Shown here: in pieces, positions 1 to 64,000 of the stretch
Layout: each line of letters opens with the position of its first letter
How positions within the stretch are numbered: the stretch's first letter is position 1
Origin: an uncultured Methanosarcinaceae archaeon
GTDB lineage: Archaea > Halobacteriota > Methanosarcinia > Methanosarcinales > Methanosarcinaceae
Direction of reading: 5' to 3'
Assembly (NCBI GenBank): GCA_963727895.1
Contig: CAVSHT010000009.1
Span: forward strand, 128,001-192,000
Length of the DNA: 64,000 nucleotides
Notes under the pieces: model-generated
Databases searched by the model: none
Told to the model about the DNA's origin: nothing
What the model saw: only the letters and a program-made list of their open reading frames with translations
Position numbers and translations under genes: made by a program

Positions 1-925
1 CGAAATTCTTTCGGCAATTATGTATTCACACTTATAATTATCTGCATGTTGGGTTTCAGCAGGTTTTGCCATATCGAGCAGAAGGCTGCTTTTGAGGGAA
101 CGACGGTCCTGAAGGCTGTTGCCTGGTTCCGTTTTTATTGATGTCCTCTGCTTGGCAAGTTCTTTAATAGATGGTTGCTTAACAGATGGTTGCTGTCTAA
201 CAGTACCTTTAGGCCGTCTTTTATCGACGTTTTCTGCAATTATATATTCACACTTAGTTTCGACGTCTTCTCTGTCAAGTTCTGCTGGCTCTATCTCCTT
301 GAACTTCAGCTGAACTTTTGCACCTGTACCTGGCAGAGAGGCAGGAGCTTCCCTGAACTTACCCAGTCTATATGCTGGTTTTTCGTTTTGGAACTCCTTT
401 TTTGGTCAAGTTTTCGGGAAAGAGGTGGAAGGTCAAGAGGATCTTCAGGAAGAGTCGAGAGTAATGGAAGATGGAATATCAGGAGGTTGAGCAACCGGAA
501 CAGTCTTTTTTGCATCATCCAGCTCTCTAGTAAGATTTTCTATTTGTGTTTCCTAAATATTTTATTAGTGTTTTTTGGTCAAGTAATTCTCTGACAAGCC
601 CATCCTGAACGCCTGTAAGTTCCTTCAGCTTCCGCTCAGTTTTCTCAGAGTCATTTTCCCCAGATGTTTTTAATTCCGTTCTTATTTCATTAAGGATCGA
701 TGCTTTGAGTAAGGCAGGATTAGGAATTCCCATAAGCTCTGTCCTAATTTCGGAGAGGACAAGATCTTTGATGGAGTCCTTATCAGAAACATTTTCCATT
801 TCGGTGCGCAGTTCGTTGAGAACCGAAACCTTAATCGATTTCTGGAGAGTCTCTAGCTCTTCATAGGTTATAGACAGTCGCCTTTTAAGCGGTGTATTAT
901 GCATGTCTCTCTGTCCAGTTCTCAT
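1..925 (-). pseudogene. Hypothetical coiled-coil protein, frameshifted, runs off the window edge
   Basis: ATG at 925 preceded by GAGGT. ORF 527-1003 appears to continue in other frames (ETQIENLTRELDDAKK; ORF 306-518). Could be sequencing indels. Confidence 0.5.
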
Positions 926-1540
926 AAAAGTACCTCTCATAATAAATTTGAGTTCCAATTTCCTGATAGCCTGAAGTCTTATGACAGGAAGGTGTATCAG
1001 CACATTATAATTAAATGGATTAAATCATAAGAATTTAAATAATATGTACAAAGTACATGTAATCTTACTTTATATATATATGGTAATCGATAGTACTTTT
1101 CTAGCTTTATAGATCTCTTAATTACAGAAAACTAACACTTTTCTATTTATCTTTGTCGAATTATTCTCCAAAAAATAATCGAATACACAGAGAGTAAAAT
1201 AAAACAATATATAAATTCTAAAAGATTTTTTAGGGAAAAACATAGAATCTGTAGAAGCAGGGAATGAAGAAAAATCAAATAACTTGAATTAAATTTCGAT
1301 ATATATTTTTAATACCTTGTATCATAAATAATAAATGCTAAAGACTAAGAGGCACTTTACATTAGAAAGAAATGGAGTAATATTTATGTTCAAATTTGGG
1401 ATAGACTCTCAAGGAAAGCAAAGAAAAAGATTGATTATTACAAAATAGGGGAATGAAATCCAAGCTTAACTCTAAAATACAATCAGTTAAAGGACGGATT
1501 TCAGCCAGGGAAATAAAATTTTTGAGGGAACGTGTGTTTT

Positions 1541-1780
1541 TTAGTTGATGGATGAAAAAGAATCCTTGAAATCGACCAGTACAGTTTCCCTTGTTTGAAT
1601 TTTTGGGGATGTACAATCCATTTCCGCAGCATTTTCGTTAACAACGGAACCGTGAGTTCCGATATTTTCAAGGAAAAATTGAACCTCATCAAGTTCGGGC
1701 TCGCGGAAATGATCCATTTCAATAATATCCATAATAACACTCAACACGTTTTTGTGTAAGTGATTGGTTATTCGGGTCAT
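1541..1780 (-). CDS. Small acidic hypothetical protein
   Basis: ORF track only; protein-like composition. Confidence 0.35.
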   Translation of the reverse strand: MTRITNHLHKNVLSVIMDIIEMDHFREPELDEVQFFLENIGTHGSVVNENAAEMDCTSPKIQTRETVLVDFKDSFSSIN

Positions 1781-1899
1781 TGGGAGTAATCATAATATAT
1801 CGTATATTAATAATTTACGGTAAACACAGGATTTTTTGAAAAGGACTAAACTAATATATTAATATATAAATGTTATGACCCGGATTAAGTATTATTTTT

Positions 1900-2639
1900 G
1901 GTATTGTTACTTAAATATGTCCAGTTCTTTATTTCTTTATTTCATCAATAGAATAACCGAGTACTTTAGCATTTCAAGACTCTTCGCATAACACTTTGTC
2001 TTTCTTCTCAACCTTGCCAAAAAGTGCCTCAATATGCTGTTATATCCTTCAACAGTATACGTTTCTGCTTTTGATTGAGTATGAATCGTTTCAGGAAGAA
2101 ACTCTGCATATGCCCTCCAGTGATCTGTCATCACTTCTCCAATCTCTTTTTTCTTCAATTTTTCCCAGAGTAGTTTTCCAGTTTCCGTTCCTCTGCTACC
2201 AAAAGAGCAGTTGATAAACTTTTTCCCAACTCTATCAACAGCAATCCAGATCCAGCAATATTTTTTTTGTTACCGATGTAAGTGTACATTTCATCCATTT
2301 CAACAATAGATATCTCATTTTCACTTTTTAGGTCCTCTAACTCTTGACCAAATTTCTTTATTCATTTTTGGACAGAAACGTGACTTACCCCTAAAACTCT
2401 TCCTATTGAGCGAAAGCCCAATCCTTCAAGATAGAGTTGTAAATCCTGTCTTTTTACAGAAGCGGAAAAAGCAGTTGATTTTAGCTCTACTGTATAGTTA
2501 TAGCCACAATCAGAGCATTTGTACCGTTGACGTCCGCCAACTATACCATTCTTTTTGTAATTAGAACTATTGCATCTGGGGCAGTTCATGCAGAAATATA
2601 TGTTATAAGCATATATATCTATTTTTGTGTACCAATTCC
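1900..2639 (-). mobile_element. IS1-family element, copy 1 (nonsense mutations in transposase)
   Basis: 740 bp with imperfect IRs GGTATTGTTAC / GGAATTGGTAC. InsA-like Zn-finger/HTH (MNCPRC...), A-run frameshift site, InsB-like DDE part (TDHWRAY...VEGYN). Premature TGA and TAA. Confidence 0.95.
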
Positions 2640-2886
2640 ATTTTCTTTAATCTATTTTTTCAGTTTTAGTAAAATAAAAAGATATTTCAGTACTTTGGTA
2701 TTTCTGTATGCTCCACTTATTCAGAGAGATCATACTTTTTAATCAAAGAATATATCCGAGTGAACAATAAAAATTTTTTTATTTGGTGAGTGAGTAATTC
2801 CATAACTGTACACGTATGTTTATAAACAATAAACCAGTTCAGCCTACTACTAGAAAACAAATACTAACACTTAGAGGAAACACGAA

Positions 2887-3342
2887 TTGATTAGAAAAGC
2901 TAGGGTAAATGACGTAGTTGTGATGAAGCAGATTATCAACACTTATTCAAAGGAAGAGCTAATGCTAGCCCGTTCATTGAGTGAGATGTACGAAAACATC
3001 AGGGATTATTATGTTTGTGAGATTGATGGAGAGGTTGTGGGATGCTGCGCCTTGCATGTTATATGGGAAGATCTTGCAGAGATACTTGCCCTTGCCGTGC
3101 ACTCAGAACATGAACGAAAGGGAATAGGCACAAAGCTTGTTTCAGCCTGTCTTGAAGATGCTGAAAACCTTGGTATGAAAGATGTCTTTGCACTTACTTA
3201 TGTGCCTGGTTTTTTTGAAACATTGGGCTTTAAGATTGTTGACAAGAACAGTCTCCCCAGAAAAATTTGGGCTGGTTGCCTAAAGTGTCCCAAGTTTCCA
3301 GATTGTAATGAAATTGCTGTCCTGAAATCAGTTAATTCCTGA
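2887..3342 (+). CDS. argA: GNAT acetyltransferase, short N-acetylglutamate synthase
   Basis: MIRKA..., LARSLSEMYENIRD, C-terminal KIWAGCLKCPKFPDCNE motif of short ArgA. Confidence 0.85.
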   Translation: MIRKARVNDVVVMKQIINTYSKEELMLARSLSEMYENIRDYYVCEIDGEVVGCCALHVIWEDLAEILALAVHSEHERKGIGTKLVSACLEDAENLGMKDVFALTYVPGFFETLGFKIVDKNSLPRKIWAGCLKCPKFPDCNEIAVLKSVNS

Positions 3343-3526
3343 ATTATTTGAATTCTTTTTATTTTTTAATATTATATTACAAAAAATTAATTGGATTTGA
3401 GGAAATCACAGTATCAAATAAATATAAATAACCAAAAATCAAAAATTATTTATCCTGGCGATTACTTTTTTTAGGATATCCTAAATATCTGGTCTTAAGT
3501 CAGGCATACATTGGCAGGATGATGTA

Positions 3527-4192
3527 ATGCAGATAGAGCGATTTGAAGAGTATCTTGAAACTATTCTTTACCTAATAAGAAAGAACCAGAGCCCTGCAAA
3601 GACCAAACAGATCTCTGAAGAACTTAATGTATCTCCCCCGAGCGTGACGGAAATGATAAAAAAGTTACATTCTTCGGGACTTGTAGAGTATACACCTTAT
3701 CAGGGAGTTGAATTAACAGAAGAAGGAACCGATCAGGCTATAAAAATTAAAAGAAAACATCAAGTGCTTGAAACCTTCCTTGTTGATGTTCTTGATTTTG
3801 ATCGAAAAGAAGCCCATAGAGAAGCCTGCGAGCTTGAGCATGCTGTATCTGATGCTGTTCTGGAAAAGATCTACGAATTTCTGGGAAGCCCCGAATATTG
3901 TCCTGATGGGAATCCTATTAACATTGACAAAAATAACATCAAGCTAGAAGATGAATTAATTCCGCTTGATGAAATGGAAGAGGGAAGTTCAGGCAGAATT
4001 ATAAGGGTAACCCTTCCCAGAGAAACAAAGGAACGACTGACTTCTCTTGGGATTCTCACGGGAGAAAATGTTGAAATCAGGCGCAAGCAAAAACAGGGCT
4101 GTATCTCAATAATAGTAGTAGGGTCTGAAATTGCTCTCGGAAAGGATGTTGCAAAGAAAATTTTCATAGATCCAAAACGCAAAAACGTTTAA
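3527..4192 (+). CDS. DtxR/MntR-family metal-dependent repressor with C-terminal FeoA domain
   Basis: EEYLETI, SPPSVTEM, EACELEH, CPDGNPI motifs; upstream of feoB. Confidence 0.93.
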   Translation: MQIERFEEYLETILYLIRKNQSPAKTKQISEELNVSPPSVTEMIKKLHSSGLVEYTPYQGVELTEEGTDQAIKIKRKHQVLETFLVDVLDFDRKEAHREACELEHAVSDAVLEKIYEFLGSPEYCPDGNPINIDKNNIKLEDELIPLDEMEEGSSGRIIRVTLPRETKERLTSLGILTGENVEIRRKQKQGCISIIVVGSEIALGKDVAKKIFIDPKRKNV

Positions 4193-4240
4193 AGGCTCAG
4201 AGAAGGCATATAACTGACATCTAACAGAAAAAACAGAGAT

Positions 4241-6220
4241 GTGATAGGGATTTCTAGTTCATGCTGCACTTCCGAAAACGTCAGTAAAAATAAAACTCCT
4301 TATGATCTGACAATTGCTTTCATAGGAAACCCAAGCGTTGGAAAAAGTGTTTTCTTCAGCAGACTCACCGGAGTAGGTGTAGAGGTTTCAAACTATCCTG
4401 GAACCACAGTTGCACTTAAAAAGGGAATTGTACAAGCTCGGGGAAAAACTATTGAAGTAGTTGATTTGCCAGGCATTTATTCTCTTGGAGTCACAAACGA
4501 AGATGAAAAAGTAACCAAGAAATTTCTGATTGACGAACACCCTGATATAATTATTAATGTCCTTGATGCAAGCAGGCTTGAAAGAAATCTGTACCTAACT
4601 TTACGGCTCCTTGAACTCAATATCCCCATGGTTATTGCGTTAAATCAAGTAGATCTGGCTGCAGACCTTGGAATTCTTGTCGATACGAATGAACTTTCCG
4701 AATTGCTTGGTTTGCCTGTAGTGCCGACAGTTGCAACCTGGGGGATAGGACTCGATGAGGTAATGCTTGTAGCTCTTGAAGAACAGGGTAAAACTCAGGA
4801 ACATTACAGGGTAAAATACAGCTCGTGGATCAGGGAAGCTCTTTCCAGTTTGGACTATGCTTTTCCCAATGTTCCTCCAAGTGCAAAGACTGCAGCTCTA
4901 TTAAACGATGCCGAATTTGTAGAACTTTGCTGCATGCCACCTGAGGCTAATGCCCTTCTTTCTTCAGCCAGGAGGTTAAGGCAGAATCTGGAAATGAAAC
5001 AGGGAATTTCAGTGCCTGATACGGTTGCAAGGGATCTCTATGGAGAAGCAGGATATATTGTTGACAGCGTGATTTCAAGGTTTGAACCTAAAAAGAATTT
5101 ACGAGAAAAAATAGATGCTGTCCTTACCTCACCTAACTTTGGGATCGCAGTACTGGTATCTGCCCTACTCCTGACTTTTCTTTTAGTTTTTCGAGTCGGA
5201 GGTTTCCTTGAAGATTGGATAGTAAATGGAATCTTTGAACCTCATGTGATTCTGCCTGCAGAAGCCGCAACTTCAAATATGCCGCTTATTCTCAGAAACT
5301 TAATTGTATATACTCTCAGGGGAGTTGAAGCAGGATTTGCAATTGCAATTCCATATATTGCGGTCTTTTACGCCATTCTTTCAATATTTGAGGATTCAGG
5401 TTATCTTACCAGAGCAGCTTTTCTGCTGGACAATCTTACTCATAAGCTTGGACTTCATGGAAGAGCTGTGATTCCACTGGTTCTTGGCTTTGGCTGCAAT
5501 GTTCCTGCAATTATGGCAGTGCATTCTCTCGGAACTCGAAGGGAGAAAAGAATAGCTTCTCTCCTTATCTCTTTAATTCCTTGCTCTGCAAGAACCGTCA
5601 TTATACTTGGGCTTGTTGGAACTTTTGTAGGTTTCTGGCCTGCGGTTTCAATATATGTTCTGGAAATTTTCATTATTGCTGTCATGGGTGTGATCTTGGG
5701 AAAAAGCCTTCCAGGTCAGAGAAGTGGCTTTATTATGGAGATGACTCCTCTCAGAAAGCCTGAATTGAAATCTACACTCAAAAAGACCTGGATGAAGAGT
5801 AGAGAGTTTTTGTATATTGCTTTCCCACTTTTGCTTGCGGGAAGCGCTTTTCTGGGAGTAGCCGATGCTCTTGGTCTTCTTTCAATCTTCCAAAATTTTG
5901 TAGAGCCTGTATCAGTGGGCCTGCTGGGACTTCCAGCATTTGCAGCAACTGCTTTGGTTTTTGGGATTCTTCGAAAGGAAATGGCACTTCAGATTCTTGC
6001 TGTACTTGCAGGTACAGCCGATTTTGCGGCTGTAATGACACCTGTACAGATGTACCAATTTGCTGTAATTACAACCATCTATATGCCTTGTGTAGCAACA
6101 ATTGCAGTACTAAAGCATGAACTTGGAACGAAAGATACGATTTTGATAGTTATTTTCACTATATTGTTGGCTCTTGGAATAGGGATCTTGATCCGGATTT
6201 TTGGTCCTTCTTTCCTTTGA
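4241..6220 (+). CDS. feoB: Ferrous iron transport protein B
   Basis: GNPSVGKS, NYPGTTV, DLPG G-motifs; GFGCNVP and PCSAR gate motifs; many TM helices. Confidence 0.96.
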   Translation: MIGISSSCCTSENVSKNKTPYDLTIAFIGNPSVGKSVFFSRLTGVGVEVSNYPGTTVALKKGIVQARGKTIEVVDLPGIYSLGVTNEDEKVTKKFLIDEHPDIIINVLDASRLERNLYLTLRLLELNIPMVIALNQVDLAADLGILVDTNELSELLGLPVVPTVATWGIGLDEVMLVALEEQGKTQEHYRVKYSSWIREALSSLDYAFPNVPPSAKTAALLNDAEFVELCCMPPEANALLSSARRLRQNLEMKQGISVPDTVARDLYGEAGYIVDSVISRFEPKKNLREKIDAVLTSPNFGIAVLVSALLLTFLLVFRVGGFLEDWIVNGIFEPHVILPAEAATSNMPLILRNLIVYTLRGVEAGFAIAIPYIAVFYAILSIFEDSGYLTRAAFLLDNLTHKLGLHGRAVIPLVLGFGCNVPAIMAVHSLGTRREKRIASLLISLIPCSARTVIILGLVGTFVGFWPAVSIYVLEIFIIAVMGVILGKSLPGQRSGFIMEMTPLRKPELKSTLKKTWMKSREFLYIAFPLLLAGSAFLGVADALGLLSIFQNFVEPVSVGLLGLPAFAATALVFGILRKEMALQILAVLAGTADFAAVMTPVQMYQFAVITTIYMPCVATIAVLKHELGTKDTILIVIFTILLALGIGILIRIFGPSFL

Positions 6221-6334
6221 ATTCTTTTTTGGTTATACTCTTCTAGTTATATTCTTTTACATATTTTTGTGCATCAAAAACGTATACTTTTCCTTAGTGA
6301 TATTCAGGGATCTTTTTATTGGGGGTATAAATAA

Positions 6335-7074
6335 AGAATTGGTACACAAAAATAGATATATATGCTTATAACATATATTTCTTCATGAACTGCCCCAGAT
6401 GCAATAGTTCCAGTCACAAAAAGAACGGTATAGTTGGTGGGCGTCAACGGTACAAATGCTCTGATTGTGGCTATAACTATACAGTAGAGCTAAAATCAAC
6501 TGCTTTTTCCGCTTCTGTAAAAAGACAGGATTTACAACTCTATCTTGAAGGATTGGGCTTTCGCTCAATAGGAAGAGTTTTAGGGGTAAGTCACGTTTCT
6601 GTCCAAAAATGAATAAAGAAATTTGGTCAAGAGTTAGAGGCTCTAAAAAGTGAAAATGAGATATCTATTGTTGAAATGGATGAAATGTACACTTACATCG
6701 GTAACAAAAAAAATATTGCTGGATCTGGATTGCTGTTGATAGAGTTGGGAAAAAGTTTATCAACTGCTCTTTTGGTAGCAGAGGAACGGAAACTGGAAAA
6801 CTACTCTGGGAAAAATTGAAGAAAAAAGAGATTGGAGAAGTGATGACAGATCACTGGAGGGCATATGCAGAGTTTCTTCCTGAAACGATTCATACTCAAT
6901 CAAAAGCAGAAACGTATACTGTTGAAGGATATAACAGCATATTGAGGCACTTTTTGGCAAGGTTGAGAAGAAAGACAAAGTGTTATACGAAGAGTCTTGA
7001 AATGCTAAAGTACTCGGTTATTCTATTGATGAAATAAAGAAATAAAGAGATAAATATGTTTAGTTAACAATACC
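6335..7074 (+). mobile_element. IS1-family element, copy 2 (inverted relative to copy 1, same nonsense mutations)
   Basis: 740 bp, near-identical to 1900-2639; IRs AGAATTGGTAC ... TAACAATACC. Confidence 0.95.
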
Positions 7075-7085
7075 AAGAAAATTAG

Positions 7086-7160
7086 CGGGCGCGAAGGGAT
7101 TTGAACCCCCGATTTACAGCTTAGGAGGCTGCCGCCATATCCTGGCTAGGCCACACGCCC
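7086..7160 (-). tRNA. tRNA-Arg(CCT)
   Basis: Cloverleaf GGGCGTGTGGCCTAGCCAGGAT...CAGC-CTCCTAA-GCTG...GGTTCAAATCCCTTCGCGCCCG. Confidence 0.97.
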
Positions 7161-7332
7161 ATGAAACATTTTCTAAAAATACCTTATACCTGCTTGTTGA
7201 ATTCACATTTAAGATAAAGCTAGGTAAAGCATTCATAATACCGGTATAAGGTGTATATCAAATTATCGCTTCAGATGAGAGATGTATGTTTCTGTGAAAT
7301 AAGAATAGATCTCTCTGGAAAGTTTTAAATGT

Positions 7333-7366
7333 AATGTAAACCCTTTTTTCACAAATGGTTAACAAT
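7333..7366. promoter_or_regulatory. BirA-type operator upstream of bioY-ECF operon
   Basis: AATGTAAAC-N16-GTTAACAAT resembles the BirA box and lies upstream of a biotin transporter. Confidence 0.65.
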
Positions 7367-7456
7367 TGGTTAGTTTTACAATTGGCTGCATATATTTCAA
7401 GGATTAAAAATTAACTTTTATGATGTTAATTATACGGTTATACGATTGATAATATT

Positions 7457-7557
7457 AATAGAGGTTCAGCCTCTATCAGAAAATAGAGATTCAGTCTCTA
7501 TTAGAAAATAGAAGCCCAGTCTCTATTAGAAAATAGAAGCCCAGTCTCTATCAGAAA
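7457..7557. repeat. 25-bp tandem repeat, about 4 units
   Basis: Unit CAGTCTCTATTAGAAAATAGAAGCC at 7467, 7492, 7517 and partial at 7542. Confidence 0.9.
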
Positions 7558-7732
7558 TTTCAGGTTTTACTAATTAGTTTAAGTTTCTGTATTTCATTCT
7601 TACAAGCCTATATTGCACTGATATATAGCCTAAAAATTTCGGCTATAAGAAACTTTGACAGGTTCAAAACAGGCAAAAAGAGAAACACAGAGTAAAGTTG
7701 ATAAGAGGAAAATAAGAGGAAAAAATGTGCAG

Positions 7733-8290
7733 ATGAAAAACAATGAGTTTTATTTGATCAATAATTCTGAACTAAGAATGATGGTTTTTGCATCTCTTTT
7801 TGCAGCCTTGACTGCTGCAGGAGCTTACATACAGATTCCTATACAATTCTCCCCTGTTCCTGTTACACTGCAGGTTTTTTTTGTCCTTCTTGCAGGAAGC
7901 ATGTTGAAAAGCAAATGGGGAGGTTTGAGCATGATTGTTTATACCCTTCTTGGAATTGTAGGACTTCCGGTATTTTCAGGAGGTAGTTCCGGAATAGGTG
8001 TACTCTTTGGGCCCACAGGCGGATACATAATTGGCTTCATTTTTGCGGCTTATATTATAGGAAAGCTTTCAGAGATGACTGAAACTGCAAAGAAATCCGG
8101 ATTTTTCATTAATACCCTTAACATGATTGCAGGAGTCCTGGCTATTTATGCATGTGGTTTTGTCCAGCTAATGTTTGTAGCTAAACTCGAACCTGCAACA
8201 GCTCTTGCTCTTGGTGTCATTCCTTTTCTCCCTGGAGAAATAGTAAAAACTACAGTTGCCGTATATATTGCTTCAACCCATGAACTCTAA
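7733..8290 (+). CDS. bioY: Biotin ECF substrate component BioY
   Basis: PVPVTLQ, GLPVFSGG, GPTGGYIIGF motifs; start could be further upstream. Confidence 0.93.
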   Translation: MKNNEFYLINNSELRMMVFASLFAALTAAGAYIQIPIQFSPVPVTLQVFFVLLAGSMLKSKWGGLSMIVYTLLGIVGLPVFSGGSSGIGVLFGPTGGYIIGFIFAAYIIGKLSEMTETAKKSGFFINTLNMIAGVLAIYACGFVQLMFVAKLEPATALALGVIPFLPGEIVKTTVAVYIASTHEL

Positions 8291-8396
8291 CTACTTTACT
8301 TTTAATTTTTCTAGAAAAACCTAAATTAAATAAAAAAACTAATGAAATTCTAATTTTCCAGAAAATTGAAAATGAAATAGAAAACTTTGATTAACC

Positions 8397-9221
8397 ATGA
8401 TCAGGCTTGAAAAAGTAAGCTATAGTTACCCTGATGGTACCTTTGCACTTGAGAATATAAACCTGGTAATAAAAAAAGGCGAATTTTTAGGGATAATAGG
8501 AAAAAATGGCAGTGGAAAATCCACACTTGCTCTTCTGATCAGTGGACTCTTGAAACCCCAAACAGGTACGGTTATGATAAAAGAAATGGATACTCATGAC
8601 CTTTCAAAACTGCCTGAAATCCGAAAGTGTGTAGGTATCATATTTCAGAACCCTGAGACTCAATTTGTGGGAAGGACAGTCGAAGAAGATCTGGCTTTTG
8701 GCCCCGAGAATCTTTGCCTACCACCTGTCGAAATCCGAAAGTATGTGGATATAGCGCTTGCCGAAACAGAGCTTGAGAAATACAGGTATCGCTCTCCTAA
8801 AACCCTGAGTGGCGGACAGGGACAATGTGTAGCTCTAGCAGGAGTTCTTGCAATGAATCCTGAATGCCTTATCTTTGATGAGGTAACTTCCATGCTTGAC
8901 CCCGAATCTGGAATAGCTGTTCTTGAAACCATAAAAAAACTGCACCGAAAGGGAAAAACAATTGTATATATTACTCACAATCTTGAAGAACTGCATGACG
9001 CAGATAGAATCCTTGTAATGGAAAAAGGGAAAGTAAAGCTTGCAGGAGAACCTGAGAGTATTTATTCTGATGTTTCTCTCCAAACGCTTGGTTTTGCCCT
9101 GCCTTCACTGTTTGAGCTGGCCAAACATCTGAAAATGCAAGGAATAGTAATACCCTGGGAAAAAACATATTCTCCACAGATCTTTGCAGAGGAAATATGT
9201 CGATTATTCTTGAAAACGTAA
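8397..9221 (+). CDS. ECF transporter ATPase (EcfA1)
   Basis: GKNGSGKS, FQNPETQ, LSGGQ, FDE. Confidence 0.93.
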   Translation: MIRLEKVSYSYPDGTFALENINLVIKKGEFLGIIGKNGSGKSTLALLISGLLKPQTGTVMIKEMDTHDLSKLPEIRKCVGIIFQNPETQFVGRTVEEDLAFGPENLCLPPVEIRKYVDIALAETELEKYRYRSPKTLSGGQGQCVALAGVLAMNPECLIFDEVTSMLDPESGIAVLETIKKLHRKGKTIVYITHNLEELHDADRILVMEKGKVKLAGEPESIYSDVSLQTLGFALPSLFELAKHLKMQGIVIPWEKTYSPQIFAEEICRLFLKT

Positions 9222-10018
9222 ATTATTCTTATTCCAGAAAGACCCCTCTCGAAACTCCTGCTTTAAGGGATATTAACCTGCAAATCGAAAAAGGAGAATT
9301 TGTAGGAATAATTGGGGAAAAAGGTGCAGGAAAATCTACTTTAACAAAACTGTTCAACGGACTTTTAAAGCCTGAAACTGGAACTATCCGCGTTGATGGG
9401 CTTGACCCCTCTTCGAAAGAGGCAAAACGCAAGATAGGGATGGTTTTCCAACAGGCCACTGACCAGCTTTTTTGCAAAACAGTGTATGAGGAAATATCTT
9501 TTGGACCTCTGAACTTCGGTTGCTCAAAAAAAGAAACCGAGGAAAGAGTATATGAAGCAATCAAAGCTGTTTCTCTCGACCAGAGCACACTTTTTCGAGA
9601 TCCTTTTAGTTTGAGTGGAGGAGAAATGCAAAGAGTTACTCTTGCAAGCGCGCTGGCCCTCATGCCAGATTACCTGGTGCTAGACGAGCCTATAACAGGG
9701 CTTGATCCTGTTGGGAAAAAGGAAATTCTTGGTTCTTTAAAAAAAATAAAAGATATGGGGACTGCAATCATAACAGTGACCCATAACCTCAAAGGATTTT
9801 TCCCCCTGCTGGATAAAATAGTCCTCATTAAAGAAGGAAGGATAGTTTTTCAGGGAAGTAGGGAAAGTTATCTTGAAAAAGGGTTCACACCTCTTCCACC
9901 TATCGCCTCCATGATGAAAGAACTAAGGGCAAGAGGACTGCCAGTAAATTCTGTAGCATTCACGATTGAAGATGCTCTTGAAGAGATTCTTAGAGCGAAA
10001 TCCGCGCTCAAAAAATAA
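9197..10018 (+). CDS. ECF transporter ATPase (EcfA2)
   Basis: GEKGAGKS, LSGGE, LDEP. Confidence 0.93.
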   Translation: MSIILENVNYSYSRKTPLETPALRDINLQIEKGEFVGIIGEKGAGKSTLTKLFNGLLKPETGTIRVDGLDPSSKEAKRKIGMVFQQATDQLFCKTVYEEISFGPLNFGCSKKETEERVYEAIKAVSLDQSTLFRDPFSLSGGEMQRVTLASALALMPDYLVLDEPITGLDPVGKKEILGSLKKIKDMGTAIITVTHNLKGFFPLLDKIVLIKEGRIVFQGSRESYLEKGFTPLPPIASMMKELRARGLPVNSVAFTIEDALEEILRAKSALKK

Positions 10019-10128
10019 CTTTAAATATATAAATCAAGGAAGATATGAAAAAACCAGAACAAAGAGAAATTAGAAATGAAAGTAGAAAAATTTTTGAAGT
10101 ATACCTAAAAGAACAAATGTGAAAGAAT

Positions 10129-10914
10129 ATGAAGGAACCTGTTTTTAGTTACGTACCTGGGACTTCTTTTCTTCACAGGCTTGATCCCAGGACAAAAATC
10201 GTAGCAGTAATGCTTTTAGGAATTCTGACTTTCAGGATTGAAAACTTTTGCAGGTATAGGGATTCTTTTCGCATTTTTCGTTGTCCTTGCTTTACTCTCA
10301 GCGTTGCCTATGAAAATATTTTTCAGATCAGTAAAGCCTATGATGCTGTTTATACTCTTTATTTTTCTTACAAAGCTATTTTTTACCGATGGTAAAACCC
10401 TTGCTTCTTATTGGATTTTGCAACCAAGTCTGGAAGGGTTGGAAACTGGGCTCAAACTTGCTGCCCAATTTATACTCCTTTTGCTTTTTGCAGCCCTTTT
10501 GACAGCCAGTACCGATCCTTCGGCAATTACCGCGGCATAGAAAGAATGCTAAGACCTTTACCGCTTCAATGGCTGAAAATCAGTTCTTTTGAGCTTGCTA
10601 CGATGATGAATATTTCTATAGCATTTCTTCCTCTTCTGTTTGAACGAGTTGAGAGGACAAAAGCTGCTCAGGCTGCAAGAGGAATGGATTTTGTAAGGAA
10701 TCCTCTTCGTTCAATTCCTGCCCTTGCGATTCCTCTGCTAAGAGGTGTAGTCAGGGACGCTGAGGAACTTGCTCTTGCAATGGAAAGCAGAGGTTACCAG
10801 GGAAAAAGGCGGACTTCAATACATGAGCTTTCCATGCAGAAAAGTGATTGGAGGGCTCTTTTTATCCTTACACTTTTTACCATTGTTCTTTTGAATTCTC
10901 TGAAAATAACATGA
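10129..10914 (+). pseudogene. ECF transmembrane component EcfT, two frameshifts
   Basis: HRLDPRTK N-terminus and AQAARG / AMESRG motifs split over three ORFs; may be sequencing indels. Confidence 0.85.
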
Positions 10915-10983
10915 AGAAAATTAGAAGATAGAATAAATGTTTTAACAATGTTCTGAATTACTAGCAGTCTTTACAAAGATATT

Positions 10984-11009
10984 AATATATGAACAATTGT
11001 TCATATATT
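10984..11009. promoter_or_regulatory. ArsR/SmtB-type operator
   Basis: Perfect 26-bp palindrome AATATATGAACAATTGTTCATATATT immediately before the ArsR start codon. Confidence 0.85.
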
Positions 11010-11010
11010 C

Positions 11011-11358
11011 ATGCAAGATAAATGTGAAAGAGTGGATTTAAAACAGATAGAATACTTGTTACAAAAGGTTCCTGATCCAGAAAATATCACACGTATGGCT
11101 GCAGTTTTTCAGGCGCTCCAGTCCGATACTCGCCTTAAAATCCTGTTCTTGCTAAGGCAAAAAGAGATGTGTGTCTGCGAACTCGAGCAGGCGCTTAGTG
11201 TTACTCAGTCTGCAGTCTCGCATGGTCTTCGAACCCTCAGACAGCTTGACCTCGTGAGGGTCAGAAGAGAGGGAAAATTTACGATTTATTATATTGCAGA
11301 CGAGCATGTCAGCACGTTGATTGAGATGTGTCTTGAACATGTGGAGGAAAAAGCATGA
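11011..11358 (+). CDS. ArsR/SmtB-family metalloregulator
   Basis: EMCVCEL, QSAVSHGLRTLR, DEHV...LEH. Confidence 0.93.
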   Translation: MQDKCERVDLKQIEYLLQKVPDPENITRMAAVFQALQSDTRLKILFLLRQKEMCVCELEQALSVTQSAVSHGLRTLRQLDLVRVRREGKFTIYYIADEHVSTLIEMCLEHVEEKA

Positions 11359-12728
11359 GCTTTGAATTCCTAGACGTTTTTCTGATCCTTATTTCAGGCG
11401 TTCTCCTCGAATCATGGAAAATCTTTGTAGAGGCAGCTCCTTATCTTATTTTCGGCCTGGGAATTGCAGGCATTCTCAATATTCTGGTTCCTGACCAGAA
11501 AATAGTGGATTACCTTGGAGCATCGGCAGGAAAAGTTCGTTCTGTTGTCAATGCATCCCTGGCAGGCCTGCCCCTTGCCACTATGCTCCTGTGGAGTAAT
11601 TCCTGCAGCTATGTCGATAAGAAAAAGGGGAGCAAACCGAGGTGCAACCCTTATCCTTCCTTATTTCGACTCCTGAGACAGGAGTAGACTCAATAGCAGT
11701 GACTTATGCTCTTCTGGACCCTCTTATGGCAGTTTTCCGTCCACTTGCTGCCCTGACGACTGCTATTCTTGCTGGACTTGCAGACAATTTTTTGATAGGA
11801 GAAGACCGAGGAAACGAAGAAAGCAGCAAAAAACAGGAAAATTCTGAGTAAAAAAGCAGGAGTGTTTGCAGCCTCAACTTTGATTGGATCTTCTGTTCAG
11901 GAAGACTCATGCAGTTCTCCTTTCTGTAGTTGCAATAATCTAGTAGATTCAAATAATAGAAAAATCGAATCTGTTGGCACTATGGTTAAAGCTATAGAAT
12001 TAAACCTTCAGGAGTAAAACCTCTTGAAATCAATAATAAACTTGAAGGTGTCCGAAAACTTACCCTAGTGAATCAAAACTTCCAGAAAGATACTACTTCA
12101 TGCGGCTGCAGAAGCTGTGGGTGCGGAGAAACAGAATCCGGAAAAGATGGGAAAACATAAGGATTCTGGAACAACCAGATTGATTAAAGGGATAAAATAT
12201 GCTTATATCGAGTTACTGGCAGAGATTTCTAAATGGATGCTTGTTGGAATCTTGTTTGCAGGAATTATTTCCTACGCAGTCCCCGAAAGCTTGATCCAGA
12301 ATTATCTGGGCGGTGGGTTCAGGTCAATGCTGGTTATGCTTTTAGTTGGAATTCCTCTTTATATCTGCGCTACAGCCTCTACTCCTCTTGCCGCAAGTCT
12401 TGTAGCCAAGGGAATGAGTCCAGGCACAGCTTTTGTTTTCCTCCTTGCAGGCCCGGCAACCAATGCAGCAACTATAACAATGGTTGCTCGTTTTCTTGGA
12501 AAACGTTCGGCAACCCTGTATCTTGCAACGATTTCCATATGTGCTATTGGGGCAGGATTCTTGCTGGACTGGTTATATCTGAAGCTAGGGATTAGTGCAG
12601 TAGCAACTGTGGGAACTGCAAAAGAATTGCTTCCTGAAGATCTGAAGCTGGGACTTGCACTTGTCCTCCTTCCTTTTATGTTATATGGTATTTTTCGCAG
12701 CGAAAAAGAGTGTGGTTGTTCTAACTGA
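11355..12728 (+). pseudogene. DUF318/SO_0444-like heavy-metal permease, frameshifted
   Basis: FLISTPETGVDS, PLYICATASTP, FLLAGPATN motifs spread over several frames with a Cys-rich linker. Confidence 0.85.
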
Positions 12729-12897
12729 AGCTTTCAGCTTTTAAGCCTATTTACTATTTAGTACATTACAGATACAGAAAAAGGACGGCATAGATTTAAA
12801 AAACAAAAGTGATACAAATATTAGAAAAATAGTATCATGCAAGAAAAAACTAAAAACAATTTGTTAAAACTATAATCAAAATAGTTATAGAATTAAG

Positions 12898-12972
12898 CGG
12901 GCTCGAAGGGATTTGAACCCCCGACGTCTGGGTTAGAAGCCCAGCGCTATATCCTGGCTAAGCCACGAGCCC
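12898..12972 (-). tRNA. tRNA-Arg(TCT)
   Basis: Cloverleaf GGGCTCGTGGCTTAGCCAGG...CTGGG-CTTCTAA-CCCAG...GGTTCAAATCCCTTCGAGCCCG. Confidence 0.97.
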
Positions 12973-13325
12973 TGTTTGCTTTTCTTAGTGCGAAGTACGA
13001 AATGAGCGTTCTTACATAAAAGCTTTTTGTTTGAATTTCATAATAGGGACTGAAAAAGTATTAAAATATTTACATAGAATCGGAATTGTAATATATATTT
13101 AGTATATACTCACTTATTTGGCATTTTACTTAAGAATTTGCCAGTATGGAAACTTCCCTGAGGCTTTGAATTTTTAAAACCCCGCGCAAAGCTTACATAC
13201 TGTCAATGAATGAAAAAAAAGTAAATGATCTATCAGGTTTGCATATTAAAACCGTGTTTAATTGAAATTTTCAAGGAAACAGGCAAACCATATTAACTAG
13301 TAAGATTGCAGAGGATTGTTCGCAA

Positions 13326-14204
13326 ATGAGTGAGTTACTGATTTACTTGGATGGGAAGTTTGTTCCCAAATCCGAAGCCAAAGTTTCGGTCTATGACCAT
13401 GGTTTCCTCTATGGCGACGGCGTTTTTGAGGGAATAAGAGCATACAATGGACGTGTCTTTAAGTTAAAGGAACATGTCGATAGGCTTTACGATTCAGCAA
13501 AAGCGATTGCAATGGATATCCCTCTTACAAGAGAAGAGATGAGCGAGGCAATTCTTGAGACCCTCAGAAAAAATAACCTCAAAGATGCATATATCCGTCC
13601 TATTGTTTCAAGGGGAGCTGGAGATCTTGGGCTTGACCCTCGCAGTTGTGAAAAGCCCTGCATGGTTGTCATAGCACAGGGTTGGGGAGCCATGTACGGT
13701 GACCTGTATGAAGTTGGGCTCAAAGCCGTCAGTGTCTGTGTCCGGAGAAATGCACCTGATGCCATATCCCCTAATATCAAGTCCCTGAACTACCTGAACA
13801 ATATCCTGGCAAAGATCGAAGCCAACGAAAAAGGAGGAGATGAAGCTATCTTCCTGGATCATAATGGTTTTGTCTGTGAGGGTTCTGGAGATAATATCTT
13901 CATAGTCAAAAATAACAAGGTTTTTACTCCCTTTACGATCAACAACTTAAAAGGGATTACCAGAGCTACAGCCATCGAACTTCTGGATGAGATGGAATAC
14001 AAAGTTATCGAAACAAATCTTGGTCTATTTGACCTTTACACAGCCGATGAAGTTTTTGTCACAGGTACGGCAGCTGAATCTGCCCCAATCACCAAACTTG
14101 ACGGAAGGATCATAGGCACTGGAAAGCCCGGACCCATGACAATGAAGATGGTTGAAGCCTTTGACAAAATAACCCAGAGTACAGGCACACCCATTTATAA
14201 ATGA
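13326..14204 (+). CDS. ilvE: Branched-chain amino acid aminotransferase
   Basis: [31 protein letters not shown] class IV motifs. Confidence 0.95.
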
Positions 14205-14588
14205 AAGGACAGCCTTGAAAAATGAAAAAACAAAAAAGGCAATAATCAAGCGGGAATTTTCCCGCCATTATTCTTTTTTAGTCGGTGTTCTAAGAAAATA
14301 ATTTCTTTTAATGTATTTATTAAATTTCTTTGTGAACACCTTTTAGAGCCTTGTTTTAAATATATTCTTTAATTTTTATTTGAGTCTCTGTTAACAAATT
14401 TATTTCATGCAGTCTAAGGAATTATATTCCCAGGCTTGTCTTTATATAATGGTTCCTCGAGAAAAGAGGCTGCTTTACTAGTTTCTGTCAGCCTAACTCT
14501 TTAAGGAAAAAATAAGTATAAAAACAGGTCAGGTAATGCTACTAAACTAAAAAACCATCTGAAAGTGGTAGGTAAGGATTTGATTTTT

Positions 14589-16517
14589 ATGAAACGTAAA
14601 GAGTTTCGGAAACTTATTTCCGCAGATAAAGCACGGGAAATAATAAATAGTTTGGAGGTTCTTCCCCGGCAGGAGGACTCCTCTCTTGAAAACGCATTCG
14701 GTAAAATCCTTGCAGAAGATATAATTACCGAAATTAATGTACCTCCTTTCCCAAGAGCAGTAATGGATGGTTATGCAGTTAGGGCAGAATACACATATGC
14801 CTGCAGTGAAACTAAACCTGTAAAACTCAAGATTTTGGGAAACATCCAGGCAGGTTCGGATGAAAAATTCACGGTTTCAGCCGGAGAAGCTGTGGAAATA
14901 GCTACAGGAGCACCGATTCCAGAAGGAACAAACGCTGTGGTCATGGTTGAATACACTTCTGAAGAAGATGGAACAGTGTTGATACACAGCCCTGTAGCTT
15001 TGGGAGAAAACATTATGAAAGCTGGCTCAGACGTCCGGAAAGGAGAACGAGTACTTAGGAAAGGGCGGAAACTTGGGACCCGAGAAATTGGAGTGCTGGC
15101 ATCTGTCGGAAAAAAGAATATACCTATCCTTAAATTAAAGGTTGGGATCATCTCAACAGGAGACGAGCTTGTGCGCCCCGGAGAGAAACTTACTTTCGGA
15201 AAGATATATGATGCAAACTCCTACACATTGTATGCCGGTCTGCAAGAGTGTGGAGCTTTCCCATTGCTTTATGGAATAGTAGAAGATAAAGAAGTAGTAA
15301 TAAGAAAGGCACTTGAAACTGCAATTTCGGAATGTTCACTGATTCTAACTTCTGGAAGCACGTCCTCCGGGGCAGGGGACGTAATGTACAGGCTCATAGA
15401 TGAAATTGGAGAAACCCTTGCACACGGTGTGAATATAAAACCTGGAAAACCTGTGGTTATTGGAATAATAAAAGCCGTCCCAATAATAGGGCTGCCAGGA
15501 AATCCTACTTCCGCATTAATGATTTTTAATAAATTCATAGTCCCTCTGCTCAAAAAAACTCTTGGAAATAAAGAAGAGTATATGAAAGTGGAAAAAGGAA
15601 TTATGGGCATTAATTTTTTATCAGAAGGACGACAACAGCTTCTACCGGTAGGACTGATCCGTGGGAAAGTCTATCCCGCAGATAAAGGTTCAGGTGCGAT
15701 AACATCCCTTTCCGGGGCAGATGGTTTTATCGATATACCTTCAAACACCGAGTTTCTCGAGGCAGGAACACCCGTAGAAGTAACTCTTTTTGGAGAAATT
15801 GAAAAACCTGACATCCTAATAGCAGGTGGTTTCTGCCCTGAAATTGATCTGCTTGGAGATCTTAGTGGACTTCGTTTCAGGACTATTTACACAAGTTCAA
15901 GCGGAGGATTCAGTGCAATTGCCTCAAATACGGCTGACATTGCAGGCGTAAACATGCCATCACAAGACTCTAGGGAACAGGCAGAAATAATGTATAATAC
16001 CCCTACAATAGAGAATATGGAACTTTCAGGCGTTGTTCTTGTCAAAGGGTACAAACGAGAAGTAGGCTTTACTTTTAGGCAGAACAGTCCTATTTCCGGA
16101 CTCTCTGACCTTCCAGGAAAACAGCTCATTAACCGAAATAGAGGATCAGGTATAAGAGCTATTTTGGATCTTAAAATTGCGGATTTTGCGGCTCATAAGG
16201 GAATTAGTAAAAAAGAATTTACGGATTCAATTCCTGGATACTCATCCGGTGTAAAATCTGAGAGAGCTATCTGTGAGGCTGTTGTTTCAGGAAAGGCTGA
16301 TATCGGTGTGGGAATAAGAAATTGTACCGAAAAGAATGGTCTCCAATTTATAGAATTTACAGAAGAAGAGTATGATTTCCTTATAAAGAAGGAAATACTG
16401 GATACCCCTGAGGTTCATAAGTTTCTGGAAGTACTTAATTCCAGAGAATTTGCTTCAAAGCTTCCGAAAGGGATGCATGTTTATGAGAGAACAGGAGAAA
16501 TAATTTATTTTGAATAA
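14589..16517 (+). CDS. moeA: Molybdopterin biosynthesis MoeA fused to a periplasmic-binding-protein-like domain
   Basis: MDGYAV, IATGA, STGDEL, KPGKP, GLPGNP; C-terminal INRNRGSG. Confidence 0.9.
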   Translation: MKRKEFRKLISADKAREIINSLEVLPRQEDSSLENAFGKILAEDIITEINVPPFPRAVMDGYAVRAEYTYACSETKPVKLKILGNIQAGSDEKFTVSAGEAVEIATGAPIPEGTNAVVMVEYTSEEDGTVLIHSPVALGENIMKAGSDVRKGERVLRKGRKLGTREIGVLASVGKKNIPILKLKVGIISTGDELVRPGEKLTFGKIYDANSYTLYAGLQECGAFPLLYGIVEDKEVVIRKALETAISECSLILTSGSTSSGAGDVMYRLIDEIGETLAHGVNIKPGKPVVIGIIKAVPIIGLPGNPTSALMIFNKFIVPLLKKTLGNKEEYMKVEKGIMGINFLSEGRQQLLPVGLIRGKVYPADKGSGAITSLSGADGFIDIPSNTEFLEAGTPVEVTLFGEIEKPDILIAGGFCPEIDLLGDLSGLRFRTIYTSSSGGFSAIASNTADIAGVNMPSQDSREQAEIMYNTPTIENMELSGVVLVKGYKREVGFTFRQNSPISGLSDLPGKQLINRNRGSGIRAILDLKIADFAAHKGISKKEFTDSIPGYSSGVKSERAICEAVVSGKADIGVGIRNCTEKNGLQFIEFTEEEYDFLIKKEILDTPEVHKFLEVLNSREFASKLPKGMHVYERTGEIIYFE

Positions 16518-16878
16518 AAAACAGTTCTTTTGAATCAGAGAGACAACTTCTTTGATTAAAGAAATAGTTTCTTTGAAAAAAGATTCCCTTTGAATAAAGT
16601 TATGGTTAAGAAATTTTCACCTGGGACTTCATTCAATAAACTTTAAATATTATTATACTTATTAAGAAATATAAATAATTATGAGTCACATCATTATAAG
16701 GATCAGTAAATGAAACCATTCCATAGTTATATATATTGTATTAACTATTCAAGAATAAAATATCCATATACGGATCTTTTTTGGATCAAAAAGGTTTGTA
16801 AAGAGACTGTTTGGATGCAGTTTCTTTTTCAGGTAATATGAAAATCATTTCTTCAGTTCCGAAGTTGGCAGGTTCCAG

Positions 16879-17973
16879 ATGAGCAGTATACAGGAGCAAA
16901 TACAAGAAATCGAAGACGAAATTCGAAAGACCCAGTACAATAAAGCAACTTCCCATCATATAGGCAGGCTAAAAGCCAAAATCGCCCGCTTGCGAGATGA
17001 AGTGGAGAAAAAAGCCTCGGCAAGAGGAGGGGGAGAAGGGTACTCGGTCCGAAAATCAGGAGATGGAACTGTAACTCTTGTAGGTTTTCCATCAGTAGGG
17101 AAATCTACGCTTCTGAACAAAATAACGGGTGCCAAGTCAGCAGTGGGAGCATATGAGTTTACTACCCTTACAGTTGTTCCAGGAGTTCTTGAACACAAAG
17201 GAGCAACAATTCAGTTTCTGGATGTCCCAGGACTTGTAAAAGGAGCTTCTTCAGGACGTGGACGTGGAAGGGAAGTTATATCGGTTATCAGAAACTCAGA
17301 TATGGTTATATTTTTACTTGATGTCTTCCAACCTAAACACTACGAAGTACTTATGGACGAGCTTTCTCAGGCGGGAATTCGAATAGACCAGGAACCTCCT
17401 GATGTAGTAATCAAGAAAAAAGATCGGGGTGGAATAGAGATTAACTCAACCATTGACCTTGATCTGGAAGATGAAACTATCAAAGCTGTACTGGATGAGT
17501 ACAAGATCCACAATGCAAGTGTACTTATAAGAGAAAACATAACGGTTGACCAACTTATTGACGTTGTCCTGGAAAACCGTAGTTATGTCAGGTCTCTTAT
17601 AGCTGTTAATAAGGTTGACCTAGCCTATCCCCAGTTGATTGAAGAATGCAGAGAAATATACCCTAACTCGATCTTTATTTCAGCCCATAAAGGCACTAAT
17701 ATCGAGACTCTCAAAGACGCTATTTATGACAGGCTGGGTTTCATTCGAGTCTATTTAAAACCACAAGGCCAGCCCGCAGACATGGAAGAGCCTTTGATAG
17801 TTATGAGTGGAACCAATATAGGCCAGATTTGTGACCGCCTTCACAGGGATTTTCGCAGGAAATTCCGCTATGCTCAGATATGGGGCACATCCGCAAAACA
17901 TCCAGGGCAGAGAGTAGGAATAGACCACAGAATGCAGGACCAGGATATTCTTACAATTATCATTCAGAAGTAA
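16879..17973 (+). CDS. DRG/Rbg-family GTPase with TGS domain
   Basis: KTQYNKATSHH, GFPSVGKS, YEFTT, GRGRG, NKVD. Confidence 0.95.
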   Translation: MSSIQEQIQEIEDEIRKTQYNKATSHHIGRLKAKIARLRDEVEKKASARGGGEGYSVRKSGDGTVTLVGFPSVGKSTLLNKITGAKSAVGAYEFTTLTVVPGVLEHKGATIQFLDVPGLVKGASSGRGRGREVISVIRNSDMVIFLLDVFQPKHYEVLMDELSQAGIRIDQEPPDVVIKKKDRGGIEINSTIDLDLEDETIKAVLDEYKIHNASVLIRENITVDQLIDVVLENRSYVRSLIAVNKVDLAYPQLIEECREIYPNSIFISAHKGTNIETLKDAIYDRLGFIRVYLKPQGQPADMEEPLIVMSGTNIGQICDRLHRDFRRKFRYAQIWGTSAKHPGQRVGIDHRMQDQDILTIIIQK

Positions 17974-18043
17974 TAGAAAAGTGATAGAAAACTAGAGACG
18001 CGAAAAAGAAAAACAAGTACTTTCGCATCTCTCTTTTTTGAAG

Positions 18044-20155
18044 TTATGTAGTTTCAAATGCCTGTATTGTATCTGAATCATTTGAAAAAGTATTTTGTTT
18101 CCGGTTATTTTCAGAATTCATACAGCTATTTGCTTCAATTTCCTCCTCAAATTCAGCAGCACATTCAGCCGGACTTTTTCTGGAAATGATCTCAGGTATT
18201 TTTCTGAAAAGCTCAACTTTTCCATTATTTCCGAGACCATACCTCTCCTTTGCAGCTTCAATAATGGCTGCAAGCATTCCAGAGTAGGAAATATTGGCAT
18301 AAGCTGCCATCTTTGCAAGGTGACCATCCCAACACCATCCAGGATTAGGATTTACTTCTAAAAGCTTGGGTTTGCCTTCGGCATCAAGCCTCCAGTCAAA
18401 GCGAGCATAATCTTTGCATCCCAATCTTGTGAAAAGAGTAAGACAGCATTTTACGATCTCTTTTCTGGTTTTTTCTGAAATCTCGGCAGGCACAGATCTG
18501 ATGTTCCAGTATGGAGAATCTGGAAGCCATTTAGCTTCATATCCGCAGATCTTTGGAAGTTCATCTGGCACTTCAGAATAATCTTCTTCCGTAATAGGCA
18601 GTACAGTACATGAAGGAGGATTTCCAATAATTCCAACACTGATATCTTTTCCTGGAAGGAATTCTTCAAGTAAGAAAGACTTATCAGACCCTATTTTGTC
18701 TCGAGTTGCCGCAAGAATTTCAAGAAGCCCCTCGTGATTGTGGGCAATGCTATTTTGTGTAATCCCAAAACTGGAATCTCCTGAATTTGGCTTTACAAGC
18801 AGAGGAAAAGAGAGAGAAATTTTGGGAAGATCTGATTCTTCAGTTACAAGCATTCCCTTTGCTACAGGAATACGCATCTCTCTGGCAACACCCCTTATTA
18901 TGGATTTATCATAACAGAAGGCAAGGCATTGAGGACCTGCACCTGTATAAGGAATATTAAGCTGCTCAAGTAAAGCAGGCATATGCAGCTCTTTTGTAGG
19001 ATCGTTATAAAATCCTTCATCACAAAGATTGAGTACAAGATCAATTTTTGCTGATTTTTTCTTCAGGTCTTCCAGCAAAGTTTCATGCCTGTCAAGGAAA
19101 GTAAATCTCATGAAGGGGATCTCTTCAAGTGCTTTTTTCATTCTTTCAAGTGTATCGAAATCGTCATCATCAAACACACAGGCAGGTTTGACCTGATCTT
19201 CTTTTCTTGGATCTCCTAGTATAACTATGATATTCATTGACTTTTTATTATCGGCTGACTGAAGAGAAGAAGACCACGGTTTTACAGCAGAAGCGGAGAC
19301 AATTATTCTCTGTTCCATCATGCCTGCGTCCTGAGTGCCTGCGGATACCGGACTAAAAGTAGAATGAAAAGCAGGACTGCTAAAACCTGATGCGGTAAGT
19401 AGCTCAAAAAGGCTTTCTTTATTGTATAATCTTTCAGCGTAAAACTGGTCTGCAATTACTCCCCTGTCTATACGATTTATCACTTCCCTGCAAATTAACC
19501 GCTCTCCATCGGCTGAAAGAGCCCTTTCCCTGCAGACAAAGTACTTCCCGTCCAGCCATTCCCATGATCTGGGCTGAAAACTCTTTTTCATATGGTCTCC
19601 GTCTACGGCATCAATGAAAACTCTACCTTCTGGTTTCAAAACTCTAAATATTTCTTCAAGAATTTTTATGTCCTGGAGAGTAGAATCAAAGTATCCAAAA
19701 CTGTTGCCCATTATAGTAACAATGTCAAAAGTATCAGATGGGTAAGGGAGTTTTCTTGCATCCCCTTCTCTGAACCTGACCTGCAGGTTTTCTTTCTGTG
19801 CTCTGGTTCTGGCTTTCCTTATCAGGTACTGAGACCTATCATACCCTTCTACATTTAAAACCCCCCTCCTTGCAAGTTCAAGTACATGCCTTCCCTGACC
19901 ACAACAAAGGTCAAGGATTTTGTCTTCAGGCGAGACCCCCATAATGGAAACAATAAGATCGACCTCTTTCTTAGTAACCTCCATATCATCCAGAAGATCG
20001 GCATCGGTCTTGAGATAAAGTGAGTTAAAAAGAGTTTGCCACCAATTGGACTGGACATGAGTTTCAAGATCCTCAACAGGTCCAAAGGTTTTGATCTGTA
20101 CAGTACTCTTAGCGCGTTTGCGCCTGGTATTTGTAACTGCATTATTCTGGGTCAT
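18044..20155 (-). CDS. SAM-dependent methyltransferase fused to a Ddl-like ATP-grasp domain
   Basis: ILDLCCGQG; C-terminal NLCDEG, KPNSGDSSFGI, EEFLPG, RFDWR, LEVNPNP. Confidence 0.88.
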   Translation of the reverse strand: MTQNNAVTNTRRKRAKSTVQIKTFGPVEDLETHVQSNWWQTLFNSLYLKTDADLLDDMEVTKKEVDLIVSIMGVSPEDKILDLCCGQGRHVLELARRGVLNVEGYDRSQYLIRKARTRAQKENLQVRFREGDARKLPYPSDTFDIVTIMGNSFGYFDSTLQDIKILEEIFRVLKPEGRVFIDAVDGDHMKKSFQPRSWEWLDGKYFVCRERALSADGERLICREVINRIDRGVIADQFYAERLYNKESLFELLTASGFSSPAFHSTFSPVSAGTQDAGMMEQRIIVSASAVKPWSSSLQSADNKKSMNIIVILGDPRKEDQVKPACVFDDDDFDTLERMKKALEEIPFMRFTFLDRHETLLEDLKKKSAKIDLVLNLCDEGFYNDPTKELHMPALLEQLNIPYTGAGPQCLAFCYDKSIIRGVAREMRIPVAKGMLVTEESDLPKISLSFPLLVKPNSGDSSFGITQNSIAHNHEGLLEILAATRDKIGSDKSFLLEEFLPGKDISVGIIGNPPSCTVLPITEEDYSEVPDELPKICGYEAKWLPDSPYWNIRSVPAEISEKTRKEIVKCCLTLFTRLGCKDYARFDWRLDAEGKPKLLEVNPNPGWCWDGHLAKMAAYANISYSGMLAAIIEAAKERYGLGNNGKVELFRKIPEIISRKSPAECAAEFEEEIEANSCMNSENNRKQNTFSNDSDTIQAFETT

Positions 20156-20347
20156 GATCTGATATCTTCCAGAAAAAAGAGTATGTGGTTTGAATATATC
20201 AAGTTTATTAGACAGTTGAATGTATTTATATTTTATTCATCCGAAAATAAGCAAAATAATTGAGGGTTAAAATTACATTTATATCGAATTTAAAACATCA
20301 TTATTTCTTTAAAAATTCATAATAATATTATTTGTCCCTTTTACAGA

Positions 20348-21619
20348 TTAGAGGAATATATAGTAAATAATCGCATCTAAAATCGTTATTAAGAGTCCAA
20401 TTCTTGAAAATTCGGAAAAAGAAAGAGTTTTTCCTTCTTTTTCTGCATTTTGAATGATTATTACATTGCTTGCAGCTCCGAGGATTAGAAGGTTTCCTGC
20501 AATTGTACTTCCTGCCGCAAGCGCCATTAGTTGCCCTTGAGATACTGTATTGCCCATGACAGGCAGATAAAGTGCAACGAAGGGGACATTAGATATAAAC
20601 TGGCTAAGTCCAATGCTGAGAGCAAGTATCATTGATATAGAGCTTAAATGGGGAGATAACCTAGAAAGCAGTTCCTGACATGTTCCGGAGATCCACACGC
20701 TTTTCATTAGAACGAACATTGAAATGAAAAAAATTAGAGTTGTCCAGTCAATATTTTTTAAAATCTCTACGCGTTTTCTACTGAGCAGGACAGGTAACGC
20801 AGAGATAAGAGCAATCCAGCTCAAATCAAAATCCCAGGCAGGAAAAAATTCTACAAGGAATATTTTACAGGCTATAAGAATTAGTAAAAGTAAAAGAGCA
20901 ATTTTGGAAGTATTGGCAAGTTCTTGATCTGTTATGACTTCTTCTGAATAAATTAGGGTTGATTTTCCAAACTCTTCCCTAAAAAATATTTTTAGCACCA
21001 CATAAGCAATTAAAAGACATATAAGGGTTGGAAGAGCTAATGAACGCAAAAATGTTAAAAATGGAGAATCTAGATTACCATCAATTGCTATGAGAAGGTT
21101 TTGAGGGTTTCCAATAGGGCTCATAACGCTTCCTGTAGTTACCCCGAATGCAAGGGAAAAAAGCATGAGTTTGGCAGATACGTTATACTTTTTTGAAAAT
21201 CCCAGAACAAGTGGAGTGCCCATGATAGCCAGTGTATCATTCATAAGAATGGATGAAAGTATTCCTGTAGAAAAGATCACAAACAAAACAAGTTGATCTA
21301 TATTCTTCGCCCTGGAAACTATCCTGTTCCCAAGACAAGCAAGATAGCCGCTCCTGTTAAGTGCTTCTCCAATGCAAAAAGCCCCAAAAAGGAAGAGAAG
21401 AACATTCGTATTAATTGCGTCAAGAGCTTCTTTAGGCGAAATCACTCTGAGCAATAGTACAAGTATTGCTCCAAAAGTCATAATCTGCCATATTTTGAAT
21501 TTTAAAGATCCAACCTGTCTGAGAGCAGTGAGTACAAAAACACCCAGAAGAATAAGCACTGGAAGATCAGGTAAAGATACAGGAGAAGACAGTATCATCT
21601 CTGTTACCATAGAATCCAC
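20348..21619 (-). CDS. ArsB/NhaD/SLC13-family anion permease
   Basis: SPIGNPQN, SNVP, GNLLILGAASN; multi-TM. Confidence 0.88.
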   Translation of the reverse strand: MDSMVTEMILSSPVSLPDLPVLILLGVFVLTALRQVGSLKFKIWQIMTFGAILVLLLRVISPKEALDAINTNVLLFLFGAFCIGEALNRSGYLACLGNRIVSRAKNIDQLVLFVIFSTGILSSILMNDTLAIMGTPLVLGFSKKYNVSAKLMLFSLAFGVTTGSVMSPIGNPQNLLIAIDGNLDSPFLTFLRSLALPTLICLLIAYVVLKIFFREEFGKSTLIYSEEVITDQELANTSKIALLLLLILIACKIFLVEFFPAWDFDLSWIALISALPVLLSRKRVEILKNIDWTTLIFFISMFVLMKSVWISGTCQELLSRLSPHLSSISMILALSIGLSQFISNVPFVALYLPVMGNTVSQGQLMALAAGSTIAGNLLILGAASNVIIIQNAEKEGKTLSFSEFSRIGLLITILDAIIYYIFL

Positions 21620-21926
21620 TAACTTGAAAATATATATTTGGAATGTGATGCCAATTTAAGTATAAAATTCCTGCGCTCATAGAAAGGTTGTTCACAAAAG
21701 AATCGTTTAGGGAACTTGGAGATCGGAAACCCTGACAGTGTTTATTCTCATTAAAAAAAATAAACTAGTTATATACTAGTGTTAGATTGTTATTTATGGA
21801 ATAAAATCAAATGGTGTGGAAAGTTATGAAATTCGGTTTCAGGAAACCATCTTTAAAAAGATCTATTAAAGCAAGAACTACTGGTAAATTAAAACGCAAA
21901 GTAAAAAAGACCTTAGTACCATTTAG

Positions 21927-23458
21927 CATGAAAGTACATGAGGAGATTATCCTCACATGCTCTCTTGATCCTTTTTCCCCATAATCGCAAATATTTCACT
22001 AATTATTTTAATCCGTTCATCAACCGAAAAAATCTCAGTCTCAATAATCTTTCTCTTTTGGATTTCTCTTTTGATATCCGGTTTCATCTTCGTCCATCTC
22101 ATCGTTTGTAATAAGATGCCATAGTATCGTTGCAATTTTCCTTGCTAAGGCAATAATTGCTTTTGCATGTCCAATCGACTTCTTTTTTCTGTTAAAAAAC
22201 TCTTTTAACCTGCTATTCTTCTTTCTTGCTGCTGCTTGAGCAATCTGTGTCAGAATCCACCTTGCTACTTTTGATCCCCTCTTTGTGATTCTGCCGTTAT
22301 AGTATTTATCTGCAGATTGATACACATTAGGAACTAGACCAAGCCAAGAAGCAAGCTTATTTCCAGAAGAAAAATCCTTAAAGTTGCCTATTTCAGCAAG
22401 TAAAATTGCCGCACCAAGTTCCCCCTATACCTGGAACTGACATTAAAATCTCCATTTCTCGCTTATGATTTCGAGAAGCATAATTGAAAATTTCTGTTTC
22501 TAAAGCTTCGAGTTCATCATCAAGACTTTTTATGAGTTCCAGACAGATCTGAAGTCTGAATGCAGCACTTTGAGAAATTTCTCGATCAAGAATTTCTCTT
22601 ATCTGAGCAGCTTTTTTCCGAACATTTGGAGAGAGGCTTGCAATAATCTGATCAACACTCTTACCTGAAGAGATTCCTAATAAAATCATTCTGCCATTCT
22701 TGCCAAAAACGTCTGTCAGCACATTATTCAGGTGTAGCATTTCAGATGCAAAAATTGAATTTCAGATGCAAGAATTGAGTGAGCTTTATTTTTTAAATCT
22801 GTTCTTTTTTGTACAAGTGTTAACCGAAGTCGAACATATGATCTAAAATCTATATGATCCTTTGGAAAAACTCTTGATGGCTGAATCATATTATTAAGTG
22901 CAAGTTGTGCAATGACTTCTGAGTCAATCTTATCTGTTTTTGTATGGGTAAATACCTTCATATCTCGCGCATTTCCAACTATCACAGTTAGATGCTTTAC
23001 CAATGAATCATGAATCGGAACCTAAAATTCGCTGGTTGATTCACATGCAACAACATCACATTTTTCTGATATTACCCAATTTTTAAGGGCTAAAATTCCT
23101 TCATCATCTCTGTTGAAACGTTGCTGTTGTTTTTCACCAGATCTACTGAGAATTGTAGCAATGAAAAAGAGTTTGTGAATGTCTAAACCACAAGCTTTGT
23201 TTATGACTTCAATCAAATTAGATCACCAAATTTATTTGGGCAGTGGAATTGCCTAAAAGGCCAATTTAGCATCCGTGATCAAAGCCACACTTGAGCCTTC
23301 GATGGCAATTCACTGATTAGTTTTAGGACGGTTTTGAAAAACCAAAATCGAGACAACCTTACTGCCCAAGGTAATGAGGGCTTAATAGTCAAAAAAAAGA
23401 ACGGAGAGTACTTTCATTAGTTGTGCTTGTTATTCGAAGAAAAGCATGTGCGTTTTAG
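21927..23458 (-). mobile_element. IS110-family element with disrupted transposase (21953-23216)
   Basis: GLDIHK, CEST, KTDKID (DEDD), SVPGIG, YQSA...G.ITKRGS, ALARK. TTTAG at both junctions, no longer duplication. Internal TAG and frameshifts. Confidence 0.9.
23236..23369 (-). ncRNA. Putative IS110 bridge/seek RNA in the non-coding end
   Basis: Nested stems TTGGGCAGT/ACTGCCCAA and GAATTGCC/GGCAATTC upstream of the transposase; loops contain junction-matching sequence. Confidence 0.6.
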
Positions 23459-23800
23459 GGGAAAAGGGAACGAGAATTGTAAAAAATCCAAAAAAAGCAG
23501 TGTACAATAAGTTTACCATAGGACATCATTTAGTGTATTCGGTTTTTTTAAGAGGCTATCTAAAAAATAAATTGTAACTATTCAGATAGCGCCTTGTTAA
23601 GGCTACACAATTTTTCCAATCTCCGAGGAAAAATTGGATATAAAATCAATGTTGCACTGGCGCACTCCACAGCAAGCTAGCAGGGTATTCGACTGAAATA
23701 AATTAACAATGTTTATTTTTGAGAACCGTTGAGTTATTAAAAATAAAACAGAATGAAGAAATATAAAAAGGTTAAAGTTTTCAGAACCGGGAGGAAAAAT

Positions 23801-24817
23801 ATGGGCACAGATATAGGCGATCTGCTCCAGAAAAGAAACGTTGAGCTTTCGGATTTTACAAATCAGGTGGTTGCAATTGATGCATTTAACACACTGCACC
23901 AATTTTTAAGCATTATTAGACAGCGGGATGGAAGTCCCCTAATTGATTCTGCAGGAAGAGTGACATCCCATCTTTCAGGCTTGCTTTATCGGACAGCGAG
24001 CCTTGTTGAAGCTGGGATTAAGCCTCTTTTTGTTTTTGACGGCAAACCTCCGGATCTCAAGGCTGAAACCCTGAATAAGAGAAAAGAAATAAGAGAATCT
24101 TCTCGAGAAAAATGGGAAAATGCAAAGGCTGCAGGGGATCTTGAATCGGCTTATAAGTATGCTCAGGCTTCTTCAAAAGTAAACCAGGAAATTGTTGAAG
24201 ATTCCAAATATCTCCTCAGTATTATGGGAGTTCCCTTTGTCCAAGCTCCCTGTGAAGGTGAAGCACAGGCTGCACATATGGTTCTAAGGAAAGATGCAAA
24301 CTGCGTTGCTTCGCAAGATTATGATTCTTTTCTTTTCGGAGCTCCGGTTGTTGTCCGGAACCTGGCTATAACAGGAAAACGCAAGCTTCCGGGAAAGAAT
24401 ATTTACGTTGATGTCGAACCAGAAAAAATAGAGCTGGATGAAACTCTTGAAGCCCTGAAAATTACTAGGGAACAACTAATTGATATCGCTATCTGTGTGG
24501 GCACGGATTATAACAAAGGACTGGAAAAGGTAGGTCCTAAAACAGCCCTCAAACTAATAAAAAAGCATGGGGATATTTATACCATACTTCGAGAAAAAAA
24601 TGTAGAAATTGATGCTGTGGATAGGATAAGAGATATTTTTCTCCACCCTGAAGTAACGGATAATTATGAAATAAAATGGGGAAAACCTGACTCTGAAAAA
24701 CTTCTCGAATTCCTCTGCGAAAGTCACGATTTCTCAGTTGATAGAGTGAAAAAAGCTGCAGAACGCCTTAAAGCCGCATCTGGAGCCAGACAAAAAACTC
24801 TTGATCAGTGGTTTTAA
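23801..24817 (+). CDS. fen: Flap endonuclease 1
   Basis: MGTDIG, AIDAFN, VFDG, EGEAQAA, SQDYD, GTDYN, C-terminal PIP box [16 protein letters not shown]. Confidence 0.97.
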
Positions 24818-24977
24818 GGAGTGTTCTGTGTAAAATTTTCATTTAAATTCATTATTTCTACAAATATGGTTGTACATGTTAACTCGCTCGGATTAGTCGA
24901 GAAATCATTTTACAGACAGGCTGAACATAAACACAACAACCTCCTTTCCATTCTTACCAATCTTATATCTAAGTTTT

Positions 24978-25934
24978 TCAAAATCGGGAGATTTCTGCTC
25001 CGCGATTCCTTGCCTTGGTAAGCATCACGAGTCCACCAACGGATTCGTCTAGCATTTTCTGAACTTCTGCCTGAAGCTGCCTGCCTTCCGATTTATTGTC
25101 TACAAAGGAGTATACTACAGGACCAAAAGAACTTACTCCGGCCCCGTAACTTCGATTGCGCATAAAAGAAGCTATACTTTTCACAAAATCAGGCCAGATA
25201 AGGTTCTCTCTTTTGTTAAATCCAACAGTCTGAACATGATTTACTGCAGCCCCAAAACTTTCGATATCTTCCTCTATTACGGCAGGCATCATCTGCATGA
25301 GCACTACATGGCAAATTTCCCTAACTTCTTCAATAGGGAGAGGACAGAATTTTTTGAAGGTTTCGATTTCTTCCTGGTCGTGCATTCCTTTTTCATTTGG
25401 AATTGCTACAACCATATCCCATTCAGGAAAATCTTCTCTGAAGAGCACTGGTCCAGGAGGCACACGACTAGCAGCCGATGGCATAAAACCACCTTTATCT
25501 TTAAATTTGTGCCCTCCGTCAACTATAAATCCGCCTTTTTCAAAAGCAGCAACCCCAATCCCGGATGTACCACCTCTGCTAATAGCAACTGCAAGTTCTC
25601 TAACGTTCTTCCCAAGTGCATACAGTTCGTTCACAGCTGCTGCCGCAGCCAGAGAAGATTGAGTTCCGGATCCAAAACCTACATGGGCAGGGTACAATTC
25701 CTGTACATTGATCTTGATTCCTTTTCCTTCTGGAAGCAAGGCTTCAGCAGCTTTTTTCATTCTATTGGCAAAACCTTGAAGACCTTCAATAATAATTTCA
25801 TCATCTTCTTCGGCAGTAATTCTTATATTAGGAGAGGAAAGGGTTAGTCCTGCTCCTCCATCAACTCTTCCGATTTCCGCATTCATATCAATAAGGGTCA
25901 TATGAATTCGGCAAGGGGTGGTTATTTTGATCAT
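24978..25934 (-). CDS. Beta-ribofuranosylaminobenzene 5'-phosphate synthase (GHMP family, methanopterin pathway)
   Basis: PCRIHMTLID, GRVDGG, HVGFGSGTQ, RGGTSGIG, SSFGP. Confidence 0.92.
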   Translation of the reverse strand: MIKITTPCRIHMTLIDMNAEIGRVDGGAGLTLSSPNIRITAEEDDEIIIEGLQGFANRMKKAAEALLPEGKGIKINVQELYPAHVGFGSGTQSSLAAAAAVNELYALGKNVRELAVAISRGGTSGIGVAAFEKGGFIVDGGHKFKDKGGFMPSAASRVPPGPVLFREDFPEWDMVVAIPNEKGMHDQEEIETFKKFCPLPIEEVREICHVVLMQMMPAVIEEDIESFGAAVNHVQTVGFNKRENLIWPDFVKSIASFMRNRSYGAGVSSFGPVVYSFVDNKSEGRQLQAEVQKMLDESVGGLVMLTKARNRGAEISRF

Positions 25935-26157
25935 TCTTGTTAAACTCCGAGAATAGACTTGAAGCTTTATGGTTTTCTAAGTCTTCTGATCTTTTTATTA
26001 TAGAGGCTGATATTTAATCTTTTAAAAATGGTTTTTATTAAACTTCAAGTTTCATGGAAAATAGCACACAAAACGTAAAAAAGAGAATTAAAAAAGAAAA
26101 TTACAGTTAAGAGGAATTGATCGATCAAAAGTTTAAAATAGTTTTCTATCTCTTTAA

Positions 26158-27705
26158 CTACTTTTTTGTAATAAGTGATTCTCCTTTCATTTCCTCAGGT
26201 TTTGGGATCTTAAGGAGTTCCAGAAGAGTTGGTGCCAGATCGCACAGTTTTCCGTTCCTAAGAGCTTTTGTCTCACTATCCCCTACGTAAATGCATTTTA
26301 CCGGATTTGAAGTATGTGCAGTATGTGGTTCTCCTGTTGTTAGATTTTTCATCTGTTCGGCATTCCCATGGTCTGCAGTTATAATTGCTTCACCTCCGAC
26401 TTCTTCCAAAGTTGCTGTGATTTTGCCCACACAGTTATCTACAGTCTCTACTGCTTTTACTGCAGCCTCAATAATTCCGGTATGCCCTACCATATCCATA
26501 TTTGCGAAATTAAGGATTATTACGTTGTATTTTCCTGAGTTAATTCTTTTTATCACTTCATCCGTAACCTCATATGCACTCATTTCTGGTTTGAGGTCAT
26601 AAGTAGCAACTTTTGGAGAGGGAATAAGGCAACGATCTTCACCTTCATAGCATTTTTCCTGCCCTCCGTTCAAGAAGAAAGTCACATGGGCATACTTTTC
26701 GGTTTCAGCAATTCTAAGCTGAGTTAATCCATGTCTACTCAAGACTTCTCCAAGTACATTGACCAATTTTTCGGGAGGAAAAGCTATAGGCAAATCCAGT
26801 GTTTCATCATATTGAGCCATGCAAACATAGTAGACTTTTGGGTGTTTTTCTCTGGTAAAACCTTCAAAGTCTTTGTTCATAAAAGCCCAGGTAAGCTGTC
26901 GTGCTCTATCGGGTCTGAAATTAAAGAATATTATGGAATCATTATCCTGTATTACTGCCTCAGGATTTCCTGTGGAATCTGTAATCACAGTCGGTTTTAC
27001 GAACTCATCAGTTTCTCCTCTTTCATAAGATTCAGAAACTGCAGTCTCTGCATCATAAGCCTTATAGGGAGCAATTCCCAGATTCAGGGCATCATAGGCA
27101 AGTTTTGTTCTATCCCAGCGTTTATCTCTATCCATTGCATAATAACGCCCTGATACGGTTGCGATCTTAGCACTACCGTTTTCGTTACAAAAAGCATCAA
27201 GTTCCTTTATGTCTTTGAGGGCGGCTTTTGGAGGCACATCTCTACCATCCAAAAAGGCATGTATATAAACTTTTTTTAACCCTTTTTCATGTGCAAGTTT
27301 GATGAGAGAATAAATATGAGTCATGTAACTGTGGACGCCTCCGTAAGAAACAAGCCCCATGAGATGCAGGCTCGAGTTATTGACTTTGGCGTTTGAAATT
27401 GCGTTTAAAAAAACAGGATTTTCAAAGAAATCTCCGTTCTTAATTGAGAGGTTTATTCGGGTAAGATCCTGGTATACAATTCGCCCTGCTCCTATATTCA
27501 GATGCCCTACTTCAGAGTTTCCCATCTGACCTTCCGGAAGACCTACAGCCTCCCCTGAAGCTTCTAATAAACACCAGGGATATTTATTCGTTAAGTTATC
27601 AAGATTTGGAGTTCTGGATAACAGGATAGCATTTCCGTCTCTAGCTTCTCTGTAGCCCCAACCATCAAGAATTATCAGCATAAGAGGTTTTTTTGCCTGA
27701 GTCAT
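26158..27705 (-). CDS. gpmI: 2,3-bisphosphoglycerate-independent phosphoglycerate mutase
   Basis: [43 protein letters not shown]. Confidence 0.97.
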
Positions 27706-27843
27706 ATGAAGCAAATTCCACACATGTTCATAAGAAGCTTTTGATATACACTAACATATTAGCTTACTGTGATATGTTTTTGAAGATATTTGTACATTTG
27801 CAGAAATTGGTTTTTAGAAAAGTGATTTGAAAATAGATATATT

Positions 27844-28134
27844 AAAAAGAACGGCAGCCGCAAAAAATCTGTGGGTAACATTGCAACAGTGGCTCACCTA
27901 AATGGCGATATATGGCCTGACTAAACAGGCTGAGTGGTTGATCTGCTCGCCGTTCTTGATAACAATTATATTGTGAACGGCTGTGAGCAAACAATGAGAG
28001 GAAATGAATTAGCCGTTCACATTTTGCAGGGCATGAGTAACCCGCGAGGCGGTTGTTTATAGGGAGGTTGAAAGGAGGCGCTGTTACCCGCCCCCAATTG
28101 TGTATCTTCACCAGCTCAGTGAAGTTCCGTTTTT
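27844..28134 (-). ncRNA. Candidate ~290-nt structured sRNA
   Basis: GC-richer intergenic island; several stems including an 11-bp perfect one (27972-82 / 28011-21); paired ends; TATA-like element upstream and T-tracts downstream on the minus strand. Confidence 0.55.
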
Positions 28135-28254
28135 CAAGTAAATTACAAATATATATTAGCATTTAAAGGATATGAAGGTATGTGTTTTTATCACCAACCG
28201 TATATACATAATATTAATATATACTTGTGTATAAAATATATACATATAAAATAT

Positions 28255-28536
28255 AGACCCGTATGTCTAGACCAATTGGTCTAGTACAATAAGCTAGGTA
28301 TTTTATTATTTTGTAGACCAGTCAGTCTAGTCAAAACGCAGGCAACGCAGATAAACGCAAGTAAAAACGCTCAAAATGCACATTTTTCAAAAAACTTTAA
28401 GCATCAATTGACATGAAACGTGTCAAAACAACGTATACTTACGCGCGCGAGTCCCCATAGAATTAACTTAAAGGGTCTTCAAAAATTTTGGTGTTTCTCT
28501 AAAGGATTAGACGCCAAAACGCAAAAAACGCAAGTA
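28255..28536. repeat. Iteron-like region: 18-bp palindrome plus phased AACGCA repeats
   Basis: CTAGACCAATTGGTCTAG at 28267-84; AACGCA-like units about every 10 bp at 28333-80 and again at 28510-36. Confidence 0.7.
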
Positions 28537-28584
28537 TTTTTTGTGCCCTCAATTGTGTAGTTATGAACGAAATGAAAGCGATAT

Positions 28585-29112
28585 TCCGCCATTGACTTTG
28601 TGTTTATCGAGCATGATTTTTCTTCAAGATCTGCAGCATTAATGTAGATCATAGATAACCAGCTTGCAAGAAGAAACATAAACGGTGAAACTAGAAATTA
28701 TCTTCTTGGGACTAGGTATAGTGAAGAAAAGAAAGAACATGGCGGGGATAGAAAATCAATTATTCACAATGAACAATTGAAACCAACTGTTAAGAAAATA
28801 GCTGAACAGTCAAAAGCAGGTTTAAGCACCGTACAAAGAACTGAGAAGTATGCTGCTGCTATTAACATCATTGTTTCAAACACTGGCATAAGCCGCCATT
28901 TGCTTTAATTAGGCAATATAAAAGCCCCAATGAAAGACATAGTTGAACTTGCAAACAAATGCCCACCTGAAATACAGGCAAATGGGGACTACTTAATTGC
29001 TATTCCTTTTGAATTGCGCAGTATAGCAAAGAACAACAAATATTTTGAGTGCAAATGTGATCCGGCAACAGGCGAGATTTTGTATGTACCTTTGAACAGG
29101 GGAGGGGTATAA
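28585..29112 (+). pseudogene. ParB-like/HTH paralog type A, module 1
   Basis: Hand translation IDFVFIEHDFSSRSAALM*IIDNQLARRNIN...GGDRKS...IAEQSKAGLSTVQR; homologous to the 36295 ORF; two stops. Confidence 0.8.
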
Positions 29113-30312
29113 GTGGAGTTGAAAATAGGTCAAGAGTTTAAAGAATTGATTCCTCCTCTCTCAGCTGAGGAGCTTACAAATCTTGAGCAGAGCCTATTAA
29201 CTGAAGGCTGTAGGGATGCTATTCTCACTTGGAATGATTGCATTATTGACGGTCATAACAGGTATTCTCTGCGTACTAAGAACAACATATCTTTTAGGGT
29301 AGAGGCTAGAGAGTTTGAATCAAGAAATGACGTTTGTATATGGATGATTCAAAACCAATTCGGCAGAAGGAATTTGGCTAATTATACTAAAGGTAGTTTG
29401 AGCCTGAGACTTAAAGAGTATTTTAGAAAGAAAGGGAAAGAAAATATTTCTAACGCTGTTTCAGTTGCTAATGCAAACCGTAGTGAAAATCCAAGTTGTC
29501 AGAAATCTGACAAGATGGAATTTTCGAAAATAGACACTAAAAAAGAACTCTCAAGGTTGGCAGGTGTATCATATGATACAATATATAAGGTTGAGGAAAT
29601 TCAGTCTCAAACTCCTTCAACGCTCCTTCCTGAATTGGAGCGTCTAATAAATTCAAATGCAATTAGTCTTAATCAAGCTCATAAATTTGTCCGTGCAATA
29701 AAAGCAATTCAAGGAAAAGTACCTGACGAGGTTACAGTTGCAAATAAAATTCTTAATGAGTTCAATCAGAATCCTTCTGTTTCCCTTGAAAGTAAGACAA
29801 AAGACGTAATACGTGAAACTCAGCGTGCAGAAAGAGACCGGCAATTGAGAGAAGCTGAAGAAAAGAAAAGACTTGCTGCAGAGCAGGCTAGAAGAGAAAG
29901 AGAATTAAAAGAAAAAGCTGAGCGTGAACGTCTTGAAAAAGAAAGATTAGAACGGGAGCGCATTAGGCAAGAACAGCTTGAGAAAGAAAAATTAAGACGA
30001 GAACAGTGGGAAAAAGAAAGAGCTGAAAAAGAGCGCATTCGAAAAGAAAAAGCAGAGCAGGAAAGAATAAAAAGAGAAAAACTTGCATTTGAACAAGCTG
30101 AAAAAGCAAGAACAGCAGCAGAGCGGACAGCAGAATTTTCCGAAGCAATGGGCATAATTACTTTGCCCCACCCACGAAAAGTATGTGTCCTTCTGTCCTC
30201 ATTCTGTTTTCGAGTTCTTTCCATTCCTTCTGAAGTTTCGCTGCCTGTTTCTCTTTATTCTTTTCCTACCTCGCGCGACGCTCTTTTCGCCTCGCCTCGT
30301 TCTCTGCTATAG
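29113..30312 (+). CDS. ParB-like N-terminal domain + HTH + coiled coil (type B, module 1)
   Basis: LIPPLSAEE, IIDGHNRY, NQFGRRNL, HTH LAGVSYDTIYKV, E/K/R-rich tail. The last ~60 aa look like read-through into opposite-strand DNA. Confidence 0.8.
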   Translation: MELKIGQEFKELIPPLSAEELTNLEQSLLTEGCRDAILTWNDCIIDGHNRYSLRTKNNISFRVEAREFESRNDVCIWMIQNQFGRRNLANYTKGSLSLRLKEYFRKKGKENISNAVSVANANRSENPSCQKSDKMEFSKIDTKKELSRLAGVSYDTIYKVEEIQSQTPSTLLPELERLINSNAISLNQAHKFVRAIKAIQGKVPDEVTVANKILNEFNQNPSVSLESKTKDVIRETQRAERDRQLREAEEKKRLAAEQARRERELKEKAERERLEKERLERERIRQEQLEKEKLRREQWEKERAEKERIRKEKAEQERIKREKLAFEQAEKARTAAERTAEFSEAMGIITLPHPRKVCVLLSSFCFRVLSIPSEVSLPVSLYSFPTSRDALFASPRSLL

Positions 30313-30502
30313 CTTTTTGAAACTGCTCGGTTTTTTCAAGGCGGGTGACTTCTTCAATGGCGAACAGTTGAACTGGTCTGTCTCTCCTGTGAATGTTTGT
30401 GACTTGGGCTGCACATTCTAAACCTGTGTCTCGCATTATTTCAGCAGTCCATCCTCTGCTTTTTATTTCAGTTAGTGAGTAATATATTTTTGGATAATTC
30501 AT
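30266..30502 (-). CDS. Hypothetical protein (3' end possibly frameshifted)
   Basis: ORF track; co-oriented with neighbouring small genes. Confidence 0.5.
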   Translation of the reverse strand: MNYPKIYYSLTEIKSRGWTAEIMRDTGLECAAQVTNIHRRDRPVQLFAIEEVTRLEKTEQFQKAIAENEARRKERRAR

Positions 30503-30522
30503 TTTTAATCACGCTGTAAAAA

Positions 30523-30871
30523 TTATTTTGTTAGTAGTGGGTTTACTTTTAGAACCACTTTTTCAGTAATTTCTTTATTTATAGCCATGTCATGACGCTG
30601 ACTTACTGCTCTAATTTTGGCGATCTTATTCTCCTCAGGTATTTGCTTCGGAACTTTTTGTTTTTCAGAAATTTTCCTGCCTTTTGCTTTCATAGCTTCT
30701 GTAGGTTCCTCAGGATCTTTACCCAAACGGAAAGGCCAGAGCGCGCACTTGCAAGTAAGGTTCAGCATTTGAACCCGCTGCACAGTTTTTCACGTCAAGG
30801 TATGATCCGCCGCAGCACTCTAAACAATGTGTTCTAACTGTTTGTAATAGTTTCGTTTTTGTAGTCGTCAT
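30523..30871 (-). pseudogene. Phage-type Cys-rich small protein, one frameshift
   Basis: MTTTKTKLLQTVRTHCLECCGGSYLDVKNC... joined to CALWPFRLGKDP. Confidence 0.65.
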
Positions 30872-30892
30872 TTTTATTCCCCAAAAGCATTT

Positions 30893-31063
30893 TTACACCT
30901 TTGTTGGTGCGCGCTCAGCTTGTCTGACGATTCTCAAACTATTCAATGAATTGATATGAACTTGAACTACGTCATCACGTTTTAGATCTATTTTTTCACA
31001 ATACTTTTTTGGCACAATGATTACTAAGTGCCCCCGGAACATTTTCGCTTTCGTTTTTATCAT
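30893..31063 (-). CDS. AbrB/MazE-like DNA-binding protein (56 aa, not in ORF track)
   Basis: MIKTKAKMFRGHLVIIVPKKYCEKIDLKRDDVVQV; GAGGT RBS. Confidence 0.65.
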   Translation of the reverse strand: MIKTKAKMFRGHLVIIVPKKYCEKIDLKRDDVVQVHINSLNSLRIVRQAERAPTKV

Positions 31064-31073
31064 GTATTCGACC

Positions 31074-31229
31074 TCAATCGATTTTTATTTTAGTTATATG
31101 CAAACTGTTTCCTACTTTTTCGATGTTGACGCAACTTTCACAGTTCAAATCAAGTTCATGCGCAAGTTTAGCAGGAACTCCAATTCCGATACTGCCGTCT
31201 CGATTTAACTTTAAAACTGTTTTCAACAT
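31074..31229 (-). CDS. AbrB/MazE-like DNA-binding protein
   Basis: GSIGIGVPAKLAHELDLNCESCVNI swapped-hairpin pattern. Confidence 0.7.
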   Translation of the reverse strand: MLKTVLKLNRDGSIGIGVPAKLAHELDLNCESCVNIEKVGNSLHITKIKID

Positions 31230-31680
31230 TTTTAAAACTCCGAATCTTCGATTATTACTACTATATACGCTGCCAAAATAAGTAAGCGTTTCGATAATTA
31301 AGCTCATAAGTCCAAAAAAACTAAATTGTCAGACTTTAAAACTGCTTAGGAAAATAAATAGAATATATTTCCAAAATATAAAAAGAATCGTAACCAGTTA
31401 AATTCTGAAAAAGAGAAGGATTAAATTTTTTGGCCGTAATTATGGGGACTCGGACATGTAATGCCCAATCGACTTCTATTTCCTGTCGAAAAACTAACTT
31501 TTATAATTATAATAGTTAAAAGAAAAAATTAAAGTAGTATGTTTGAAAGTAATATAAGGAGTTCGAATATGCCTGTCAACTATATTTGAAACTCACATTC
31601 CAAGAGGCAATAATTCCTTGGTTTGAGAGTGTTTAAGGTTTATCCCTGCCTCTTGAGTAAAAGAAAGAGGTAATTAACTG

Positions 31681-32364
31681 ATGACAATAAAGAAGAAAAT
31701 CAAAATAAGTGCTGTGTTCGCAACCATATTACTTGTGACCATCTTATTAGTGTCAGTAGTAAATGCTCAAGGAAATGAAACTACACAAAAAAATGCTACT
31801 GAAAAGCCTACCTTTTATCCGGAAACTCTTGAGGAACTAAGAAGTAATCCAGATTTTGTTGCTGAATATGGGAGCATACCCACTTTCACAACAACAGAAG
31901 AGAGATCCAAATGGATCGCTATTCTCTCTAAAATATTAGATAATATTTCTGTTGGTTTTGGTCAAGATCAAAAAATGATGAAGTATTTTGATCCGGTTGG
32001 CCCTATTAGAGCTTCTACTGTAACCTCTTATGATTTTATAGAAATAAGTATCAATAATAGTTCAACAGTCAATAAGCCTTTTTTGGATGAGTTCTATCAG
32101 CTTATTGACTCTGAAGCAAACAGTACAGGTATTAGTAATGTCCCTGTAGTGTTCGTGCGTGAAAAGAATCTAACTCTTGCAGATTTTAAAACATCAGATT
32201 CAACTAACAATACTTCAAATTCCACTAATGAAAGTATTTCGAACATAAACAATTCGAGTGAAAATAAATAAAGTACATCAAGTAAAGTGAGCTCAACTCC
32301 TGATTTTGAGTTATTGGGAAGCTTGATTTGCCTTTACGGTGGTTGGAAGTTCAGGAAGAACTAA
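31681..32364 (+). pseudogene. Secreted cell-surface protein with PGF-CTERM-like tail behind a premature TAA
   Basis: Signal peptide and S/N/T-rich linker; in-frame tail STPDFELLGSLICLYGGWKFRKN after TAA at 32269-71. Confidence 0.75.
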
Positions 32365-33042
32365 TGGAAGCAGATAAGTGAGCTACTGCAACTAATTAGC
32401 CGTTGCTTGTTGTCTTTTGTACGCGAAGTGCTTAACTACTTCACCTTATATTTTGAAAACTGTGCAAGAAAGAATAGAAAGAAAAAACTTGCATTTGAAC
32501 GCGCTGAAAAAGTTAAGCTAGAAAAGGAGCACCTTGAGAGAGAACGTGAAGAAAAAAGTAAGCAGAAAAACAAAAACGAAACTAATATATAATATTTCAT
32601 GTGATGTAAAAATGGGTTTATGTAGGTTTAGAGGAGGAAATAATTCCTCCTCGTCTTTCGCTAGCACTATCGTTTTTTAATCTCTAGAGTTAAGTACCTA
32701 ATATGTCCCGTTTTTGGTATTATAGTGGGTTTAACTTAGTCTTTAGGCGGTGTTGTTTTAAAGCTCGTTCAAAAGAACGTAACTTTAGTCGCAGGTTATT
32801 ATAATATAATATTTATACTTAATTATATTTGATTAATTTATATATAAATAGTTTTGTTATATTAACCCCATGCTGATTTTGCAGATTTCAGCAAATCAAA
32901 CTATAATTTGTAGTCAACATTTTGATTTTACTGTTATTAAGCGGAATTTTCCTCAAGATCTGAAGCGTTTAACTGGATCATAGATAATCAACTTGCGAGA
33001 ATAAACTAACTATAAATATATTTTAATTATATATAACAGATT

Positions 33043-33077
<35 letters not shown>

Positions 33078-33331
33078 TTCAGTTTTATTATATACTTCAG
33101 AGGTTTTTGTGCGTCCCTGCGTAGTTGATTTCTAGAATCCCAAACATATTAAAATCCTGACACATCATTTCTAATGACGCACCACCTCACATATAATTGG
33201 TCATTTTGAAATTTTCAAGATTAGGCAGAAAATAACCGATCTCGATTTTTTAGAGAAATGTATCCAAAGTCCTCTGAGATCTAAACTGGACTGTAACGAT
33301 TATTGTGAAAAGTAATTGGGGTATTAAAGTT

Positions 33332-33469
33332 ATGAATGAAAATGACTCCAAATGCAATAAAAAATCTAATTACGAAGAGAATGACCTGCTCGCCTTTGCG
33401 TTACTGGCTCTGCTTGTCTTATTTGCACTCAAATACATTATTTATCCCGATATTGTCGTTTGTCTATAA
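33332..33469 (+). CDS. Possible 45-aa single-TM peptide
   Basis: MNENDSKCNKKSNYEENDLLAFALLALLVLFALKYIIYPDIVVCL. Confidence 0.35.
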   Translation: MNENDSKCNKKSNYEENDLLAFALLALLVLFALKYIIYPDIVVCL

Positions 33470-33994
33470 GTCAACAAATTGTTAATTCATTGAATATACA
33501 GTCAAACGTCTAATTACTGTATATACAGCGTAAAAACAGGACGATTAATCAAAAAGTGTTCGACAAAATACCACTAATCACTCGTTTTTGGGTATTATAG
33601 TGGGTTTAAAAAGATATTAGATATTGGTTGTACATACAATCAAAAATGCGTTTTTTCGCTATTGTTATATACGGACAGGGGGGGTAAAACAAAAGTATCC
33701 CCAAATTTATTGGAACTCATTTTTAGCTTATTTTACTGCTGATAGTTCTTTTAGTTTTAGAAAGTCTATTTATAAGAAAGTCTATTTATATTAAGAAACT
33801 GTTATTCTTCGCCTATTGTATAAATATAATTTTATATAAAATTATACATGCATGAGACTCTCTATTTCTGCTAAGCATGTGTGATCAATTAGAGTAAGTG
33901 AAAAAATTTGTTAGAGGATAATAATCCGACTAAAAAACTCACCTATACAAAAGAGAAAAATATAAAATTTATACAATAAATGGAGGAAAATACA

Positions 33995-34105
33995 ATGTTT
34001 GGAAATGGATTATTTAGAAGAGGAAGATTTGGTTTTGGTGGCTGTGACGGCGGCTTCGGTGGCTGTGGTGGCTTCGGTGGCTTCGGTGACTGTGGTGACT
34101 GTTAA
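33995..34105 (+). CDS. 36-aa Gly/Phe/Cys-rich peptide (not in ORF track)
   Basis: GGAGG RBS at 33982-86; MFGNGLFRRGRFGFGGCDGGFGGCGGFGGFGDCGDC. Confidence 0.7.
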   Translation: MFGNGLFRRGRFGFGGCDGGFGGCGGFGGFGDCGDC

Positions 34106-34354
34106 GAACAGTTGCAAGATCAGTGGCTCACAAGATTTGTAAACTATCCTGTTCTACATGAATCCGCAAAAATTGTATGTAATCTACTGAAAACAACAGC
34201 CTAAATAGGATCCCTTATTTTGAGGGATCTCTAAAACAGCTAAAAACTCCTACTTTTTTGAAGTTCATTTTTAAAATAGTCAATTGAGCTTCTGGGGAAA
34301 GTAATTCTAGAACTCTTCTTAATAATAGGAATATAGGCTGGTTTTGGGACAGGC

Positions 34355-34758
34355 TCATTGGTTGGATGGATATTTGACAGCTAGAGCCTTTATTATACCC
34401 AGTATTAACAACAACGTCGATAGGCCTAAAATAAATTGATAATCAAATCTTTGGGCATATACCCCTGCTGCGATTTCACGCATGACTATTAAAATCGTAG
34501 CATCGGTTACATATGCAATTTTGATTTCTTCATGTTCACGAAAATCAGCAAAAGTCTTGAAAAGATCAATAAGAACAAAAACTGTGAGGACACCAGATAC
34601 TATCTGACCTAAACCGCCTCCAAGAGTCCCGAATAAAATTGATTTGACATTCATGAGGAGACTTATTACTCCCCCGAATAGCGCCAGTAGCAGTATATAT
34701 AGGATGATAATAGTGACTAAATCAATTACAATTTTAAATATTTTTTTTGATCTATCAT
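34355..34758 (-). pseudogene. PsiE-family membrane protein, frameshift in an A8 run near the start
   Basis: VLTVFVLIDLFKTF...DATILIVMREI; one extra A restores MIDQKKIFKIVIDLV. Confidence 0.75.
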
Positions 34759-35544
34759 AAGTATTTTATAATGAATGTTCACTTTTAACCTCCCGATAAA
34801 AAGGTTAGGGCAATTCTCCACTGTAATAAAAACCCGTCTAGTGATGTTGATTTTGAGTTATCAAATACATATAATTGCCAATCCATGTCAAACTGAAAAA
34901 CACAATGAATAGGCAACAATTAAAGAAAAGGGACTAAAGAAAAGGAACTCACAAAAAATTCCCCATTAAATCTTAAATAAAATAGCTAGTGATATTGTTT
35001 TTCTTAGGCTATAGTTACAATTTATGATTTATTAAATCCGATTTTCCGCACATGCACACATTTAAGATAATTAAATAAGATTTATGCGTTTGAGCTGAGA
35101 AATAATAGCATTAAACCTTTAACTGTCGATATTTGATACAACATACGAAACTTTTGCTTATGGGGATTTAATCAGTTCATTTTCCAAATATAATATTCGT
35201 GAAATTATATTTATATATTTTACGTTTAGAAAATAAAAGCTTTTTCAGTTTTCAAATGATTATAACCCGAATTTGACAGAAACATAAATATTATGATGAA
35301 TAAATCAGCCACATGCTTATGTTTTTTCTCTACAACTGTAATTTATATACTACGTTCTTTGATTTTTGATATTTTCATTTTTCCAAAAAATTCTATGTCG
35401 ATGCAAAGTGTTTTTTGTAAGAACTCACTTTACAAATTAACAACTTCTGTCAAATTAAGGTTAAGAAAGAGAATTTCATAGTCTATTAGAATTTACAGAA
35501 TTTTCGAGACACTGCCAAATTACTGAAAATGCACTATAAAAATA

Positions 35545-36284
35545 GGAATTGTTACTTAACTATATCTAGTTATTTATTTCTGTATTTCATCAATAGAATA
35601 ACCGAGTACTTTAGCATTTCAAGACTCTTCGTATAACACTTTGTCTTTCTTCTCAACCTTGCCAGAAAGTGCCTCAATATGCTGTTATATCCTTCAACAG
35701 TATACGTTTTTGTTTTTGATTGAGTATGGATCTTTTCTGGAAGAAACTCTGCATATGCTCTCCAGTGATCTGTCATTACTTCTCCAATGTATTTTTTCTT
35801 CACTTTTTCCCAGAGTAGTTTTCCAGTTTCTGTTCCTCTGCTACCAAAAGAGCAGTTGATGAACTTTTTCCCAACTCTATCAACAGCAATCCAGATCCAG
35901 CAATATTTTTTTTGTTACCGATGTAAGTGTGCATCTCATCCATTTCAACAATAGATATCTCATTTTCGCTTTTTAGAGCCTCCAACTCCTTACCAAATTT
36001 CTTGATCCATTTTTGGACAGAAACATGACTCACCCCTAAAAACCGCCCTATTGAGTGAAAGCCCAATCCTTCAAGATAGAGTTGTAAAGCCTGTTTTTTG
36101 ACAGAAGTGGAAAAAGCAGTTGATTTTAGCTCTACTGTATAGTTATATCCACAATCATGGCATTTGTAGCGTTGACGACCACCAACTATACCATTCTTTT
36201 TGTGACTGGAACTATTGCATCTGGGGCAGTTCATGAAGAAATAGAGGTTCTCATAATAAATAACTATAGTTAATTAGCAAAGCC
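35545..36284 (-). mobile_element. IS1-family element, copy 3, with 8-bp target duplication
   Basis: 740 bp; TAAAAATA at 35537-44 and 36285-92; InsA open; inserted at the 5' end of a ParB-like gene. Confidence 0.96.
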
Positions 36285-36954
36285 TAAAAATATAGTGGAA
36301 AATGGCTTCAATTCCGCCTTTCCTGTAATCATTTGGAATAATGCCCTTATCGATGGGCATAATCGTTATCACATATGCCAAAAGCACAAAATTGAATTTG
36401 TATTTATCGAGCAGGACTTTGCTTCAAGATCTGCAGCTAAGATGTGGATTATTGAAAACCAACTTGGCAGGAGAAATATAAACAATATCATAAGAAATGA
36501 TTTGCTTGGTAGATGGTATAATGAAGATAAGAGGTCAAGAGGTAATCCTAACGGATTTGCTCAAATTAACCAATTCCGCAAAAATTGCGGAATTGGTGAT
36601 ACTGAGCCTGCAGACATAATAGTTAAACCTGCAGATATAATAGCTAAACAAGCAGGTGTAAGCTCAAGAACAGTAGAGTATGCAGCAAAGATAACAGAAG
36701 CAATAGACACAATCACTGCAAACACTGGAATTTCCAGAGCTACAATTCTGACTCGAAAAATCAATTACAAGCAGGAAGATTTAACAGACCTTGCAAAGCA
36801 TGACAAAGAATTTCAGCTCAGAGTAATGGAAAAAGTAAAATAAGACAGTGAAGACATTGGCTCTGCAATTATAAAAACTGAACGTGAAGACACTGCCAAA
36901 CAAATGGAAGAACTTGAAGCAAAAAGAAAGCAACTTCAAGATATAAAGAAGTAG
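36285..36954 (+). pseudogene. ParB-like/HTH paralog type A, module 2
   Basis: LIDGHNRY, ENQLGRRNI, IAKQAGVSSRTVE; 5' end disrupted by IS1; in-frame TAA at 36841-43. Confidence 0.8.
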
Positions 36955-37845
36955 ATGGTAGGGTTTTAAGTCCCTATTCTCAAATCCCTACCTGCGATCC
37001 AACCCAAAGATTAAGAGGAAACCCTATTACTCTTAATCTACAAATTTATATTATCATGGTTATATATATCATAATTGATGTCAAAAATTGTGTCTAAGCA
37101 AAATATAATTTAATGTATTATATTTTAATGCCATTATATATTACAATATTATAAAATAATCATATAACATTAAAATTTTAAATTGAAAACGATTTTTGAT
37201 ATAATTTATTTAATATAGTTTATGCTATTAGTAGGTACCGGAGTTGGAAAACAAATGGGGTATTATGGGGTACCAATAAAATAAAAGAATCTCCTGGAGG
37301 TCGCTGATTCCTCTTCGAATTAATATATTTGGGGGAGCATAATATTTCGAAGAAACTGTATCGGGGGCAACAGTAAACACAGCACCTCCGGGCTTTCTTA
37401 CATTATATATTCTGAAAAATTATCCATTTAAATTTCAAAATTAAAGAGGTATTATTCATGAAACATCTAAAAATATGCCCAAAATGTAATTCTAACCTGA
37501 AATTACATTCAGACGGTGTGACTCAGTATTGCAATGTTTGTAAGTACTGGACAAAAGCAGGTACTGCAAGACTTGACTCAATAATGATTTATGGATGAAG
37601 AGCCTAAATGAAAAATACAAAAAATTTTTAAAATTTGGATCTATTCTCCTACATTTTTGCTTTCTGACAGTTTCTAACTTTTTATCCTTCAAGAATTAAC
37701 TACATGCAGGTAATAATAATCAGGTGGAATTTTCTGACTGTTTCAGCTGGCAGTGAGGCTGCTGTGAGGTTTGGAGTAAGCGCGTTCGTCTTCCATGAGA
37801 TATTTCATATTAATTACCCTCAAAAATTAAAAGAAGGGGAATGCA

Positions 37846-37884
37846 CTAGGAAGCCACGAGGCCTTTAGCCTCGTGGTAGTTCAC
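37846..37884 (+). mobile_element. IS200/IS605-like right-end remnant
   Basis: GGAAG-CCACGAGGC-cttta-GCCTCGTGG-TAGTTCAC; degenerate second copy ends at 39817. Confidence 0.6.
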
Positions 37885-38041
37885 GAATTGCTGAACAATT
37901 CCATTAAACATACCTTTTTGGAAGATTCAAAAATAAGGATTTTCTATACCGTTGAATAAGCTTCAGCTTTTTAAACTAATACCATAATCTATGCATGTAT
38001 TGAAACTCATACAATATATTCAACACTACTAGGATTTTCAC

Positions 38042-38730
38042 TGACGGTCATAACAGGTATGCTTTGTGCACTAAGAACAACATACCCTTTTAGGGTTGAG
38101 GCTAAAGAGTTTGAATCACGAAATGATGTTTGTATATGGATGCTCCAAAATCAATTCGTTCGACGTAATCTAGATAATTATACTAAAGGTAGTTTGAGCC
38201 TTATATTCGAGGAATATGTTGAGAAACAAGTTGCTGAACGAAAATCAAATGCTATTACACTGTCAAACAAATTACGCTCAGTAAAACTAGAAGAAAACTC
38301 AATTCCGCAGAAATCTGCGGAATTGGAGACTAAGCAGAGAAGAAGAGGAATCGAGACACGCGATGCTGTTGGTAAAGTTGCCGGTGGTCTCTCATGATAC
38401 AATCTACAAAGTAAAAGAAATCAAGTCTCAAACTCCTTCAGCGCTCCTTCCTGAATTGGAGCGTTTAATAATTCCACATGCAGTAAGCATAAATCAAGCT
38501 CATAAATTTGTCCGTGCAATAAAAGCAATTCAAGGAAAAGTACCTGACAAGGTCACAGTTGCAAATAAAATTCTTAATGAGTTCAATCAGAATCCTTCTG
38601 TTTCCCTTGAAAGTAAGACAAAAGACGTAATACGTGAAACTCAGCGTGCAGAAAGAGATAGACAGTTAAGAGAAGCTGAAGAAAAAAGAAAGCAGCTTGA
38701 AGAAGAAGCAAGGCTAAACCGTGAAAAAAG
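38042..38730 (+). pseudogene. ParB-like/HTH paralog type B, module 2 (5'-truncated, frameshifted)
   Basis: Near-identical to 29247-29410 and 29575-29868, with a divergent middle. Confidence 0.88.
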
Positions 38731-38746
38731 AAATCTCTTAGTTTCT

Positions 38747-39073
38747 TTACCATTTCCAATATCCAAACCAACGTATATTTTTAGTGTTAGCCTCCTCTAA
38801 ATTACGAACAAAAAGATCAAATCCTTTTATAAAACATATTGAAGTAACAATTATATTAACTCTTAAATCATTTTCTACATACATCAACCCCATCGAAAAA
38901 TACCATATAGATTTAAATAAGTCAGTACTAAAATCTTTTTTCCATATGTATGCAAGAATTCTTATAATAATGAAAGCAACTGCAGAAAAAGGAATAAACG
39001 CAAAATCTAAATATTTTATAATGTTTCCAGCAAATAACAACCAAATAGAAAGATTCTCAAACATATTCACCAA
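38747..39073 (-). CDS. Small membrane protein
   Basis: Two to three hydrophobic segments; low GC. Confidence 0.5.
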   Translation of the reverse strand: MVNMFENLSIWLLFAGNIIKYLDFAFIPFSAVAFIIIRILAYIWKKDFSTDLFKSIWYFSMGLMYVENDLRVNIIVTSICFIKGFDLFVRNLEEANTKNIRWFGYWKW

Positions 39074-39188
39074 AATTTATACAAAGGTTTTTCTAATAAA
39101 ACTTTGCTCTTTCCGATTTATTAAAAGTCAAGTTTTATGAATTTACTTTGGAATCTTAGTACTAGTATACCTTACATCACCATTTAAT

Positions 39189-39665
39189 TCATTCTTTTTC
39201 AGTTAAAACTTCACTTATCTCTTTTTCAATGTCTGATCCTTTTCCATTGATTTGAAACCTTATAAACTCTTTATTTCCTTTTTTAAGGCTCACCTTACCT
39301 TCAGCAAATATTTTAATGCTTATCGTACCATCTATTTTTACATATTTAAGAGAAGTTTTTAGATAGTGTTGCAGTACGTGGGTAGCATAAGGAGTAAGCA
39401 GTACAACATTATCCCAGAAAAAATGAGTTTCTTGTACAGATGCACTTATATAGCATCTACGAGACTCTTGAGAACTACAATAATAATTAACTGATATATC
39501 TGGAAATTCTTTGATGAAAGACTGTCTATTAAATTGGTTATTAAAGATTCCTTCTTCTTCCTTGTGGGCTGGGATAATTAGAATATCCGACTTAAAATAT
39601 TCATCAATATTCTCAAATTTACAATACCCTTCTAATAGTTCATCTCTTGATACTTTTTCTGTCAC
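39189..39665 (-). CDS. Hypothetical protein
   Basis: 158-aa ORF with AGGAG RBS. Confidence 0.65.
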   Translation of the reverse strand: MTEKVSRDELLEGYCKFENIDEYFKSDILIIPAHKEEEGIFNNQFNRQSFIKEFPDISVNYYCSSQESRRCYISASVQETHFFWDNVVLLTPYATHVLQHYLKTSLKYVKIDGTISIKIFAEGKVSLKKGNKEFIRFQINGKGSDIEKEISEVLTEKE

Positions 39666-40077
39666 TGTTACTCCTTCTTAACTTTATTAAAATTGCAACT
39701 AAAAGATTTTAATAAACTGTTTTATAAAACACTACTAATTCCAAACATTTTGATTGAAATACTGATTTTGTATGAAAAAGCGAAAAACCCTGAGTTTTTA
39801 GCACCGTGGTAGTTCACAATTACATTACTAGATAAATATGTAAAAATATTTAAAATTATAGGAAGTGGGGTGAAAGTGTTCATGCTTGTGATCACGTTTA
39901 ACGTTCATTTAAAGAAAAAAACATAATTTTGGTAACTATAAACAGGCATTTATGACAATGGAATTAAAAATGGAAATCATGACAAATCGCATGACGAAGC
40001 CTTATTATCTGCAAATATACTATAAAAATTTAAGAATGGTAAAGAATAGGAATCATGATAAATCGCATTACAGAGCC

Positions 40078-40356
40078 TTTGTGCCGACCTTGTGCCAACT
40101 TTGTGCCGACCAAAAACATTAATGGTTCCGAGTGTGCCGACTTTGTTCTTTAAAACAATTTATAGTAGAAAAATTTTTTTCATAAATTAAATACACTGTG
40201 TGTGTCTTATAGAGAAGGGTTGTACAGAGGGGTTGGCACAAATGCGTTTTTCCGATACTTAAAGGCATGTTCCAACCCTAAAATTAGCTTTTTCGTAATG
40301 CACAGGCTTCTAGGTGGCAACTGTTGTCGGCACACCCGGCACAAAGTTGGCACAAA
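40078..40356. repeat. Inverted iteron arrays around an AT-rich core (origin-like)
   Basis: TGTGCC(G/A)AC x4 at 40078-40141; reverse complement x4 at 40232-40356; AT-rich 40145-40195. Confidence 0.8.
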
Positions 40357-40446
40357 ACTGAAAAAAGGGATAATAGGTATAGTTAAAATAGAAACAAAGA
40401 AAAGGGTTTGTCAGGGCGATTCGCCGCCCCACAGTGAGTGATTTAA

Positions 40447-40704
40447 TTATTCTTGATTTCCGCCCTGAATTCCCTTCAAGGAACGGATTGCAAGAGCTAC
40501 GAATGTTACTAGGACGACTACACCTACGATATTAACACCATTATTCCAGACTGAAGCACCCGTTGTTGCATTTGCAAAGTCCCCAGATTTATTAACCGGC
40601 ATTGCCTGTGAAACTTTTTCACCAATACCCGGCCCTAAATAGAATATAATAACGAGCGTGAGAAGCCCAACACACATCCCTACAAGTTCGGTCATTGTAC
40701 TCAT
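40447..40704 (-). CDS. 85-aa helical-hairpin membrane protein, spindle-virus MCP-like or pilin-like
   Basis: Two hydrophobic helices; linker with NKS and NAT sequons; own TTTATATA box and AGGTGA RBS. Confidence 0.6.
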   Translation of the reverse strand: MSTMTELVGMCVGLLTLVIIFYLGPGIGEKVSQAMPVNKSGDFANATTGASVWNNGVNIVGVVVLVTFVALAIRSLKGIQGGNQE

Positions 40705-40881
40705 CGTTTTTTCACCTACCTTAACTATATAATCTGTTTTCCCGAGTATATAAAGACATTTAAAAATAATAGTGTGCAGCAGGCTTTGTATGTGAGAATG
40801 GTATCAAAAAAATGAAAATTGAACCCTTCTAAGGCAATCGTTATTAGCAAACTTAAAAATAAGGTTAAAGGGTTTACCCCT

Positions 40882-43800
40882 TTATCCCAACATTGTCCCT
40901 AAACTACCTAAACGATTGTATATAGTTCGTTTTTTATTTATTTGACTAATTGACTTCTTTACGGGGATTTTCACCTCTTTCTTTTTCTTTTTCGCTGAAT
41001 TTTTCTCATCACCGTTTTTCCGCATCAGTAGATATGCTAAACTACTTTTTTGAGTATTAGCCATTCTTACCGAAGCGCTTTTATTGTTAACTGATCCCGT
41101 TGAGTTGCTTGCCCCTTTTGAACCTCTTGAATTCCCCTGCAGTGCAGCTGTGGAGAACTTAGGAAGTGTCAATACTGCTTTTGAAATTTGCTTTGATCCC
41201 TGTGAGCCTTGCTTACTACCGTTTCGATTTATACTGTTGTTAGAGTTTCCAGATTTTGAGTTTGGAGATGCAACAGTCTTTTTTTGTCGAAGACACAGTA
41301 ATTGAGCCCGATCCTAGCATAGTGCTTATATTTCCCAATTTATTGAATATGGTTCTATTTCTGTTTATTTCACTGCTAGTATGCTTCACATACTGCTGTG
41401 ATTTTTTCTTTTTGTTTGTATCTATTACGTCTTTACGCTTTTTTAGCATGTGTAGGAAGGCTATTGAGCTGTTTTTAGCTGAGTACTCCGGTAAGGATTG
41501 CCCGCTTTGTGAAGTTGTGCTTTTTTCTGTCACTGATTTTACACCCTGAGATATTTTTGGGATGTTTAAATTGCTTAATATTTTAGTAATACTTGAAACA
41601 TCCGATATCGTTTTAGGTGAAACTAGTGAGAGGCTTTTGCTTGACTTTGTTCCAGCGGACGCTGAGTTTAACTTTTTACCCGCAGTTGATGCTATTGCAC
41701 TCCTGCTAGATCCTGAACGTTTTACTGCCCCCTTTGAAGAACCTAGCATATTAGGTTGATATTGAGTTGCTTTTTTGATCCAAAATCATCACTATATCTC
41801 TTGTTCACGCTTTTCAATTGATGAAACACACAAAAAGAATGAACCACTTCAGGAAAGACGCTTTTTACAGCTCCAATGATTGCTTTATCTTCATCAGAAA
41901 CGATTTTTTGTATTTTGCCTTCTGGAAATCGGTTTTTTATTCGTAGGATAAGAGAAATTAGAGCTTCAATTGTTGGTAACCTGTCAGTTACCTCAAAATC
42001 CAAAATTACCTTTTCTTTTGTAGCGATAACGTAAACGGATTGATATCGCATCTTTTTCCATTTTTTTAATGTAATCTCTCGTCCTATCAGAGTCTCAAAC
42101 TTCTTTTTCCATCCTTTCTTGACCCGATCTCCATCAATATACAAAGTTCCATCAAAATCAGGATTTTGATATAAAAGTTCTTGCTTAGAAAATACAGATT
42201 GTTTTTGCTCATGCAACCATAATGAAGAGGCACAAGGAGCTCTGCCGCATATATCAGTCAAACCTTCTGTATATGTTTCGCCTACCCTACAGGAATTGTG
42301 AAGACTGCATCTGCTATCGTATCTGACAAGCATTTGTTTGTCATAGAACTCATCACTGTAATTTGCGGATCCAGAAACACCAACGATCTGATCATGAAAA
42401 TGCTTTTTACAAGTAGGACAAATCCAGTATGTAGTATTGCAAGTTATGGTGCCATAACTTGTGAGAATTGAACGAGTATAGTGAGAGTTCACATTTAATT
42501 TAGCGCCACAAAAATCACAATGAGTAGGAGATATTAAAGAGAACAGAGAATGAAAGCGATTTTCAACTAGCAATTTCGGCAAAGGAATTAATACATTGCC
42601 TTCAAGTATCGTTTTTACCATTGAATTCTCGATTGATTTATTTCCTCTTCCCATTAAAACGAATTTATCTCAATGAAATTAAAATTTTATTGTTTTGCAC
42701 GATTGAGAAAAAAGAGGTAGACCAGAAAATAATAAAAAGTCTCTAATCTAGAGACCTCATTTTCAGCATTTTGTGCAGCCCTGTCACGTAAAGATCCGTT
42801 TGGAGCAGTAGCAGCCGAACTGATTTCACCTGCATTACTAATAATTTCATCAAAACCTTTTTTATTCCCCTGATCTTCATAAATAAACTCTTTTTCTCCT
42901 TCGGTTGTCACTCCCACAAGTTTATTAAGTTCTGCTTTAGTCGGAAGTCTATCATTTGTCACAATGAACTCAGCAACTGGGGAATACGCTTTTGATTGTG
43001 TGTTATCTATTATGTTAGGATACTTTTCTGCTACCGCTTTTGTGTAACTTACCACATCTGCAGCTTTACCCGTGCCTTTAATTACTTTGTTCGATGTTCC
43101 GATCTCTACTAGGTCACGAACATCTTTCACCCTGCCTGCGTGAGCAACTTCCACAGACTTTCCACCTTTAAGGAAAGTACTTCCAGCATATTTACGGGCA
43201 GCCTGTTCCTGTAATTTCATTAATTTTACGCCGTCGACTTTCAGCGATTTCAACTCGCCAAAGTTGTAAGCGATACCTTCCTGTTTTTGCCATCCCTGCT
43301 TAAGCTAGTCTTGTGTTTCTGCTATGTCCAAGAGGCTTGACTTTGCGTTATGGTTAAAGACTTCAACTCCTTTTTCCCAGTTCCCATTTACTTTAAAGGC
43401 TATTTTAGGCTCATTGGTGCCTTTATTTTCTACTTTGAAATCCTTGCCTTCTGAAAACCCTTTTTTAGTGGCAGCTGTAGCAAATTTCTGTATATATGCT
43501 GTTGGATTATCAACGTAGATTTCGAGATCTCCGGGGGTACGAGTCAAGTATTTTTCCATTTGCAATTTCTGCGCATTGGAACCCGCAACTTGAATTTTAT
43601 AATCAGTTCCACCTTTTAGAGACCTAACTGCACTTTTTATGCCTGAATCTTTCCCGTATGACTGGATAGACTCTGTTAATGCCGCTCGCATTTTTGTAGG
43701 CACATCAGTACTTAGTATAGAGAATTTCTCAGGATTTACAACTGTATTTTTAGCATTGTAGGCAGCGGTTGCAACACGTTTACCGGCTGCATAATATGTT

Positions 43801-46800
43801 TTATCCGCGTCACTGAGTACATCGGATACATACCTATTCAGAATCTTTTCTCCTGTTTTATCGTAGGCCTGAACTGAGCATTCAACTTTTACCTGTTTAC
43901 TTGTTTTTCCCAGTTTATTCAGCTCATTTATCGCATCCACATTTATGTAAGATTTTAGAGTTTCAGCGTTTGGAGCAACGCGACCAAGATGCAACCCGCT
44001 TTTACTGTCAGATGAAACAGTATTTAAGAAAGTTGTACCTTGATGTAGATTTCTAGTGTTTCCGCTTGATCCCAGTGAGGTCTCTTTCAAATCACCCGAT
44101 TTTAGCCCGGGGGTTAATAAGTACGGGTTTTTTGTTTCAAAAGCTTCAGCACCTTTTCCGAAGGCTTTTAATCCTACAGCTAGGGAAGCCACAACATCTA
44201 AGTCTTTTTCAATGTCAGTAAACATGTTAGTGTATTTAGCTGACGATGCTATCATGTCTACGCCCATCACGGCACCCGGTGCAGCTCCAACTGCTTTGGC
44301 TGCATAAGGTACAATTGGCTATCTTAGCACTGCTTTCAGCAACTGGCTTCAAAGCTTTAAGCGTTGCAGCGGATAAACCAAGTTCTGCACCTTTTAAAGC
44401 GGCTCCGCCTATGGCAGACTCTGCAACAAGAACACCAACGTCAGCGGCTGCGTTCAATGGTTGATTTTTAGCATAGTTATACTTGTTTACCTCCCAGTTG
44501 CGAATAGCTGAAAGCCGTGAGTCACTGTCAACTGTTTTTTCCCACTTGTTCATTACACTGTTTCCTAGTGCTTTTCTTAACGCTGAGTTTCCAGCTGTTT
44601 GAACTGTGCTTACATTAGGGATATATTTTGATACTGCTTTATTTGAAGCATCTACTGCAGCAGCGGCCCTTTTATAGCTAAAAGTATCTATAAATTTTGT
44701 ATTTAGCTTTGCGGAGGCTGCTCCAAGTCCGCCATTTTTAATCTCAGCATTATACAGAGCTAAATCAGCCGCTGCTTGTATTTCGGCTGCTTTCTGAGCG
44801 ACTGTTTTAAACGATTGAAGATCTGTAAATGTTGCTTTTTCACCTGTAAGGGTGGAATATCCATTTTTCGCCGTTGCGGTCATCGGGGATACTACTCCGT
44901 AGTTTAGCAACTTTGCAGTAGCCTGCTTTTCCTTTTCCTCCTGAGCCTGCTTTACTTTTTGAATTGCTCCATACTGTGATGCCGTCTTTGAAACTGCTGT
45001 AAGCTTACCGGTTTTATCGGTTCTTAGTACTCTTACCTCTGATTCTCCTGTGCTTGCAGCTCCGTTTGTTTGAATCTGGTGTATAACCCTGTTATTTTTG
45101 CCCACAACGTCTTTAAAAGCCGCATTTAGCTTTTTTGCTGTTTCTGCTTCGATTTTTGCTGCTGCTACTGCCGCAGTGTACCCCGCATTTGAAGTAGCAG
45201 CTTTTGCTCTACCACCTACGGTGGCACCTGTCAGGTATTGTTGAGTTGTAGTTTTTCCCTTTGCAATCATTGCCTTATAGTCGGCTAAATTTTGAGATTT
45301 TTCCGCAACGGAGGAACCATATATTGTTTTAGCAACCTTTGAGTTAGGATTTGAGGCCCCATTTTATTCAATATCAGCTGTCCTGATTAAGGGAGAGGAT
45401 TCCTTTATCACACTAGCATGATTGGAAGTAACTTGTTTCGCTAGTTTGTTCAGATTCTCAGAAGTGGCTTTTGCAGTCGAACAGGTACCAGCCTGCAATT
45501 TCTTTGCTTGTGCAGATATGACTTTGGGAGCTACAGCTTTAACCGCCTGTGTCGTTGCGGTTAATTTTGTTGCGAGTTTTGCAGTAGCAGTTGAGATAAT
45601 TTTTGCGGGTGCTGTTTTTGAAGCTGCAACTGAACCTGAGGTTGCAACTCCCTTGGAGTAGTTTGAACTTTTCGTGTTAGAAGGATTGTTTATATTGTTT
45701 GCAACATGTGAGACAACCCCCTTTGATTCTAAAGCGGAGCTCTGGGCAAGTTCTTTTTGTATGTCTGCAATCTGTCCCTCTGCCTTAGCATTAGCTGCAT
45801 TGCGAGCAGCTGTAACTGAGGCACTTTCTTTAGCAGCGTCCTCTAGATACACAGGCGGAGACTGTGTATTGGCAGGAGCTTCATAATACCATTTTATATA
45901 TGCAGGGTTGTAATGTTTGCCTGTGTTGTTTGAGGCTTCTCTTGCATTCCACTTGTTGAGTGTCTGCTGTTCTTGAGAATTGAGACTTCCAGAATAATAA
46001 TTTGAAGTTGTAGTATTTGCAGCTGCTGCACTCGCTGCTTTTACTGATTGTGCTTTTACAGTAGCGGTATATGCTTTTTCAATTGCAGTACTATAGGAAT
46101 CTATAGCGGACTGTGCTTCTTTCTGCGTTTTGTATGTGGTTGTTTTAGGCGCAGTTGCAGACACTCCATAAGCCTTTGCAGTCGCTGATAAGGATTTCAC
46201 AGAACTTGATATGTCGTATGTTGTAGTAGTGGTTGCAGTTGCAACTTTAGTAGAGACAGACCCCCCGCTCGAAGAGGTAGTTTTTGCAGAACTACTTGCG
46301 TTTGAGCTTAGTTTTTTATTAACCTCAGTTGTATAACTATCAATTATACTTTGAGCTTTCTTTGAGTCTGTAATTGTTGAGCCATAGATTTTAGGCTTGG
46401 ACACACTTAAACCAGCTGCTACAGCCTGTTTGTAAACACTTGCGAGAGCGGAATCTACGTCATAATACGAAGCGGTCTTAGCTGCCGCTGAAGCTGTGAC
46501 ATTTTTAGCCGCTGTTGCTGCCTTACTAGACTGACTAGATTGACTAGGTTGGCTGGCTTGTGAGGTTGTGGTATATTTTGCAGCAATTAGCTCATTTGCC
46601 TTTGAAACATACGAGTCGACTATGCCTTGAGCTACAGAAGCACTTTTTATGGATTTGCCATAAGAAGCCGGAATGGTTAAACTAACACCATATGCAGCAG
46701 CCTGTGCTTTAATAGATGCAAGTGCAGAATCAATATCATAATATGTATCAGAAACTGTAGATCCAGTACCACGTACTGCAGTGTGATTACTTGTTACATT

Positions 46801-47055
46801 TGAAGTTAATTTACTTTTTGATGTTAATGCAGCACTTTTTACAGCGTTTACAACAGTCTGTTTTTTTGCTGAAACTACTGAAGATGAGGACGAGGCAGTT
46901 GTAGATGATGTATTAGCGGCAAGCCGGGCATCGTTGGCAGCTTTAGCCTTTTGAACTTCAGCACCATTTGAACCGGTTACCACTTGAAGCGAGCCGTCTG
47001 CTGCTGTATATTTTAGAATAACCCCGCCACTTGGAGTTGAGCCATAAATTAACAT
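40882..47055 (-). pseudogene. Giant A/S/T/K-rich protein (~1,700 aa or more) with internal repeats and a nucleotidyltransferase-like domain
   Basis: Six collinear ORFs joined by an in-frame TAA (45364), a frameshift (~44310), an in-frame TAG (43305), an IS insertion and a frameshift (~41280). Confidence 0.75.
41770..42748 (-). mobile_element. Truncated DDE transposase element (ISNCY/ISMac19-like, tentative)
   Basis: CDFC...CPTC Zn ribbon, LYIDG, IVSDED, FCVFHQ; 3' part missing; interrupts the giant gene. Confidence 0.8.
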
Positions 47056-47107
47056 AATTAGAACCCTCTTTTTGAATAGAGGGCATTTTAAGCCCTCATA
47101 GTTGTTT

Positions 47108-47392
47108 TTAAGCTTTCGTTACACGAACAGTTGCAGAAGGCAGCTGGGATTGTAAGTGTTGCTTTACAGCAGCAGCAGGCACATCAAGATTTTTTAAATA
47201 TGTAATTTTATGAGATATTACATACCCCTGCTGTGTTTTAACCGTTGCACCGAAAGTCCCTTTTTGAACCTTGGTTTTAATACGTTTTTTAGCAGCGGAG
47301 GCCTCTGCGAGAGACACAAAGGGGCCGAACTTCTGTTCAACAACTATACGTAATTTTTTAGAGGACGTTTTTTTCATTACCATGGTTGCCAT
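47108..47392 (-). CDS. Basic hypothetical protein
   Basis: Intact 94-aa ORF directly upstream of the giant gene. Confidence 0.7.
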   Translation of the reverse strand: MATMVMKKTSSKKLRIVVEQKFGPFVSLAEASAAKKRIKTKVQKGTFGATVKTQQGYVISHKITYLKNLDVPAAAVKQHLQSQLPSATVRVTKA

Positions 47393-47562
47393 TCCTGAGA
47401 CTAATATATAATTATATTATATAAAATATAATTAGTCTGTAATAATAGTTATGCAAGCAGAGTATATAAGTATTTCTGCAAGAAAAACAGGATTAGAAGA
47501 AATGAAAATTAAAAAAGGAAAATAGTAATAAATTGAAGGTTGCGCAGTAGTTTGTATTACAA

Positions 47563-48101
47563 CTACCAAGCAACATTATAACCTAGAACTGTATCCAGAC
47601 TGTTATAATCTGGATTTCCATGGCGCAATGAGACAGGGGGTATAGGCGGAGCCTACCTTTAGGTCTACACGCTTGTCTGATTCTGTGCAATCGATGTAGA
47701 TTCTACCACGGTCTGTTGTGTCGAAGGCATTGCAGGCGTGACCAAAACCGCGACCAAGAGTGACTGCAACGAATCCGCAGGTTATAACCCGCAGCTTCTG
47801 CATGATTGTGTAGCATTTCGGCATAATCGGCACATTGAAACGAACTATTGTACAACATTTGATCTGTCGTGTCATTATCGACAAAATTGATTACCTGTTC
47901 ATAAGTAACGTATGTTGCATTTGGATTTTCAGTTAGGTTAATGTGGTGTCCATCTGCACCTAAATAATCCAACTTATGTACGTTGGCACTGTCTGAGGGG
48001 AAGAGATATGCGAAAGTTAACATTACTGCAAATACAGCAAATACAGCAAATGCAGCAAAAAAGCCTAAAATACAGACTTCTAGAATATCTTTAAAACCCA
48101 T
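47563..48101 (-). pseudogene. Membrane-anchored transglutaminase/papain-like Cys-His-Asp protein, frameshifted
   Basis: N-terminal TM, FQCADYAEMLHNHAE, then GHACNAFDTTDRGRIYIDC in the next frame. Confidence 0.65.
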
Positions 48102-48122
48102 TATTTTACCCCCAGCTCCACT

Positions 48123-48638
48123 TTAGACTTCCAGTGTTATTTTTTCTTGCTTATTTTCGTATAATTTTCTATAATTTTGATCGAAACTTTTCACTAATCT
48201 TTTCGCAGTATAATGGCTTATTGATAATTTTTCGGCAATTACTTCGATATCAGTATTTTTCAGAGCCAGCCGAATGAAACGCTCTGCACGTTTACACAAA
48301 GCGTCACTTGCTCCTAATTTTATAATGTCTACCTTTGGAACGCCTAAAGAGATTTGTCTAATTACTTCACCCAGCCCAAGTTTTCGTGGTATTCCCTGAT
48401 GATCTGTTTTTTTCCAGTTTTCAATTTTACGGATGTGTCGCAAAAATGAGGCAACCCCTGTCGTAATTTCAGGGTGAGCCAGCGAAATTTCGTAAGCGCT
48501 CATATTTACAGGGCACTTAGAAAACTTTATAATTATTTCTGTTATTTCTTCTGGTGCTTTAATTTTTTCGAGTTCTGTACCGTTGCAGACCTGTTTATAT
48601 ATTTTTGATACCTTTTCTTCCTGCGTTTGATGATGCAC
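48123..48638 (-). CDS. Hypothetical protein with C-terminal HTH
   Basis: IEVIAEKLSISHYTAKRLV. Confidence 0.6.
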   Translation of the reverse strand: MHHQTQEEKVSKIYKQVCNGTELEKIKAPEEITEIIIKFSKCPVNMSAYEISLAHPEITTGVASFLRHIRKIENWKKTDHQGIPRKLGLGEVIRQISLGVPKVDIIKLGASDALCKRAERFIRLALKNTDIEVIAEKLSISHYTAKRLVKSFDQNYRKLYENKQEKITLEV

Positions 48639-48659
48639 GTTTTTACCCCCCTAACGTTT

Positions 48660-48779
48660 TTAGTGTTCAATTACCATTTTCTGTTTACATCTTCTGCCGT
48701 AGCCTGCTTTTATTGATTTTTCATTCTTCAAGGGCTTGCCACACCTTTTGCAGGTACTTGATCTTTCTTCTTTTTCCAT
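48660..48779 (-). CDS. 39-aa Zn-finger-like protein (DUF6011-like, not in ORF track)
   Basis: CKRCGKPLKNEKSIKAGYGRRC; GGGGGT RBS. Confidence 0.65.
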   Translation of the reverse strand: MEKEERSSTCKRCGKPLKNEKSIKAGYGRRCKQKMVIEH

Positions 48780-48800
48780 AATTTTTACCCCCAACTTAAT

Positions 48801-49031
48801 TTAATTTTTTATTCCGTATTTTGCGTCTGCCAGACAATCTATTTCACATCGACTGTACACGAGACACATAGTGATGTACTTTACACTGTCGCGGTCATTG
48901 AATGCTGGATAAAGGTTAACGAAACTTGTTAAAATATCTGCATTATTTCCACTGTCAAATAGGCAACCGAGAAAGTTTTTATAATCAGCTAATTTTGATT
49001 TAATTTCATGGCGTTTTTCAACTGTAACCAT
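48801..49031 (-). CDS. Hypothetical protein
   Basis: ORF with GGGGGA RBS in an operon-like run. Confidence 0.6.
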   Translation of the reverse strand: MVTVEKRHEIKSKLADYKNFLGCLFDSGNNADILTSFVNLYPAFNDRDSVKYITMCLVYSRCEIDCLADAKYGIKN

Positions 49032-49091
49032 CGTTTTTATCCCCCGTTTTTTGTTTTTTAAAGCTTAATATAGCCCGTTTTACAATTCAAT

Positions 49092-49304
49092 TTACTCTAC
49101 TTTCACATATCCAAACCCAAGTCCCTCAATTTCGATCTTTTTTATTTTACCCTCATACTCCATTTTTTCAAGCAATGCTTTAGCCGTATTTCTGCTACAG
49201 CCTACGCAATCTTTAATGACTACTATGGCGCGCGCCTTCTGCGTATCAAGACAACTTAGAACCATGTCTTCAGTATACTTTTTTTCGTATGTCAAAGATT
49301 TCAC
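49092..49304 (-). CDS. Small winged-HTH protein
   Basis: IKDCVGCSRNTAKALLEKMEYEGKIKK. Confidence 0.7.
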   Translation of the reverse strand: MKSLTYEKKYTEDMVLSCLDTQKARAIVVIKDCVGCSRNTAKALLEKMEYEGKIKKIEIEGLGFGYVKVE

Positions 49305-49553
49305 CTCTTTCTTAGTTATATATACGCTCTGAAAGTAGTTATAAGTTGCTATTGAGTGTCGTAACCGAACGTCATTAGCAGTTAATTAATAATATAATAA
49401 TATTAAAGTGGTATCAAAAGAAAAGCAAACATTAGCTCAGAAACAAACTGAAAAAATAATTGAACGCAAATATAAAACCATAATATTTAACTATAAATAA
49501 CAAAATAGTACTATTAATAACATGAGTTTAAAAATATAAAAAGAGGTTAAAAT

Positions 49554-49697
49554 ATGGATGCGGTATGCGAGGCTGAATTAACAATAATGAGAACAGAAAT
49601 CAGCGACTTGAAAAAACAAATTAAAGGATTGAAGGAAGAAATGGAAAGAAAAGTAGATATTGACGATTTATTAGATGCCTTAGATATAAAAGAATAA
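49554..49697 (+). CDS. 47-aa coiled-coil peptide (not in ORF track)
   Basis: GAGGT RBS; MDAVCEAELTIMRTEISDLKKQIKGLKEEMERKVDIDDLLDALDIKE. Confidence 0.55.
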   Translation: MDAVCEAELTIMRTEISDLKKQIKGLKEEMERKVDIDDLLDALDIKE

Positions 49698-49929
49698 GAT
49701 AAATGAAACGTAAATCTGGTTTATCCGTGACCTGCCTCGATATATAGTTCTGTGATAATTGATTATTAATCTCCATTCAGCCTGAAAATTTCCTCGTGAC
49801 CACGCTAATTTCAAAAACTTCTCGGTAAAAGGTGGATATTTGTCCATCCTATGAATGAAATACTTAAAATGAACATATACTCATTGAAAAAATGAAAAGG
49901 AAAGGATTGAAATAAAGAATGGATCAAAA

Positions 49930-50184
49930 TTATCTGCGCTTTACTGTTTTCTGTGCTGATTTTTGTGCTGATTTTTGAGTAGCTTTTTGTGCTGCACGCT
50001 CAGCTTTTACCTTTGATGCCTTCTTTGCGCCTTGTTCTTTTTGTGATCTAGTTTTATCAAAAATCGAGGTCTTTTCCGATGACGGGGTTCTCATTTTCTT
50101 TCTATTTGTATCATCCCTAGCTTTTTTAGATTTCTTTTTGATTTCAGTTTCTTCTTTGCCTAAAATCTTTTTCAGTATGCCCAT
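49930..50184 (-). CDS. Lys-rich basic protein
   Basis: 84 aa with AQKS repeats. Confidence 0.6.
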   Translation of the reverse strand: MGILKKILGKEETEIKKKSKKARDDTNRKKMRTPSSEKTSIFDKTRSQKEQGAKKASKVKAERAAQKATQKSAQKSAQKTVKRR

Positions 50185-50463
50185 TTTCTAAACCTTCTTT
50201 GCTTCCTTATATACCTATTTTCATTAATTGGCGCATTTTCTAAGAACGTGTTTTAAAACTCATTCTCACAGAGTTTTATCTTATCTAGTCTTCTAATTCT
50301 TTTTCTTATCATAGCAGCACAAGTTAAAGGTTTGCTTTTGTATACATGTCTCATAGATATTCAAACATCCCTACAACTAAAAATATGAGAAGTTATATAG
50401 ACAAGTTTTACTATAAATCTCAATTGCAACGATAAAACGTAACGAAGTTAAAAAGGGGGGGAT

Positions 50464-50674
50464 ATGCGTAACAACTTGTGAATTCTGTGGAGAAGGTATA
50501 ATATCATTGCCTTTCGAATGTCACAGATGTGGTAAGACTTTCTGCACTGATCATAGACTACCTGAGAAACACAATTGCTCATATGGTTGTCCAATACAGA
50601 GACCGTCTAATCCACTATATGTGAAGAAAAAGACTCCTGAAGAGAGTAAGAGAGTCTATTTTTTACCTAGATAA
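50464..50674 (+). pseudogene. AN1-type zinc finger protein (ATG one base out of frame)
   Basis: CEFCGEGIISLPFECHRCGKTFCTDHRLPEKHNC. Confidence 0.75.
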
Positions 50675-50732
50675 GGAGAGCAGAATGAAGAAAAACAATC
50701 TATTTGATTGAATCTATTAAGGTTGATGTTTT

Positions 50733-51302
50733 ATGGGTGTACAGTTCGACAGTAGAGGAAAAATAAAGAACTACAACTATAATGGCACATGTGTATTATT
50801 GGATGAACCATGTTTTAAGCATGGAGTTGACTGTAGCCCTTGCACACGCATACAGGAACCAAAACACAAATCAATTGAAGCTCCTATACCTCATGTTGTG
50901 GAAGTTATAAAGACACCTGTGTCTGAGCCAATTTCAATTCAAGAACCCTTAATCGAGCCAATAAATAAAATAGGAACTGTAAAATTTGAATCAATTCCTA
51001 AAATCATAAGTAATGAAGATCCAACTAAAATTATCGCACCCGAAGTCAAAAAAGAACGGTTTAATTATGAATTAACTTTCAAACGATCTCAAAGGTCTAT
51101 TACAAATAATTCAACTTCAGTTCTAACAAAAAAGAAAAACTTATGGGCTAGATTAACAGGTTTTATAAAATCAATTTTCAAGCCAAGAAACAAGAAGCCT
51201 TATGATCAGAAACCAAAGCAATCACCTAAGAGGAGTGGCAAGATATACGTTTGGAAAAATCGTAAAGAGGGATTTGGAAAGAAAAGAGTAAGGAACCTAT
51301 AA
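50733..51302 (+). CDS. Hypothetical protein (Cys cluster, Pro-rich middle, basic tail)
   Basis: ORF track, 189 aa. Confidence 0.6.
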   Translation: MGVQFDSRGKIKNYNYNGTCVLLDEPCFKHGVDCSPCTRIQEPKHKSIEAPIPHVVEVIKTPVSEPISIQEPLIEPINKIGTVKFESIPKIISNEDPTKIIAPEVKKERFNYELTFKRSQRSITNNSTSVLTKKKNLWARLTGFIKSIFKPRNKKPYDQKPKQSPKRSGKIYVWKNRKEGFGKKRVRNL

Positions 51303-51758
51303 TTAGATTTATTTTATTGGTCGGTGAATTACTCCTGAAACACTCCTTCCTGAGTTGGAACGCCTGCTCCACCTATTCCCCTATTTTCTATTCTAGCCTA
51401 TTCTGTGCACTCAATATTTGCACTAAAAATCAATAGCCTGTGCGAGATTAGACTACATAGTATGATATACCTTTGAGTATAGTCAGTTACAGTTGACACT
51501 GTTGAAAAATACCGTAATCAGTAAACGTCATTATTTTGTGTCAGACACGATTGACACGAAGGAGTTAACATTTTCAAAAACAGTACGGCTTCCTTGTTAA
51601 CACAACAGAAAGCATTAAGTAAGTAAACGACTATATTATATAGTATAGATCTCATATGTTAAGCACCTGCTAAACTAAATGGTTCGGTTTGGTTGGTTCA
51701 CAATACACGGGTTTCGTGCGGGTAACACGGATCCCGTAATTCTTCTTTTCTCGTTGTT

Positions 51759-51908
51759 TCAAAGATTTTCATTAAATACGGCTTCTAATATTGAACATAT
51801 CAGTCCAGACTGTGACTCTCCAGTCATTGTCCTTTCTTGCTCTATTTTTTGATAGAGGTCATCATCTACATATGCTGTAACTTGGATTTTGTTACAATAT
51901 CATTTCAT
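51759..51908 (-). pseudogene. Ribbon-helix-helix (CopG-like) regulator with an early TGA
   Basis: MK*YCNKIQVTAYVDDDLYQKIEQERTMTGESQSGLICSILE. Confidence 0.55.
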
Positions 51909-52199
51909 AAAAACTGCACCTGTTGTCTGGTCGTGGCATAGATTAACCTGCCTATTCCATATCGTATATAGGTGCTAAAAGTATAAATAACTTTCGTATG
52001 TTATATAGCTTCGCTTAAATAAAAAAGAGCTAATAATGCAGAGTTCACTGTTTGCGCTACTATCCTATAGTACATATAAGTTTAAAAGCTTGTCGTTAAC
52101 CATTGAAGCAAGTTTACATGTTTATAAACCCTGCAAAAGGTGAAAAATCGTTTTTGTTAACCTTATGATAATATTATAAAATTCAAAACAGCACACTTC

Positions 52200-52802
52200 T
52201 CATAATTTTGAGCGCCCCCTCACCCTGACAGCCTTTTTTGTATTACTCTGTTCCTCCAAAGCTTGCATTTCCAATGGTGCTAACATTAATTTTTGGGTCT
52301 CTACAATTATTCCCAGTAAGTCTATTTTCCCCTTTAAAACCTCAATTTCATCTCGTTCAACTGATAAATGTGCCGCTTCTGCCCGCAAAATATCATTTTC
52401 ATTTTTAATATCTTTATATGCTGCACCCTCTGACACATCAAGTTCTTTTTGGATAGTGAGATAAGGTACAAATTTTTTATAATACTCCTTCAATCCATCA
52501 ACATCCGCTTGATAATAATGGTTTTGTGTAGCAGGCAAAGAGTGCCCCATAAACTCTTCGGCATGGAAAAAGTCACATCCGGCGTTCAACATAGCTGAAT
52601 TAAAATACTTCCGCATGGTATGAGATCGGATTAAACCATAATTTCCCTTCTGAGTTTTCTTACTCGCTTTTGCTGCTAGATCTTTAAAAAGTTGAATAAA
52701 ACCAAATCGGTTAAATACACGCTCTTTTTCGTCAAAAGTATTTAAAAAAGTACTTGCAACCTTGCGGCGACAAAAAAGATAACTTGAGTCGTCATAAATA
52801 CC
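52200..52802 (-). pseudogene. Tyrosine recombinase/integrase, C-terminal fragment
   Basis: IRSHTMRKYF (HxxR), FMGH, NHYY; frame open to 52802; N-terminal part absent. Confidence 0.9.
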
Positions 52803-53013
52803 TTATTATGAAAATTCTTAATAGCCTTCTCAGAATTATAACTTTTATTTATATTATAATGAAAATATAATTACTGTCCTTAATTATAAGTATTAACAAT
52901 TACATATATTCAATGTGTGAAAAACGAACATTAGAAACAATTTAATATATTAATACAATTTTTATTGAAATATATAGTAAATTTCTAGACATGGAGAAGG
53001 AGGCTTTAATTTT

Positions 53014-53628
53014 ATGAGTCAAAATATAAAAGATATCACGAATATTCGTGATATAAAAATAACAGATTTATCTGGAAACCCCGCTCCTCTAGGTTTGATG
53101 GGATTCGGAATGACGACTCTGCTCTTGAATTTACATAATGCAGGCTTTTTTCCAATGAATGCAATGATCCTTTCTATGGGTATATTTTATGGTGGGTTGG
53201 CTCAGGTCGTTGCTGGAATCGAAGAATGGAAAAAAGGAAATACTTTTGGAGCCACGGCTTTTACCTCGTATGGTTTTTTCTGGCTTAGTCTGGTAGGAAT
53301 TGTTCTACTTCCAAAATCTCCAGACTATGCAGGATTAGCGGCAAATTCACTCGCTTTTGCCTCATATTTACTCATGTGGGGAATCTTTACCTTATTTATG
53401 TTCATAGGTACATTGCCAGGCTCAAAGGCGCTCTCGGTTGTATTTCTAACTCTCACAATACTGTTCATCTTGCTGGCAATAGGGAACTATCTGGGTGCTG
53501 AGGGTGCAGGTGCCGGAATACTCAGAATAGCTGGTTATGAAGGAATTCTTACAGGACTTTCCGCAATATACACAGCACTTGGTCAGGTACTAAACGAAGC
53601 ATATGGAAAGAAAATAGTTCCGTTATAA
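53014..53628 (+). CDS. satP: Acetate uptake transporter (GPR1/FUN34/YaaH)
   Basis: [25 protein letters not shown]. Confidence 0.93.
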
Positions 53629-54250
53629 AATAATTCCTTTATATATTGGATTCCATTTTTATGGACTTTATTTCCATTTATTTTTTTATGGACTTTATTT
53701 CCCTGGATTTTCCAGTGAAATTCCCATTTTCTTTTTATGAATTGCTTGTGAATGATCCATTAGCGAGATTTAGGGAATTTTAAAGGTATATTTTATTAAA
53801 CAGGAGTTTTCAATTGCTTAATAAAGATAAATTGCAGATATTACTTTTTTAAAACCTATTTCTGTACTGTTAAAGGGGGGAAACTTACAAGAATTATGTG
53901 GATAATTTTAGAAATATAGTTTTTCCAATAAAAGTTTCAGTTTTTGAACCTATTGATTATCCAGTATCAACTAGTAACAGAATATACCAAAGTCATATTT
54001 TTTAACTGTGTAAATATTTCATTATTTAGTTGATGTCTACCCCTATCTGTATGTAGATATTTATTTAATGTCTCTCAACGTCTTTTTATGGAACATATTG
54101 AAGCATAATCCATTTTTACAAACAATTATTAGTTGATTCATCTAGCATTAGATCACTTCTATAAAAGATAGCTGACTGCACATACTTTATACACATTATA
54201 AAATCTTATACTACGTAAATAATATTTAAAAGTCATTTAATATTATTTTT

Positions 54251-55174
54251 ATGGACTCTAATGTATTTTTTGGAAGTTTCGGGAGAATTCTCAAGTACAA
54301 GCGAAAGAATACCAAAGAATATAGGCACAAAAATTCTACACTTGAACTCTTAAAAAGTTCTATTTTAGTTGCGTTTTCAGGCGCATTAAGAATTCATATT
54401 GCATTCCTCCTACTTAAGATTCATTCCAGTTTATTTACATGCATTGCAGGAGGACTCGTAATTTACAGTGTATATACACTTGATCGAACTCTTGGTTCCG
54501 AAGAAGATATTATTAACAGAAAGGAGTTAAGTGGCTCAAGAAAGGAAATAGGGTTTGCAGCCTCCATTCTTACTTTGTTTATAGGAAGCTATGTACTGAC
54601 AAAAGAAAGAATGCTTACACTTGCATTTTTACCTTTCATAACCGGTTTTCTTTATAGCAAAGGGATTAAGATAGGGAGATTTGCTTTAAAACTCAAATGT
54701 GGGCTTGGAGTCAAAAACTTTGTTGTAGGTCTTACATGGGGTGCTTTTATTTCAGGGCTTGCAGGTAATACTTGTAAAAGCATTGTTCCTATTGTTTTAG
54801 TTTTCACTTTTTTTGGAATCAAGCTTTTTGTCAATTCTATCATATATGATTTCAAAGATGTAAAAGGAGATATATATGCAGGTATCAAAACCCTTCCTGT
54901 ATGTCTTGGGGCACACAATACCAGAAATTTCCTTCTGAAACTGCACCTGCTTTCCCATCTAATGCTTGGTATTGCCATAATTAATGGAGTTCTTGCTTTC
55001 GAACCCCTTATCATTCTATACAGCTTCATATGTGGGTTAATCTGCATTAAAAACTATACAAAAAGTAATGAAGAGGTATCTTCTTTCCAAAAGGTAGAAA
55101 GAACGATTCTTGTAGATGGAGAATCAACTTCTATTGTGGGACTGAAAATAATTGCAAGTGCGCTCATGGAATAA
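54251..55174 (+). CDS. UbiA-family prenyltransferase
   Basis: YDFKDVKGD...GIKTLPV; multi-TM. Confidence 0.88.
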   Translation: MDSNVFFGSFGRILKYKRKNTKEYRHKNSTLELLKSSILVAFSGALRIHIAFLLLKIHSSLFTCIAGGLVIYSVYTLDRTLGSEEDIINRKELSGSRKEIGFAASILTLFIGSYVLTKERMLTLAFLPFITGFLYSKGIKIGRFALKLKCGLGVKNFVVGLTWGAFISGLAGNTCKSIVPIVLVFTFFGIKLFVNSIIYDFKDVKGDIYAGIKTLPVCLGAHNTRNFLLKLHLLSHLMLGIAIINGVLAFEPLIILYSFICGLICIKNYTKSNEEVSSFQKVERTILVDGESTSIVGLKIIASALME

Positions 55175-55337
55175 AACACAATATTGTAGAGGGTCGTAAT
55201 ACTAAAGTGAGAATCAATAAAATAGATAAAGTGTTTCAGAATACAAGATCTAATCCACAGGAAAGCTACCAATACTAAAAGTAAAGCCATATTGTCTTAT
55301 TAACTTTATAATTTTTGAAAAATCCTTAAAAACACTT

Positions 55338-56144
55338 TTATATATTCTTTATTTCAATTGAATTCTCTTTATAATACTTAAAAAGATCTTCTCCCCATTT
55401 TATTGAAGGCAAATCAAAACCTATTAAGTCATTTCGAGGGTCATAGGTTCCATTTTTAAAAAAGAGAGACAGGGATAGAAATCGATCCGTTACCACAAAG
55501 GCAATTTTTGCGTTGTCGTATACATGGAAACTTGTGTGATTAAATTTAAGAAATTCTTCAATTTCAGTACTATACTCACTTTTTATTTTAAAAAATACAT
55601 TGGGCGTAACAATTATAGAAATTGGAATATTCCTGTGAGCCAATTCTAGGAGCATAGAAGGATGGCTGGGAAGAAATATGGATGAAAAACCTACAAAGCG
55701 TGTAGAAGACAGCACATTTTCTAGAAATGCCTTGTGAGTATCGTAAATATGCTCATGCTCATCTCTTATGACTCTACACTCTTTAAGCTCTTGAATTCTG
55801 TTTAACAATACTTCAGGAATTACAGAAAGGTCATGGTCTTTCCAGAAATCCTCGTTTATTTCTATAGCTGAAAGAGTGTCCAAGAAGGGCTTATAATAGA
55901 TAGCTGATACTTTTCCAAGAGATGTCAGATGATACATTCCCTCTTGTCTGATAATCAGATTTGCAGCTTCCATTTCTTTAAGCCGAGGAAGAATCTCAGG
56001 GGACTTTACATCAAAATAATCTTTGATATCAGAAAGAGTTCTTGGACTATCTTGAAGTAAAAACAAAATATCCTTTCTTTTATCTGAAAAAGTAAGAATG
56101 CTTAAGAGTCCATTGGATTTCACTTTATCACCCCACAAACCCAT
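55338..56144 (-). CDS. Winged-helix transcriptional regulator (DUF1724-like)
   Basis: SDKRKDILFLL, FWKDHDL, WGEDLFKYY. Confidence 0.85.
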   Translation of the reverse strand: MGLWGDKVKSNGLLSILTFSDKRKDILFLLQDSPRTLSDIKDYFDVKSPEILPRLKEMEAANLIIRQEGMYHLTSLGKVSAIYYKPFLDTLSAIEINEDFWKDHDLSVIPEVLLNRIQELKECRVIRDEHEHIYDTHKAFLENVLSSTRFVGFSSIFLPSHPSMLLELAHRNIPISIIVTPNVFFKIKSEYSTEIEEFLKFNHTSFHVYDNAKIAFVVTDRFLSLSLFFKNGTYDPRNDLIGFDLPSIKWGEDLFKYYKENSIEIKNI

Positions 56145-56779
56145 TGTTACTTTGCACGGTAGAGCTAATCAAATCTTAACGCCTTAATCAAGTTCTTTAC
56201 TTTGATATGCAACAACTAAATTAAATCTTTATATTATTTCATTTTTTTATATTGATTGAAGAGAAATTGGTTATATCCTGAAGATAATATCATTGCTAAA
56301 ATGCTATATGAATTCAATATATATTATCTTTTTCAAATGTTTTCATAATTAATAATAATTCTTGTCTATGTTTAAGATTATGCTTATCAGCGTTATGAAA
56401 ATGAGAATGCTCTTTGTAAATAAATCAGAACTTTGTCCAAAAAATTTATATATGTTAATGATCTCAGATTATTTCATTAATATAAAGCTCATAATTGAGA
56501 CTTTGAACATAAAAAGAACCTCATAGCTAAAAATTAATATTTCATATTGATATAACAATAATTACTTTAGAAGAGAATATAGTTATTTAATCACAGAATA
56601 CGACCACTGAACAAGTATAAAGTTAAATTATCTATTTTCTGCGAATTAAAGCTGGTAGCACTTGAGCACAAGAGCTTATTGAACCTTTAACCTGAAAAAT
56701 TAATAATTTCCCTGCCATAGATAGCAGGGCCTTTTGAATTATAGTTTCAGCATAGTATTCTCTATTTCATAAGGTGTTA

Positions 56780-58396
56780 TTAATGAAGGAAGTGGCGCAT
56801 ACCTGTAAAAACCAAAGCAACTCCAAGTCGATTTGCAGCAGCAATAACCTCACTATCCCTAATTGATCCACCTGGAGAAACTATATAGCGAATATTATTT
56901 TCTGCAGCATGAATTATGCTATCATCAAAGGGGAAAAATGCATCTGAAGCCATTACACACTCTGACATAATTTTCTGACAATAAGCCTCAAAGGAGATTA
57001 CAGGATTTTCTCGTTCATAAATTATCTTGAGATTTTCTACAGCTTTTGTAGCTGCAAGTTTACGAATCGAGTCAACTCTATTTGGTTGCCCTGCGCCCAT
57101 AGCAAGGACCATGAAGAATCCTGGCTGATACTCATGAGCAAGGATTACTGCATTAGATTTAGTTGCCTTACAAGCTTTTAGACAGAATTCCGAGAGAGAA
57201 CGCTTTTCTTCGGGGTATTGGACATCGGTAACTGACTCCCATTTCTCATAAAGGCCGACATCGCGCATTTGTTTTAGCATTCCTCCGATTACATATTTAT
57301 ATGTGTAGTCTGTCCCAAAAGCATCTCTGAGCTCAGGCAGTTTAAGAAGTCTAAGGTTTTCACTTTTATTTTTGAGATACTCAAGAGCATCGGGTTTGAA
57401 GTCAGGAGCAAGAATTATTTCTACAAATTTCCCATTCAGAAAAGTTGCAGACTCAAGATCGAAGACCTCATTGGTGCAAATTATACTTCCATAAGCTGAA
57501 ATCGGATCTCCGCCCCATGCAGCTTGGAGAGCCTGCAAGAGCGTGTTTCCTGTAGCAAGTCCACATGGATTATTGTGTTTTACGATTGTTACTGCAGGAA
57601 AAGCATTTCCGAACTCTTTTATTGTCTGGAGGGCATTGTCAGCATCCACATAGTTATTATAGGAAAGTTCTTTTCCATGCAATTGAATGGCTTTTGCAAG
57701 AGTAGGACCCTTAATTTGAGAATCTTTATAAAAATAGGCTTTTTGATGCCAATTTTCTCCATATCGGAGTTTTATTCCTTCGGTAAAATTCAGACGCAGT
57801 ACATTTTCTCCAAGCAGGGTTTTGCTAAGATAAGCATCAATAGCTGCATCATAATCTGCAGTATGTTTAAAAGCCTTGACTGCAAGGGCAGCTCTAGTTG
57901 AATCTGAAACTACTCCAGTTGAACGAAGTTCTTTGAGGACATGCCCGTAGTCCGATGGATTAGAGAGCACTGTAACCGAACGATAATTTTTAGCTGCTGA
58001 ACGAAGAAGAGTAGGACCTCCTATATCTATATTCTCAATAGCTTCTTCTAGTTCAATGCCTTCTTTTGAGACAGTTATCTCAAAAGGATAGAGGTTTACA
58101 GCTACCAGATCAATGAGTGAGATGTCTTCTTTTGCAGCCTCAGCCATTTGTTCCTTGCTATCTCGCAGGCATAAGAGCCCGCCATGAATTCTTGGATGAA
58201 GAGTTTTAACTCTCCCTCCCATCATCTCCGGACAGCCCGTGACTTCCGAGACATCGGTAACTTCTATGCCGGCGTCGCGAAGAATTTTCGCTGTTCCGCC
58301 TGTTGAAATAATCTTCACGCCAAGGGATTCAAGCCCTCGCGCAAATTCTGCAATTCCGGTCTTGTCTGAGACGCTGAGCAGTGCTCTTTTTACCAA
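56780..58396 (-). CDS. purH: Bifunctional AICAR transformylase/IMP cyclohydrolase
   Basis: ALLSVSDK, GRVKTLHP, IDIGG, LRYGEN, KHNNPCG, SDAFFPF, MRHFLH. Confidence 0.97.
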   Translation of the reverse strand: MVKRALLSVSDKTGIAEFARGLESLGVKIISTGGTAKILRDAGIEVTDVSEVTGCPEMMGGRVKTLHPRIHGGLLCLRDSKEQMAEAAKEDISLIDLVAVNLYPFEITVSKEGIELEEAIENIDIGGPTLLRSAAKNYRSVTVLSNPSDYGHVLKELRSTGVVSDSTRAALAVKAFKHTADYDAAIDAYLSKTLLGENVLRLNFTEGIKLRYGENWHQKAYFYKDSQIKGPTLAKAIQLHGKELSYNNYVDADNALQTIKEFGNAFPAVTIVKHNNPCGLATGNTLLQALQAAWGGDPISAYGSIICTNEVFDLESATFLNGKFVEIILAPDFKPDALEYLKNKSENLRLLKLPELRDAFGTDYTYKYVIGGMLKQMRDVGLYEKWESVTDVQYPEEKRSLSEFCLKACKATKSNAVILAHEYQPGFFMVLAMGAGQPNRVDSIRKLAATKAVENLKIIYERENPVISFEAYCQKIMSECVMASDAFFPFDDSIIHAAENNIRYIVSPGGSIRDSEVIAAANRLGVALVFTGMRHFLH

Positions 58397-58997
58397 AAAA
58401 TCACCAATGTATTTGGTTTAAAAATTATTAGCTATAAAACTTATGGTTTATAATTATAAATTTAAAAAGAAGTTTTTTTCCTGGAAAAACTGGATAGATT
58501 TTACAAGCCTATTATTTCTGTCAAAGTGAAGTGTTTAATAGTACGACTGTATATATAATTTGACATATTTCCTTGACTATTTATCTTATTTGTCATCGCT
58601 CCCTATTCTTAAAAATACTGATTTTTTTGTTTTCAAAAGGTGAGTTTTGATAAGCCTAGATACACTGCTTCTACAGATTATATCTGCTGAAAAGAGACAA
58701 GCCAACTCAGTCCAAAAACAAAATATTACGCGAATGTATCAGTTAATCCTATATACAATGCTATCTACTAGATCTTTTTACATATTCTGAAATGAAAAAT
58801 GCAAAGGATTTAGCTGCAGTAAGAAAATAAATTCGTTCTGAAATCAGTTGTTGATTCTATCTGAATGTATAATTTATTAATAATAGTCATGAGCAATTTT
58901 TTTATCGGTTATCGATGAAATGTTTGGGGCTACTATTGATTATTGATTTAACGATTATTTTAGCAGTAAGTGGGATGTTAAAATTTATCTCATTTTC

Positions 58998-59112
58998 AGG
59001 ACTTACGTACCCTAACGGCAGAATAAAACACGAGCAGATTGTTATATTTATTATGATCTGAATAACCTGAAGTCTTAAGCTGCTGTTTTTTCAGTTTAAC
59101 TGTGTGAGTCCT
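58998..59112. mobile_element. Possible MITE
   Basis: Imperfect terminal IRs AGGACTTACG ... TGTGAGTCCT about 115 bp apart, non-coding. Confidence 0.4.
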
Positions 59113-59338
59113 ACGGAATTGAGATACAGAACCTGCTTAATGAAAAATAGTCGGCGCGCCACAAAAACAATACATGATTAACATATATATATGTTGATTT
59201 GTCCAGTTTTTGATTATTTAAGTTGATATGAACTTTGAGCTCATTGATATTTTGAGTTATCAAGTGGTATTATATAAGCCTCTTGAGGATATTAAATTAA
59301 GTATAATTAAAAGATAGTTATTAATAAGATATATTTTT

Positions 59339-59646
59339 GGTATTATTAACTAAACATAGTTAACTTTTTATTTTTGTATTTCATCAATAGAATAACCGAG
59401 TACTTTAGCATTTCAAGACTCTTCGTATAACACTTTGTCTTTCTTCTCAACCTTGCTAGAAAATGCCTCAATATGCTGTTATATCCTTCAACAGTATACG
59501 TTTTTGCTTTGGATTGAGTATGAATCGTTTCAGAAATAAACTCTGCATATGCCCTCCAGTGATCGGTCATCACTTCTCCAATCTCTTTTTTCTTCAATTT
59601 TTCCCAGAGTAGTTTTCCAGTTTCTGTTCCTCTGATGCCAAAAGAA
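59339..59646 (-). mobile_element. IS1-family element, copy 4 (3' fragment)
   Basis: Right IR GGTATTATTAAC plus InsB C-terminus; homology ends at ~59646. Confidence 0.9.
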
Positions 59647-59886
59647 AAGACACTGGTTATTTTACGAGTTGTCTGTTTTGTAGTATCTCTGACAGCTGCG
59701 GCAGCAAGCGCCAGAGACGGTGGACCTCGTGGAGGCGATGGACCTCACTTTGGCGGTGGATACAGGCACGGTGGATTTGGATACCGTGGTGGATATGGAC
59801 GCGGCGGCTGGAGCGGTTACGGCGGCTGCGGCGGCTGCGGTTGTGACTGGGACGATTGGGACTGCTGGAACAATTGCGTGTGTTAA
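59635..59886 (+). CDS. Secreted Gly-rich peptide with Cys/Trp/Asp-rich tail (start codon lies in IS1 DNA)
   Basis: KTLVILRVVCFVVSLTAAAASA signal-like; GG-Y/F repeats; CGGCGCDWDDWDCWNNCVC. Confidence 0.7.
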   Translation: MPKEKTLVILRVVCFVVSLTAAAASARDGGPRGGDGPHFGGGYRHGGFGYRGGYGRGGWSGYGGCGGCGCDWDDWDCWNNCVC

Positions 59887-60293
59887 TTGTTGAGAGGTAG
59901 AGTGTCTTCATCAATCTTCTCACTTTTTTACTTTATTTTTTATAACACAGATTTCTTCATCATACTTTTCCATTTAGTCTTTTCATAAAACCGAGTTATA
60001 AGCCTTGATGGGCTCTGGCTATTTGTACTCTACTTTTTGTTTCTCCTTAATAGTCATCTTTTTGAAGGCAGTGGCAATGTTTGAATTTTTTACCACTGCT
60101 GCAGGGACAAGGATTGTTGCTTGCCACCGGTGTTCTGGAAAATACATAGTGAAAACTTCAAAAACAAAAAAATATCTGGAGACAAATCTAAATAAGGAAG
60201 GAATCAATGAAAAAACTGATAAATCCAATCTAAAAATGAATAAATAATATAGATTAAATTAGTATTTGCATAAAATTATTGAAAATCGATTTA

Positions 60294-60366
60294 TAGTCCT
60301 GAGCGGATTCGAACCGCTGTCCCGGGCTCCAAAGGCCCGAAGGATTGACCACTACCCTACAGGACT
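60294..60366 (-). tRNA. tRNA-Gln(TTG)
   Basis: AGTCCTGTAGGGTAGTGGTCAATC...CGGGC-CTTTGGA-GCCCG...GGTTCGAATCCGCTCAGGACTA. Confidence 0.97.
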
Positions 60367-60908
60367 GCATGTTAAAGTTATGTTAAAGTTATGTTAAAGC
60401 TTTTACCTATAGATTAATTCTTGTACTTAATTTTTGTGCCAGATTTGAGTTGTTTTGTGGTAATTTTTCCTGAAATGTTCTTTTATTTCAAACTCAGTAA
60501 AATGTAATTCTTGAAAATCCTTGTGACAGTTTATCCCTTACAAATTATATCCGCTTCGGAACAGATTGATATATAGAAATCTTCTTCCTGACGAATGGTT
60601 GCAGAAAAAGGAAACCAGATCTTCATACCTTAAAACATCCATTAGTTTATTTTTAAGGATTTTGGCTATGTAGAAATCCTCTAAAATAACTGACCTCAAT
60701 TAATTTGAGCCAAATAACTAGGTATACTTTTTATTAGTTAATGATGTCTCTTGAAGCTGATTTAAATAGGTATTATACAGATCCATTTAAATATATGTTT
60801 AGAAATTAATATAAGTATATCTGAATATCAGTCAAAGCTATCCAACAAGAAAGAAAAAAGATATGAGAATCTTGTATTCTCTTATTCTTGTAAAGGCTAT
60901 TCAGAAAA

Positions 60909-61211
60909 TCAGGCGGTAAGGTCAAGTCTTACGTCAATTACTGAGTCTTCGTTTGCTTCTATTTTGGATATTGTCAACAAATTGCCCTTTCTCTCCAGCA
61001 AAGTCGCCGTTGTGACCTGCACCTGGTGGCCATCCGTCTGTTTTTTGTTATTGCTTTTATAAATGACTAGCAATTTCTGTCCTTTCTCAGCCCCTTCCCC
61101 TATTTTGGAAGCAATATTTCGTATGACCTGTTCAAAATCAGAATAAATCAAAATTTCTGACTTATTTGCAACCTTTGTAATAATGCCAATTGGTTCCAGA
61201 CTAAGGTGCAT
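60909..61211 (-). CDS. Hypothetical protein
   Basis: 100-aa ORF with GAGG RBS. Confidence 0.7.
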   Translation of the reverse strand: MHLSLEPIGIITKVANKSEILIYSDFEQVIRNIASKIGEGAEKGQKLLVIYKSNNKKQTDGHQVQVTTATLLERKGNLLTISKIEANEDSVIDVRLDLTA

Positions 61212-61747
61212 ATCAGCTTTCCTTCTTTACCTGTTTACACAAGTAATCAAATAATACTAATTCTAGGTAATAATAACTTGCGATACATACTATATTCGAT
61301 CTGTTTTTCTCGTATTGATTAAGATCTCAGATATTCTCCTTAGTAAAGGAGAACCAATATATAAAGGTTACTAAATAATGTAGCTTGCACCCGAAATGCG
61401 TCATATAAGTACAAATTTAATTTAAAAAGTATTGTATATTAGAACTAAATTTTGTATAAATAGTGAGCTTATCCAAACTAACATCCTATTAAAAGTATCA
61501 CTTTAGAACTGTGACTTTCTATGAGACTAAAGTTCATTAAATACAAATATTATAACTGTTATATATGGAGATACAATTTTATTGAAACTTAACTTGCTTT
61601 TTCCAAAAATTAAGATATTTTACTCGCTCTCAGACGAAGAGCTTAAAATAAATCCATTTCTTTAGATAGACTACTTTCAAAAAAGTCATTCAGCCTTAAA
61701 CATAATTCGCATTAAAGCATTTAATTTATATATATTTAAAGATTTTA

Positions 61748-62107
61748 ATGTTGCCAAAGGATTTTATACGGTGTAGAATTATGAATCAGCATTACTTTTC
61801 CTTGGATGAATATTATAAGTATCTCATAGGGTTTAACGGCATTATACTTACTTTCTTAATAATAAAGAGTTATCCATCTGTTGTTAATTTACCAACAAAA
61901 ACTAGCTTTTTTATTATGTTAGTAGGAGCCTTTTGTATATTAATTGATAATTGGAACCGAAAATCAATAAATTACAGATTATATGTTGAAATATATGACA
62001 ACGAGTATCAAGCTAATTCTGACTATAAAGCGGGTAAAATATTTATAAACTTAACTTTTTATGTGATCTCTATATATATAGTACATGGTTTAATTGGTGC
62101 ACTATGA
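61748..62107 (+). CDS. Small membrane protein
   Basis: Three hydrophobic segments; very low GC. Confidence 0.45.
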   Translation: MLPKDFIRCRIMNQHYFSLDEYYKYLIGFNGIILTFLIIKSYPSVVNLPTKTSFFIMLVGAFCILIDNWNRKSINYRLYVEIYDNEYQANSDYKAGKIFINLTFYVISIYIVHGLIGAL

Positions 62108-62277
62108 TGCACACCAATGGATTTTTGTGAAAGATTGATTATTAAACTGGAATTGAAAACGTAGCTTTAATGAAAGGTACATTTCCAATTATTTTACAAA
62201 AAGGCTTTAATTTTTATGTTAGTCACATATAAATACAAGTACATCTAATTTTGATATAAGAAATTATATATTTATTT

Positions 62278-63017
62278 GGTATTGTTACTTAAATATATCT
62301 ATGTCTTTATTTCTTTATTTCATCAATAGAATAACCGAGTACTTTAGCATTTCAAGACTCTTCGTATAACACTTTGTCTTTCTTCTCAATCTTGCTAGAA
62401 AATGCCTCAATATGCTGTTATATCCCTCAACTGTAAATGTTTCTGCTTTTGATTGAGTATGACTCTTTTCTGGAAGAAACTCTGCATATGCTCTCCAGTG
62501 ATCTGTCATCACTTCTCCAATCTCTTTTTTCTTCAATTTTTCCCAGAGTAGTTTTCCAGTTCCCGTTCCTCTACCACCAAAAGAGCAGTTGATGAACTTT
62601 TTCCCAACTCTATCAATAGCAATCCAGATCCAGCAATATTTTTTTTGTTACCGATGTAAGTGTGCATCTCATCCATTTCAACAATAGATATCTCATTTTC
62701 ACTTTTTAGGTCCTCTAACTCCTGACCAAATTTCTTTATCCATTTTTGGACAGAAACATGACTTACCCCTAAAACTCTTCCTATTGAACGAAAGCCTAAT
62801 CCTTCAAGATAGAGTTGTAAAGCCTGTCTTTTTACAGAAGCGGAAAAAGCAGTTGATTTTAGCTCTACTGTATAGTTATATCCACAATCAGAGCATTTGT
62901 ACCGTTGACGCCCACCAACTATACCGTTCTTTTTGTGACTGGAACTATTGCATCTGGGGCAGTTCATGAAGAAATACACTTTCTAATAGTATATAACTAT
63001 GTTTAAGTATCAATGCC
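62278..63017 (-). mobile_element. IS1-family element, copy 5
   Basis: 740 bp; IRs GGTATTGTTAC / GGCATTGATAC; InsA open; no clean target duplication. Confidence 0.95.
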
Positions 63018-63277
63018 TATTTTTTACTGATATCCCTTTGATTTTTGAAAATTAATATTTATACATATCGATATGTATAAATAACATAATTAGTGATACA
63101 ATAAAAGAGAGAGACATTCCAGAGGAAATATACCTAAAAATCAAAAAAATAGCAAGGCAAAATCAATGGATAAAACAAAAAATAAAATTTATTGGAACTA
63201 TTTTGGGTCAGGATACCTCAATTTAAATTTTTATACAATGTTTGATTTGGCTTGGGTTCAGACCTCTGGAGATTAGA

Positions 63278-63874
63278 ATGACTCTCATACTTGATGAAGA
63301 AGAAATTGGAGTTCTTGAATGTATTAAAGAGGCTCAAACCGATCGTGGATTCCATATTCGGGATATTATTAAGAAGGCAAAGACCGGGTACGGGATGTCT
63401 AGGTCGAAAGTATATGAAATAGTAGGTTATCTGGAATTTCACGGTCTGATAAAAACAAACAAATCAGGCAACAGGACACTCGATGAAACTCAAGATTATT
63501 TTGTGATCTGCTCTGAATGCGGGCATGAAATTCCAGGAAATGAATATCTCAGAGAAAAAGGGCGAACAATCTGTGAAGATTGTTACATGGAAACACACCA
63601 GAAAATCAAGTTTGCAGACCCTCTGGCAGTGCGTTCCAAGAAAATCTTTAGAAAACAGCATGGGTTTGAAGGGATTGAGGGGCTGACAGAGCTTCAAAAA
63701 GAGATTTTCACTTTCATCCTGCAAGAAGGCGGGGTAACCCCTGAAAAAATCTCTATACTTTTTGGGCTCACCTTTCAGGAAACCAGAAACCAGCTCGCAA
63801 TATTAAGACACTGTGAGCTTTTGAAATGGCGAAAGATAGGAGATGAAATCTGCATAGTGCCTTTTGATTCTTAA
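63278..63874 (+). CDS. wHTH - Zn finger - wHTH protein
   Basis: MSRSKVYEIVGYLEFHGLI; CSECG...CEDC; C-terminal HTH; GGAG RBS. Confidence 0.75.
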   Translation: MTLILDEEEIGVLECIKEAQTDRGFHIRDIIKKAKTGYGMSRSKVYEIVGYLEFHGLIKTNKSGNRTLDETQDYFVICSECGHEIPGNEYLREKGRTICEDCYMETHQKIKFADPLAVRSKKIFRKQHGFEGIEGLTELQKEIFTFILQEGGVTPEKISILFGLTFQETRNQLAILRHCELLKWRKIGDEICIVPFDS

Positions 63875-63931
63875 ATCGTAAATAAGGAGTAGATATATTG
63901 AGGAAGTGAGAACCTGACAGAAAGAATTGAT

Positions 63932-64000
63932 ATGGATGAAAAGCTACAAATCATGGCTGATCAACTCCCAGAAGTAATGAATGCACTTCCAGGACTTTAT
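63932..64000 (+). CDS. Start of a gene running off the window
   Basis: MDEKLQIMADQLPEVMNALPGLY, open to the edge. Confidence 0.4.
   Translation, partial: MDEKLQIMADQLPEVMNALPGLY

Follow-up and report, generated by a model that had tools for sequence, protein, structure and literature searches.

The window, a stretch of 64,000 nucleotides of archaeal DNA, carries two A-type and two B-type sequences related to ParB, designated A1, B1, A2 and B2. The first-pass annotation regarded these as four ParB-like genes; homology is indeed present in all four, but only B1 retains an intact open reading frame, while A1, A2 and B2 are decayed. A1 (28588..28908, forward strand) is a pseudogene fragment whose homology starts at 28588 and whose open frame covers 28648-28908; it matches residues 39-175 of A2 and contains one TAG and one TAA in frame. 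Between A1 and B1 lies a small forward-strand ORF of 60 aa (28930..29112), which matched no Pfam family in a Pfam scan and recurs ahead of the B-gene copy C8. B1 itself (29113..30312, forward strand) encodes 399 aa. Further along, an IS1-family element on the reverse strand (35570..36273), with two ORFs corresponding to an HTH/zinc-ribbon protein and DDE_Tnp_IS1, adjoins A2 and cuts off its 5' end, leaving a gene without its N-terminus (36274..36843, forward strand) and with an open frame of 189 aa. B2 (38071..38800, forward strand) is 5'-truncated, its homology starting at 38071, and frameshifted near 38385-38397, with stop-to-stop frames at 37975-38397 and 38291-38800.

Each of these sequences contains a palindrome, present as the first-pass annotation had written it and, as also noted there, at the same coding position, 100-180 nt past the NQxxRRN motif and ahead of the HTH. 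The A1 palindrome, TCAATTATTCA-CAA-TGAACAATTGA (28756..28780), has 11-nt arms paired at 10/11 positions around a CAA loop. The B1 dyad, CCAAGTTGTCAGA-AA-TCTGACAAGATGG (29491..29518), has 13-nt arms paired at 11/13 positions, with a perfect 8+2+8 core at 29496-29513 and two mismatches at arm positions 10-11; it encodes linker residues ~127-136. Those of A2, ACCAATTCCGCAA-AAA-TTGCGGAATTGGT (36569..36597), and B2, CAATTCCGCAGA-AA-TCTGCGGAATTG (38300..38325), are perfect, with 13+3+13 and 12+2+12 nt, respectively. At least nine further palindromes occupy the same coding position in other ParB-like copies of this genome. The window holds 16 perfect palindromes with arms of ≥10 nt and loops of ≤3 nt, nine of which are nested centres of one (AT)n run, and block shuffles of the window yielded a mean of 0.35 under the same definition. 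The whole 3.67-Mb genome contains 124 palindromes (arms ≥10 nt, loop ≤4), about 13 of them in ParB-like copies or fragments. Given the decay of A1, A2 and B2, their palindromes are probably relics; B1 may still be functional.

The arm reported as common to A2 and B2 was recovered: the two agree in all 8 nt on the 5' side of the inner CA, and their outer arms are identical too. Among 2914 A-by-B pairs of sites at other loci, no pair reached 8/8, and the A and B arms of other modules match at 7/11 (A1/B1) and 6/10 (C5) positions, as judged from strings read by eye. The description of B1 and B2 as near-identical on both sides of a differing palindrome needs correction. Their flanks are similar on both sides (~85-90% identical, estimated by eye), but the divergence is not confined to the palindrome and spans a block of ~180 nt that takes in the linker and palindrome as well as the first part of the HTH.

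From its N-terminus, B1 consists of a ParB-like domain (residues 1-123), a linker modelled with low confidence (~124-141), the HTH (142-166) and, farther on, a long helix rich in E/K/R (225-342). Its AF2 model has a mean pLDDT of 80.7, with values of 88-95 across residues 1-110 and a stretch of 58-64 over the residues encoded by the palindrome, and it places helices 142-150 and 154-166 of the HTH right after the N-terminal domain. The top Foldseek matches of this model in the PDB are ParB, Spo0J, Noc, pNOB8 ParB-N and KorB. The best of these (E-value 2e-5, probability 1.00) covers ~230 columns of the N-terminal domain and the HTH, including the ParB DNA-binding domain; 26 top-ranked matches lie at E ≤ 0.001, and the first unrelated fold appears at about E 0.9. 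As modelled, then, the N-terminal domain has the ParB/Srx fold. Among profile methods, Pfam at E ≤ 0.01 assigned no family to B1, A1, A2 or B2, so that PF02195 (ParBc) is unmatched; PF02195 is likewise absent from the 25 families listed out of the 69 that 30 aligned relatives matched (E ≤ 1); PF17762 (HTH_ParB) was matched in one of the 30 relatives (1.3e-3); and a profile search of PDB sequences returned no ParB. The motifs D46-G47-H48-N49-R50 and N81-Q82-x-x-R85-R86-N87 are invariant in 30/30 sequences. They may correspond to the GxxR (box II) and ENxQRxxL-like (box III) motifs of ParB, in our own reading.

Large gene families of phages and mobile elements show the same layout. Across 110 unique B-type and 58 unique A-type gene segments from viruses, metagenomes and archaea, the linker ahead of the HTH holds a dyad with ~13-bp arms, odd-centred in the A-type (CA-AAA-TG) and even-centred in the B-type (CAGA-WW-TCTG). 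The best even-centred dyad of the B-type segments is paired at 7/7 positions in 53, 6/7 in 33, 5/7 in 22 and 4/7 in 2, compared with 7/7 in 4/395 and 6/7 in 77/395 in a shuffled null built from the first 79 of the 110 segments with a wider centre range than the real count. For the A-type, 34 segments reach 8/8 and 16 reach 7/8, against 0/290 and 19/290 in the null. B-type positions 7 and 12 carry only 0.10 and 0.11 bit, yet they are complementary in 85% and 88% of 65 sites; in the A-type, the information at positions 4-13 is 0.27-0.70 bit, but complementarity there is 80-98% (49 sites). Past positions 14-15, complementarity returns to baseline in both subfamilies. Along minimum spanning trees, compensatory double changes account for 44/139 changed pairs inside the B-type dyad versus 1/179 outside it, and for 86/154 versus 3/181 in the A-type. 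The expectation that homologues would keep symmetry through compensation is thus borne out in two large subfamilies but not in a third, since related HTH-bearing proteins of 290-305 aa have no palindrome in five same-genus genomes (L131, L132, L133, L135 and L138) or in L141. Another locus, L240, has no dyad with ≥9 paired arm positions.

The covariation with HTH residues that had been suggested as a check was also observed: recognition residues track the inner half-site. In 80 B-type segments, both a dyad and a parsed HTH are available; among these, SHDT goes with the core CAGA in 58/61 cases, and two of the three exceptions are mis-centred picks. The core CCAA pairs with SHGT (3), GKST (1) and SHGNI (L107, by eye), TCAA with SDGT (1), CTGA with GHDT (2), TTGA with GTDT (1), and GAGA or AAGA with S[DN]NT (2), several of these classes consisting of one to three loci each. 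The gp52 protein of Methanoculleus virus L4768 combines an SDNT HTH with the site GGAGAA-TTCTCC. In the A-type, the inner arm is shared by 11/32 pairs with the same HTH key versus 40/1049 pairs with different keys. Some loci, such as L050 and L083, share a cassette by descent, and because the site and the HTH codons are physically linked, part of the covariation could be hitch-hiking. Outer-arm symmetry (positions 8-13) holds with differing sequences inside one HTH class, so the recognition helix alone is insufficient as an explanation. Non-CAGA cores are scattered on the tree of N-terminal domains, with at least eight changes forced by well-supported branches; B1/B2 and L236/L237 have common flanks and a different block around the site; and a single ORF carries two cassettes in tandem, both of which have a palindrome and an HTH of their own. 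On these sequence patterns, the site and the HTH are exchanged together, as a cassette, between N-terminal backgrounds.

The explanation that we favour, with moderate confidence, is that each palindrome is a putative DNA site with two-fold symmetry, cognate to the ParB-fold/HTH protein encoded around it. It lies in codons of a linker predicted to be disordered, only a few residues ahead of the HTH; the ~28-bp palindrome would most likely be the protein's own binding site, a dimer reading the inner half-sites by its recognition helices. Since no more than ~100 nt separate the site from the HTH codons, it would be inherited and exchanged with its reader as one specificity cassette. Each full site is unique in the 3.67-Mb genome, and the site is single-copy in six viral genomes: the 37-kb L4768 genome has one site, and the 10-bp core occurs once in each of five viral records of 37-56 kb, four of them ≥96% complete. 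This only copy, together with the analogy to ParB-parS, suggests that the site would serve either as the one place of nucleation or loading or as an operator for autoregulation. Phage relatives may use it to address a fused DNA methyltransferase to the element's own DNA. We infer the binding itself, its dimer stoichiometry, any nucleotide dependence and everything past binding from these patterns. Natural operators are seldom so perfect, which tells against this reading. The earlier proposal of an intragenic parS- or operator-like site that sets module specificity therefore gains in silico support from the compensated dyad, the HTH covariation, the joint exchange and the single copy, but its module part applies to A2/B2 only.

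A functionless by-product, in which the symmetry follows from a conserved peptide (CQKSDK or xQNx) or from neutral templated mutation in an unconstrained linker, is improbable, even though CQKSDK is a frequent peptide across the family, the predicted disorder of the linker leaves it free to drift, and all window genes but B1 are decayed. Codons at the site are chosen far more strictly than in the genes as a whole: Gln is CAG in 49/50 cases versus 145/463 (31%) elsewhere in the same genes, Ser is TCT in 51/54 versus 89/541, and CAA is used in 45/49 A-type sites. The constraint acts on the DNA rather than on the peptide. Flanking residues change as reverse complementarity requires (C..D, L..A, P..A+E; by eye), and two separate subfamilies have arms that end at 13-15 bp. 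Long perfect palindromes are generally unstable, yet the dyad recurs in nearly all of the unique segments of both types. A constraint on the transcript, with the palindrome forming an mRNA hairpin for translation control or as a transcript cleavage mark, would suit a site inside a transcribed ORF, with stable stems of 12-18 bp and a centre that could give a conserved loop of 4-6 nt. It is nonetheless very hard to credit. The 75 A-type mismatches comprise 7 G·T, 18 A·C and 50 others, and those of the B-type are ~3 G·T versus ~29 A·C (estimated from percentages); this lack of enrichment of the G·T (G·U) wobble argues against an RNA hairpin. Complementarity also reaches the centre (GATATC, GAATTC), where an RNA loop cannot pair, no Rfam family matched at the sites, and the centre covaries with the HTH.

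A structure-specific DNA element, such as a cruciform or single-strand hairpin acting as an origin or as a nick, priming or recombination site, would derive the symmetry from arm-to-arm pairing or hairpin-templated (quasipalindrome) conversion rather than from sequence readout. Positions of near-zero information are symmetric, also inside one HTH class; the centre is A/T-rich in both types; the four window sites have DNA fold energies of -5.1 to -14.8 kcal/mol; the ~180 nt around the site diverge to an unusual degree, which would suit a spot prone to recombination; and the common arm of A2 and B2 could stem from ectopic templating between neighbouring palindromes. Templated mutation is, in addition, well established as a process that perfects quasipalindromes. 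Such an element is nevertheless rather unlikely here. Sixteen B-type sites have mismatches at positions 10 and 11 together; 15/16 are nevertheless complementary at position 12, and 15/16 at position 13, where a stem gains almost nothing, and one common lineage keeps mismatches at 7-8 with its outer positions still symmetric. This outer symmetry past internal mismatches fits two separately read half-sites better than one continuous stem. One-sided, uncompensated changes along the trees are frequent (71 B-type, 48 A-type), which indicates a symmetry without automatic regeneration, and the bases of the centre are the best conserved and covary with the HTH. Self-regenerating palindromes of the hairpin-telomere junction kind were rejected on these uncompensated changes and on the persistence of mismatches at 10-11 or 7-8. 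Of the other roles initially suggested, an origin-like one found no support, and a hairpin-linked diversification hotspot is not required by the divergence of the region, which a relaxed disordered linker and cassette exchange explain equally well.

As a candidate protein-binding site, the palindrome invites comparison with ParB-parS, Noc-NBS and KorB-OB, which have the same N-terminal domain and HTH fold (Foldseek) and a palindromic DNA target. A parS site inside the Bacillus subtilis spo0J gene, reportedly described by Lin and Grossman in 1998, offers a precedent for an intragenic site. The available part of one study attributes the specificity of ParB and Noc to a few residues of the DNA-binding domain (PMC7383237). 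Unlike those systems, the dyad here measures ~28-30 bp instead of 13-16 bp, occurs once per genome and always in linker codons next to the HTH, and has arms that vary highly among close relatives. At the C-terminus, a long helix rich in E/K/R or an enzyme domain stands in place of the ParB dimerisation domain, the Pfam ParBc family is unmatched, and a Pfam scan of 14 ORFs at 27.8-39.7 kb found no ParA/CbiA-type ATPase of the kind that adjoins ParB in ParABS.

Other known sites show partial likeness. The pac sites in small-terminase genes (P22 gene 3, SPP1 gene 1) are recognition sites inside their own gene, once per genome, and likewise involve a phage DNA-binding protein; they lack long perfect dyads, however, and belong to proteins unlike ParB. 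Nothing here pointed to packaging, the gp52 gene of L4768 lying within a replication/modification module, far from TerL. Rolling-circle origins, integron attC sites and hairpin-telomere resolution sites also keep their structure while the arms vary by compensatory change around a conserved A/T-rich centre. Unlike them, the present dyads retain symmetry despite internal mismatches, and their centre covaries with the HTH. No Rep, integrase or protelomerase context was noticed for these dyads, nor any HUH gene.

ParB-CTPase-fold/DNA methyltransferase fusions of phages, plasmids and archaea have been catalogued, as the accessible portion of PMC12704722 indicates, and partial texts describe a Bacillus cereus prophage ParB-MTase with non-specific nicking (PMC3592412) and plasmid single-strand-specific methyltransferases (PMC7736820). 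The window proteins differ from such fusions in having no methyltransferase domain. The string "palindrom" is absent from the full texts (main text) of PMC12704722 and PMC13229309, the available portions of PMC3592412 and PMC7736820 make no mention of a cognate DNA site, and in the literature searched no description was found of an own-site palindrome before the HTH in ParB-like genes.

A more tentative extension is that these phage, plasmid and archaeal ParB-fold proteins form a widespread self-addressed class, keeping their sole loading site in their own linker codons as a portable cassette with the HTH. Nucleation of the dimer might then be limited to its own encoding element, with its cargo, a methyltransferase, a DUF5131 radical-SAM-like domain or a coiled coil, brought to act in cis. 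The symmetric, fast-changing outer arms could reflect a second reading head or arm-to-arm conversion, and the common arm of A2 and B2 an element-specific address. If this is true, hundreds to thousands of natural genes would pair an HTH variant with its cognate site, and these pairs would form a ready-made data set for the recognition code. By our own count, MT-A70, N6_N4_Mtase or Dam domains are found in 94 of the best 120 homologues of the B1 module.

Four ParB-like genes or gene fragments of two subfamilies (A-type A1 and A2, B-type B1 and B2) each carry a palindrome in the linker codons before the helix-turn-helix (HTH). The sequence reads exactly as the first-pass annotation had placed these dyads, at 28756-28780 in A1 (10 of 11 arm positions paired), 29496-29513 in B1 (8+2+8, or 13-nt arms with two mismatches over 29491-29518), 36569-36597 in A2 (13+3+13) and 38300-38325 in B2 (12+2+12). 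Of the four, B1 (29113-30312) alone has an intact ORF: A1 has become a pseudogene through in-frame stops, A2 is interrupted at the 5′ end by an IS1-family element (35570-36273, minus strand; two ORFs, one with HTH_23 and a zinc ribbon, the other matching DDE_Tnp_IS1 at 2.4e-15), and B2 is both 5′-truncated and frameshifted. The window holds 16 perfect palindromes whose arms are 10 nt or longer, where block shuffling gives a mean of 0.35, and nine nested centres among the 16 come from an (AT)14 run at 33047-33074. Three other long, spacer-free ones at 10984-11009, 53033-53054 and 63056-63083 (arms of 13, 11 and 14 nt) do not resemble the ParB-like sites in sequence.

Further copies or fragments lie on contigs C5, C8, C11 and C3 of the same genome, each with a palindrome of its own in the same position; in the C8 copy, 17 of 18 arm positions are paired. 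This 3.67-Mb genome has 124 perfect palindromes whose arms reach 10 nt or more, about 13 of them in ParB-like genes or fragments. A genome-contig scan with B1 returned a single locus, a decayed copy. Short B-type remnants ('..ICQKSDKWTAEKIDIKK..') that retain the core palindrome occur at C5:179503-179530 and C3:53971-53988 (genome G000), within what looks like a repeated element found at several places.

The designation 'ParB-like' is by fold and not by sequence model, since structure comparison yields the ParB family while sequence models yield none. The four proteins match no Pfam or NCBIfam family, ParBc (PF02195) is absent among the best 25 of the 69 families matched at E <= 1 by 30 aligned B1 relatives, and a PDB sequence-profile search gave no ParB match. 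The AF2 model of B1 (mean pLDDT 80.7) has a confident N-terminal domain, an HTH at residues 142-166 and a long helix at 225-342; its top Foldseek matches in the PDB belong to the ParB family only (Myxococcus ParB, pNOB8 ParB-N, Spo0J, Noc, Caulobacter ParB and KorB; best E-value 2e-5, alignments of about 230 columns). The palindrome codes for residues ~127-136, within a low-confidence linker (residues 121-140, pLDDT 58-64). Residues ~225-342 (window 29785-30140) form an E/K/R-rich repeat (ERLEKERLERE...) predicted to be a single helix of ~118 residues. At pLDDT below 50, the final ~60 residues are poorly predicted, and they also differ from the C8 copy; the 3′ end of the ORF may therefore be read through.

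At E <= 1e-3 the B1 module retrieves 2857 relatives. Of the best 120, by our own count, 94 carry a fused methyltransferase domain (MT-A70, N6_N4 or Dam) and four a DUF5131 or DUF4326 domain. A B-type relative, gp52 of Methanoculleus virus L4768, has the order ParB-like-HTH-methyltransferase and is annotated as a 'plasmid replication/partition related protein'. The annotated neighbours of the window genes give no virus, plasmid or ParA context.

The DNA of relatives, drawn from IMG/VR, one metagenome collection and same-order genomes, preserves the dyad throughout both subfamilies. Scores for 110 unique B-type segments were 7/7 in 53, 6/7 in 33, 5/7 in 22 and 4/7 in 2, against 7/7 in 4 and 6/7 in 77 of 395 shuffled sequences, a null computed on the first 79 segments with a wider centre range than for the real scores. 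Nearly all segments scoring 5/7 keep the core GCAGA..TCTGC. The 58 unique A-type segments scored 8/8 in 34, 7/8 in 16 and 6/8 in 8, with 8/8 in none and 7/8 in 19 of 290 shuffles. Counting outward from the dyad centre, complementarity across 65 B-type sites is 97-100% at positions 2-6, then 85, 77, 89, 63, 60, 88 and 77% at positions 7-13, and falls to 45-51% at positions 14-15 and to baseline farther out; across 49 A-type sites it is 80-100% at positions 2-13, 61% at 14 and 45% at 15, followed by baseline. At several of these complementary positions the sequence information is close to nil (0.10-0.7 bit). On minimum spanning trees, 44 of 139 changed B-type pairs and 86 of 154 A-type pairs within the dyad are compensatory double changes, compared with 1 of 179 and 3 of 181 just beyond it. 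The symmetry and compensatory changes sought among homologues thus appear in both subfamilies, but not in a 290-305-aa subfamily (five same-genus genomes read) nor in loci L141 and L240, where no dyad precedes the HTH. That ParB-like/HTH subfamily (L131-L139, L141) is conserved, bears the motif NQLNRRSMT and is matched in about a dozen same-genus or same-family genomes, including the five read.

Codon choice at the site is forced. Glutamine is encoded by CAG in 49 of 50 site codons (145 of 463 elsewhere) and serine by TCT in 51 of 54 (89 of 541 elsewhere), and on this codon usage a peptide motif is rejected as the explanation of the palindrome. Flanking residues, read by eye in the protein alignment, change as reverse complementarity predicts (C..D, L..A, P..A+E). 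Here the amino acids of a protein linker are clearly set by a constraint at the DNA level. An mRNA hairpin, in which the arms would pair as RNA, is unlikely, because G·T is not enriched among mismatches (7 G·T, 18 A·C and 50 other in A-type sites; rare in B-type), pairing extends to the very centre (e.g., GATATC, GAATTC) and Rfam has no match at the sites.

The proposed test for covariation of the site with HTH residues gave a positive result. Among 80 B-type segments with a dyad and a parsed HTH, the inner half-site, or core, is CAGA in 58 of the 61 with SHDT recognition residues, two of the remaining three having been picked with the wrong centre. Other residues accompany other cores: CCAA with SHGT (3), GKST (1) and SHGNI (locus L107, by eye); TCAA with SDGT (1); CTGA with GHDT; TTGA with G[ST]DT; and GAGA or AAGA with S[DN]NT, a pattern with which the pairing of SDNT and GGAGAA/TTCTCC in gp52 is consistent. 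A-type pairs share the inner arm in 11 of 32 cases when the HTH key is the same and in 40 of 1049 when it differs. In an N-terminal-domain tree of 63 rows, the 10 non-CAGA sites are dispersed, and well-supported branches force at least eight changes; linker-site-HTH blocks also differ between near-identical N-terminal domains (B1/B2, L236/L237 and two tandem cassettes in one ORF), so site and HTH act as a single exchangeable cassette. The tandem case, L120 (G237:C11:241703-244984), is a minus-strand ORF of 270 aa made of two partial B-type copies with near-identical flanks, one pairing GCCAAA/TTTGGC with SHGNI and the other TTGA-nn-TCAA with GSDTI. An A-type-like third palindrome adjoins this ORF. 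The covariation supports the view that the HTH reads the inner half-site, although part of it could be hitch-hiking, since the two are physically linked.

The palindrome is thus rather probably a cognate dyad, resembling parS or an operator, of the ParB-fold/HTH protein whose linker codons contain it, and forms with the HTH a co-inherited specificity cassette. Binding, judged by analogy to ParB, Noc and KorB, would nucleate a clamp, mediate autoregulation or address the fused methyltransferase to its own genome. An operator or centromere array with additional site copies is a different matter, as none appeared in this genome, in 160 viral loci with ±1.5 kb flanks or in six viral genomes. Each full site is unique in the genome at up to four substitutions (two for the 18-nt B1 site), only 4 of the 160 loci have a second palindrome, unrelated to the site, the 37-kb L4768 genome has one site, and each of five viral records (37-56 kb; four are 96% or more complete) contains the 10-bp core just once.

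Recognition by the HTH does not account for the outer arms, whose symmetry (positions 8-13) is maintained with differing sequences within one HTH class. Sixteen B-type sites have mismatches at both positions 10 and 11, usually GG/GG or CC/CC; of these, 15 are complementary at position 12 and 15 at position 13. The common 'KQISAE' lineage is mismatched at 7-8 with symmetric outer positions. Symmetry that persists across internal mismatches speaks against one simple uninterrupted stem and against either arm being regenerated automatically from its partner; a second reading head, binding to a cruciform or templated conversion between the arms may be responsible. A2 and B2 do share an arm, as first proposed: the 8 nt beside the inner CA are identical on both arms, which holds for not one of the 2914 A-by-B pairs taken from elsewhere, and the shared arm may serve as an element-specific address. 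The six further loci recovered in a metagenome search for A+B modules had one gene apiece.

A cognate dyad of this kind would provide a specific DNA target for a very large uncharacterised ParB-like group, with 2857 relatives of the B1 module alone, many of them fused to phage DNA methyltransferases, and would suggest a way in which such enzymes could be restricted to their encoding DNA. It would also explain why recombination cannot part the site from its reader, and the numerous natural pairs of protein and site could be used to learn HTH specificity. Searches of the openly accessible main-text literature found no account of a palindrome inside these genes, and 'palindrom' is absent from the main texts of the ParB-fold survey PMC12704722 and of PMC13229309. 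L4768 has a second long palindrome at 35990-36024 in gp60 (16 of 17 arm positions, 1-nt loop), just past the primase/helicase gene; it is not related to the gp52 site and may be replication-related.

Follow-up and report, generated by a model that had tools for sequence, protein, structure and literature searches.

A probable spindle-virus-type capsid protein gene in a decayed integrated element of Methanosarcina

An intact open reading frame of 85 codons, encoding a small protein with two hydrophobic segments, lies among broken genes in a methanogen chromosome, which raises the question what function the protein had and what kind of element left its gene there. The window (the whole stretch of 64,000 nucleotides that was analysed) is located on contig C9 of a genome assembly of 3.67 Mb in 19 contigs, which is 84% complete. 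Core genes end at the phosphoglycerate mutase gene at 26158-27723 and resume at a GPR1/FUN34/YaaH gene at 53014, and the region between them is a low-G+C island rich in broken genes. From high to low coordinates and on the same strand, the island contains a truncated integrase gene, small ORFs, a frameshifted gene, the gene for a 94-aa basic protein, six pieces of a giant gene and the 85-aa ORF, which is the final recognisable gene of a decayed integrated element. The features of the window are:

52317..52799, minus strand: truncated tyrosine integrase, C-terminal part only, at the island edge beside core genes (tblastn, PHROG)
47603..48101, minus strand: frameshifted gene of a membrane-anchored protein, orthologue of an intact 158-aa gene in the genome UBA289 (tblastn in two frames, E 6e-22)
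47108..47392, minus strand: intact gene of a 94-aa basic protein, conserved beside the giant or the capsid-like gene in related elements (tblastn)
40882..47055, minus strand: six ORF fragments (563, 344, 321, 188, 169 and 96 aa) derived from a single giant gene rich in Lys, Ala and Ser (tblastn, reading frames)
41743..42654, minus strand: IS transposase ORF with MULE domain, within the giant gene (Pfam PF10551, E 2.6e-7)
40705..40760, minus strand: promoter and leader of the 85-aa ORF, comprising TTTATATA (40747-40754) and, 7 nt ahead of the ATG, AGGTGA (40712-40717)
40447..40704, minus strand: gene of the 85-aa two-helix membrane protein, candidate major capsid protein of the His1/SSV1 type (ORF with ATG start and TAA stop)
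40385..40446, minus strand: G+C hairpin and T-rich runs 3' of the 85-aa ORF, a plausible archaeal terminator (weak fold)
30719..30871, minus strand: gene of a small Cys-rich protein; the elements in genomes G003 and G012 carry a related 82-84-aa gene (tblastn E 5e-6 and E 0.001)

The decay of the element is extensive. What is left of the integrase aligns with residues 234-382 of the 451-residue G003 integrase (tblastn E 5e-39), and it also matches the G012 integrase and a PHROG integrase family. The giant-gene fragments match residues 201-406 and 1095-1472 of an intact 1,987-aa protein of UBA289 (tblastn E 2e-34 and 7e-64), and the gene is interrupted in five places: an in-frame TAA separates the 563-aa piece from the 344-aa piece, a frameshift the 344-aa from the 321-aa piece and an in-frame TAG the 321-aa from the 188-aa piece, then follow an IS copy and a second frameshift, which separates the 169-aa and 96-aa pieces. 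The IS repeat spans approximately 41771-42700 or beyond, and four further copies with 99% identity are present in the genome. The product of the frameshifted gene is possibly cysteine-peptidase-like, judging from its motifs. The 94-aa basic protein shares 40% identity with a 104-aa protein of G012 (tblastn E 1.6e-19; 43% in alignment A5), and a second copy of TTTATATA is found upstream of its gene at 47418-47425. The gene of the small Cys-rich protein suggests that the remnant, or a second one, may reach to about 28 kb. A homologue of the ATPase found in related elements was not detected in the whole genome, and of their replication genes only distant matches to the helicase region of the primase-helicase were obtained (23-26% identity, contigs C4 and C5). 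The element in the window is a dead remnant, a fossil without evident function rather than a virus. The earlier note on this DNA had already described decay of the neighbouring genes, and the six pieces of the upstream giant gene and the frameshift in the 158-aa-type gene bear this out.

The hydrophobic segments of the 85-aa protein comprise approximately residues 7-27 and 57-73 (approximately 1-29 and 51-80 with a 19-residue hydropathy window). Between them lies a polar loop, residues 28-56, with the sequons N38-K-S and N45-A-T, and the C-terminal tail, RSLKGIQGGNQE, has a net charge of +1. The ORF call and this layout agree with the previous description of an intact 85-aa ORF with two hydrophobic helices, a loop containing NKS and NAT, and a basic end. 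An AlphaFold2 model based on a nine-sequence alignment places helices at residues 4-34 and 46-81, with low confidence (mean pLDDT 62.3). With its size and topology, the protein falls into the range of spindle-virus capsid proteins, which have about 70-90 aa and two hydrophobic helices connected by a short polar loop. The TATA box and the AGGTGA ribosome-binding site that had been ascribed to the gene are both present at the positions listed above. A single instance of the composite pattern TATA-N20-32-AGGTGA-N4-10-ATG was counted in the window and no instance in 100 shuffled versions, a result that is descriptive only because the pattern was written after the site had been seen; TTTATATA alone occurs 21 times in the window, compared to 6.8 expected occurrences. 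The region upstream of the orthologue in UBA289 contains a similar TTTTTATA plus GGAGGGTGA. Of the downstream hairpin with T-tract that had been proposed, a 5-bp GGGCG/CGCCC stem (about 40414-40429) with T-rich runs behind it (about 40385-40406) is indeed present, but its folding is weak (-13.8 kcal/mol, z -1.9; 8 of 200 shuffled sequences were as stable).

Nine close relatives of the 85-aa protein were found among 5.8 billion clustered proteins, and a family search with E <= 1e-3 yielded 28 matches among 1.84 billion representatives. Within the genus, 6 of 59 Methanosarcina genomes contained matches to the family, four as open frames and two with internal stops, while a sample across the phylum gave matches in 5 of 401 genomes, corresponding to 3 of 121 genera. 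Neither IMG/VR viral contigs, searched with the alignment of the close family (A1) and the sequences P0025 and P0014, nor phage and archaeal-virus records, searched by tblastn, yielded a relative. The family alignment used for profile comparisons (A2) contained 34 sequences, from which the fragments P0011, P0015 and P0018 had been dropped, as had P0016, an M57 peptidase of 599 aa with FG-GAP repeats, whose match was made up of six short stretches. The close and the distant halves of the family are clearly related to each other (hhalign 99.0-99.8%), and in 33 of the 34 members the loop contains one or more N-x-S/T sites. The family is patchy in its distribution and is carried on integrase-bearing mobile elements.

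The genomic context was intact in five relatives (UBA289, also designated G037, as well as G003, G012, G277 and G449), and in all of them the gene has a tyrosine integrase as well as a primase and/or helicase as neighbours. The three Methanosarcina elements, those of UBA289, G012 and G003, consist of an integrase, a variable replication module, the two-helix protein and an AAA+ ATPase. Their gene content, together with that of the two more distant carriers, is:

UBA289 element, about 19 kb: integrase; DnaG-type primase fused to a DUF927 helicase; 94-aa gene; 158-aa membrane protein; 99-aa basic protein; giant protein; 82-aa protein; inserted IS200/IS605; three small genes; 312-aa ATPase; then host genes
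G012 element, about 24 kb: integrase; PrimPol; SF3-type helicase; ParB-like gene; 104-aa basic protein; 1,670-aa giant protein; 207-aa membrane protein; 87-aa two-helix protein; second recombinase; small genes; 303-aa ATPase
G003 element, about 8.7 kb: integrase; 527-aa P-loop protein; 85-aa two-helix protein; 86-aa basic protein; recombinase fragment; small genes; 364-aa ATPase
G277 (about 8 kb) and G449, more distant genomes of the phylum: two-helix protein with neighbouring integrase and primase and/or helicase

In UBA289 (locus L004), the 82-aa homologue, which is 61% identical to the 85-aa protein, follows the giant gene, present there as a single ORF of 1,987 aa. The giant protein of G012 is homologous to the one of UBA289, and the ATPases of these two elements are 69% identical. 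A large gene upstream of the two-helix gene is found in UBA289, G012, G449 and the window, in G449 in the form of a 517-aa and a 569-aa ORF immediately upstream, and the giant gene is absent from the G003 and G277 elements. The giant protein carries repeats, each about 55 aa long, in its N-terminal part, and neither a signal peptide nor a C-terminal anchor nor a likeness to known adhesins was found for it. The ends of the UBA289 and G003 elements carry no exact repeat of at least 12 nt, G012 has two 12-mers that may be due to chance, and no tRNA genes flanking the intact elements were found.

In the three Methanosarcina elements, the ATPases (303-364 aa) match phrog_5484 with E-values of 8e-12, 1.4e-13 and 7e-7, the first two over nearly the full profile, and the same PHROG includes B251 of SSV1 (E 5e-101) and ORF16 of His1 (E 3e-62). 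When an alignment of the three proteins was compared to single reference sequences by hhalign, it reached 96.8% with SSV1 B251 (E 2.7e-10, 188 columns), 23% with His1 ORF16 and 1.0% with VP8 of the pleolipovirus HRPV-1. Judged by these profile comparisons, the conserved ATPase of the three Methanosarcina elements is of the fusellovirus type. It accompanies the two-helix protein in three of the five relatives with intact context; within 20 kb of the gene in G277 and G449, no ATPase of this type was detected at E <= 1e-3.

The two-helix proteins themselves are moderately similar to His1 capsid proteins. The window protein has no match in Pfam or among the PHROGs, a search of the genome with PF25665 (His1_capsid) yielded nothing at E <= 10, and three of 26 family members gave His1_capsid matches, all below threshold (E 0.18-0.77). 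Comparison of the complete family alignment with an alignment of 20 His1-type capsid proteins (A3) by hhalign resulted in 60.6%, with a score of 27.9 over 58 columns, and a proline after helix 1, an S-x-W-N motif in the loop and a tryptophan before helix 2 coincide in the two alignments. Reversed controls scored 21.2 and 20.4, and none of 200 block-wise column permutations reached the observed score (mean 13.4, sd 3.3, maximum 25.4). In the same set-up, the accepted pair of the His1 family and SSV1 VP1 gave 61.0% and a score of 27.3. Against the His1 profile, the window protein scored 16.9, compared to a maximum of 15.6 among decoys (72 other ORFs of 65-125 aa with two hydrophobic segments from its own genome), and 21 of the 34 family members exceeded this decoy maximum. 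The close family alone (A1) reached 10.9% with the His1 family, and the 11-sequence distant subset (A4) reached 17.6%, which is below its reversed control of 33%. Single sequences of SSV1 VP1 and VP3 gave no significant similarity to the family (hhalign 5.8% and 1.1%). A bridging search with the A2 profile, limited to the 8,000 candidates that had most words in common with it, returned 23 proteins, none of them with PF25665. In the ESM Atlas, the nearest unnamed clusters (0.92-0.93) were 80-90% viral and the nearest named clusters, all below 0.9, were His1-capsid (0.85 and 0.84) and VP1_VP3 (0.85), similarities that serve as leads only. Foldseek found no match for the 85-aa model in the PDB, and the wide VIA-align search retrieved generic helical hairpins with Z-scores of 7-9; structure comparison was not discriminating because only such hairpins were recovered with a low-confidence two-helix model. 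The family profile likewise retrieved from the sequences of solved structures only chance membrane matches with E 0.29 or worse. Altogether, profile similarity argues for a moderate, not proven, homology to His1-type capsid proteins.

Because three independent lines of evidence, namely integrase-bearing elements, a B251-type ATPase partner and a moderate but controlled His1 profile similarity, support it, we consider it probable that the 85-aa ORF is the major-capsid-protein gene, encoding a two-helix hairpin of the His1 VP21/SSV1 VP1 type, of an integrated spindle-shaped-virus-like Methanosarcina element, which is dead in this genome. What the data show directly is the gene with its layout and expression signals, its presence on integrase-bearing elements, the B251-type ATPase beside it in three of them and the decay of the copy in the window; capsid function, membrane topology, glycosylation and virion shape are what we infer. 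In a live relative, the capsid-like protein would be produced under the control of a strong promoter and ribosome-binding site of its own. It would insert in the cell membrane such that its two ends are inside and the loop with the sequons is exposed outside, available for N-glycosylation. Aided by the B251-type AAA+ ATPase, the protein might then be assembled around the circular viral DNA. The two products encoded immediately upstream, the giant protein rich in Lys and Ala and the small basic one, could be further virion or DNA-binding components. The earlier proposal of a spindle-virus structural protein is therefore the best-supported reading, with the mobile elements, the ATPase in three of five relatives and a His1 profile similarity that equals the VP1 control in its favour, but no Pfam match was found and the A4 subset failed its reversed control. 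The alternative of a filamentous virus, which had been offered in the same proposal, found no support.

The main rival to the capsid reading, which we regard as rather unlikely, is that the two-helix protein belongs, as a small membrane protein, to an integrated plasmid or another non-viral mobile element and that its likeness to capsid hairpins is convergent or compositional. Such a protein could act in membrane remodelling, vesicle formation or entry exclusion, or have another accessory role. The smallest carriers, those in G277 and G003, hold little besides the integrase, replication genes and the two-helix protein, but they could also be defective elements or satellites. The lack of relatives in the searched viral collections, the position of the His1 similarity below every curated threshold and the failure of the A4 sub-alignment point in the same non-viral direction. 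On the other hand, co-occurrence of the fusellovirus-type ATPase in three of five relatives speaks against a non-viral element, the permutation, decoy and positive-control tests all favoured His1-type capsid proteins, and a strong promoter and ribosome-binding site of its own precede the gene, with conservation in UBA289.

Far less probable is a VP3-like internal membrane protein of a pleolipovirus-like enveloped virus, in which the giant protein would be the spike or fusogen. Related methanogen viruses are mentioned as unclassified in the available text of the ICTV summary (PMC12451623), and the combination of a small membrane protein, a large protein and an NTPase module is superficially alike. 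However, the family gave 0.26% in hhalign with VP3 of HRPV-1, a single reference sequence, the ATPases resemble B251 rather than VP8 of the same virus, and a spike is at odds with a giant protein that has neither a signal peptide nor a C-terminal anchor.

It is very improbable that the protein is a conjugative pilin of an archaeal DNA-transfer system, either VirB2/TrbC-like, which was the alternative named in the earlier note, or CedA1/TedC-like. Size and two-helix hairpin layout agree with a pilin, and one of 26 family members gave a sub-threshold match to TrbC (E 0.59), but the window protein itself did not match PF04956, the VirB2/TrbC pilin family. Searches with Pfam and PHROGs detected no VirB4, VirB6, VirD4 or HerA/FtsK-type gene in the window, UBA289, G003 or G012, and no type IV secretion system (T4SS) genes were reported beside the copies in G277 and G449, for which an ATPase HMM and BLAST only were used. 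The only conserved ATPase is of the B251 type with about 300 aa, and no pilin family was among the nearest ESM Atlas clusters listed. According to the earlier note, a restriction of the homologues to VirB4/T4SS genes or core loci, without similarity to capsid profiles, would speak against a capsid protein. Its suggested survey of homologue neighbourhoods led instead to integrase-bearing elements, and this objection does not apply because no T4SS genes were reported beside the copies in these searches and a moderate similarity to the His1 capsid profile is present.

A domesticated host gene, retained by selection after the death of the element, might be suspected from an ORF that is intact with promoter, ribosome-binding site and terminator-like signals amid broken neighbours, but this too is very doubtful, since intactness of 258 nt is expected by chance at the local density of disruptions, the copies in G002 and G075 contain internal stops and the gene is present in merely 6 of 59 genomes of the genus. 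The remains of the giant gene contain about four point disruptions in about 5 kb; at this rate, we estimate, about 0.2 events would be expected per 258 nt, and an ORF of this length would stay intact about 80% of the time, so that intactness requires no selection. The contrast between an intact ORF and decaying neighbours had been pointed out before, and both parts of the observation hold, but as a sign of selection the contrast carries no weight.

His1 (Halspiviridae) is among the closest known systems. His1 VP21 (PF25665) has 73 aa compared to 85 aa here, and it has two hydrophobic helices, a proline after helix 1, a loop with S-x-W-N and N-x-S/T, a tryptophan before helix 2 and a basic C-terminus in common with the family; the His1 genome also encodes a phrog_5484 ATPase. 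In contrast to VP21, the family has a longer loop and a motif, G-D-F-A-N-x-T-T-G-A, that is absent from His1. Moreover, His1 is a linear, protein-primed, non-integrating halovirus, whereas the elements described here have integrases and primase/helicase modules. SSV1 (Fuselloviridae) resembles these elements in the two-helix hairpin of VP1 and VP3 (PF06281, VP1_VP3) with sequons in the loop, in the ATPase, for which B251 is the closest reference, and in its integrative lifestyle. As in the elements described here, the capsid gene in the SSV1 record is preceded by a large gene (C792) and has the gene of a small basic protein (VP2) in its vicinity. Some family members have N-terminal extensions, which we take to be reminiscent of the VP1 propeptide. 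Unlike in SSV1, the integrase genes are whole and not split by integration, and the giant protein of 1,670-1,987 aa is Lys/Ala-rich and was unlike C792 by any search run. With the VirB2/TrbC and CedA1/TedC pilins, the family has the small hydrophobic two-helix hairpin in common but differs from them in that no T4SS, Ced or Ted genes were seen beside the copies and in the fusellovirus-type ATPase partner.

To our knowledge, very few methanogen viruses are known. As far as the available parts of two publications report, spindle-shaped Methanosarcina viruses have so far been inferred only from metagenomes (PMC9796341, PMC12451623). Methanosarcina spindle-shaped virus 1 (MSSV1, Eurekaviridae, PQ167755) is described in the accessible text as having a predicted Methanosarcina host, a circular genome and two copies of the capsid gene (PMC12451623), and contig C1697 as a spindle-shaped Methanosarcina virus from a metagenome with a protein-primed polymerase (PMC9796341). 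According to the same excerpts, the capsid proteins of both were recognised only via profile similarity to SSV1 and His1 capsid proteins (PMC12451623, PMC9796341). Compared by these partial descriptions, the elements reported here are different in having a single copy of the capsid gene, an integrase and primase/helicase replication modules. In the Asgard wyrdviruses, according to the available text, the module is built from a capsid protein of the His1 kind (about 80 aa, two hydrophobic segments), a large adhesin, several small genes in a block and an AAA+ ATPase that resembles B251 and has no membrane anchor (bioRxiv 10.1101/2021.07.29.453957). The order of giant protein, two-helix protein, three small genes and ATPase fits this spindle-virus module as far as it is described there; by description, the host phylum is different. 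In a literature search with partial coverage, no paper on integrated spindle-type Methanosarcina proviruses was found, and the passages retrieved from PMC13573593 did not mention them.

We tentatively raise the possibility that the window remnant and its relatives in UBA289, G012 and G003 form a new family of temperate, spindle-shaped Methanosarcina viruses, distinct, by description, from the Eurekaviridae. Its marks would be a capsid-protein family without a Pfam model, interchangeable replication modules and a new Lys/Ala-rich virion protein of 1,700-2,000 aa. If this were true, an inducible member would make a temperate spindle virus available for the first time in a methanogen that is genetically tractable. 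If the capsid reading itself is right, the protein family can serve as a marker by which integrated proviruses of the spindle type may be found in Methanosarcina and in two or more further genera of the phylum, and the three genomes with intact elements offer candidates for induction. The value of the locus lies in the family marker and these three elements; the copy in the window is a fossil. A match was also observed at locus L005 in a bacterial metagenome-assembled genome (Zhongshania), with 26% identity and an E-value of 2e-4 calculated among candidates only.

Three Methanosarcina genomes harbor integrated elements, apparently intact, that are related to the decayed element of the window:

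L007:13023-L004:14580, UBA289 element, apparently intact and integrated
L026/L027 (G012:C11 about 226194-250094), G012 element, apparently intact and integrated
L015:12939-L016:4543, G003 element, apparently intact and integrated

Common to all three are the two-helix protein, i.e. the family of the 85-aa ORF in the window, and the B251-type ATPase. Their replication modules are unlike one another: the UBA289 element has a DnaG-primase with a DUF927 helicase, the G012 element a PrimPol with an SF3 helicase, and the G003 element a P-loop protein of 527 aa. Two more copies of the two-helix gene were found in other genomes:

L017:2836-3042, G002, copy with internal stop codons
L023 (G075:C538:9617-9865), G075, copy with internal stop codons

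Because of these internal stops, and because no other element genes were seen on the G002 contig bearing the copy, both represent further fossils.

The Lys/Ala-rich giant gene, which lies upstream of the 85-aa ORF in the window, encodes very long proteins in two of the related genomes:

L004:3835-9798, UBA289, giant protein of 1,987 aa
L026:118-5130, G012, giant protein of 1,670 aa

No family match was obtained for either protein. Both consist of 12% Lys and 10-12% Ala and contain repeats of about 55 aa at the N-terminal side (pattern YYDVD...AGVSL.KP..YG....AQ.IID.Y), a single, central hydrophobic patch rich in Gly and Ala, and a basic C-terminus; the UBA289 protein includes a stretch of X that originates from N in the sequence record. 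In the window, one of the two in-frame stops of the giant gene is a TAG (43305-43307, minus strand). Methanosarcina can read TAG as pyrrolysine in some genes; even so, the window gene remains disrupted, through a TAA, through frameshifts and through an IS. The block of giant-gene fragments is headed by an intact gene for a 94-aa basic protein, directly upstream of which a second perfect TTTATATA (47418-47425, minus strand) is likely to be the promoter of a former operon comprising the 94-aa gene and the giant-gene block.

The island additionally contains three mutually related ParB/Srx-like genes or fragments ('IIDGHNRY'), all akin to a gene of 230 aa that the G012 element carries:

29113-30312, plus strand, with a long Glu/Arg/Lys-rich tail
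36295-36843, plus strand
38059-38800, plus strand, broken into two overlapping ORFs

The IS at 41771-42700, whose transposase ORF has a MULE domain, occurs at least five times in the genome at 99% identity, on contigs C9, C11 (twice), C13 and C14. The N-terminal part of a Zn-finger and HTH transposase is encoded by two HTH_23 ORFs:

35570-36234, minus strand, followed by a 77-aa fragment, with which it looks like a split IS transposase
62533-62979, minus strand, second copy

Elsewhere in the window, an ArsP-type permease appears split into two ORFs separated by about 430 nt:

11355-11687, plus strand, N-terminal part
12117-12728, plus strand, C-terminal part

In the BioY/ECF cluster, the CbiQ gene (10238-10914, plus strand) matched its profile in the C-terminal part only and is overlapped by the ORF upstream of it. 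The permease and CbiQ genes are possibly pseudogenes or assembly errors.

Follow-up and report, generated by a model that had tools for sequence, protein, structure and literature searches.

Enzymes of the DUF1814 group, AbiEii and MenT among them, have been described as small toxins of bacteria and archaea that antitoxins keep under control, and JHP933 is a small stand-alone protein from a bacterial plasticity zone. Members of the Pol-beta superfamily coordinate two metal ions and the phosphates of the NTP through an hG[S] loop, a DxD/E strand, and a third acidic strand; in AbiEii and MenT, an invariant Lys of the C-lobe and a KDxxD motif are involved in NTP binding. According to the available text on AbiEii, its residues G49, G50, R63, D67, and D69 correspond to the offsets G, +1, +14, +18, and +20 (PMC3985639). 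The accessible portions of this literature also present a long spacing between motifs I and II, with an Arg inside motif II, as a DUF1814 trait (Dy et al. 2014), describe an Arg at −4 and a +DxxD pentad as DUF1814-specific, and associate a Glu at the third metal ligand of AbiEii with an inactive enzyme. For MenT1 (T39) and MenT3 (S78), the text available describes an auto-phosphorylated Ser/Thr at position −2 relative to the first Asp (PMC11375011).

We analyzed a stretch of 64,000 nucleotides (the window) from an uncultured Methanosarcinaceae archaeon, in which a preliminary description had proposed a nucleotidyltransferase (NTase) domain of this kind that becomes visible only when two in-frame ORFs are joined. 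This was confirmed, since the three strings quoted in it are all found on the minus strand inside 43100-43650: DYKIQVAGSNAQKLQMEKYLTRTPGDLEIYV and NWEKGVEVFNHN are encoded in the stop-to-stop frame 44318..43305 (minus), and LMKLQEQAARKYAGSTFLKGGKSVEVAHAGRVKDVRDL in the same frame past the stop (43304..42687, minus). The TAG at 43305-43307 thus separates the N-lobe part from the part that contains motifs III and IV. Based on the alignment to four intact homologues, the domain extends over 42927..43874 (minus), about 315 codons from VQAYD to RLPTKAEL, and the TAG interrupts it within a variable loop. The assignment of 43874..42927 (minus) to a Pol-beta-superfamily NTase-type domain is supported. 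We consider it probable that this region corresponds to the catalytic domain of a previously unannotated Pol-beta family related to AbiEii and MenT, carried here by the pseudogene of a giant provirus protein.

Using the numbering of the 523-residue read of 42750-44318 (minus strand, with X at the TAG), motifs I and II (43521..43583, minus) read G246 S247 x12 R260 x3 D264 L E266, with codons at 43583-43578 (G246/S247), 43541-43539 (R260), 43529-43527 (D264), and 43523-43521 (E266). The third carboxylate, E319 in G-V-E-V-F (43362..43364, minus), occupies profile column 150. Motif III (L369 x E371 Q372 x x R375 K376) and motif IV (R396 x K398 D399 x x D402) lie at 43113..43214 (minus); the codon of K376 is 43193-43191, and those of R396, K398, D399, and D402 are within 43133-43113. 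The catalytic residues are invariant in the alignment of the window copy with the four intact homologues, and almost invariant across 150 cluster representatives (clustering at ≤50% identity). In motifs I and II, we counted G in 143/143, S in 140/143 (T in the other three), R in 134/143, D in 145/145, and D/E in 142/145; the third acid was D in 80 and E in 50 of about 143-145 sequences. The counts for motif III were E 132/142, Q 126/142, R 132/142, and K 140/142, and for motif IV, R 124/138, K 136/138, D 136/138, and D 132/136. The spacing G[ST]-x12-R-x3-D-x-[DE] was present in 90 of the 134 general-pattern matches among these 150 representatives. This pattern of NTase motifs is far beyond chance. 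Moreover, a conservation of 91-100% at the catalytic positions over 150 divergent representatives would be unexpected for a pseudo-enzyme, which makes it highly improbable that the domain keeps an NTase fold as a catalytically dead structural module, as RsfS or NF45/NF90 do.

The predicted structure is a nucleotidyltransferase fold similar to solved nucleotidyltransferases, as the preliminary description had anticipated. In the model, G81/S82 are placed between strand 78-80 and helix 82-92, the DxD/E pair and the third acid are on strands 100-104 and 148-157, and the only low-confidence stretch (residues 163-167) is the TAG loop. The motif order and the G/S-R-D-D/E spacing are those of AbiEii/DUF1814 (the type IV toxin of Streptococcus agalactiae and Lactococcus), with identical offsets in motifs I and II (G, +1, +14, +18, +20); a C-terminal Lys motif in a context similar to L-x-E-x-x-A-x-K is followed by the +DxxD pentad, and a Pol-beta NTase core is combined with a helical lobe. 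An unlikely reading is that the domain is a true NTase without special kinship to AbiEii and MenT, an offshoot of minimal NTases or viral poly(A)-polymerases whose C-terminal motifs are convergent. However, an alignment to MNT has to open a gap of 6 residues between motif I and motif II, while the AbiEii spacing fits without gaps, and the Arg at −4 and the +DxxD pentad, DUF1814-specific in the accessible part of the source, are near-invariant in the family. DUF1814 structures also aligned over the greatest length (163-183 residues, spanning both lobes) and were at the top of both the Foldseek and the Atlas structure lists. At the sequence level, hhalign produced a weak alignment of motifs III and IV with those of AbiEii (E 0.082; AbiEii rows cut at the first Met), and a search of PDB sequence profiles with the 4-row alignment returned chance-level rows, the best of which was an aldolase (E 0.032).

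The nearest described relatives are probably the DUF1814 enzymes AbiEii, MenT1/3/4, and JHP933 of H. pylori (Helicobacter pylori; 4o8s, 4ok0), the last with 10-12% identity to the domain. Nevertheless, several features set the domain apart from them. In contrast to AbiEii, PF08843 was not matched at E ≤ 10 by the pieces, the X read-through, or the four intact domains, nor was it found at this locus in a six-frame family search of the whole genome, in which no PF08843 match appeared and the controls did match. An AbiEi antitoxin gene is not adjacent, and no antitoxin family was detected in the genes surrounding it, whether in the window or at the homologous loci L009-L012, L033, and L034; MenT, for its part, belongs to a bacterial toxin-antitoxin locus with MenA, whereas this domain belongs to an archaeal mobile element without it. 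MenT1, MenT3 (TglT), and MenT4 are tRNA-modifying NTase toxins of Mycobacterium tuberculosis; the position that corresponds to the phospho-acceptor Ser/Thr of MenT1 and MenT3 is mostly Pro in the family (98/144; Val 10, Thr 9, Ala 6), including P262 of the window copy. Furthermore, AbiEii is a stand-alone toxin of approximately 250-300 aa, while the domain studied here is embedded in proteins of 800-2600 aa and has an extra hairpin of 8-10 residues between motifs III and IV; its third metal ligand is often Glu, a change that, as far as the available text goes, inactivates AbiEii. Since there is no PF08843 match, no antitoxin partner, and the Ser/Thr is mostly Pro, this is a sister family rather than a member of AbiEii/MenT; of the original assignment to the AbiEii/MenT type, the motif order was retained and the membership was not.

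The domain is the central part of a giant protein of about 1700 aa, with N-terminal repeats, an Ala/Lys-rich and a Gly/Ala-rich region before it, and a Ser/Pro/Thr-rich linker and a basic C-terminus after it. In the window, its gene is broken into several pieces. Piece 1 (45364..47055, minus) starts with the ATG at 47055 and has 563 codons up to an in-frame TAA at 45364-45366; it encodes three N-terminal repeats of about 55 aa (YYD[VI]DSAL...G[VL]S...AQ.I[VI]DSY), and its region 46743..46072 matches residues 201-406 of the intact 1987-aa homologue of locus L009 (40% identity, E 2e-34, tblastn). Piece 2 (44236..45363, minus; 375 codons) continues the frame of piece 1 straight past the TAA, and is first Ala/Lys/Gln-rich and later Gly/Ala-rich and moderately hydrophobic. 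Piece 3 (43305..44318, minus; 337 codons) is in another frame and overlaps piece 2 at 44236-44318, near where the frame is lost; it encodes the N-terminal helices and the N-lobe of the domain (motifs I, II, and the third acidic strand) up to the TAG. Piece 4 (42744..43304, minus) continues in frame past the TAG with motif III (LQEQAARK), motif IV (RVKDVRD), and the domain end, and residues 1095-1472 of the L009 protein match 44216..42915 right across the TAG (E 7e-64, tblastn). Piece 4 is broken at 42743/42744 by an IS fragment (41777..42743). Contigs C11 and C13 of this genome carry copies that are 99% identical to it along 967 and 716 bases, and its transposase ORF (42654..41743, minus; 303 aa) has a partial MULE-type domain (Pfam E 2.6e-7). 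Beyond it, 40882..41785 (minus) is, judging by its sequence, the probable 3′ remainder of the giant gene. It is Ser/Lys-rich and runs in two frames (41785..41240 and 41313..40882), both ending in a basic ...N[RK]LG[NS][IL].TMLG motif; two motifs of the same kind are present in the L009 protein, and a blastp-short search of the terminal motif gave no significant similarity (best E 1.8). No paralogue was found in the same genome, where only the IS-derived last 20 residues recur.

The flanking genes have counterparts in the G181 element. The upstream neighbour (47603..48101, minus), split into two frames, is homologous to an intact gene of 158 aa found upstream of the giant gene there (blastp, 48% and 51% identity, E 4e-15 and 9e-12), and the downstream neighbour (40447..40704, minus; 85 aa), without a Pfam or PHROGs family, is a homologue of the 82-aa gene that follows it (61% identity over 82 aa, E 1e-25).

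Given the TAA, the TAG, at least one frameshift, and the IS fragment, the window copy is probably non-functional and most likely represents a pseudogene within a provirus that is decaying. Genome-wide recoding as the cause of the in-frame stops was discarded: ORFs of at least 150 aa numbered 35 under table 11, 43 with TAG=Q, and 59 with TGA=W, the extra ORFs mostly overlapped existing ones, and no suppressor tRNA was among the three tRNAs found (Arg-CCT, Arg-TCT, and Gln-TTG). Pyrrolysine read-through of the single TAG at 43305-43307 is possible. A PylS homologue scored above its cut-off, the TAG falls in the single variable, low-confidence loop of the domain, and all the catalytic residues of the window copy are intact; host genes of the window are also broken across frames, as is pylS on contig C12, and an assembly in 19 contigs with a completeness of only 84% would fit indel errors. 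From these observations it could be argued that the gene is intact and working in the organism, with the frameshifts being assembly errors and the TAG encoding pyrrolysine. We regard this as very doubtful, given that pyrrolysine decoding cannot rescue the TAA at 45364-45366, that the 967-base IS fragment interrupts the reading frame, and that the neighbour gene at 47603-48101 is also split, within an island (28-52 kb of the window) that has few long ORFs throughout.

Outside the window, the NTase signature was present in 332 unnamed protein clusters, inside giant proteins whose lengths have a median of 876 aa. No family assignment for the pieces, the X-joined read, or the intact homologues was obtained from Pfam, PADLOC, or PHROGs, and full-text literature searches retrieved no description of this NTase family, although supplements could still hold one. 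The domain family is previously unannotated and shared by hundreds of large archaeal proteins. A transmembrane anchor upstream of the domain was considered and rejected, since a Kyte-Doolittle 19-residue mean of 1.6 was reached in just 11 of 79 members (median 1.24).

Related loci were searched with the 4-row alignment as query, and their context bears out the earlier idea that the domain is a segment of a giant protein encoded by a mobile element: this protein is part of a non-tailed virus-like element that carries an integrase and is integrated in the Methanosarcinales genome. The capsid-like gene said to adjoin it was not identified by Pfam or PHROGs, and the same searches of 38 neighbours, small and large, revealed no capsid, tail, portal, or other structural hallmark. 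A role as tail tape measure protein was rejected, considering that the giant proteins have no PHROGs or Pfam TMP match and no tail, terminase, or portal neighbourhood. The preliminary description had also called the protein polyvalent. The available text on polyvalent proteins depicts them as large mobile-element proteins that may bear Pol-beta NTase and GNAT domains, and as few in archaea and tied to terminase-portal phages, with those above 1000 aa almost all bacterial (Iyer et al. 2017, PMC5512222). The mobile-element context and the large size agree with this term, and one member, P0096, adds a GNAT domain; in contrast, the hosts here are archaeal, no terminase or portal was found in the elements, and 37 of the 38 full-length members have no further Pfam domain, so the likeness is weak. 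Separately, one small ORF had a weak TMP match (E 0.0019), and ATPase ORFs had weak matches to terminase-annotated PHROGs (E 0.002-0.006).

Among predicted viral structures, the best matches were BFVD A0A514K2U2 and A0A5P9U643_2 (E 1.8e-5 with TMq 0.62, and E 1.0e-3). The former, of 1125 aa and labelled 'IgA FC receptor', is from a Nitrosopumilus spindle-shaped virus; both likewise exceed 1000 aa, and the likeness is one between predicted structures with just 12-15% identity. A scan of IMG/VR with two alignments confirmed 0/25 and 0/24 pattern stretches, and tblastn of three members against INPHARED (50,697 phage and archaeal-virus records) gave no match, so that only the BFVD structural matches link the family to isolated viruses.

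Regarding function, the N-lobe of the intact homologues, with its hG[S] loop, DxD/E strand, and third acidic strand, and the helical C-lobe, with its invariant Lys and KDxxD, would bind NTP-Mg and pass NMP to a hydroxyl acceptor. By analogy with MenT, this acceptor may tentatively be an RNA 3′ end, for example that of a tRNA, with somewhat less than even likelihood. With neither an antitoxin nor a phospho-acceptor Ser/Thr, regulation would be unlike that of the DUF1814 toxins. The lack of need for an antitoxin would also fit a non-toxic housekeeping role, in which the domain serves the element instead of attacking the host, for instance by nucleotidylating a protein or the ends of the element's nucleic acid as a means of priming, tailing, or genome linkage; the basic C-terminus would then bind DNA. 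The giant gene is indeed a core, syntenic component that makes up a quarter or more of elements of about 10 kb with no recognisable polymerase or Rep, and the last 40 residues, after the domain, are net-basic in 100 of 121 members. Still, the G181 element already has its own primase-helicase, and no DUF1814-like enzyme is known in such a role, those characterized in the available sources acting on tRNA or binding GTP; this option has a small chance of being correct.

The preliminary description had suggested an effector, possibly delivered by the virion, that would nucleotidylate RNA or protein of the host. Returning to an AbiEii/MenT-related enzyme that acts on the host, a more specific and rather improbable proposal is that the giant protein is carried in the virions of small spindle-shaped or pleomorphic archaeal viruses, and that its MenT-like NTase extends or blocks the 3′ ends of host tRNA, or other RNA, at the start of infection. 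The hosts would be methanogens, ANME archaea, and Archaeoglobi, and the protein would be an archaeal counterpart of ejected polyvalent proteins; because Pro replaces the phospho-acceptor, control would be exerted by delivery and not by an antitoxin. If true, the fold of a bacterial abortive-infection toxin would have become a viral weapon, and this would be a new way in which archaeal hosts are taken over. A DUF1814-like signature is now found fused into the middle of giant proteins, encoded by core genes of small integrated elements in methanogens and their relatives, without an antitoxin and without the regulatory phospho-site. To our knowledge, functions have been predicted for only a minority of the genes of non-tailed archaeal viruses; the NTase domain therefore offers a testable enzymatic handle on a dark gene module.

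The giant gene, the broken minus-strand gene of the virus-like element, carries its nucleotidyltransferase (NTase) domain at 42927..43874. In the window translation, the minus-strand frame 44318..43305 reads, from stop to stop, ...DYKIQVAGSNAQKLQMEKYLTRTPGDLEIYV...NWEKGVEVFNHN..., and one stop later the same frame continues at 43304..42687 (minus strand) with ...LMKLQEQAARKYAGSTFLKGGKSVEVAHAGRVKDVRDL.... The stop that separates these two in-frame ORFs is a TAG (43305-43307). We observed that the motif strings listed in the preliminary description are present in these two frames in the order given there, and that the ORFs do have to be joined, as it had proposed, since the TAG splits the domain.

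A six-frame search detected the protein in 5/201 genomes of the order, the window's own included. The intact open frames of four homologues (1995, 876, 995 and 1160 aa) preserve the motif residues: their alignment with the window copy revealed 29 invariant columns, including G246, S247, R260, D264, L369, E371, Q372, R375, K376, R396, K398, D399 and D402 (numbering of a 523-residue read with X at the TAG). A profile built from the four intact domains was searched against 1.84 billion representative proteins and recovered 332 clusters at E<=1e-3, of which 129 reached <=1e-10 and 48 reached <=1e-30; its position is nearly always in the middle of proteins of ~600-2600 aa, and all 332 clusters are unnamed, the source names of their members being 'hypothetical' or absent. 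When the best 150 of the 332 clusters were aligned to the profile, motif I showed G in 143/143 and S in 140/143 (Thr in the other 3), followed by R four residues before the first Asp (134/143), the first D (145/145), D/E two residues after it (142/145; D 92, E 50), a third acidic residue (130/143; D 80, E 50), E-Q (132/142 and 126/142), R-K (132/142 and 140/142), P (118/139) and R-x-K-D-x-x-D (124/138, 136/138, 136/138 and 132/136). These counts exclude, for the family, both chance and a decayed pseudo-enzyme.

The structure predicted by AlphaFold2 was mediocre when four sequences were used (pLDDT 67.2) and confident with a 67-row alignment (pLDDT 94.1, pTM 0.91); the only disordered loop of the latter, residues 163-167, is the site of the window's TAG. 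In this model, the G-S pair links strand 78-80 to helix 82-92, strand 100-104 begins at the first Asp, strand 148-157 contains the third acid, helix 195-206 contains the Lys, and helix 223-239 opens with KDxxD. The predicted layout is that of a canonical Pol-beta nucleotidyltransferase core followed by a helical lobe, in agreement with the fold anticipated in the preliminary description. In a Foldseek search, no PDB structure matched at E<=1e-3; every one of the 50 rows listed has the NTase fold, nearly all of them active nucleotidyltransferases, with JHP933 (E 3.5e-3, prob 0.99-1.00, TM 0.42/0.49) and MenT3 (E 7.6e-3) at the top, and the four-sequence model had already returned an all-NTase-fold list. 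The paired VIA-align values were 8.0 and 165 for the Megavirus polyadenylate synthase, 7.8 and 137 for TM1012, 7.5 and 142-143 for LnuA, 7.4 and 178-183 for JHP933, 7.0 and 146 for MenT1, 6.2-6.7 and 170-176 for MenT3, and 6.4 and 163 for MenT4. Independently of VIA-align, the ESM Atlas placed AbiEii clusters nearest by structure (TM 0.49/0.66), and phage clusters, a minority with Poly_A_pol_cat, nearest by sequence features.

DUF1814 proteins (PF08843; AbiEii, MenT1/3/4, JHP933) are reported to differ from other Pol-beta enzymes in four features: motifs I and II stand further apart, motif II contains an Arg, and there are a C-terminal Lys motif and a +DxxD pentad; the AbiEii residues mutagenised were G49, G50, R63, D67, D69, K173, R180 and D192 (Dy et al. 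2014, PMC3985639). The window residues G246, S247, R260, D264 and E266 reproduce the offsets of AbiEii G49, G50, R63, D67 and D69 (0, +1, +14, +18, +20), and G[ST]-x12-R-x3-D-x-[DE] is the modal pattern of the family (90 of the 134 matching sequences among the best 150). The DUF1814-like Lys and KDxxD pentad are near-invariant, and the family string ...LSEQ..RK... R.KD..D parallels the ...SL.EI.AEK..[SA]L..R....RD.YD. of ten archaeal AbiEii proteins from genomes of the same class, except for a hairpin of 8-10 residues. Over motifs I-II, hhalign scored the family against AbiEii at 20.1 (P 0.055), a weak value above background (<=16.1 in 30 block-shuffled controls, 9.7 and 10.9 reversed); the score against generic MNT was level with it (21.2, P 0.018) and required a 6-residue gap, and the accepted pair AbiEii-MNT reached just 17.2. 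The earlier reading as an AbiEii/MenT-type enzyme holds for the catalytic signature, its conservation across the family, the predicted fold and the location in a mobile-element gene, but PF08843 never matched the window ORFs, the intact domains or the six-frame genome search, and no AbiEi- or MenA-type gene was found among the neighbours in the window and the homologous loci. In addition, the column of the auto-phosphorylation switch, two residues before the first Asp (T39 of MenT1, S78 of MenT3; PMC11375011), is Pro in 98/144 members and Thr in 9/144. Because these three observations count against DUF1814 membership, we file the family as new within the Pol-beta superfamily and outside DUF1814; it probably works like DUF1814 and is probably its nearest relative.

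Genes for FeoB, a DtxR-type iron-dependent repressor, an XPG/FEN-1-family nuclease, iPGM, PurH and the methanogenesis regulator FilR1 lie in the flanks, which identifies the host as a methanogenic member of the Methanosarcinales. The region 28-52 kb is low in GC with few long ORFs. The nearest homologous locus among the 201 genomes of the order is in G181, a genome of the same genus, whose element shows the same gene order: a 158-aa gene (counterpart at 47603-48101, split here), the giant gene, and an 82-85 aa gene (40447-40704, 61% identical to that of G181). The region looks most like an integrated element in decay. A 138-aa ORF at 52200-52613 (minus strand) weakly matches the C-terminal end of the phage integrase family (E 0.007) and may be the element's integrase remnant and a candidate island boundary; a tRNA-Gln lies further on (60294-60366). 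The G181 element (L009 999-4241, 13675-15116, 16813-17748) also carries a primase-helicase (DnaG-like, Toprim, DUF927), an IS200/IS605 pair (Y1 transposase and TnpB-like) directly after the giant gene, and a 'DnaA-like' ATPase common to other elements.

The open frame of the giant gene begins at ATG 47055 and, on the minus strand, is interrupted by an in-frame TAA (45364-45366), a change of frame (overlap 44236-44318) and the TAG, and then by an IS fragment (41777-42743) of which the genome has at least two further copies at 99% identity, on contigs C11 (L002) and C13 (L003); the translated IS end is the only part of the giant protein that recurs elsewhere in the genome. The transposase ORF of the IS fragment (41743-42743) encodes 303 aa that include part of a MULE domain and cysteines resembling a zinc ribbon; this ORF extends 34 bases beyond the end of similarity to the C11 copy. 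Two Ser/Lys-rich minus-strand frames, 41785..41240 and 41313..40882, both close with the basic motif ...N[RK]LG...TMLG, which resembles a motif that occurs twice at the end of the intact 1987-aa homologue, a similarity that is not significant (E 1.8); we take them as the putative 3' remainder of the gene, with one more frameshift. Recoding was rejected as the cause of the stops: reading TAG as Q or TGA as W did not generally lengthen the window ORFs, and the three tRNAs found are ordinary. Some frameshifts may instead be assembly errors, since the assembly consists of 19 contigs at 84% completeness, the host genes at 10123-10914 (EcfT/CbiQ-type transporter subunit) and 11337-12728 (ArsP-like permease) each run across three frames, and pylS on contig C12 is split as well, with a TGA inside; whether wide gene loss or assembly indels, these splits bear on every 'pseudogene' call in the window. 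The single TAG might be read as pyrrolysine, given that the genome's PylS homologue scores above its cut-off. However, the in-frame TAA and the IS fragment still point to a dead copy, and the window's giant gene is probably a pseudogene.

Pfam recognised no domain in 37 of 38 full-length members; the remaining one, P0096, has a GNAT acetyltransferase domain (residues 489-569) upstream of the NTase domain, the sole second recognisable domain. In the 121 members with a tail of at least 100 residues after the domain, the median Ser+Pro+Thr+Gly fraction is 0.43, and the last 40 residues are net-basic in 100; nearly all members have such a low-complexity stretch, which in the L011 homologue consists of ~23-aa units in a near-perfect tandem array. 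Upstream of the domain, a true transmembrane segment was unsupported (11/79 members). N-terminal tandem repeats of ~55 aa (YYDVD.SL...K.A..AGVSL.KP..YG......AQ.IID.Y) occur three times in the window (46743-46072, minus strand) and four times in the G181 homologue (L009 7006-12966), and have no match in Pfam or PHROGs.

The intact loci L009-L012, L033 and L034 share a ~10-kb module composed of a tyrosine or SSV-type integrase, a P-loop ATPase matching Zot and a PHROG annotated 'DnaA-like', ~5 small ORFs, the giant protein, and a second large protein that bears DUF2341 or concanavalin-like lectin domains. The latter (DUF2341 or Laminin_G_3 at L033 11724-14420, L012 10403-13462, and L034 11714-13474 and 14678-16741) is plausibly a host-recognition protein and a better surface or fibre candidate than the giant protein. 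In a Methanohalophilus element (L010 10280-10900, minus strand), a CAP/cysteine-rich secretory protein domain (E 1.7e-16) directly follows the giant gene. Pfam and PHROGs revealed no capsid, portal or tail family in these intact loci, and terminase-annotated matches were limited to weak hits of the ATPase ORFs (E 0.002-0.006). Records bearing the domain come from a Methanosarcina MAG (L032, domain 100% identical), a Methanomethylovorans MAG, Ca. Methanoperedens, an Archaeoglobaceae MAG, an uncultured archaeon and one 3.7-kb 'bacterium' MAG contig. The best matches among predicted viral structures were a 1041-aa entry (E 1.8e-5, TMq 0.62) and a 1125-aa protein of a Nitrosopumilus spindle-shaped virus (E 1.0e-3), and methanogen-enriched digesters are reported to contain spindle-type virus contigs of 8-10 kb, one of a predicted Methanosarcina virus (PMC9796341). 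Together with the shared module, these matches suggest that the elements are small proviruses of a non-tailed and possibly spindle-shaped kind; this is a lead, since IMG/VR and INPHARED gave no sequence match to the family.

From what is known of the superfamily, the G-S loop and the three carboxylates would bind two Mg ions and the NTP phosphates, and the Lys and KDxxD lobe would bind the nucleotide, as described for GTP binding by AbiEii (PMC3985639) and for MenT (PMC11375011); the NMP would then pass to a hydroxyl acceptor. Our tentative first choice for this acceptor is an RNA 3' end, tRNA before others; a protein or the element's own nucleic acid ranks second and is doubtful. Delivery of the giant protein in virions, raised in the preliminary description, seems unlikely. 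Since the gene is a core gene of very small elements and has no antitoxin, the place and time of the giant protein's deployment would probably control its activity. Polyvalent proteins that include Pol-beta NTase and GNAT domains have been reported, and are described as scarce in archaea (Iyer et al. 2017, PMC5512222); a full-text literature search, which covered listings, abstracts and passages, returned no description of the family. The kind of enzyme is already known; what is new is the family itself, with its 332 clusters, its fusion into giant proteins of archaeal elements, and the loss of the features of toxin-antitoxin regulation.
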